Positions 1 to 34,648 of a stretch of 34,648 nt of DNA are shown here, in pieces. The stretch's first letter is position 1. The number at the start of each line of letters is the position of its first letter. The stretch comes from a virus. Lineage: Duplodnaviria > Caudoviricetes. The notes below the pieces were generated by a model. The model was given only the letters and a program-made list of their open reading frames with translations, was not told the origin of the DNA and made no database searches. The DNA lies in IMG/VR virus record IMGVR_UViG_3300050343_000107, positions 1 through 34,648 of that record. One strand, written 5' to 3'. Position numbers and translations under genes: made by a program.

Positions 1-65
1 AATGCTGTGGTACCACCACCACCACCACCGGTACTAAATCCGGGTAGAGTATTTAAATTTGTCAT
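1..65 (-). CDS. 5' end of next tail-region gene (truncated by window edge)
   Basis: ATG at 65, 17 nt after the stop of the upstream gene; reads MTNLNTLPGFSTGGGGGGTTA and runs off the window. Confidence 0.6.
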   Translation of the reverse strand, partial: MTNLNTLPGFSTGGGGGGTTA

Positions 66-82
66 TTATGTAATAAAGATAG

Positions 83-1030
83 TTATTTAACAAGCCAACC
101 AACAGTTGCATCACCACTATAAATTAGAGTGAGAACTGCATTAGCTACGTTTGCAACAAGGTCTGCTGCTTGACCAACGATATTTGAACCGTTGCGACCT
201 ACGGTTAGATTGTTCGTAGCAAATGCACCTTTTGCATCCCCTACTTGGACAATATCACCAGCACTTGGAGATGCTGGAAGCGTAACAGTAAAGGCTGCTG
301 TACTAGTATCAGCAAGATATTTACCATCATTAGCAGCATTAGTTGCTGTAGATACTGCTGTCCAACTTGTGCTGTTTGCTAAAAGCTCTGCTAACACAAA
401 AGCTGTACTAGCAATTTGGGTTGTATTAGTTCCAGTAGCTGCAGTAGGAGCAGCTGGTACACCAGTAAAGGTCGGACTAGCTAAATCAGCTTTAGTAGTC
501 AGATCTACACCACCTACTCTTGTCTCTACAAATTCAGTAGTAGCAATTTGTGTAGTATTTGTACCATTAGTAGCAGTTGGAGCAGTTGGTGTTCCGGTAA
601 AGGCAGGACTTACAAAACTAACTGTTCCCCACGACAATCCACCAGAACCATCTGTAGACAAAAATTGTCCAGTTGTTCCTGTATCGTCAGGTAATGTAAG
701 TGTATAAGTAGCGCCAGCACTATGTGGCGGTGCTTTAATCTTTACTCCGTGTGAATTTAACGCACAGTTAAGTTGAAGTTCACCCTCAGCTGTTGCTCCG
801 TCTCCACTAAATACAGGAGTACCTGTAAAACTAGGACTAGCAAGGTCTGCCTTATGGGTAATGTCCATGTGTGAAGCATTGACAAGGTTTGACCCTTCTT
901 TTACATAAAGAATGTCTTGATCAGTTGCATAACAAATCTCCCCTTCCTGAATATCAGAAGCAGATGCATTTAAATTAGCGTATGTTCCACGTGCTACACG
1001 CACGGGAGTTCTAACAGTTGGTGTTGGCAT
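83..1030 (-). CDS. Tail fibre-like/accessory virion protein, 315 aa
   Basis: Repeated KADLASP(S/T)FTG-P-APTA--GTNTTQIA-T-FV fibre motifs; YTLTLPDDTGTTGQFLSTDGSGGLSW module; C-terminal DTS-AAFTVTLPASPSAGD...NNLTVGRNGSNI module; lies after the gp17-like fibre. Confidence 0.85.
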   Translation of the reverse strand: MPTPTVRTPVRVARGTYANLNASASDIQEGEICYATDQDILYVKEGSNLVNASHMDITHKADLASPSFTGTPVFSGDGATAEGELQLNCALNSHGVKIKAPPHSAGATYTLTLPDDTGTTGQFLSTDGSGGLSWGTVSFVSPAFTGTPTAPTATNGTNTTQIATTEFVETRVGGVDLTTKADLASPTFTGVPAAPTAATGTNTTQIASTAFVLAELLANSTSWTAVSTATNAANDGKYLADTSTAAFTVTLPASPSAGDIVQVGDAKGAFATNNLTVGRNGSNIVGQAADLVANVANAVLTLIYSGDATVGWLVK

Positions 1031-2345
1031 TAGTCGAACGATCCTCCATCGTAAATTTCTTCTGTAGTAACAAGCGTGCCGCCTGTATTAAAATTACCAG
1101 CATCAATGGTGACAAGTCCACCACCAATAGCACCCCATGCAAAGCCGTCATAACCTTCAAATTCAACCTCTGTTGAGTTAAATCTCAACATTCCGGCTGC
1201 TGGTATTGAAGGTCTTTCTGCAGTACTACCTGTTGGCATATTTGCACTTGTATATTCTTTGGATACATATCGGTCTTCAGAATCATTAGCAAAATAATTC
1301 ATCCATACCCAAGTTGTATTCGTTAAATCATACTCAAGTCTTACACTCAAACCTGAATTACCAACAAATCCACTTGGAACCCCTGTCAAAGGTGTAAATG
1401 ATCCAAGACCTACACTATTGCCAATTTCGATGCGATCCTGATCTGCAGGATTTGTAGGGATCGATGCTACGTTTCCAACAAGAGAGAATGACACTGCAAG
1501 TGAAGCAGCCGCACTAGCTGCGTTAGCTGTTACTACAGCAGCTGCAGCATTTGTTTCAGCGGTATTAGCTGTAGTAGTAGCTGAGTTAGCTGTAGTTACA
1601 GCATTTGAAGCATTAGTGTCAGCAGTTGTAGCCGTGGCATCTGCTGCATTAGCCGTTGTAACAGCACTATTTGCCGTTGCAACCGCATTATTTGCCGTTG
1701 TAACGGCGTTACCAGCTGTTGTATTAGCAGTTGTTGCTGAACTTACAGCGTTATTAGCCGTTGTAACAGCACTGTTTGCTGTCGTAACCGCATTACCGGC
1801 AGTGGTGTCTGCATTGTTTGCTGTAACAACAGCTGCTGCAGCATTTGTTTCAGCAGTCGTAGCTGTCGCGTCAGCTGCGTTAGCAGTAGTTAGTGCTTGA
1901 CTAGCGTTTGTATCAGCAGTGTTTGCAGTAGTTGTAGCTGCGTTAGCTGTAGTAACAGCTGTAGCACTATTAGCTAATGCTGTATCAGCTGTCGTCTTAG
2001 CTGTGTTTGCAGTAGTGTTTGAAGTAATTACTTCGTTATCAGTCTCTTGTACAGCAAAGTGTGTCTGAGTAAAGTTATTATTTAGATCTTCAGCTTTGAT
2101 TGCTGAACCAGGGAAGAACGTAGCATTAAGCGTGTCAATATCAGTATCACGATAGATACGGATAGCAGCTCCACTTAGCTAGGTGCTGTTGTAAATGACA
2201 GGGTGGTAGCGTTAGCAAATGTGTATGCAGTTGTAGCTGCAGTGTCAAGTGTTACCTTGACATCTGCTTGTTTAATATATTCAAATGTAAAAGAATAGTT
2301 CGTAGTCGAACCATCTCCTGTGTATGTGTTTTGTGTAGTTGCCAT
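1030..2345 (-). CDS. Tail fibre protein (T7 gp17-like), apparent frameshift near 2175-2182
   Basis: ATG at 2345 gives MATTQNTYTGDGSTTNYSFTFEYIKQADVKVTL, followed after the indel by IRIYRDTD...FFPGSAIKAEDLNNNFTQ (gp17 N-terminal domain). An Ala/Thr/Asn heptad stalk then runs in frame into track ORF 1030..1494. Confidence 0.85.
1500..2015 (-). repeat. Low-complexity ~21-nt (heptad) coding repeats, predicted coiled-coil stalk
   Basis: Translates as AVTTANN/AVTTANS/AVTTANA-type units; near-duplicate DNA blocks at ~1650-1692 vs ~1756-1798 and ~1540-1560 vs ~1834-1853. Confidence 0.8.
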
Positions 2346-2351
2346 TACGCT

Positions 2352-5300
2352 TTAGATACCATACTTGCTTCTTTGTGTATTCCAGATATTCCAGCGCTTC
2401 TTGTTGTTGACCTCTCTTTAGGTACTCAGAAGTTCTTTCTCGGACGTACTGTCTACGTCTGACAGTCGGTGAAAGCTCTTAGAACCTGTTGTTGCATCAG
2501 CCGATAGCTCTTCGTCAGTTCAGCATCAAGCTCATTGAATGTAAACTTTCAGCCGTCGCAGTGTCCACTCGGTAAGACCTTTAGATGCTGACCTTCTTTA
2601 AATCGTTGTCTGAATCCCTTACCTCCTTTAGTAGTTTGATTCATTACTTCGTTTGATACCTTCTTTCCATAAGACCGTCTCGTACCCATTATGCTTAGGA
2701 TGTCAGACTGTTCAGCAGCACTTAGTTTCTCTCCTTGCCCGTTTGTACGTAAGAGTATGCTGTAGCGTCATACTCAACATCAATAAGAAATTGCTTTTCA
2801 GGTGTTATCTTCCCGCTTTCCTTCCACGGTGTATAAGTGTTACGTAAACGTGCCCAGATGCTGTCGGGTACATTAACTTCAGTCCACCTTCTATCCAATC
2901 GTATTCTTGTGGAGGTAAACATGCCTTTCAAACCAGGCAACCGATTCATAATCATTGCTTCAAGTTCATTATTGATTGAGCTTCAATACCTGGGTCTAGT
3001 CAACCGTGCAATCTCTGCCATTTGACTGGATCCACGTACTGCTGCTGAAGTAAGGAATCCTGAACCCCAACGATTAATAGCACCTACATCACCACGTAAA
3101 ACATCAAAAAATGGCTCTAAGCCAGCCATATGAGTTCTATCCTTGAATGAAGCTCCAAATGCAAAGGCAGTTTTTCCAAGTAGGTTACCGAGATCATTTG
3201 GTTCTAATACATCAAAGTTATCACCAATGGTTGCAACCAAACTAAGGTAAGTCGTAATTGGTCCTAAGCCTTCATAGCTATACCATTTATCATCAAAGCC
3301 TCGGATAGAATTTCTCTTCCAATCAGCTTTGTCTCTTGTCTTCTGTACTTGTCTATTGTAATGACCTGCTCCGTGAAGCCTGTCATCCATAAACAAAGCA
3401 ACGGCACTGCCTGTCATTAATGTACCTAACGCTTTCCTTCCGAGCATGTCTGCCCTTAGTTCGTTGTACTTACCTTTGACTTGAAGCGGATCACTAACAT
3501 CAACACCTCTTTGAGTCAGTATCTCCATTACTTTTTCCGTTTCAATATCATCAAACTTATGCTTGAATACATTCACGTCTTTCATGAATGTACCGAGGAC
3601 AGGTGATAATGGATTGTAAGAAGCAGTATACTTTAGTTCATTAAGTGGTGTCTTGGTAAATAACATGAATGGTTTTAGTACTGGCATCCTTCTGATAAGT
3701 GCTGACGCATCATCATTAGCAGCATTGTCTAAGTTAAACGCCATCTCACCAGAGGCTTTTTTAACTGCCTTATCCGTGATAATGCCGTTCTCATCAAACA
3801 TTTCAGCGTGAGCATCTTTTGCTACTTTATCTGCTTCAGCTCTATTAAATTTTACTTTACCGTTTTGAGTATAATTATCAAAGGCTCTACCTTTGGCTTC
3901 AAAATTAGCAATCAATGAATCCATAAATCCATCCATTGCCTGCATAGATCTAGTACCCATCCTGAGAACTGGATGATTAGCTAAATCATTCATTGCGGTG
4001 ATATTTTCCATCAACATTTGTGGTCCATAATCACCTTTGGCTGCCTTAGCATCAGCAAATGCAGTTAAAATATCTAACTGTCCTTGGTTCTTAAGACCCA
4101 TATCATCTCTTACAGCAGTTACATTTGGATCTAGAGCGGATCTTTTAAAGATTTGCTTTGCATAACTTAGACCTCCTGTTAGAGTCTCCCACATGCTGCT
4201 GTATTGATACAACGCTCTTCGTGCTGTACGTAGATCACCAGTAATCAATGCACCAGCAAAATGTCTTAGCGGCTTCTCCACTAGCAAATGGCTGCCGGAA
4301 AATACTGCTTTGATTGGAGTAGATGCAGAACTCAATGCACCGTTATACACATTTGCATAAAATGCTTGGTTAATTACTGAAGGGATTTCAGGTTGACCAT
4401 CAAAGAATGCTTTACTCCAAATTGACGTTGATTGTTTTACATAGTTGTTTAATGAACTAATTGTTTTAACATTACCATCAGTAAGTTCATATGCCATCAT
4501 TAATGGTGACAACATCTCTGGGTTAGAGTCTTTAATTGCCCGTAAACCATCGATCGTTTCTGCAGTTTCCTGCTTGATACGTTCCATAGTTGCGAGTGTT
4601 TTATTCTTCTCACCTTTGACTAGATTTTCTAGACGTTTCTTAGTTGCATTATCATATGCTCGCGAACCTTGTGTTGTCATCCGATTCCAGATGTTCAACA
4701 TATTCAAGGATCTACCACGAACATAAGAAGTCATACCTTTCTGAGCCATCAGGAACTCAACACGGTCTAAAATTTGCTCTTGTGCCCGTTGGATAGAGCC
4801 TGAACCCTCAGTCAATCTCATGCCTTGAGCCATATCACTGATTTGTCCCGCCATGGAAGTGCCGACATAAGCAGTAGCTTTAGCCTCATCCATATTTACA
4901 AAGTCATCCATGTACTTCTTAATTGCACCCATGACTCCCTGATATCCTTCATCAGTTAGCTCAGGTGTTCCAGTAGATACATTTTTGCCTTGATAAATTG
5001 AACCAGGATAGATTGTTTTTTGTAATTCTTGTAGATCCATTTCATAGAAATCATCGGCATACTTTTGGCCAACATTTTCGATCTCTTTAAAACTTAGGTA
5101 TCTCTTGTCATCAATTTTGTAACCGTATTGACCTGCATCTTGTAATGTAGACGCTAGTCCTTTAATTACAAGTCTTGCATTCTCACTGGTTTCATTAGCA
5201 AATTTAAGAGCACCTTCCGACATGACACTACCTACACGCCCGTAGACAGTTCCTAGGTTGCCGTCAATACGTGCAGCATCAATAGATGCCCCAACAATAC

Positions 5301-6354
5301 CAAGATCATCTACTGATCTAATACCAGTCTCTGGGTATCCGTATGCATCGTGATACCCAAATATTGGTTCATTTGGATCTACAGACTTGTCGAAGTTAAA
5401 AGAACCTACTTCATCTAATTCAGTAGAGCGTTTTGCAGCTGATCTTTCGATTACATCTTCTGGTGTTTTATCTATTTCTATATTTTTATCAAACCATTCT
5501 TTAGCTTTTTCATTTTCAGGTGTGTGTCTAACAAGGTCGTGGGTATCATCCACTCTTTTCATCAACTTACTAAGACCCATTATCATATCTATTCCAATGC
5601 CTAGGTAGGCACCTTCTAAGACATTCTTACCACGTTTTACTTCAGGACTTTCACCATCCAATGTAGCCACATTGTCTGGAATCCACCCTAAACTTCTTGG
5701 GTATGTCTTCTTAAGTGTTCCAGCTAGGTTGTCATCTGTTTGGTTCATTGGAACCGCATAATCAACAAATGCACCAGCACCAGCTTGAAATGCTGTATTA
5801 CCTAACCATTTAACAAATGGATCGTTTAAGTGCTTTAATCCTTTAACAGTATTGACTTTACCTGCTTGTGCAGTTAGTCCAGCTGAACCAGCTCCGCCTA
5901 ATAGCATTGTTGGTAAGACAACAGAAGAGATTTCCCTTACTGATTGTGCTACTTCATTTTCAAACTTAGGTCTAGGTTTGATATCTATACCAGGGATTAG
6001 GCTAAGTGTTCCAGAAACAAAGTCTTGGATGCCAGCGACAACATCCATATCACTTTCAGCCCCGTACTGATCAATCTTGTCGTAGTCAATAGTACCGTCT
6101 TCATTTTTAAATGGACTGGTTTCTACTGCTTGTGCCCTTCCAGGTTCTGCTTGGGTAGGCGGTTGTTCCTGTACTGGCTGTTGCTCTTGTACAGGTGGCA
6201 TTGATGCAGCCATAGCTGCTTGTTCTTCATTAGCAGCCACCTGTAGCTTTAACCTTTCCTCTTCCTCTTCTGCTTCCCTAAGTTCTTGTTCCCATTGGGT
6301 GCGTTGTTCTATGCTTTCAAAGCCTTGACTTTGCAGCAGTTCTTCTTCATTCAT
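2352..6354 (-). CDS. Internal virion protein (gp16-like); C-terminal part broken by indels below ~2990
   Basis: 1123-aa ORF plus fragments (2722..2955) ending KYGI* at 2352; largest gene, immediately before the tail fibre as in T7 synteny. Confidence 0.8.
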
Positions 6355-6369
6355 TTAATAAATCCCAGA

Positions 6370-9066
6370 TTATCTGTGATAAAAGTTACCGTTGTCAGCA
6401 AACATAGGATCTTCGGACGGTACACGGTTTCCTAAAAGAGCCTGTCCTTTAAAGAATGCACGTCCATCCAGTCTTTTGATAAATTCCAATAACTTTAATT
6501 TACCAGCATCAGATTTAAGACTTTTAGCAATTGCCTGTTTTACGGATGATTCTTTCTTTGCAGACGCACCGGAGTAAACACCTTCGTATTGTCCAGGTGC
6601 ATTAATGATTTCATTGATATTGTTTCCGAAACCACCCACCATTAGTCGTGTAAGTATGTTTGCTGCAACACCAAATTCATCATCAGTACCAAGTGCTGCT
6701 TCACTGCTAATTGCATAAGCTAGATCATTGTAATCTTGATCAGTCAGTGAATTAATTAAGTTAGCTCCTTCTTTTGCTAGATTGTTCACATCATTGTTTC
6801 CAGCTCGATTAATTACTCCTGATCCATTTGATTGATAACGTTCTCCACTTGCCTGAAATGATTCCCTAGGCTGGAAACTATTCCTATTTTGAAATTGATT
6901 TACTTGTTGTTGTAGCTCTCTCAATCGTTGCTCATTACTTACTTTATCGCTTGTAAAAGCATATCTTTGTTTTGGCGACCAATTATCTTGTATTTCTACA
7001 TAGGTCGGATTCATGGGTATTGCTTCGATGTTAGGATTTACCTCCGCTAATTTCTCTTGAACTTCATATGCAGTCATTCCAGTCCTTGAACCGATGACAT
7101 TTAATACTTCACTGTTTCCAGTTTCTGCTAATTTTTTAGATGCTGCAATTAAGGGTGCTTCACCAATTGCATTGAGTACTTCAGCCATATCTTTCTGTTT
7201 GGCTCTAGTCAATCCCTTGAACTTTGTTACCCTACGTTGAGCAATTAGTTGTGCCTTTGTTGATTCATCAACCATCTTTTCGTATGACTTTAATGTAAAA
7301 CCATCAAAGTTCTTTTTGTCTGCCATAAACTCTTTAGCGTCATTAGCTGCAGTAGTGCCAACAATTTGCATTGCTTCTGCTATCGGCATACCACCAGTTA
7401 CTAAATCAATGACATTCTTTTTAGCTTCTTTTGTTCTTTCACCAACAAACCAATTGAATTGATCGGATTGTGGTCCTGTATCTTTGAATTTAATATCAGG
7501 TAGATCTTTGATATTATTGGTAATCCTTCCTTCTAGATAAGTACCAAGTTCCTTGTATTGGGGAGTTGCTTTAATTGCATCTAGACGCTGTGCAGCTCCA
7601 ATGTATTGATCATAAAGAATCTTAGGTGGATTAATACGATCAAGTTCTTTTACACTTAGTGTTTTATTTAAACGTCCCTCTTCTAGCTGGTCTTGCATCA
7701 CAGGCATTAATTGAGCATCAATTGTCTGTCGTTTAATTCCTTCAAGATATTTTGGATCAGCACCAGCACCAGCTAATTCATAGTATAAGTTTGATATATC
7801 TCTGTAGTCTTTGTTGTCAACTCGACCATCATCAGTAGCTAGTTGTTGTGCAAGTTCATTGACTTGCATCTCTGCACTAAGTTGCTTCTCCTGTGCTTCT
7901 AATGCCTGTACTTCTTGAGTTTCTCTTCTAGCTTTTGTTCTTGCAGCATTTAGTGTTGCAATAGCTGTTGTATACCCAAAACTTCTAATGTTTCCAACTT
8001 TACCGTCTTTTGTTATTGGAGCTTTGAATATCTGTTCAATTTGGTCCTCACTTAAATTGAGAGTCGCCAAATATTCCATCGTGTCATTCATTGCATTAGG
8101 TCTAGGATTGTTTGAAATCAAATCCATCACACCTTTTGCATTGAACGACCCACCACTGAATGCAACATCATAAATAGTTGCACGGTTATCTCTATCTGCG
8201 TCTGTCTCTAGCTTTGCTCTTGTCTCTCCATTAAGAACTTGATTTGCCCTGTCTAGAGTACGACGCATTGTAGGGTTATATGCTTTCTCAAGTATTGGTT
8301 GTCCCGGTATTTCCCCATCAACTGCTAATTCACCACGCATCTTTGCTTCAGCACTTGCTATCTGCTTGCGTTTTTCTTCTATTGATAGTTTGGGATCATT
8401 AACTATATCTTGAATTATCTCAGCATTAATTGTTGCTTGCGATCTTAATACATTTGAATTTGCAATGTAGTTTCTGTATCCACCACCTTTCACTAGATGC
8501 TGGTCAAAAGCGTTAATAAACTCTTGAGATTTACCTTCTTCTAAATACTGTTTAATTATATTTGTTCTTTGCATTTCTGCATTTGATACATCACTATTTA
8601 TTAATTTAGCATTTAATAAATCTTTGTGTGAGTAATTGTGAGTAAAGGCTATTTGATTAATTGCCTTTTGCTGTACCTCTTTGTTTTCTTTGATAATACC
8701 TGCCGTAATATCAAATGCAGTTTTAGAGAAATTTGCAAGTGCTCCAAATGTATCTATCGCATATTTAGCTTCGTTTTGCTGCTTGAGTAATTCTCTTTCG
8801 TAAGCTTGCTTTGTATACTTTGCTTCTGCTTCATTGTTGTCACTACTGACACTCCTTGCAGCTTTACGAAAATTTTCTTGTATACCTTGCGCTTGTTTCT
8901 GCGCTTGTAAGGCGATTCTTTGGTTTTCTTTTTGATAGGCTTGCGCTCTATCCATACCAGACAGCTGCCGCTGTGCTTCTCTTTGAATTTTATCTGTAGT
9001 ACTAGGGACTTTTAACTGGTTATCAGAAAAACTTCCTTCCCTAGCAGATGATCTAAATTGTGCCAT
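6370..9066 (-). CDS. Internal virion protein (gp15-like) with C-terminal SleB-like cell wall hydrolase domain
   Basis: 898-aa helical ORF in the gp15 position; C-terminus LAYAISSEA...GVAANILTR...INEIINAPGQYE resembles Hydrolase_2/SleB. Confidence 0.75.
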   Translation of the reverse strand: MAQFRSSAREGSFSDNQLKVPSTTDKIQREAQRQLSGMDRAQAYQKENQRIALQAQKQAQGIQENFRKAARSVSSDNNEAEAKYTKQAYERELLKQQNEAKYAIDTFGALANFSKTAFDITAGIIKENKEVQQKAINQIAFTHNYSHKDLLNAKLINSDVSNAEMQRTNIIKQYLEEGKSQEFINAFDQHLVKGGGYRNYIANSNVLRSQATINAEIIQDIVNDPKLSIEEKRKQIASAEAKMRGELAVDGEIPGQPILEKAYNPTMRRTLDRANQVLNGETRAKLETDADRDNRATIYDVAFSGGSFNAKGVMDLISNNPRPNAMNDTMEYLATLNLSEDQIEQIFKAPITKDGKVGNIRSFGYTTAIATLNAARTKARRETQEVQALEAQEKQLSAEMQVNELAQQLATDDGRVDNKDYRDISNLYYELAGAGADPKYLEGIKRQTIDAQLMPVMQDQLEEGRLNKTLSVKELDRINPPKILYDQYIGAAQRLDAIKATPQYKELGTYLEGRITNNIKDLPDIKFKDTGPQSDQFNWFVGERTKEAKKNVIDLVTGGMPIAEAMQIVGTTAANDAKEFMADKKNFDGFTLKSYEKMVDESTKAQLIAQRRVTKFKGLTRAKQKDMAEVLNAIGEAPLIAASKKLAETGNSEVLNVIGSRTGMTAYEVQEKLAEVNPNIEAIPMNPTYVEIQDNWSPKQRYAFTSDKVSNEQRLRELQQQVNQFQNRNSFQPRESFQASGERYQSNGSGVINRAGNNDVNNLAKEGANLINSLTDQDYNDLAYAISSEAALGTDDEFGVAANILTRLMVGGFGNNINEIINAPGQYEGVYSGASAKKESSVKQAIAKSLKSDAGKLKLLEFIKRLDGRAFFKGQALLGNRVPSEDPMFADNGNFYHR

Positions 9067-10407
9067 TTACCTCGAATAATTAGGATAGAAACTTGAACTG
9101 AAATTTGTTAAACCTGTCCCAATACTTGAAAATGTCCCTGCGCCGATGCCAAATATCTTCCCAGCAGATCCAATTACACCTGCGGTGCCAAGAGTGCCAA
9201 CAGCAGATGCAGCCATTCCACCAATCTTCAAGATATCTCCGAAGTTAGAAGACGCTACATTTTCACGACCTAATGTTCCACGGAAATCTCTTTCGTAATC
9301 TGGTCGAAGAGATGGGGTGTATTCAGGGAACTCTGCAACCTCTGGTCTTACGAACATTTCTACGTAATCTTCTGTTTCAGGATTATCGTATTCTGCGTAA
9401 AACTCTGCTGGATTAGTAATTGCAGGTAGACGGCGTGGTTCAAGCATCATTGATGCCTCTGCCTGCATATCTGCTTGTCGTCTAGCGTTAGCAATATTCT
9501 TTCTTACAATCGCATCTCTTTGATTAATGCTCTGTCTTGTTGCAGAAATTTTAATTTTATCCACATCAAAGGATGCATCATACTTACTGTCTTTCAACGT
9601 ATATTCATTATTAGCAGCATCTCTTGCAGCTAATACCATTGTCTGATCAAGGATCAACATATCCTTTAGCTGTGCAATGCCTAGATCGACACCTTGCTCG
9701 GCATACATCAAGCCATTTGCAATCGCTGCTCTCAATGCACCTGATTCAGCCATCACACCCAGTACAGCCTTAGCTGAAGACCTACCAGCAGTACCGCTTG
9801 CACGAATAGATCCAGCTGCTTTCATGCCATCAAGGATTGCTTTCTGAGCTTCTATCTGGCTTTCACTACGTGCTTTACGTCTTTCAATTTCGTAAGAACC
9901 TAAATCACCAATAAACTTAGTTTCATTCCGTGATTCTTGAAAATCAGCTTGAACGAGCTTATTACTTCGGTCTACTTTCAGACCTGTTGTATTGTAGTTA
10001 TAATTGAGAATTGTATCAGCTTCATCGAACATTACCGACAAAAGGTCATCTTTCCTTTTTAGGTCTTGTTCTGCATACGCAGCACTTTCAGCTATCTTAT
10101 TAAAAGCTTTTTGATTATATGCTTGTTTTACTGACTGATCGTATACGCGGGTAGCTGTATCAAATTCAAAATTCTGTCTTTTAACAGCTTGGTTGTAATT
10201 TTCTAGAACTTCTCGTTCTTGAAATCTTGTATTATCTTCATTGGATTGAACCTGAGCTTCGTACTGCTGTCTATCAAATACATACTTGCCCATCCGCTCT
10301 GCTTCGTATATTTCCCACTCTTGCTTTGCTCGTTTAGATGCGCCTCTTTCAGCGTTCATCTTTTCTTTGTTCCTATCGTTTGCTCCAAAGAATCCAAGAA
10401 TACTCAT
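9067..10407 (-). CDS. Internal virion protein (gp14-like), 446 aa
   Basis: Synteny; coiled-coil character, GSIRASGTAGRSS motif, Gly/Ala-rich hydrophobic C-terminus. Confidence 0.65.
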   Translation of the reverse strand: MSILGFFGANDRNKEKMNAERGASKRAKQEWEIYEAERMGKYVFDRQQYEAQVQSNEDNTRFQEREVLENYNQAVKRQNFEFDTATRVYDQSVKQAYNQKAFNKIAESAAYAEQDLKRKDDLLSVMFDEADTILNYNYNTTGLKVDRSNKLVQADFQESRNETKFIGDLGSYEIERRKARSESQIEAQKAILDGMKAAGSIRASGTAGRSSAKAVLGVMAESGALRAAIANGLMYAEQGVDLGIAQLKDMLILDQTMVLAARDAANNEYTLKDSKYDASFDVDKIKISATRQSINQRDAIVRKNIANARRQADMQAEASMMLEPRRLPAITNPAEFYAEYDNPETEDYVEMFVRPEVAEFPEYTPSLRPDYERDFRGTLGRENVASSNFGDILKIGGMAASAVGTLGTAGVIGSAGKIFGIGAGTFSSIGTGLTNFSSSFYPNYSR

Positions 10408-10409
10408 CT

Positions 10410-13043
10410 TTACTTCCTCTTATAGAATCGTGGGGCATAGTTTCCTTCCCACATCATTGCGTTTACAGCAACAGGGAATGGTGAATTATTGAACATCCTG
10501 ACTTTAAAGTTTTCTGTACGCTGGTGTACAGGTAGTGTAAACACTGTTTCGTTGTCTAATGGCACGTCATTTGCTAGATAGTTGTTTGCTTCAATGACTG
10601 GATTTGTAAGGAACCATTCATCGATATACATCTTGATTACTGCATTAGCAGCTGGTGCAGAACTGAATACAATCGTTGTAGCGTTACTAAAGCTGAATGC
10701 TGTAGTAGCGATACCATTCACTGTAATCTTTACATCACTCCTGTCTTCGTAATCTAGATCTCGTTTATTAAATGGAAATGTAGTTGTAGATCCATCACCA
10801 GTAAAATCAATGCTATATGGGATTCTTCCCTGTTGTTTTACCTTAAAGCTCATGTTACCTGAAAGTCCTACAGAGAACTTCATTCTTGCAATAGCTAGGC
10901 TTGCAGTAAAGTCTGTACTTTTCTCTTCAGGTCGATAGTATGTAGTAGGTAGTTCAACATCAAAGTTATACTTAAAGCCTACGATGACATCACTAGCATT
11001 ACTAGTAAGATCTTTCTGTGGCACAATGAAGTATGGTCCCGTACCATCAGTACTTCGTTCTGGAGTAATGGTGAAGCCTGATTCAACAAATGAACCAGTA
11101 CTTGTATTACCTTTGATAATTAGAACTGGTGTAAGTTCTGATACATCATTGTAAGGTAAGTAGCATTTAGATAGATTATTGGTTGTGTCATATACAACGC
11201 TAGATGCTGTTGCATATAAGTCCATACAAGGATTAACTCTTTGACCTCTGTTGTTCACAATGATTGCCTGTTCAGGACTTTGGCTTAAAGCTGCCTTTAG
11301 TAGCACTACTTGGTTGCCTTGCTTAGTAACTGAATACATGTCATCTGAGTCGATGTTCATGAATTGTGTATTACCAGGCATGAACCAGCTTGTCCATGAC
11401 TCCATTAGGTTCTTCTCACCATCAGTGTAGTATCTAAAAATAAATACTTCTTTACCAGATTGTGAAGATAGTGCAATCATTGAGTTTTGAGGACTTGCAA
11501 TCAAATGATCAATGTTAGGTGAAATCCATTCCTTAACTACACGTGATAGGTCAAGTACTTGTGGGTTCTGTTGCTGTCCTTTGGTAACCATACTGAAGAC
11601 TCTTGTATAGCCAGGAGTCTTACTAATGAAGTTAATGTTAGTACCTACATCAACAGGGTCTACAGTGTTATCCATCTCATAGTTAGAGATAGCTCTGATG
11701 GTTGCCAGTGTTGGTGTAAGTACTCCACTATCAGAGAACAGAATGAACTGCTGACGTGCAGAGAACAGAATTACACCTTGTGCTGTAGGTAGTACTGCAT
11801 ACAGTGATGTAGGAATAATTGATGAACAACTAATGTCTACAGGATCTGAATCCAGTGTTGCTTGTGCTGTTTCAAAGTAAAAGTTGTAGTACTTGCCAGA
11901 ACGGCTCATACATACATTATCTTTTGACAGGAAGCCTAATCTGTTGTTATGGAAGAAACCTGCTGAGATCTTCTCACCTACAAAGCTTGGGTGGCTATTA
12001 GTTACTTCATCGCCAATCAACCTATCATCGTAGTTAATCTGTTGGAATACAAAAGTATTTGTTGATGAGTTGATTAATTCATGAGGCATGGTTGAGTTAT
12101 CTAAACCAGGCGACACGTTTGGTGATATCGTCTCTTCCCAGTAACCTCTACCATTTACACTGTTGTCAGCTTTGAAGACTGCGTAATAGTCATCTGTAGT
12201 GGTGATGGTATTAACAATCTTTACCTTATGACCATCATAAGATTCAATAGGCAAAAGTCCAATACTAGATACTTCGTCTTGGAAAGCAGAGATTCCAGTG
12301 TTGGATAAGCCTCCCCGAACTTTTAATATAAATGATGTTGGTGTTCCACTTACAACTCGTGTTATGTCAAGACTTGCAGTTCCGTTTCTGGTTACTGTCC
12401 AAGTTCCAGTAAAGTCTGCATTGCTAGCTGCTTGCTGTGCTGCAATACCAGTTGTAATTGCATCTTTAATGTTTGCACCGGCTTTTTCAGTTAGTACATC
12501 ATCAAATGAGTAGTCAGTAGTGTCTGCGGTTACTGTAAACTCAATGCCGTTAATTTCGATGTAATATTTAGCTTCAGGTATTGTACTTTCTAAAACAACA
12601 GTACCAGTACCGTCTGTTGTAGTTGCTGGAGTAGCTTGTGCTACAACCGTTACATCGTTATTAATTACAAGTGTGGTGTCTTGTACAGTAAGTAGTTTGT
12701 AATTTAGTTTTGTTCCTGAAAGGTATGCCTGAGCACCAGTGCCGTATGTAACAGTACATGCCGCACCGGTTACAGCATTCCAAATATAGATATCTGATCC
12801 TTTGATGCAACCAATGTAAATTTCATCATTATCTCTATTGATGTAGAACCACTTAGCATCATCATATGTTGAACCTGTTCCTAGGTTTGCAATATGCTTG
12901 AAGCCCGGTCTTTTTGTAAGACCATATGTTGCATCAGGGAATCCGTTGTAGCACTCACGGACCTGACCGGGAAGCATTTTGTCATCTGATTGTTTAGATA
13001 CTCCACCAAGGTAGTTAGGTATCCGTTGAGTTACTGCTGGCAT
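10410..13043 (-). CDS. Tail tubular protein B (gp12, nozzle)
   Basis: MPAVTQRIPNYLGGVSKQSD, GLTKRPG, PSFVG...FFHNNRLGFLS and C-terminal MMWEGNY motifs. Confidence 0.93.
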   Translation of the reverse strand: MPAVTQRIPNYLGGVSKQSDDKMLPGQVRECYNGFPDATYGLTKRPGFKHIANLGTGSTYDDAKWFYINRDNDEIYIGCIKGSDIYIWNAVTGAACTVTYGTGAQAYLSGTKLNYKLLTVQDTTLVINNDVTVVAQATPATTTDGTGTVVLESTIPEAKYYIEINGIEFTVTADTTDYSFDDVLTEKAGANIKDAITTGIAAQQAASNADFTGTWTVTRNGTASLDITRVVSGTPTSFILKVRGGLSNTGISAFQDEVSSIGLLPIESYDGHKVKIVNTITTTDDYYAVFKADNSVNGRGYWEETISPNVSPGLDNSTMPHELINSSTNTFVFQQINYDDRLIGDEVTNSHPSFVGEKISAGFFHNNRLGFLSKDNVCMSRSGKYYNFYFETAQATLDSDPVDISCSSIIPTSLYAVLPTAQGVILFSARQQFILFSDSGVLTPTLATIRAISNYEMDNTVDPVDVGTNINFISKTPGYTRVFSMVTKGQQQNPQVLDLSRVVKEWISPNIDHLIASPQNSMIALSSQSGKEVFIFRYYTDGEKNLMESWTSWFMPGNTQFMNIDSDDMYSVTKQGNQVVLLKAALSQSPEQAIIVNNRGQRVNPCMDLYATASSVVYDTTNNLSKCYLPYNDVSELTPVLIIKGNTSTGSFVESGFTITPERSTDGTGPYFIVPQKDLTSNASDVIVGFKYNFDVELPTTYYRPEEKSTDFTASLAIARMKFSVGLSGNMSFKVKQQGRIPYSIDFTGDGSTTTFPFNKRDLDYEDRSDVKITVNGIATTAFSFSNATTIVFSSAPAANAVIKMYIDEWFLTNPVIEANNYLANDVPLDNETVFTLPVHQRTENFKVRMFNNSPFPVAVNAMMWEGNYAPRFYKRK

Positions 13044-13658
13044 TTAACGATAAAGCGCGTTGTACGGTTTGTAGCTGTTGTATGTATTTGTTTCGCCGGG
13101 ATGTCCAAAGAAGGTGTAGTCACCTTGATTGCATTCATATTCCATAGCCATTGCTCTATTGAAAGTCTCTTTTTGCTTGAGCATTTCGTACTGTCCTGTA
13201 TCTCCAACAATTCGGCTTGACACTGTAGTTGCTGCTTTACTTGTAATAAAGTCAGCGATTGGTGTAGGAATATCTACCCAATCAAATAGCCAAGTGATGT
13301 CACAAGATACTTTCTTGGTGAATGTATATGTGTGATTAGCTTTGTCGTATAGTTTACCGCTTCGTCTGATTACATCAATCTGTGCATTAGCTGCATTCTT
13401 AGCTGCATCAATCTGCAAGATGTTATTTGGAATCGAGATTTCATTATTAGAGTCAGGAGTCATGTCATAGTGATACTCCTTATTGAATGACCATCCTTCC
13501 GCCTGTACTTCCCGTGAGACTTCTAACAAAGTCTGATAGGCAATCGCAACGTCCGGGTTGGTTTGATCTAGGGTAGTCACAGGCGCTTGACCACATGACT
13601 GTAGTATTTGATTTACAGCTGGCAGCTCTCGCTGTGCATTAGTGGTAGGAAAAGCCAT
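13044..13658 (-). CDS. Tail tubular protein A (gp11)
   Basis: ELPAVNQILQSCGQAPVTTL, EVQAEGWSFN motifs; follows the capsid gene. Confidence 0.93.
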   Translation of the reverse strand: MAFPTTNAQRELPAVNQILQSCGQAPVTTLDQTNPDVAIAYQTLLEVSREVQAEGWSFNKEYHYDMTPDSNNEISIPNNILQIDAAKNAANAQIDVIRRSGKLYDKANHTYTFTKKVSCDITWLFDWVDIPTPIADFITSKAATTVSSRIVGDTGQYEMLKQKETFNRAMAMEYECNQGDYTFFGHPGETNTYNSYKPYNALYR

Positions 13659-13671
13659 AATATTTTAAGGT

Positions 13672-13698
13672 AAAAAAAAGGGCCTCCGAAGAGACCCC
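13672..13698 (-). terminator. Intrinsic terminator after the capsid gene (T-phi equivalent)
   Basis: Minus strand GGGGTCTC-TTCG-GAGGCCC then T8; C(UUCG)G tetraloop hairpin plus U tract. Confidence 0.9.
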
Positions 13699-13713
13699 AA
13701 AAGAGTATTTAAA

Positions 13714-15528
<1,815 letters not shown>

Positions 15529-15569
15529 TTAAGTAATAGTTCATGGTTTAAGTAAAGCAATTAAGTAAG

Positions 15570-15620
15570 ACCATTTTAAAGACTTGGCTGTCTAGAGCTA
15601 GGGGAGGAATTGCACCTCCC
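15570..15620 (-). promoter_or_regulatory. Structured leader upstream of psbA (hairpin plus possible pseudoknot)
   Basis: GGGAGG-TGCAATT-CCTCCC hairpin (15602-15620); AGAC-AGCCAA-GTCT stem whose loop GCCA can pair with downstream TGGT. Confidence 0.5.
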
Positions 15621-15625
15621 TTATT

Positions 15626-16393
15626 CTATTTAGCTTTAACGTTTGAACTTTCAAGTTTTGACATGACCTCTTGTCGATAAGCAGGGTCACGGTCATAGCG
15701 TGGGTCTTGCATTGCAGTCACCACTTCGGCTTGGCTTTTAAAGCCTCTTGTATTATTTGGAGCTGCCTTACCTTGTAGAAGGTTTCCCTCTACACCGGTT
15801 GAATCTTTGTACCGATAAGACAGGGCTTGCATCGCAAAGTAAGCAGCACCAGGATTGCCTGAATCCATAACGGAGTCATACATACTGATCTCTTGTTCGT
15901 TGAGATTGTCATTTGCCCACTCCAACATCTGCGAGTAAGCCTTGTCGCCACCCACAGAGTTCTTTAGATTACTGGCATCTGATTCAGTAAGTACTTGCTT
16001 GTCTTGTGTATTATTATATCTATAGTCAAGATACATTTTCGCAAGATCTTCAGGCTTTGCCTCAGCAAGCTGTTTCAAAGTATCTTCAGTGAACTCACCT
16101 TTTGATTCTTCATATAGACGATCAAATAAGGATGAGTCAGCAGAAGGTTCTTCTGTTTCCTTTTCTGGTGTTTCTGTAGTTTCTTCGGACTCCTCACTTT
16201 CTTTAGGAGCACCTAGTTTTTTCTGGAGTTCGATGTAAGCAGATTCAAGCTCTTCAGCATTTTTGTATTTACCAGCAAGCATTGTTTCTTGCTGCTGCTC
16301 CATCTCTTCTCCGATCTGCAGAGATTCTTGTTCGTCTGCATTTAGTTCTCCCTGACTATTTTCGTCAGAGAGCATTGACATTACTTCTGCCAT
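15626..16393 (-). CDS. Capsid assembly scaffolding protein (gp9)
   Basis: LAGKYKNAEELESAYIELQKKLG and FKSQAEVVTAMQDPRYDRDPAYRQEV motifs. Confidence 0.93.
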   Translation of the reverse strand: MAEVMSMLSDENSQGELNADEQESLQIGEEMEQQQETMLAGKYKNAEELESAYIELQKKLGAPKESEESEETTETPEKETEEPSADSSLFDRLYEESKGEFTEDTLKQLAEAKPEDLAKMYLDYRYNNTQDKQVLTESDASNLKNSVGGDKAYSQMLEWANDNLNEQEISMYDSVMDSGNPGAAYFAMQALSYRYKDSTGVEGNLLQGKAAPNNTRGFKSQAEVVTAMQDPRYDRDPAYRQEVMSKLESSNVKAK

Positions 16394-16400
16394 ATATTAC

Positions 16401-17983
16401 TTATTGAATTGGTGGTTGTTGTTCCTGTGCCATTGCCATTTCTTGTGCCTGTAGTTCTCCATTTTTAGATGGATCCATTGCAGGTGTCTTCATTGCATCA
16501 ATTGCATCTGCTGTTGTTGCATTGCCATTTGTTGTTGCATCATGCCAGCTTGTTCCTGCTGTACTTCTTGCATTGAACGTACAAGATTAAGTACATCAAT
16601 ACCTTGTGATGCAGCAAGCCGTTTAATTACCTCATCTGTATTGATGAATTGTGAAATAGCTTCGGGACCGAGAGTTTGTGCAAGTGTTGTTAGGAATTGA
16701 CCGAGACTTTCTCTGTCCTGTCCGCGACCAAGTGCATTGATACCTGCAACGATTGTAGGTTTGACAATGTTCTTAGGAATCTTAGGGATCTCTCCCTTCT
16801 TCTGAGCATCTGCTAGTTTTTTATTCAGATAAGGAACAAGGAAGTCAACAGTTAGAAGGCTGAATAATCCGCCAAGTTGTTGTTCCAGTTCCATTTGAGT
16901 CATACGCACCTCTTCAGCTGTAGTGCGTTCTGACTGCCTGATGTTCATAATTAAGAATGCATCACTAAGTCTGCGTTCTAAAGTTCCTGCCATTTCATAA
17001 GCAGTTCTGAAGTCAGCTGTCTTACCAACTTGAATGACACCAATGTCATCAGGTCTTCCTTGAATGATTGCTCCATTGCCTGCTGCTGCCAGTGTGGAAG
17101 GCTTAGTTGTACTTGAAGGTGATACTGTAAATACTACTTTTGCAGCTGCTGCAGAGCCTTCTACTAGTGCCTGAGAGAGTCCTTCAAGTGACTTAAGATC
17201 ACCAATGAATTGACCTACTCTTCCACGTCCGTAGCCTTCACCATCAACAGTATTGAATCTCAATGGAATCCAAGGATTGATATCAAGGGGTGCTTTACCC
17301 TTTGAATCATTTAGTACCTTGTCATTTACTTCTTGATGCCAGACGTATCTATTGTTATCACGTTTGATATGCGTGTAAACATCTACGTCATCACTGTACT
17401 CATTCTCATCTGTTACTTGATTTGTTTCCAATACCTCTTTAGGTAATTGACTCTCAATCAAGTCTTTTGAAATTCGTTCTTTGGTTACTATTTCAATCAC
17501 TTGACCGTTGCCATCCCGATCCACAACGTAGCGATTCAGAGGATATACCTTAAGTCCATACTTACTCATATAAACTAGAGCGTTACCTGCTACTACAAGA
17601 TGTAGTAATGCTTGGTGTACTGCAACTCGATCATCCGACGCAGAGATTGATTCCAGAATAATTCTTTCTACCTTTGCAAAAGATAGATCAAGTTCTGATT
17701 TCATCTCTGGTGGGAATTGTTCACCGAGTTGACTTTCGTCTAGTTGTAACTTAAAGAAACTAGTCTGTACAGGTAGCAATGCAAGCATTAATTTACTTGC
17801 TAATGTCACACAACCTTTCGCCCCTACTGATTGGTAAGGAGTCTTAAGTTGTTTCATACCTGACATGTGTTCTTCATGTCCACGGATTAAATATGGAAGG
17901 GTAAGCTCTGATGCTTGACGTGCTTCTTCTAGGAATTGGGAACGGTCGCTTGCTAAATAGTCATACCTTGTTCTTGCTGACAT
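16401..17983 (-). CDS. Portal (head-to-tail connector, gp8); indel near 16500
   Basis: YQSVGAKGCVTLASKLMLALLP, GEGYGRGRV, ERTTAEEVR motifs; Q/M-rich tail continues in another frame (DAMKTPAMDPSKNG...) to the stop at 16401. Confidence 0.95.
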
Positions 17984-17988
17984 TTAAT

Positions 17989-18630
17989 TTAAATATTAAG
18001 GGATTTAATTCTCAATCCTGTACGTGCAAATGAACCTTTCATACCTTGTCGATTCAGTTTTGCAGTATTTGAACTGTCTGGTGCAGCACCTTTGACTCCA
18101 AGCACACTCTCTCTTGTCTGAGGATTCTGTTGTGCAGTCAAAGTATTCTTCATTTCAGACAAATTATTCTGATATGTTTGCTGCTGTTGAGCCATACTAT
18201 TTTGCAAAGCAGTCATCTGTGATTGGAAGCGGCTCTGTACAGCATCCAGTTGTGACTGATTATTTGCCAAGATGCCTGCTACATCAATACCTTCATCTTT
18301 TTTATTTAGTGAAGCAAAGTAATCCTGTGCAGCTGGTCCCCAATTAATCCCTTCGGCTTGTCCCCTAGCTTGTACTGCTAGCGGATCCATACCAGTAGCA
18401 ACCGCCCTTTGTACTGATGACAAACCAGCCGAATTAGCGTTTGTGTTGCCACCAAATTGACCAATATGTGTATTGTAATATTGATTAATTTTTTGTTGCG
18501 CTAATGTACCAAATGCAAATCCTTGCTGTTGTGATTTCCTTGATGCATCACGGATGGTCATATTGTTATTGGCTAGTGCTCTATCCAGTGCACCGAGACC
18601 ACGACCGCCGTATGTATTAATAAAACTCAT
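17989..18630 (-). CDS. Putative virion assembly protein (gp7.3 position), 213 aa
   Basis: Intact ORF directly upstream of portal; Gln-rich coil and basic C-terminus GSFARTGLRIKSLNI. Confidence 0.55.
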   Translation of the reverse strand: MSFINTYGGRGLGALDRALANNNMTIRDASRKSQQQGFAFGTLAQQKINQYYNTHIGQFGGNTNANSAGLSSVQRAVATGMDPLAVQARGQAEGINWGPAAQDYFASLNKKDEGIDVAGILANNQSQLDAVQSRFQSQMTALQNSMAQQQQTYQNNLSEMKNTLTAQQNPQTRESVLGVKGAAPDSSNTAKLNRQGMKGSFARTGLRIKSLNI

Positions 18631-18645
18631 TAGTTCTAATTGTTG

Positions 18646-19355
18646 TCAAGCATATTGAGGGAGGTTGACATTACTATGCTCAAAGAATGCTGGCATCCGT
18701 GCTGACTTAGTAAAAGAAAGCTCAGGAGCTTTACCTTCATACATCAAGCGATCACTGGAATCCAGCCAAAATTTTTTATCTAAATATTTATCGGCACTAT
18801 TACCGAGTGGTTGCATCACCCAATTGATAGTTGCCTTGCGGAGTTTATCAAGAGAAGGACTGACTAAGCCCCAGCTCCGACAAACAAGACTATTGGCAGC
18901 AACGTGAATTTGTTCATCTCTACTTATATCCGCACTTACTGTTCGCATTCCAGCGTCACCATTAGCGCGAAAGAATGGTAAAAGAACGAAGAAAATTGCA
19001 CGTTCGGCAACCATTGCTTTGAGGATCGTGTGATCTGGATGCGCTGTCCAAGCATCCGTGAGCCGTATAGCTTCCGATTCAGCCTTTTGGTCAACCCCGT
19101 AAGCATTGGCAATGTAACCAAGTGCCAAGTCGTGGTTTTCTTCGTCTTTGACATTTGATTCCAGTAACTCCCTCGATAGCTTTGGTACGTCGGTAACCAA
19201 TGCATCACGGATAAAATCTCCCACAGGTAGTTCCATATGTCGCAACGCAAGAGCACGGAGTACCGTCTCTTCCGCCCCTGCCTTGCATGTACCGGCAGTT
19301 GTCTGGACTGGTGTCCATTTTCGTTTTCTGTTTAGTAGTTTTCGTAAGGGTTCAT
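18646..19355 (-). CDS. nrdB: Ribonucleotide reductase small (beta) subunit, ferritin-like
   Basis: Carboxylate ligand motifs MELPV, DEENH, AERAIF, DEQIH; probable start MNPYE at 19355 overlapping the nrdA stop (ATGA). Confidence 0.8.
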
Positions 19356-20717
19356 TCTTGACAATCACATTGTAAGTTCTTCATTTAAAATGTCCTCCAA
19401 ATAATTTTCTACATCTTCTGCAAGTGCAGCATATGCATCAGTCTTATCTTGTGTATCACCCATTACTTGTAGTGAGTAATAGAGGCTAGTTTGCGGAGAC
19501 CTAAGCCACTCTTCCACGAATTCATTGTCGTAGGTCACCACGTCACTCCAAGAGTTGAAGCTGTAACCATGAAGAAGTCCTGTGCGATCAAGTAATGTCA
19601 TCATTCCATCAGCTACTTGCTTATAAGCATCCCAGCCAACTTCTGAAGCAATCTCTACATCGCCATAGTTATATGTTTGTACACCGAATGTGCCGCTGTC
19701 ACGGTCAACTGTTCTGCTGATAGGTGGTGCAATCTCTGGTGTAGCAGTGAAGCCATCTAGATCTTCTGACCTATAGCTACACGATGCGGTAGGTGCAATA
19801 GCAAATGCACGTACCATTTTATATTCCTTGCTATCTGTGCTGCTTGGTTAATGCCGGAGGCAATCTCTGACACTAACTCAAAGGCTGGTGTGCGTACACT
19901 CTCTCCACGATTGTATTGAGACAATGCTTACCAAACTGCCGGTACGTTATGCCGTACCTTCGTAGCAAGTTGGCAAGTCCGAGCATTCCCAGTCCGACTT
20001 GTCTGTCGACTTCTGGTTTAAGATATTCTCCCCACTATCACCGATGCCAGTTCTGAGTGGAGGGCACACAATTCCGACATACCTTCAACAAAAGCTCGCG
20101 AGATATTCCCGAACTCACAGGCAGATAGATTGACATGCTGCAACAAGCATGTTCCGCGTGAGGGCAGGTATACTTCCAAGCATACGTTGCCTCTGATTCT
20201 GTTTCCTTCATTGTCATACTTAACTTTGTTTAGCCAGATGTCTCCTGACTTGATTCCATAAAGTAGTTCTTCCTTGAACGTACAATCCTGCCACCACTCT
20301 TCAGTGATGTTGATGCATCGTTTGACCCAAGGTAACTCGGCTCTACTAGCAGTAATAAAGTCAATAGCATCTGGGTGGGATAAATCGAGATGCAAAACAA
20401 TTGCACCATTTTTATAATGCCCACCCCGTCGTAGAATCTCATTTAGTGAAGAATAAATTTTACCGAAACTTACAGGTCCACTTGCCATAACACCTGAAGG
20501 ACGTACATACCCCTTAGGATCTAGTTTTGATAGATGGATTGCACAACCTGCACCGAAACGTAGGGCGTGACTAGCGAAGCGCCAGCTGGCCTCGATTCCA
20601 TTTGCTACCTTCCATTTCATTTTCAACTACAAACACTGTGCAGCTGACAGGTAACCTTCCTTTAGGATTATCAATCCAAGATTGAACCCGTCCTGTACGG
20701 GAAATTAAATTAGTCAT
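19352..20717 (-). CDS. nrdA: Ribonucleotide reductase large subunit (cyanopodovirus type), frameshifted
   Basis: RLPVSCTVF, GNVCLEV, TCLLQHVNL, IAPTASCSY and C-terminal CDCQE across several frames. Confidence 0.9.
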
Positions 20718-21088
20718 TAAATTAAGTCGTCTAAAATTGGTGGAGCGTAGTTTGGTCCTTTAAGAACCTTTGCCGTCAGCTCTGTAGATCGGCTTACCGT
20801 CTTGATCCAGCTTGGACATGTTTGATCTGTGTATTCTTCGCATGGCTTCATCTAGATCCCACTCTTGGGATGCAGCCATCTGAAAGCAGACATACACAAG
20901 GTCTGCTAACTCCTTAAGTTGTTCACACTCATCCTTTAAATGAAATGCTTCATGGAACTCACTCCACTCCTCATCAATCAAAGCCTTCTGACACCTTTGC
21001 TTCTGATTCCCATTCGTCGTAAGATTGTAAGCTGACGCGGAATTCCTCCGCCTGATCCATCAATGTTTGAGTGTGTTGTATAGTTCAT
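20717..21088 (-). CDS. MazG-like NTP pyrophosphohydrolase, frameshifted (start uncertain, 21088 or 21060)
   Basis: LIDEEWSEF...LKELADLVYVCFQ...HRSNMSKL...GKPIYRADGK and KGPNYAPP motifs. Confidence 0.85.
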
Positions 21089-21257
21089 TCTCTAAATAGT
21101 GGATTGCTTTTTTTAAATCTTTTACTTTACTGTCTTTATGACCAGCACGGCAGATATATTTAATTGCACAGCCAAGGTGATAGTTTAGTTGTTGGTCTCT
21201 TATGAAGTCCCAGCATTCGATGGAGCCTCTGGTGTAGTAGGCAGGTGAGTTGGCCAT
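21060..21257 (-). CDS. DUF3310 / T7 gp1.7-like protein
   Basis: SPAYYTRGSIECWDFI...LGCAIKYICRAGHKD...DLKKAIHYLE. Confidence 0.8.
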   Translation of the reverse strand: MANSPAYYTRGSIECWDFIRDQQLNYHLGCAIKYICRAGHKDSKVKDLKKAIHYLENELYNTLKH

Positions 21258-21455
21258 TGTTTTAACTAGGTTGGATACGGTATTAGCTAAGGCAAAGTTC
21301 TGACGTTGTAACGCCATGAATAATGTGATGATGTCTTCCTTATCTGCCTTAGGTAAAAGATCTTCTAGTCTTCGCAGCTTGAATGACTGCTCAACTGTCG
21401 GCTCGATAATCGGGGGTGGGGGTCCAAGGAATGACGGTGTGTTCGATTGGGTCAT
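21200..21455 (-). CDS. nblA: NblA-like phycobilisome degradation adaptor (one apparent indel near 21260)
   Basis: PTVEQSFKLRRLEDLLPKADKEDIITLFMALQRQNFALANTVSNLVK(Q)W follows the NblA helix-loop-helix pattern (L-S/T-L-EQ-F ... L--Q ... L-K-W). Confidence 0.65.
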
Positions 21456-22133
21456 AGTCTGTTACAAGTAAGGATTCGTGCTAGTCGTGCATTCATTAGT
21501 GCATCGTCTTCTGTAAGATCTTTGTCTTCAAAAGCTTTGACTACTGTCTTCCACGTGTAACCGTCCTCTTCAAACAAAGCAACTGCACGTTTGATTCCAA
21601 TACCAGGCACACCGCTGTAGCCATCAGTTTGGTCACCGGCTAATGTCTGAATAAGATGCCACTTAGCACCTTCAATCAGGATCAATCGTGGTCAACTCTT
21701 TCATGTCAAATAGTTTGCCAGGTATCTGACGCATATCTTTGTCAGGACTACAAATAATATTATCAATGTGAGCTGTTGCATAAATACCCATAGCATCATC
21801 TGCTTCCAGCGTTGGTACTTGATAACTTCATAGCGTTCTGCTAGCTGTGTGATAACTTTTCTGTAACCACAAGGCTTCTTACGATTTCGATGACCCTTGT
21901 AATCGGGATAAATTTTCTTCCTAAAATTCTTAGAGTCACTAAAGAAAAGAATCATTTCAGGTACGTCCCATACAAATTCATTCTTGATCTTTGTTAGGTC
22001 ACGTTCTACATTCTTCAATGCTTCAGAGAATCTTACTGACTACAGTAATTACATCATCACCCCAATCAATATCTTCTTCTGCACCTGCACAGGCTTTGTA
22101 GACTATGTAGTCAGCATCAATGAGTAGTTTCAT
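21391..22133 (-). CDS. 5'-3' exonuclease (gp6), frameshifted
   Basis: MKLLIDADYIVYKAC, NFRKKIYPDYKGHR, QTLAGDQTDGYSGVPGIG, NARLARIL motifs. Confidence 0.92.
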
Positions 22134-23891
22134 TAATGGACCTCTGACCAGTCTCCTCCCTGTTTTGCTTCCGCTTCGATGGGGATTCGTAAGTTGTAGT
22201 ATTCTCCAGCTGCGAGACTGCTAAATACCAAGGATGTTGATAAGTCAGCTGCGTGTTCAGGGGAACATTCGTATTGTAATTCGTCATGTATAAATGCGAG
22301 TTGTGATGCACACAACCCAGTTTGTTTAATAGTTTCGTTTGTAATTACCATCCAACGCTTTGCGACTACAGCTGCGGATGATTGCAAAAGCATGTTTAAT
22401 GCCTTGTGTGGACTGTCAACTTTGATGTGACGCCCATCTATTGATTTGATATAGCCTTTCTTACTTGCCTCTTTAATCGCTTCAAGTAATTCCGAAAGTC
22501 CATCAATTGCAGAAACAAATGCTTCTCTAATCTCTTTACCTTTCTTCTTAGCTTGTGTCTCATTTAATAGAGGGTCATAGGACATACCAATTTTCTGATT
22601 TCCTGCTCCATAGATGAAGGCATAGGAAATAGTTTTGATTTGTCGTCTAGAAACTCCGACCTTATCTGCATTGACTTGATGAATGTCTCCATTGAGGAAG
22701 GTGTCTCGCAAAGTTGTTACTCCATCGTCCAAGGTAATGCGCGAGCATCCTAAGCTCGATGCCGCTAAGATCAGCCCCAACCATAACTTGACCTGGCGTT
22801 GCTGTAAATAGTTTCCTAAATTCATCATCACTTTTACATTGGGCTAAGTTTGGATTTCGATGAGCACATCTATGAGTTACTGTTGCAACTGAACAATGGT
22901 GATGTATACGATTAGCAGTCGTACATAGCTTGAGCCATGCGTTGGTGCCTTCGGAGATCATCCCCAAGCTCTTCGTAATATCGAGACATTTCAGAAACTC
23001 CAAAGCAATCTGATGGCCCACCTGATGCAGCCATCTCCTTCAATACAGTCTCGTCGATAATCGGCTTCCCAGTAGCTGTCATCTGGGTTGGCTTCCAGCC
23101 ATGAATGTTTGCAGAATCCATGCAATATGATCTCTTGATGTGGGATTTAGTTCTTTTAGGCGTGTGAATGGAGCACCTTCGACATAGCCTTGGGTCCGAT
23201 TATTTCGTTTAGGAGTAAATACTGATCCGGCAACGAAAGGATACCTGTTACGTAATAGTTGATGAGTTTCTTCAAGTTCTTTTCTGAGAGACGATGCAAG
23301 TTTCCATGCAGCGCGTTCATCAAAGTACCATCCATGTAGTTGTTGTTAGTTAATATTTGAGCAACTTGGTGCTCTAGTTTGACCCACTCAGGTATTTGTG
23401 GAAGTGGTCGCATAGTTTGACTGTGACGTTTACATCTTGGCGCAGTAGGTTTCCATCTCTGGTGACCATTCCTGCCAATCTGTGGTTTTACCAAACTCAC
23501 CTTTGTATTCACCTAGCCTGTAGCCGTATGACTCCAATGAATGGCGTCCACGTAATTGAAAGGCATGTTTGATTTGTTTCGCTTCTTATCTACTTCCATC
23601 ATGTCTGTGTGATACAGACGTGAAAGAAGAAGTGTGTCTAATACAAAAGCTGTTGGTTCAAACCACGGATAAATTTCTTGATTACTGGTATGTCGTAACC
23701 AATGATGTTGTGACCTACTAGGACATCAGCATCTTCTAAGTCTTTGAATACCTCTACGTGAACAATCGGTTCTTGATTACCTTGATCGTTGTAGATAATG
23801 GTGTGTCAGTCTCGCTGTCATAAATAACAAGGCAGTGGATTTTGGTAACATCATTAAGTAGTCCGTCAGTCTCCAGATCGAATACGAGCAT
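22133..23891 (-). CDS. DNA polymerase A (gp5), frameshifted
   Basis: MLVFDLETDG exonuclease motif, DLSGIELRMLAHY, RRQIKTISYAFIYGAG, HDELQ. Confidence 0.95.
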
Positions 23892-25578
23892 TAGTCCATT
23901 GGTATGTTTTATCTACAAACTGAGCCTTTTCTATTGCTTCAGCTGTAGGTGGAAGTTAGGTTTACGAAATCTTTAATGAACTCTTCGTTCATTGCTTGGT
24001 CGAATCTGTTTCGTTAAACTCTGCTGTTGCTGCTGTTTCATTAAATTTACAAGTTTCTAAGTCGTATTTCAGTTGGCAGCTTCGCCAACTTCGCCTGAAT
24101 AGCGATTTTTAAGGACTCGCACTGTCGTAGCATCTCGTTCAGATCCGCTCTGCTGATCTCGTTCGAGTGCAATAACTGCATCACTAATTGACCGATGCTT
24201 CTACTGCCTCGAAGGCTTCTGAGTTGCACTCTGCCGCCTTCTTCATGTGATTGTCCATTAGGGGGTGTTGTTGTATGACATACAAGAAATAAAGCGATAC
24301 CTGTTCGTTCAACTAATGATCTAAGTTTTGTCATTGTTGTATCAATCATTCGACGTTCATCACCTTCAAGTCCACTAAGTAGAATTGATAAGTGATCAAG
24401 GAAGATGACTTTTGTATCTAAACCAGCCGCCATGTATTCAATGCGGTTGTAGATATGATCAGGGTCATAGCTACCAAAACCATCAAATAAGATGAAGGTT
24501 CCAATTAGCAATGTGTTATCAAAGATCTCTGTCAGCTCGCCTCGTTGTTGCTCTCCGAGGTGTAGAGACTTTCGAGCGGCGACTGACATAAGTCCGAGTG
24601 CATTGTTCTTCTGTTTGATTCTTCAAGCGCCAAGTAACCGCACCGCTCTCCTTTGCTGAGAAGGTAAGCACATATCTCTCTGAGAATGGAGCTTTTTCCG
24701 ACCCCAGAACCTGCAGTAACCGTGACAAGCTCTCCATATCTGATCCCGTGTAATAGCTTATTGAGTCCTTCAAATGGGTAGTCATGATCAGATGGTGGTG
24801 AGGTGTAGTTACTAGCTCTAAAAGAGTTTTGGCATCAACAATGCCGTCAGGTTGATATTGTGTATGGTTGTAATTACATACTGCTCGTACTGCTTCAGTA
24901 TCTACCAGCTTGTAATGCCTCTGAGGCGTCCTTGTAATCGTCTAGAAAGCCTATGAAAGTCTTGCTAGGTGGTAATACACTAGCGGCTTCTTTAGCAGCC
25001 TTCTGACCTGCCTCATCGTTATCAAAGAATATAACTATCTTGTCGTAATGATTGATCCATTCATAGTTATTTTGAATGGCTTTCTTAGCTGCAGCTGCAC
25101 CATTTGGGATGGAGACAACAGGCCAAGGTTGACATTCATAGACGCTCATTGCATCCATTTCACCTTCAACAATGATTAGCTTTTGATCTTTAGCTGTTTT
25201 ATGTCTGAAGTTCTGCATCCCGAATAGGGAATTGACTTCTCCTTCACATCGGAATGACTTGTCTTTAGTCCTTACTTTTGCTCCGACAACCTTTCCAGAA
25301 CTGTCGAAATAATAGTGGCGTAGGATCTCTCCATCTTTGTAGGTTTTGAATAGTTCACAGGTACGTTCAGAAATTCCTCTTGATTGCAGCCGTCTGGCTG
25401 ATCCTTGTAGTTGAACATTTGACACTTGATGATTGTGAGTGGTTTGATTGTTGCCATGCGTTCGTGCATGACATTTAAAACAAAAGGTGTGACCATCTGA
25501 GTACAAACTATTTGCATCTGATGAGCCACACTCTGGACATGGAATATGTTCTACGAACTCATTCTCTACATGAACCAT
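23892..25578 (-). CDS. Primase/helicase (gp4), frameshifted; 3' end uncertain (~23990 or ~23892)
   Basis: CPECGSSD...CFKC zinc ribbon, IVEGEMDAMS TOPRIM, AGSGVGKS Walker A, IFLDHLSIL, VLKNRYSG. Confidence 0.93.
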
Positions 25579-25923
25579 TGATTGGTATGTTGTGAAATGA
25601 TGTCCAAGGTATACCTAACTTGTCGCAGTACTTTGCGGCATAGGTTGTCTTAGACTTCTTAGACTTATAGTGTTGTATGGAGATTGAAATACCATACGTA
25701 AATCTAATTCAGGATGCTGTTCTTTTACGTTTCTTAATCTTACGTCTGTCGTCACTATCCCAATAGCCTTTGCACTCCAGCAGATGCCATTAGGTAATAA
25801 AAAGTCAGGCGTATAATATGTTGGATGATTGTATGGAACCTTAGTAGATTCATATTCATACTTGACACCCAACTCACACATAAGATCAGCTACTCGTTCT
25901 TCAAGTCCTGATCGAAAAGCCAT
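25566..25923 (-). CDS. Endonuclease I (gp3, Holliday junction resolvase), frameshifted
   Basis: MAFRSGLEERVADL, YTPDFLLPNGI, HPELDLRMVFQ. Confidence 0.9.
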
Positions 25924-26070
25924 TATTAGATCAATGATCTCTTCAACGATCTCAGATACAGCTCTTCGCATTTCATATTTGAAATCATTGCGATCAGCTT
26001 TGTATCTATCGGTAAAGGTAGCCACTGTTAGCGTTGAGTCCTAGTCGTTGTGGTCGTATTCAAAAATCAT
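25924..26070 (-). CDS. Small hypothetical protein between ssb and endonuclease (damaged)
   Basis: YKADRNDFKYEMRRAVSEIVEEII; ATG at 26070 overlaps the ssb end; fused to gp3 in the ORF track. Confidence 0.5.
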
Positions 26071-26635
26071 TGTCATCCTCCACAGAACTAGGTTCAGCTG
26101 ACACAACATTTGGTATCTGATACCTTGAATCCAGCTGTTGTGCCAAACAGTTCAGCAACATCTTCAGTAGACATATCTCCTACATCAACACCTGCTGATG
26201 ATTGACAGTGAGACAGTTGAATACCTTTCAGCTTCAACTTGTGCCATAGGTGACACCATCACGAAGGATGTAAGGCTTTTGATAAGAGTGCTAGCTTTAC
26301 TTTTGAACCACTGTAGATAGGAAGACGTTCATCAGTAATTAACGTACCTTCAGTATCTACTACAGGTGGACGTGTATCTTCATTCCAAGAGAACTTTACT
26401 TTGTATTTTCCTTTACTTAGTTCTTCCCAAGGTTCAGGCTTAAGTACTGAACGCTTTGGATTCTTTAGTTTTGATTCAGCCCACTTAAGGGATTCAGTAC
26501 GGTCATCTTCTAGTTGATCTACCATTTCTTGTCAACAATAGCGGCAAGAGAATAGCCAAATTTAGAAGGTGTCATTACAGCTTGATATCCTTCAAGGACA
26601 ACAGGCTCTGGTGTTACGAATGTGTTGCGTGTCAT
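26060..26635 (-). CDS. Single-stranded DNA-binding protein (gp2.5), frameshifted
   Basis: VVLEGYQAVMTPSKFGYSL, KPEPWEE, PIYSGSKVKLA, acidic tail ending EDDNDF*. Confidence 0.88.
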
Positions 26636-28978
26636 TAACAGAAAAAATATGTGGATTCAATTACTGACTCAGGGTTAAGTGTGTCCAATAATCGGTGGTT
26701 CGGTTTCAGCTCCGATTTGTGCAGCCCAAGACGTTAAGTAATCTTGTTCTGCAAATAAGTGCATGTATGTCTCACGAACAATGGATGAAAGAGTAGACAT
26801 GTCAGTAGCACGACATAAAACCGAGTCGTGTATGAGGGCCAACGGAGCGTTGAAGCGTATTGCAGATAGGTGGAGGAGACTTGCATCTAAGCGAATGAAT
26901 AAGGTTCGGTGCTGTTGCATTTTTATGGTGTGATTTATCTACTTGTCTCCTTCTTCTGTAGCTACTTTGACCTGACATCTACCTAGTAGTTGTAATTCAA
27001 TAGTTTCTACAAGTGGTTTCATTAATCGTTGTGTGACAATAAAACCTGATGGTGTACACCATTGAATTTCTTGTTCACCACGATCGATAGCATTACCTAC
27101 TTCTTTCTCTATCCATTTCATTACCTTCATAGGACCGGGAACAATGACATTCATTGCTTCCACGTACAGCATTGACTGTTTCTGTTAGATCTTCTTTTTC
27201 AATTTCAACACCTTTCTCTTTCAAAGCTTCACGTATGTACCCTCTATTTGAGTAGGTTTTGCGTTGTAAGGAACTGTCATAACTGTCTTTTGTAGTCTTT
27301 CTATCCATGTGTGGACGGATAGATTCAGGAACATTAGGTTTAGCTTGTTCTGCTATTACCTTGTAGGCATCTTGTGGCTTCTCACTAGGCAAGACATTAA
27401 CAAGTTTTGCTGTACTGGCGTCCCTAGCGAGACCTGCAAGGATTTGCAATCCTGAACACGTTGCATCAATGGCAACAGGTAAGTTTGTGTAGTTTCTGTC
27501 ACACAAAATGCAAGTATGATAGTACTCATGTACAAGCGGCAAGGAATTGCCAAGGTTCATCGATCTCCTCCCAGTCTGAAAGGTTTCCAATTGGGTCAGT
27601 TGCAACACGTGTAATTAGCGAGTGATTGTGACTAGTCCAGTTGATACGATCTTCCATCGTTTCTTTATCCTTACCAGCAGTCGTAGCTACTTGAAAGCGT
27701 AGCCAGTCTTCTGCTTCGTAAGTCATTGTTGCTTTCTCTGCGAAGAGCAATAAACTTTTACCGAAGTCTGTATCTTGTGGTGTTAAGAATGCAGGAATTG
27801 GGTAAGCACGTCCTCGGTAGTCAAAACTCCAAGGAATAAAGAATTTCTCTTTATCTTTAAATACTTTGACTGCGTTCATGGTCATTCGTGTACGGCATGA
27901 CCTTTTAAATTGTTGAGCATTGATGTTCATTACATCAGCTGCTTTACGTCGATAGTCTTTGCGAGAATCAAAGTTCTCAGCAATATCTAACGGCTTATTG
28001 GGTAGAGGTAATTCTACAACAGGGACAAACTTACCAATAGCAATACCACGTTCTTGTAGCGTCTCAGCAACACCAACAATGAATGGATTTAGTGTGTAAG
28101 CAACCTTCTGAATATGGTTCAAAAAGGTGATTGGTGTTTCCCCCTGTATACAGGCAGGGATGCTGACCTACGCACCATGTTGTTCCCTTCATTATCTCAT
28201 TTAAGGATGTATCCACCTTGTCTTTCGTTAGTCCAGTCATTTGGTTCAATGAGCATCGGCCAAGCAAGTGGGCTGAATAACTCAGCAGTTGCCATGACTT
28301 CATCTCTGATTTTAAAAATTCAGGCGTGGGAACAATGAATTGATGTGTTTTACGTTCCCTCCCTTATCAGTTCATTGTCAAACCAACCGCTGGCCCGAAT
28401 GATGCAGTCAAGCAGCCAGCCACCAATTTGATTCGGTTGGCTCGTCCCCCAAGGTTGCCAATGCTGCAACTTCGTAGCGTTTCATCAATGTTTTGATGAC
28501 CACTACCTTTTGTTCTGTACCGATTGATCGGTGCCAATAGTTCTCCTTCAGTGTGTAGGAGACCAGGGCAGTTGGTTTCGTAGTGGCGGATGGTGCATTC
28601 ATCCTCTATGGCTTTACCGATGGCATCAGTGACGTTCTGAAGCTGGTTTGCTTTTGGCTTGCTTGAGAACACCTTGTCAAAGGTCACCTTGCAAGCAATG
28701 GCAGCTGCTGCTTCTGGTTCGATGTCGGCAAGAAATTTCTTGATTTCAACAAAAGGCTTACCAACCATCCCGCCTTCATTAATCTAGCAGCAGTGTCTCT
28801 TGATCTGTTCAATGGCCTTCGGTAACAGCTCTTGGATGGAGCTACAGCCATAGACAGAAGCACTTGCATACTCTTTGTCCTGAAGCTTGACCGTGTTGTC
28901 TCTGAGGCGTTCTAAGCCTTGTTTGATCTGTTCCCTTTCGAGCTTGATTTGCTCATCGATTTGGGCTGGTGTTGGCAT
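26635..28978 (-). CDS. Single-subunit RNA polymerase (gp1), frameshifted
   Basis: WSFDYRGRAYP, DATCSGLQIL, LIHDSVL and C-terminal STYFFC*. Confidence 0.95.
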
Positions 28979-29106
28979 CTAAATAATTTGCGCTAGACGC
29001 ACTAGATTCGTTTTTTCCCTATTCACAAGTGGACAAGACTGCAGCGCAGTGAGTGTGACGGATGCGTCCTTGATCTGTCCGCATGTGAATCAGTAGAAAC
29101 ACGCCT

Positions 29107-29145
29107 TTTTAAGTCGCGTGCGTCTACCGATTCCGCCACGCCCCC
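29107..29145 (-). other. Putative attP core: 5' half of tRNA-Leu(TAA)
   Basis: GGGGGCGTGGCGGAATCGGTAGACGCACGCGACTTAAAA = acceptor 5' strand, D arm and anticodon loop; no 3' half; ~85 nt downstream of the integrase. Confidence 0.85.
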
Positions 29146-29228
29146 ACTGGGTTTTCAGTCTATCTGAACAAGGGGTTTTGAAGCTGTACAGGTGCGGTAA
29201 ACCTGTTTTTCTGTCTTGATAGTCGCAA

Positions 29229-30152
29229 CTACAGTTGTGACATCAGGTCATGGTCTTGGCTGTTGTTTTGGCTGTAGTAACCCTCAGTCACAGTGATTGA
29301 AGAGTGTCCAGCCCAACCTTTGACCTTCATAGAAGGAACACCATCGTCTAATGCCCACGTAATGAAAGAGTTACGTAACGTCTTCCAGTAGTGCTTGTCA
29401 GTGACAGTACGATCCTCGTCATTCATAAGACGCAGTACGTGCTTCCATCTGCGATGCAAGTTCCATTGGTTAGGGAACTCATCAAAGATGATGTCGTGAT
29501 ATCCACGATCAGTTCCTGTCCTTGACTTAAGCAATGGCGTCAGTCGTGGATGAATGGGAACCTCTCGGTAGTTACGACCTTTAGTGCGTGTAGCTGCTGT
29601 ACCTCCTACCAACATGACGTTGTTACGCCAGTCAATGTCATCAACATGCAAACGTCTACATTCAGCTTGCCTTAGTCCGCTGTAAGCACTTAACTCAATA
29701 GCTTGAGCTAAAGCATCATCGCCACGTCCTTGGGCAATCTGTACAAGACGATCTACTTGACATTTTGAATAAAATTCAGGTCGTCTACGTTTACCTTCTT
29801 TGAGTTTCTCAATGACAGGTACACCTTGTAAGTAACCACTTCTAGCGCATAGCGTTAGTACTTTCTTAACTGTAGAGATTGCACGGTTAGCTGTGCTTGT
29901 ACTGTTCCCAGTACTTTCAATTAACTCAGCAATGGTTTCATGAACAAAGTCATGATTAATGTCCACAAGTGGAGGGTCACCCCAAATGTCTCTTAGCTTG
30001 TAGTAGTTCCTAATGTTGTTCTGATTACCAGTAGGTAGTTCAGATTCACGCCATGTAGGTAATGTTTGAAGGGTGTGATTGAAGCCTTGAGAAAACTTAC
30101 TTATTTTCTGAGGCTTCTTGTATTCCGTTGCCGGAATGATTGTGAAGTCCAT
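29229..30152 (-). CDS. int: Tyrosine recombinase/integrase
   Basis: YSGLRQAE, TKGRNYREVP, KTLRNSF, WAGHSSITVTEGYY; intact 307-aa ORF. Confidence 0.93.
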   Translation of the reverse strand: MDFTIIPATEYKKPQKISKFSQGFNHTLQTLPTWRESELPTGNQNNIRNYYKLRDIWGDPPLVDINHDFVHETIAELIESTGNSTSTANRAISTVKKVLTLCARSGYLQGVPVIEKLKEGKRRRPEFYSKCQVDRLVQIAQGRGDDALAQAIELSAYSGLRQAECRRLHVDDIDWRNNVMLVGGTAATRTKGRNYREVPIHPRLTPLLKSRTGTDRGYHDIIFDEFPNQWNLHRRWKHVLRLMNDEDRTVTDKHYWKTLRNSFITWALDDGVPSMKVKGWAGHSSITVTEGYYSQNNSQDHDLMSQL

Positions 30153-30504
30153 TTAATTCATTCAGTAGTTCGTCTTTAATGCGAACACCAAGCGGTGTCA
30201 GTCGTAGTTGTAATCTACGTTGATTTAAAGGGTCTGCCTCCTTGGTGATTAGGTTGAGTCCCGCTGTCCTATATCTGTTCTGACTACATAAGTAATCAGT
30301 GTTACGGCTGCCTGATGCAGTGCTTAAACCTAAGTCTTGCTCCATTCGTGCCTTATGGCATTTGTCATGGGAGCAGACATAGAGAAAGCATTGCAATGCC
30401 TGTAAGGGCATGTTGCCATCATCTGTTAAGAGTCTGACAATCTCAATCGCCTTGAAGACGGCAAGGGCGTCGTCGTCTGTAACGAGTCCCCTTAACGGGT
30501 CCAT
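30097..30504 (-). CDS. MarR-like winged-helix transcriptional regulator
   Basis: MEQDLGLSTASGSRNTDYL helix-turn-helix and LITKEADPLNQRRLQLRLTPLG wing; probable ATG at 30504. Confidence 0.8.
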   Translation of the reverse strand: MDPLRGLVTDDDALAVFKAIEIVRLLTDDGNMPLQALQCFLYVCSHDKCHKARMEQDLGLSTASGSRNTDYLCSQNRYRTAGLNLITKEADPLNQRRLQLRLTPLGVRIKDELLNELNGLHNHSGNGIQEASENK

Positions 30505-30622
30505 GATGTAAGGGTTTGGGACCACCACATTCTAGCCTGATCCTCCACAAGTGGATAGAGACATCAGTAAAGGATTCCTTATCGATGCCGAGATAGAAGT
30601 CTCCAAAGGAGAGAATGTTCAT
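30443..30622 (-). CDS. Small hypothetical protein, 59 aa
   Basis: MNILSFGDFYLGIDKESFTDVSIHLWRIRLE...; AAGGA upstream of ATG; below the ORF-track cut-off. Confidence 0.5.
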   Translation of the reverse strand: MNILSFGDFYLGIDKESFTDVSIHLWRIRLECGGPKPLHHGPVKGTRYRRRRPCRLQGD

Positions 30623-30664
30623 GTGTGTCCTTGGTGTGGCTCTTTAATTAAACAGCAGATTTAC

Positions 30665-30901
30665 TTAAGAAGGGAGGATTTCATCTTCATTCTCGATCAA
30701 TAAATGTTTGTAACGATCATCTATTTTCCAATCACCTTGATACAGTCCTGTACGACACATCAGTGTATAAGCACAGCAGCGGCATTTAAAACCGAAACAT
30801 TCTTTACCTGCGCGTTTATCAATTGGTACATCTTCATTGCTAAGTAAGTCACGGGCAAAAGAACAAACAGCAGCAGATCCGTGGATGTGTGACCTTGACA
30901 T
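30665..30901 (-). CDS. Hypothetical protein (probably the 3' part of a frameshifted gene starting near 31050)
   Basis: 78-aa ORF in the dense minus-strand early gene run; otherwise unassigned sequence upstream. Confidence 0.4.
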   Translation of the reverse strand: MSRSHIHGSAAVCSFARDLLSNEDVPIDKRAGKECFGFKCRCCAYTLMCRTGLYQGDWKIDDRYKHLLIENEDEILPS

Positions 30902-31070
30902 CTCCTCAAGTGCTTGAGATAAGAGTCAAACCCCATTTGGCTGCATACAGTTTTAAACTTGTGCATCTTGGTCTGACAGCTGTACGACGACACGCTTCAA
31001 TTAAATGCACCAACTGCATACCTGTGAGAACCATAATCACGCATGGTCCCAATAGTGCAAGATTTATCCG

Positions 31071-31204
31071 TTATCTAACGCAACTAAGAATTGTGTCATC
31101 TTTCATTTGTGCGTCATGAGTGTGAGAAGTTCATCTTTATGGTCATGCATTAAGATTTCTTCATAAAGTGTATCAACTAAGAAATTAAAGGTCGAACTCT
31201 TCAT
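31071..31204 (-). CDS. Small hypothetical protein (indel near 31105)
   Basis: MKSSTFNFLVDTLYEEILMHDHKDELLTLM...QMKDDTILSCVR*. Confidence 0.5.
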
Positions 31205-31532
31205 AGTCGATTTCTTCTCCGATTGGGTTTGGTCCGATGTAATGCTGTGATTCATGGGTGGTGATACATAGGTCATGTGTTTTTGCTTTGCAGAACTCGA
31301 CAAGCTTTTTATCTGCTGCACTGTGCCGCTTGTAGACGTACTCTTTGACTTTCTTTGTTTCGAGATGTGTTGCTCTGATAATGCAGCACACATCTGGTGG
31401 TAACTCCCAACCCGAAACTTTCCAGTCCATAATGTCTAAAAATAGATGCTGTTCAAACATCTCGGCAGGTGCGTCCCTGTACTTCTTCCAATTATTTGGA
31501 AAGTACTTTTTACGTTTACGGTTACCATTCAT
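31185..31532 (-). CDS. Cyanopodovirus-type early hypothetical protein
   Basis: Intact ORF: YFPNNWKKYRDAP...MDWKVSGWELP...CIIRA...KVKEYVYKR. Confidence 0.75.
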   Translation of the reverse strand: MNGNRKRKKYFPNNWKKYRDAPAEMFEQHLFLDIMDWKVSGWELPPDVCCIIRATHLETKKVKEYVYKRHSAADKKLVEFCKAKTHDLCITTHESQHYIGPNPIGEEIDYEEFDL

Positions 31533-31728
31533 CTACGATCCTCACATTAAGTAGTTTTGAGTGCCTGTCTTCGGACAATTCCAATGCTGAATAAGCTGCG
31601 TCCATGGAATCGGCGGCTAAGATGTACATCTTTTCACCACTGGACAGCGTTACTTGATACTCTTGCGGTGAGTGTGAATCTAAGTTATACTTTTGGTTTA
31701 CGTCTTCGTGCTGGTCTTGATGTTGCAA
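31522..31728 (-). CDS. Early hypothetical protein
   Basis: EYQVTLSSGEKMYILAADSMDAAYSALELS; overlaps neighbours in operon fashion. Confidence 0.65.
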   Translation of the reverse strand: MQHQDQHEDVNQKYNLDSHSPQEYQVTLSSGEKMYILAADSMDAAYSALELSEDRHSKLLNVRIVDEW

Positions 31729-31885
31729 TAGGTGGCTCCGATTGATTGAACGTGTCGCGATTCCTTAAGTCGCGATAAATAGGTGCCCACTTATGATCTG
31801 GGAAATGATGTAACCAACAACTAATTGCATTCTTGATGAAGTAATCATCATCAATACTTTTAGTGCTTGGCTTTTCTGTGTTCAT
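31685..31885 (-). CDS. Early hypothetical protein
   Basis: DDDYFIKNAISCWLHHFPDHKW, basic C-terminus. Confidence 0.65.
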   Translation of the reverse strand: MNTEKPSTKSIDDDYFIKNAISCWLHHFPDHKWAPIYRDLRNRDTFNQSEPPIATSRPARRRKPKV

Positions 31886-31948
31886 GTTGTTGTATGATAC
31901 GTTGTAAGTTTTTGTATTTAGTCTTTAGATAATTGATGAATGCTGGTG

Positions 31949-32065
31949 TCATTTCTTTCCGTAATAACGTGAAGTGATACGATTGGAACGTTGATAAACT
32001 GTAGCCGTAGCGAATAGCCCAAGCATTCCAACAACGGCAAGGATGATTGTGGTTTCAGTTGGCAT
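31949..32065 (-). CDS. Small single-pass membrane protein, 38 aa
   Basis: MPTETTIILAVVGMLGLFATATVYQRSNRITSRYYGKK*; AGGAG upstream. Confidence 0.6.
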   Translation of the reverse strand: MPTETTIILAVVGMLGLFATATVYQRSNRITSRYYGKK

Positions 32066-32210
32066 TTTTGAACATCTCCTTATAAAGGTCTAGATTCTGT
32101 TCTTTGTATTCCCTATTGAGTTGTAGAATCTGATTCACGACACCAATCAACTTATTGTGATACATCTCCTCAAGCCTAGTTTGCATGTAATTACGTTCAG
32201 TAATAGTCAT
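32055..32210 (-). CDS. Small hypothetical protein, copy A of tandem pair (51 aa)
   Basis: MTITERNYMQTRLEEMYHNKLIGVVNQILQLNREYKEQNLDLYKEMFKNAN*. Confidence 0.6.
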   Translation of the reverse strand: MTITERNYMQTRLEEMYHNKLIGVVNQILQLNREYKEQNLDLYKEMFKNAN

Positions 32211-32395
32211 TACTTAGAATGCTCAGCTAAATCTTGCAAACATCTCCATAAAGGTTTAGGTTTTGTTCTTTGTATTCTCTGTTGAGTTGTAGACATAATC
32301 TCATCGACACCAATCAACTTGTTTCAACAATGGCGTTGCGATACATCTCCTCACGTAGCCTGGTTTGCATGTAATTACGTTCAGTAATAGTCATT
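32070..32395. repeat. Diverged tandem duplication (~32070-32211 and ~32238-32395)
   Basis: Shared blocks including gtttgcatgtaattacgttcagtaatagtcatt, cgacaccaatcaactt and tgttctttgtattc. Confidence 0.9.
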
Positions 32396-32593
32396 TGATG
32401 AAGGTGATGTGTACGTGGCCGCGGCTCCTAGTTGCTGATACAATTTCTCCATCACCAAAGGCTTTTTGATTCTTGTGTCTTTGCCACGGTGGTGGATGAT
32501 TAGTTGCATAGCTGCGTCCTTGGTGAGTGTGAAGAGGTTGATGTGAGCAAAAAAAATAATACTAATAGACAAGCTGTTAGTATTACTTTGCAT
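32381..32593 (-). CDS. Hypothetical protein (real start may be 32508)
   Basis: ORF track; AAGGA precedes the internal ATG of MQLIIHHRGKD. Confidence 0.4.
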   Translation of the reverse strand: MQSNTNSLSISIIFFAHINLFTLTKDAAMQLIIHHRGKDTRIKKPLVMEKLYQQLGAAATYTSPSSNDYY

Positions 32594-32622
32594 TAGTGGA
32601 TAGATAGATTAATAAGAACTAA

Positions 32623-33261
32623 TCAGAAGTAGTTTGAAAAGAAATAAGTAACACCTTTAAATTCCAGTGTTGAATAGTCGTATCTTAAGTTACGTTCCCA
32701 ACTTGCTTCCCAATCGATAACAACCCAAGGCATATCAATGAATGTAGTGCATCCATACGCTTCAGCTTGTTCTTCTGCAAACTCAGCGCAAGCGTTATAA
32801 CTTTCTGTCTGATATTGCAAAGCATCTTCAAACTGTGATGCTGTGGTGATACCTAATGAGCTGAGTTCATCCATAAACTCACGACATTCTTCGGGTGTGT
32901 AGTTACTAAAGTCACCGCACATTTCTTGAATCTCATCAATTAACTCTTTATCTTGCTCTTCAAGTGATACGTGCCAATCATCATACTCTTTATCATCAGA
33001 GTCTATTTTTGGCATACCTTTAGCTTCCATTAATGCCATATAAAAATCAGTCCAACGTATTTTGCCGTCTTTCTCATATCCAGCCGCCTTAGCCATATCT
33101 GTTTTATTTGCTGGAATACCTTGCTTTTCATATGAAGCGTTTGCTTCATTGACAAATGTAAGTAAGTCGTCACCAGTAAATGGTAAAGAAGAGGGGAAAT
33201 GTTGTTTGATGTAATCATCACGCTCTTTACCAGTGAGCAACACTGTAGATTCAGAAGTCAT
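32623..33261 (-). CDS. Cyanobacterial AbrB-like N-terminal domain fused to acidic ArdA-like C-terminal domain
   Basis: TGDDLL...KTDMAKAAGY...WTDFYMALMEAKG (cyAbrB N-terminal pattern); EFAEE...IDWEASWERNLRYDY...GVTYFF (ArdA-like). Confidence 0.65.
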   Translation of the reverse strand: MTSESTVLLTGKERDDYIKQHFPSSLPFTGDDLLTFVNEANASYEKQGIPANKTDMAKAAGYEKDGKIRWTDFYMALMEAKGMPKIDSDDKEYDDWHVSLEEQDKELIDEIQEMCGDFSNYTPEECREFMDELSSLGITTASQFEDALQYQTESYNACAEFAEEQAEAYGCTTFIDMPWVVIDWEASWERNLRYDYSTLEFKGVTYFFSNYF

Positions 33262-33310
33262 AAGGGGAAAATGTTAGTGAGTTTGGTTGAGTGTGAATGT
33301 TAGTGCGTAC

Positions 33311-33577
33311 TTAAGCAAACGCTGCGAGATGCTCACAGCTGCCGAAGGTTGCACACTTAGCGTCGCAATACAGTAGGTTATGATTAACCCAGAAACCAAG
33401 TGAAATGTTGTCTTGAATCAAGAGGTTTAGAATAGCTCGGCGTGAGACGTTAGTGTAAACATAGGCTTCTCCGTTGCTGTACTCAACGTAAACCTCAGCA
33501 TTGACTAAATCAGTGCTGATGTTGTTGACAGCTGCAGAAGGACGTTGAACGGTGTTGATAGCGAATGGATTGAACAT
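33311..33577 (-). CDS. KTSC-like domain protein
   Basis: SAAV...VYVEYSNGEAYVYTNVS...SLGFWVN; probable ATG at 33577. Confidence 0.6.
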   Translation of the reverse strand: MFNPFAINTVQRPSAAVNNISTDLVNAEVYVEYSNGEAYVYTNVSRRAILNLLIQDNISLGFWVNHNLLYCDAKCATFGSCEHLAAFA

Positions 33578-33618
33578 TAGTGGATAGATAGGATGAATAA
33601 ATAAAGAGTTAGTGAAGC

Positions 33619-33855
33619 TCAAGCAAGTTGAAGGTAATCAACTTCATTGTTAACGAGTGCTTCGCTTACCCACTTGCCAAGTGACTTAACACTGCCAAGT
33701 GTGAGTTGATAGATGCAATCACTGCAGACGTTGCTGTAGAGATAAGTCTTGCCACCGTTAAATGTGACTTTGACTTGATTGGTAGCCTCACTGATACCGA
33801 CTGACTCAACAGCTGAAGAGTTGTAGTCGTTAGCGTAGAGGAATGATGCTTGCAT
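33619..33855 (-). CDS. KTSC-like domain protein
   Basis: SSAVESVG...VKVTFNGGKTYLYSNV...SLGKWVS. Confidence 0.65.
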   Translation of the reverse strand: MQASFLYANDYNSSAVESVGISEATNQVKVTFNGGKTYLYSNVCSDCIYQLTLGSVKSLGKWVSEALVNNEVDYLQLA

Positions 33856-33939
33856 TGTGTGAGTGTGAGTATAGAATAGTGAGGTAATTAATACCTCAGA
33901 AAACCTTAGCTAAGGCTTAGTGAGATAATAGATTGTTCA

Positions 33940-34167
33940 TTAGTGGATAGAAGAAAGAAGAGGAGACATCTCATCATTGACATAAGTACCAAGCTCAACT
34001 TCATCGTAATACTCAGCATCATTCAGTAGTTCGTAATACTTACAGAGTGATTCAAAGATAGAGTCAGTTTCAAGCTCAGTCTCAAGATAGTCGTTGAGTT
34101 CTGTCGCAACGTAGTAAGGCTTTGTCAAATGGATTGGGTAGTGCTTGTTTGTTGATGCTGTAAGCAT
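33940..34167 (-). CDS. First early gene, small acidic protein
   Basis: MLTASTNKHYP...ELNDYLETELETDSIFE...DAEYYDEVELG; ATG at 34167 within track ORF 33940..34305. Confidence 0.55.
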   Translation of the reverse strand: MLTASTNKHYPIHLTKPYYVATELNDYLETELETDSIFESLCKYYELLNDAEYYDEVELGTYVNDEMSPLLSSIH

Positions 34168-34589
34168 AGCAGACTTGGAAGCGGTTTGGTTGGAAAGGTG
34201 GACAGCTTGTAGATTGTCCACAAGTGAGAGAGTGTTGCTGCTTCTCTCCCCTTGACTTAGTAAGTATGGCACAGCCTCAAGCGCTTTGGGTGGTTTGGTG
34301 TTCACCTTGTCAACTGTCCACTGATGGATAGGTTAAGAGTATTGAGCTGTTGTTAGTTAATAACTATTAGTACTGTTGTTAATATATTAGTGCTGCGTTG
34401 TCTATTATGTATGCGCTATGATGATTGTGAATACTTAACAGCGCTAATCTGTTGTGATACGATATCGTACCAGCTATAATTATTGATAAGAATTGTAACG
34501 CCGACAGATTGGTGTAGATTGAGTGAAAGACAGTGAGCCCAGTTTGCCCCGGTTGGGCATCATATAGCAGTGTTTTACACGCCACTAAC

Positions 34590-34648
34590 AGTCGCGTGCG
34601 GGCTAAAAGGGGGGGTATGGGGGTAAAACTGCGTCCCTGCCCCCACGT
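34590..34648. repeat. Probable terminal-repeat/genome-end sequence
   Basis: Non-coding G- and C-run sequence after an AT-rich spacer, upstream of the first early gene; second copy not in the window. Confidence 0.45.

What the first reader, a model, noticed from the sequence alone, without database searches (positions are those of the whole stretch)
29020..34330. Repeated palindromic operator-like sites with a MarR-like regulator, integrase and attP: candidate lysis-lysogeny circuit in a T7-like cyanophage
Seen (+ strand): TATTCACAAGTGGACA (29020), TGTCCGCATGTGAATC (29076), TGTCCACAAGTGGAGG (29960), CCTCCACAAGTGGATA (30542), TTTGCATTAGTGGATA (32587), TGAACATTAGTGGATA (33571), TGTTCATTAGTGGATA (33934), TGTCCACAAGTGAGAG (34215), TGTCCACTGATGGATA (34315). 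Two lie between attP and the RNA polymerase start, one ~40 nt upstream of the MarR-like ATG, two in the genome-end leader, and three overlap ATGs (CTATCCACTAATG on the minus strand). I noticed none in the other 29 kb. Known: MarR dimers bind palindromes of about this size. Inference: the phage regulator could silence early genes and RNA polymerase, allowing integration of a nominally lytic phage. Alternative: the half-sites resemble DnaA boxes (TTATCCACA) or integrase accessory sites.
Basis: partly seen in the sequence, partly recalled or inferred. Interest (0 to 1): 0.8.

Follow-up and report, generated by a model that had tools for sequence, protein, structure and literature searches.

The report
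Cyanophage repressor operators, captured by hosts
The repeated palindrome is real and is likely the DNA site where this marine cyanophage's own MarR-like protein docks to damp its early genes and RNA polymerase gene; the same site follows the gene across related phages and into Prochlorococcus chromosomes, which gives a direct test of whether these 'lytic' phages carry a repressor.

Summary
All nine 16-mers are at the stated places. Eight rank in the top 10 of the window under a matrix trained on distant phages. Seven or eight look like real sites; 29960 is probably a coding accident, and the 'ATG overlap' is incidental.

The palindrome tracks the MarR-like gene. It sits at fixed spots in that gene's promoter and in the attP arm before RNA polymerase. 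It is enriched in early leaders of cassette-bearing phages (81 vs 17 expected) and not in cassette-less ones (8 vs 8). It lies in the spacer of two experimentally mapped promoters of Pseudomonas phage LUZ100. It also precedes 23 of 23 full-length Prochlorococcus chromosomal homologues, which have no integrase or polymerase nearby. DnaA, NtcA and integrase-arm readings fit worse.

Best reading: operator of the phage regulator, acting mainly as a repressor. Binding and repression are untested, and stable lysogeny is not shown. The scheme was already proposed for temperate T7-like phages. New here are the cyanophage operator, a third cassette gene, and repeated host capture of gene plus operator.

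The parts
34315..34330 (-). operator, leader unit 1; ends 46 nt before an extended -10
   Evidence: conserved in 4 of 4 relatives aligned
34297..34306 (-). degenerate half-site, unit 1
   Evidence: weak
34263..34271 (-). predicted extended -10 of early promoter 1
   Evidence: invariant in 5 of 5 aligned leaders; start site not measured
34215..34230 (-). operator, leader unit 2 (one strong half); also 46 nt before an extended -10
   Evidence: better palindrome in relatives
34198..34204 (-). half-site 10 nt after 34215, over the predicted -35 region
   Evidence: invariant in 5 of 5
34163..34171 (-). predicted extended -10 of early promoter 2
   Evidence: invariant in 5 of 5
33934..33949 (-). operator in early region
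33571..33586 (-). operator overlapping the start of a KTSC-like early gene (33311-33577, phrog_7365)
32587..32602 (-). operator in intergenic gap after the Ocr/ArdA-like anti-restriction gene
   Evidence: fuller palindrome in relatives
30443..30622 (-). small conserved cassette gene (59 aa; conserved core about 35 aa); carries the regulator's operator and -10 inside its coding sequence
   Evidence: 48 of 54 and 1 of 1 cassette phages, 0 of 23 cassette-less; no family hit
30542..30557 (-). operator over the predicted -35 and spacer of the regulator/integrase promoter
   Evidence: at -53 in 13 of 13 close relatives; 7 nt before the -10 in 40 of 55 phages
30529..30534 (-). predicted -10 hexamer of regulator/integrase promoter
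30097..30504 (-). MarR-like winged-helix regulator, 135 aa, orthologue of P-SSP7 pMarR/gp0.7
   Evidence: phrog_9665; 44-47% to P-SSP7; model pLDDT 86; MarR folds on top
29229..30152 (-). tyrosine integrase, 307 aa
   Evidence: PF00589, phrog_1
29960..29975 (-). motif match inside integrase; likely incidental
29220..29231 (-). left direct repeat at the integrase stop; likely integrase arm-type site
   Evidence: inferred
29188..29206 (-). hairpin after the integrase gene
29157..29162 (-). conserved -10-like hexamer just before attP; would supply a promoter for the rebuilt tRNA
   Evidence: TAnnCT invariant in 8 of 8; inferred
29107..29145 (-). attP core: 5' half of tRNA-Leu(TAA)
   Evidence: 39 of 39 bases match a tRNA-Leu in Synechococcus sp. 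AG-679-A04
29076..29091 (-). weak operator 1 in attP arm
29038..29050 (-). conserved hairpin between the two attP-arm operators (a terminator-like hairpin in most distant phages)
29020..29035 (-). strong operator 2, 41 nt before the RNA polymerase start
   Evidence: 13 of 13 close relatives; fixed 15 nt before the right repeat in distant phages
28993..29004 (-). right direct repeat; likely integrase arm-type site
   Evidence: inferred
26675..28978 (-). T7-like RNA polymerase, in frameshifted pieces
   Evidence: phrog_414

Best explanation
The repeated palindrome is likely the operator of the phage's own MarR-like dimer, which would bind it to repress the early host-type promoters, its own promoter and entry into the RNA polymerase gene. 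Shown by sequence: a cassette of small gene, regulator, integrase and attP (tRNA-Leu 5' half) is inherited and lost as a unit, and the sites go with it. Inferred: on entry, host polymerase makes the regulator; as it builds up it fills the near-perfect sites in the leader and before RNA polymerase, then the site over its own -35, giving negative feedback. After integration the host tRNA promoter would point into RNA polymerase, and the operator-hairpin-operator block would stop that read-through. The result is a repressed or slowed state tied to integration. Whether it gives stable lysogeny is not shown.
For: Fixed position in close relatives (13 of 13 before the regulator, 13 of 13 before RNA polymerase). 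Site 7 nt before the -10 in 40 of 55 phages. Leader enrichment outside the training sites: 81 vs 17.1 expected in 51 cassette phages, 8 vs 7.7 in 23 cassette-less; cassette-less lineages arise at least 6 times. The one regulator-plus, integrase-minus phage (L097) keeps sites; Syn5 (integrase, no regulator) has none at 10 bits. 23 of 23 full-length Prochlorococcus homologues carry the palindrome upstream with no integrase or polymerase nearby; a strict pattern occurs 1, 2 and 1 times in three whole genomes. In LUZ100 the two best matches in 4.9 kb lie between -35 and -10 of the mapped promoters P1 and P2, and half-sites flank terminator T4 between attP and RNA polymerase. Pasto, with a different recognition helix, lacks this motif at such places. 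The P-SSP7 orthologue is a DNA-binding dimer; its key residues S66, R67, G106 are kept (PMC9692554). Synonymous constraint survives the overlap with the small gene.
Against: No binding data for any of these sites. The P-SSP7 protein was reported to activate a host promoter and to bind RNA polymerase alpha; no match above 4.1 bits lies near rne in two other Prochlorococcus genomes (PMC9692554). In this clade's leader the main sites are centred about -66 from the predicted start, an activator-like position. S-TIP37 gave no stable lysogens (PMC8776855) and LUZ100 none either (PMC10134795). Only 6 independent pairs exist and the sign test is not significant (median p 0.5). The own-promoter site lies in coding sequence. 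17 of 54 cassette phages have no site of 7 bits or more before RNA polymerase. HTVC019P and SS120-1 show no clear site. Regulator and integrase almost never separate among phages.
Confidence: 0.68

Rival explanations
1. Same protein and sites, but it mainly activates or times early transcription during lytic growth (upstream site plus alpha-subunit contact) and represses only its own promoter.
For: pMarR binds RNA polymerase alpha and activates rne (PMC9692554). Leader sites centred near -66 and half-sites near -40; host site ends 27-28 nt before a -10 in 12 of 13.
Against: Regulator and sites were lost together at least 6 times in viable phages. In LUZ100 the site fills the spacer of measured promoters. 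The gene is tied to the integrase.
Confidence: 0.12
2. The protein is a dual-use factor like P2 Cox or 186 Apl (recalled): its attP-arm sites bend DNA and set the direction of recombination, and transcription control is secondary. Compatible with the best reading.
For: Operator 2 lies a fixed 15 nt from the right arm-type repeat across distant phages (summed score 291 at 15 nt, at most 21 at other spacings except the second repeat at 24). Both operators lie between core and arm.
Against: Most sites are far from attP, at promoters. Host copies keep the site with no integrase. The repeat could instead be a promoter element.
Confidence: 0.1
3. The sites are host DnaA boxes that pull DnaA to the phage left end.
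For: The strong half resembles the recalled box (3 of 18 halves match 8 of 9); DnaA is universal, which would fit LUZ100; sites are polar (strong half first in 64 of 81).
Against: 0 of 18 halves are perfect; the base before the half is T in only 8 of 35 and 1 of 24 sites. Host versions are symmetric and near-unique per genome. Cassette-less phages lack them.
Confidence: 0.04
4. The sites are for a host regulator (NtcA or LexA type) or are integrase arm-type sites.
For: Same 16-bp frame as the recalled NtcA box; regulator and integrase co-occur.
Against: 0 perfect NtcA boxes among 9 window, 59 phage and 13 host sites. A separate direct repeat flanks attP. Sites persist without integrase (L097, host loci). 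LexA box spacing differs (recalled, not tested).
Confidence: 0.03
5. Much of the conservation is a by-product of protein coding and promoter sequence.
For: The own-promoter site encodes a conserved peptide; 29960 and 27302 are coding; its left half sits at the -35 position.
Against: Ile ATC 22 of 22, Val GTC 14 of 16, Arg AGR 25 of 25 at the site vs 9 of 29 two codons on. Leader, attP-arm and host sites are largely non-coding.
Confidence: 0.03

Closest known systems
MarR-like regulator/integrase module of temperate T7-like phages (Pasto, LUZ100; Boeckman 2022 as cited in PMC10134795)
   Same: Regulator-integrase operon before RNA polymerase; proposed repression through sites flanking the promoter; regulator promoter inside a small upstream gene (LUZ100 P3 in gp09).
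   Different: Host is a cyanobacterium. The operator is defined here and also found in LUZ100 P1/P2, which the passages I read do not report. Pasto does not use this motif. I could not read Boeckman 2022, so it may list sites.
pMarR (PSSP7_011, gp0.7) of Prochlorococcus phage P-SSP7 (PMC9692554)
   Same: Orthologue, 44-47% identical, same key residues; P-SSP7 carries the site in leader, own promoter and attP arm.
   Different: That paper reports activation of host rne, ladder-like binding (KD 320 nM) and no consensus site; its main text reports no test of these phage sites.
Integration module of S-TIP37 and P-SSP7 (PMC8776855)
   Same: Integrase plus tRNA-Leu attP between integrase and RNA polymerase.
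   Different: That paper found no homologue of known repressors and no stable lysogens; the present sites point to a repressor it did not count. S-TIP37's recognition helix and sites are divergent.
Stoperators of cluster A mycobacteriophages (L5 gp71; recalled)
   Same: Many polar repressor sites spread along early genes.
   Different: Different protein family; here quasi-palindromic, confined mostly to the early region, and not enriched at start codons.
Prochlorococcus PMM0363-like chromosomal regulators
   Same: Homologous (36% to this protein) with the same palindrome upstream.
   Different: Orphan in islands, no integrase or polymerase; no function found in print.

Membership tests
MarR family | winged helix-turn-helix fold with N- and C-terminal dimer helices | tested here: met
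   Model pLDDT 86, helices and wing in order; top matches all MarR proteins, E 2e-4, TM about 0.55
MarR family | curated profile match | tested here: not met
   No Pfam hit; NCBIfam far below cut-off; a host homologue just reaches MarR_2. Hence 'MarR-like'.
MarR family | dimer binds a palindromic operator at its own promoter | tested here: inconclusive
   Position conserved; dimer shown only for the P-SSP7 orthologue (PMC9692554); binding to this site not testable here
MarR family | release from DNA by a ligand or oxidation | not testable with these tools
   C49-H50 invariant in 37 of 37; role unknown
pMarR/gp0.7 orthologues (phrog_9665) | profile match, position before integrase, S66/R67/G106 | tested here: met
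temperate T7-like lysogeny module | regulator + tyrosine integrase + tRNA attP before RNA polymerase | tested here: met
temperate T7-like lysogeny module | stable prophage and immunity | not testable with these tools
   No integrated copy seen among the 38 loci (five are phage contigs in mixed bins; junctions not checked); negative in S-TIP37 (PMC8776855)
DnaA box | 9-mer TTWTNCACA (recalled) | tested here: not met
   0 of 18 half-sites perfect
NtcA site | GTA-N8-TAC (recalled) | tested here: not met
   0 of 81 sites
integrase arm-type site | short direct repeats on both sides of the core only | tested here: not met
   Palindromes are on one side and far away; another repeat flanks the core
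Cox/Apl-like directionality factor | changes direction of recombination | not testable with these tools
   only the fixed 15-nt spacing

The most novel reading that the evidence does not exclude
Prochlorococcus has repeatedly captured this phage repressor with its operator and keeps it as a self-tuning, prophage-free immunity gene: it has almost no other target on its own chromosome, so it would act on the operators of incoming T7-like cyanophages, slowing early genes and RNA polymerase. Cassette loss and operator drift in phages would then be partly escape. For: 32 of 157 genomes carry a homologue; host copies sit at 5 places in the tree, at least 2 forced; dN/dS 0.07; neighbours vary. Against: MED4 has a homologue yet is lysed by P-SSP7 (PMC9692554); P-SSP7 sites score -4 to 9.8 on the host matrix against 18-25 for host sites; no PADLOC match of note; only 2 of 46 Synechococcus genomes carry one.
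Probability: 0.2. Interest if true: 0.85.

Novelty: new variant of a known kind. Interest (0 to 1): 0.6.

Why it matters
T7-like cyanophages integrate but were judged to lack a repressor and lysogeny (PMC8776855), and their one transcription factor was studied without a known site (PMC9692554). A defined operator at known positions in P-SSP7, S-CBP1 and LUZ100 makes both questions testable with one gel shift and one phage knockout. The captured host copies raise a possible new kind of anti-phage defence in the most abundant photosynthetic cell, about one genome in five of those searched.

Tried and rejected
DnaA, NtcA and integrase-arm readings. TAATG stop-start overlap as the cause. The TCTAG repeat as a late phage promoter: its other copies in the window lie inside genes. 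A wider host regulon: of 21 other host matches fetched, the recurrent ones are coding (RNase III, a phosphatase); a few are intergenic. A site near rne: none in 2 genomes, neither of them MED4. Independent-pairs test: too few pairs. Rfam: nothing. Consensus promoter scan: 8 found, 12.5 expected, uninformative. Small gene: 2 homologues only, no Atlas hit. No complex prediction was obtained, so binding of the small protein to the regulator is open. Host-only matrix separates phage classes weakly (0.29 vs 0.15 per kb). Two earlier-finding searches were empty.
Full report
Setting. The window is most of a T7-like cyanopodovirus read on the minus strand, with frameshift-type errors. From the genome end come small early genes, a MarR-like gene (30097-30504), a tyrosine integrase (29229-30152), attP and RNA polymerase. 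The attP core matches 39 of 39 bases of a tRNA-Leu(TAA) in Synechococcus sp. AG-679-A04, and not MIT 9302 within 3 mismatches (2 genomes tried), so the host is probably Synechococcus.

Observation. All nine strings are exact. Five beat every 16-mer of the first 28.9 kb in leave-one-out; four do not. A matrix from 24 attP-arm and 35 own-promoter sites of 46 distant phages ranks 8 of 9 in the top 10 of 34,633 positions; those sites were picked by distance from a -10 hexamer or a repeat, the 24 with a loose filter. Early region: 8 hits against 0.6 for permuted matrices; rest: 2 against 3.1. A tenth match lies at 27302. It and 29960 follow conserved peptides and are likely incidental. The ATG overlap is not general.

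The site follows the regulator among phages. In close relatives it sits at -53 from the regulator start in 13 of 13 and before RNA polymerase in 13 of 13. I kept 78 non-redundant loci of 117 with at least 2 kb before RNA polymerase: 54 with regulator and integrase there, 1 with regulator only, 23 with neither (Syn5, whose integrase lies downstream, counts among the 23). With the window-only matrix, upstream density at 10 bits is 0.50 against 0.06 per kb, and 37 of 54 against 1 of 23 have a site just before RNA polymerase; in the 23 that stretch is coding, so this second contrast is soft. Leaving out all training positions, leaders hold 81 hits against 17.1 expected in 51 cassette loci and 8 against 7.7 in 23 others; downstream of the polymerase start cassette phages also show a milder excess (72 against 32.6; 4 of 100). 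On a tree of 74 of the 78 polymerases (4 dropped for short frames), cassette-less phages need at least 6 changes, but only 6 independent pairs exist and the sign test is not significant.

Geometry. At the regulator's promoter the site ends 7 nt before a -10 hexamer in 40 of 55 phages, so it covers the predicted -35 and spacer: a repressing position. That promoter lies inside a small unannotated gene found in 49 of 55 cassette phages and 0 of 23 others; codon choice at the site is far more fixed than the peptide needs (background usage is rough). In the attP arm the order is core, operator, hairpin, operator, then a repeat a fixed 15 nt on (13 in the window, probably a homopolymer error). The same repeat sits at the integrase stop, which makes it the better candidate for integrase arm sites. 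In this clade's leader two tandem units each place a site 46 nt before an extended -10, with a half-site between; that is ambiguous for sign. Leader sites are polar, strong half first in 64 of 81.

Outside cyanophages. In LUZ100 the two best matches in 4.9 kb fill the spacers of promoters P1 and P2, mapped by ONT-cappable-seq, and half-sites flank terminator T4 between an attP-like tRNA-Leu piece and RNA polymerase. HTVC119P has two matches in its attP arm; HTVC109P has one at the integrase end; HTVC019P and SS120-1 show none that is clear. Pasto has another recognition helix and, by eye, another palindrome in its leader.

Host copies. Of 38 loci from the genome scan, 23 are full-length Prochlorococcus homologues in AT-rich chromosomal DNA without integrase or polymerase; all 23 carry the palindrome 64-80 nt upstream, while 7 truncated copies and one Synechococcus copy do not. 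One is in the complete MIT 9302 chromosome beside core genes and a tRNA-Met. A strict pattern, drawn partly from these sites, hits 23 of 32 genomes with a homologue and 18 of 125 without (my cross-count); most other hits fetched are coding chance. Two more host lineages exist: one sister to P-SSP7 with two related sites upstream, and one with no clear site. The tree is the quick one, on 126 columns: 5 label changes, at least 2 forced. The main lineage is under purifying selection (median dN/dS 0.07 over 66 pairs of 12 genes). This is the best separation of regulator from integrase, and it makes a global host factor unlikely.

Protein. The model is a winged helix with MarR structures as top matches, though no curated MarR profile passes.

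Literature and what I saw. PMC9692554: main text in full (parts 1-4 of 6) and a term search of its supplement; the footprint figure is a picture I could not see, and may bear on the binding site. PMC8776855: abstract, outline and passages. PMC10134795: passages and section 10; its promoter table is not held as text. bioRxiv 10.1101/410191, PMC12361551, PMC4646655, PMC1242208: passages only. Boeckman 2022: not held; known only through PMC10134795, which says it proposed repression of RNA polymerase through flanking sites. Ten searches showed no paper giving this operator or a role for the host copies; most subscription papers are outside the library. Cox, Apl, stoperators and the DnaA, NtcA and LexA motifs are recalled. 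Earlier notes of this scan reach the same operator reading for other genomes; they are not independent evidence.

Verdict. Operator of the phage regulator: about 0.88. Mainly repressing: about 0.7 overall. A working, stable lysogeny switch in cyanobacteria: about 0.3. Captured host immunity: about 0.2. The scheme is known in outline; the site, the third gene and the host capture are the additions.

Noticed in passing
window 30443-30622 (-): Small conserved gene found only in cassette phages (49 of 55 vs 0 of 23); no family. LUZ100 has an unrelated-looking small gene in the same place that also holds the regulator promoter.
   Followed up: partly
window 33867, 33295, 32531, 31676, 31124, 29057, 21075 (-): A second motif, CACACTCA, seven times on the coding strand, often shortly before gene starts; also before RNA polymerase in many relatives. 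Unexplained.
   Followed up: no
window 29157-29162 (-): Conserved -10-like hexamer before a 5'-half tRNA attP: the phage would supply the tRNA's promoter after integration, and the same promoter points at RNA polymerase in the free genome.
   Followed up: partly
L237:1948 and 2014; L246:1557: Intergenic operator matches in two Prochlorococcus genomes next to the same uncharacterised divergent gene; one genome has no detected homologue of the regulator.
   Followed up: no
L222, L223, L224, L225: Two further host lineages of the regulator; L222 and L223 share an unknown downstream gene of about 200 aa; L224 lies near a DUF2130 gene.
   Followed up: partly
L259:390-720 (Pasto leader): A different palindrome occurs about three times, one copy between a -35-like and a -10-like hexamer; possibly Pasto's operator. 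Seen by eye only.
   Followed up: no
L002 (S-TIP37): The phage used for the negative lysogeny test has a changed recognition helix and weak, variant sites under this matrix.
   Followed up: partly
window 32623-33261, 33311-33577, 33619-33855 (-): Acidic anti-restriction-like protein and two tandem KTSC-like genes among the early genes.
   Followed up: no
window 32557-32586: AT-rich hairpin with a T run right after the 32587 site, present in 3 of 8 aligned genomes.
   Followed up: no
window 32040-32400: Near-duplicate stretch of about 180 nt around a small gene (phrog_19748), seen by eye.
   Followed up: no
L024-L028: T7-like cyanophage contigs binned into unrelated bacterial metagenome assemblies.
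   Followed up: no
L258 (SS120-1): Regulator and integrase lie after RNA polymerase rather than before it.
   Followed up: no
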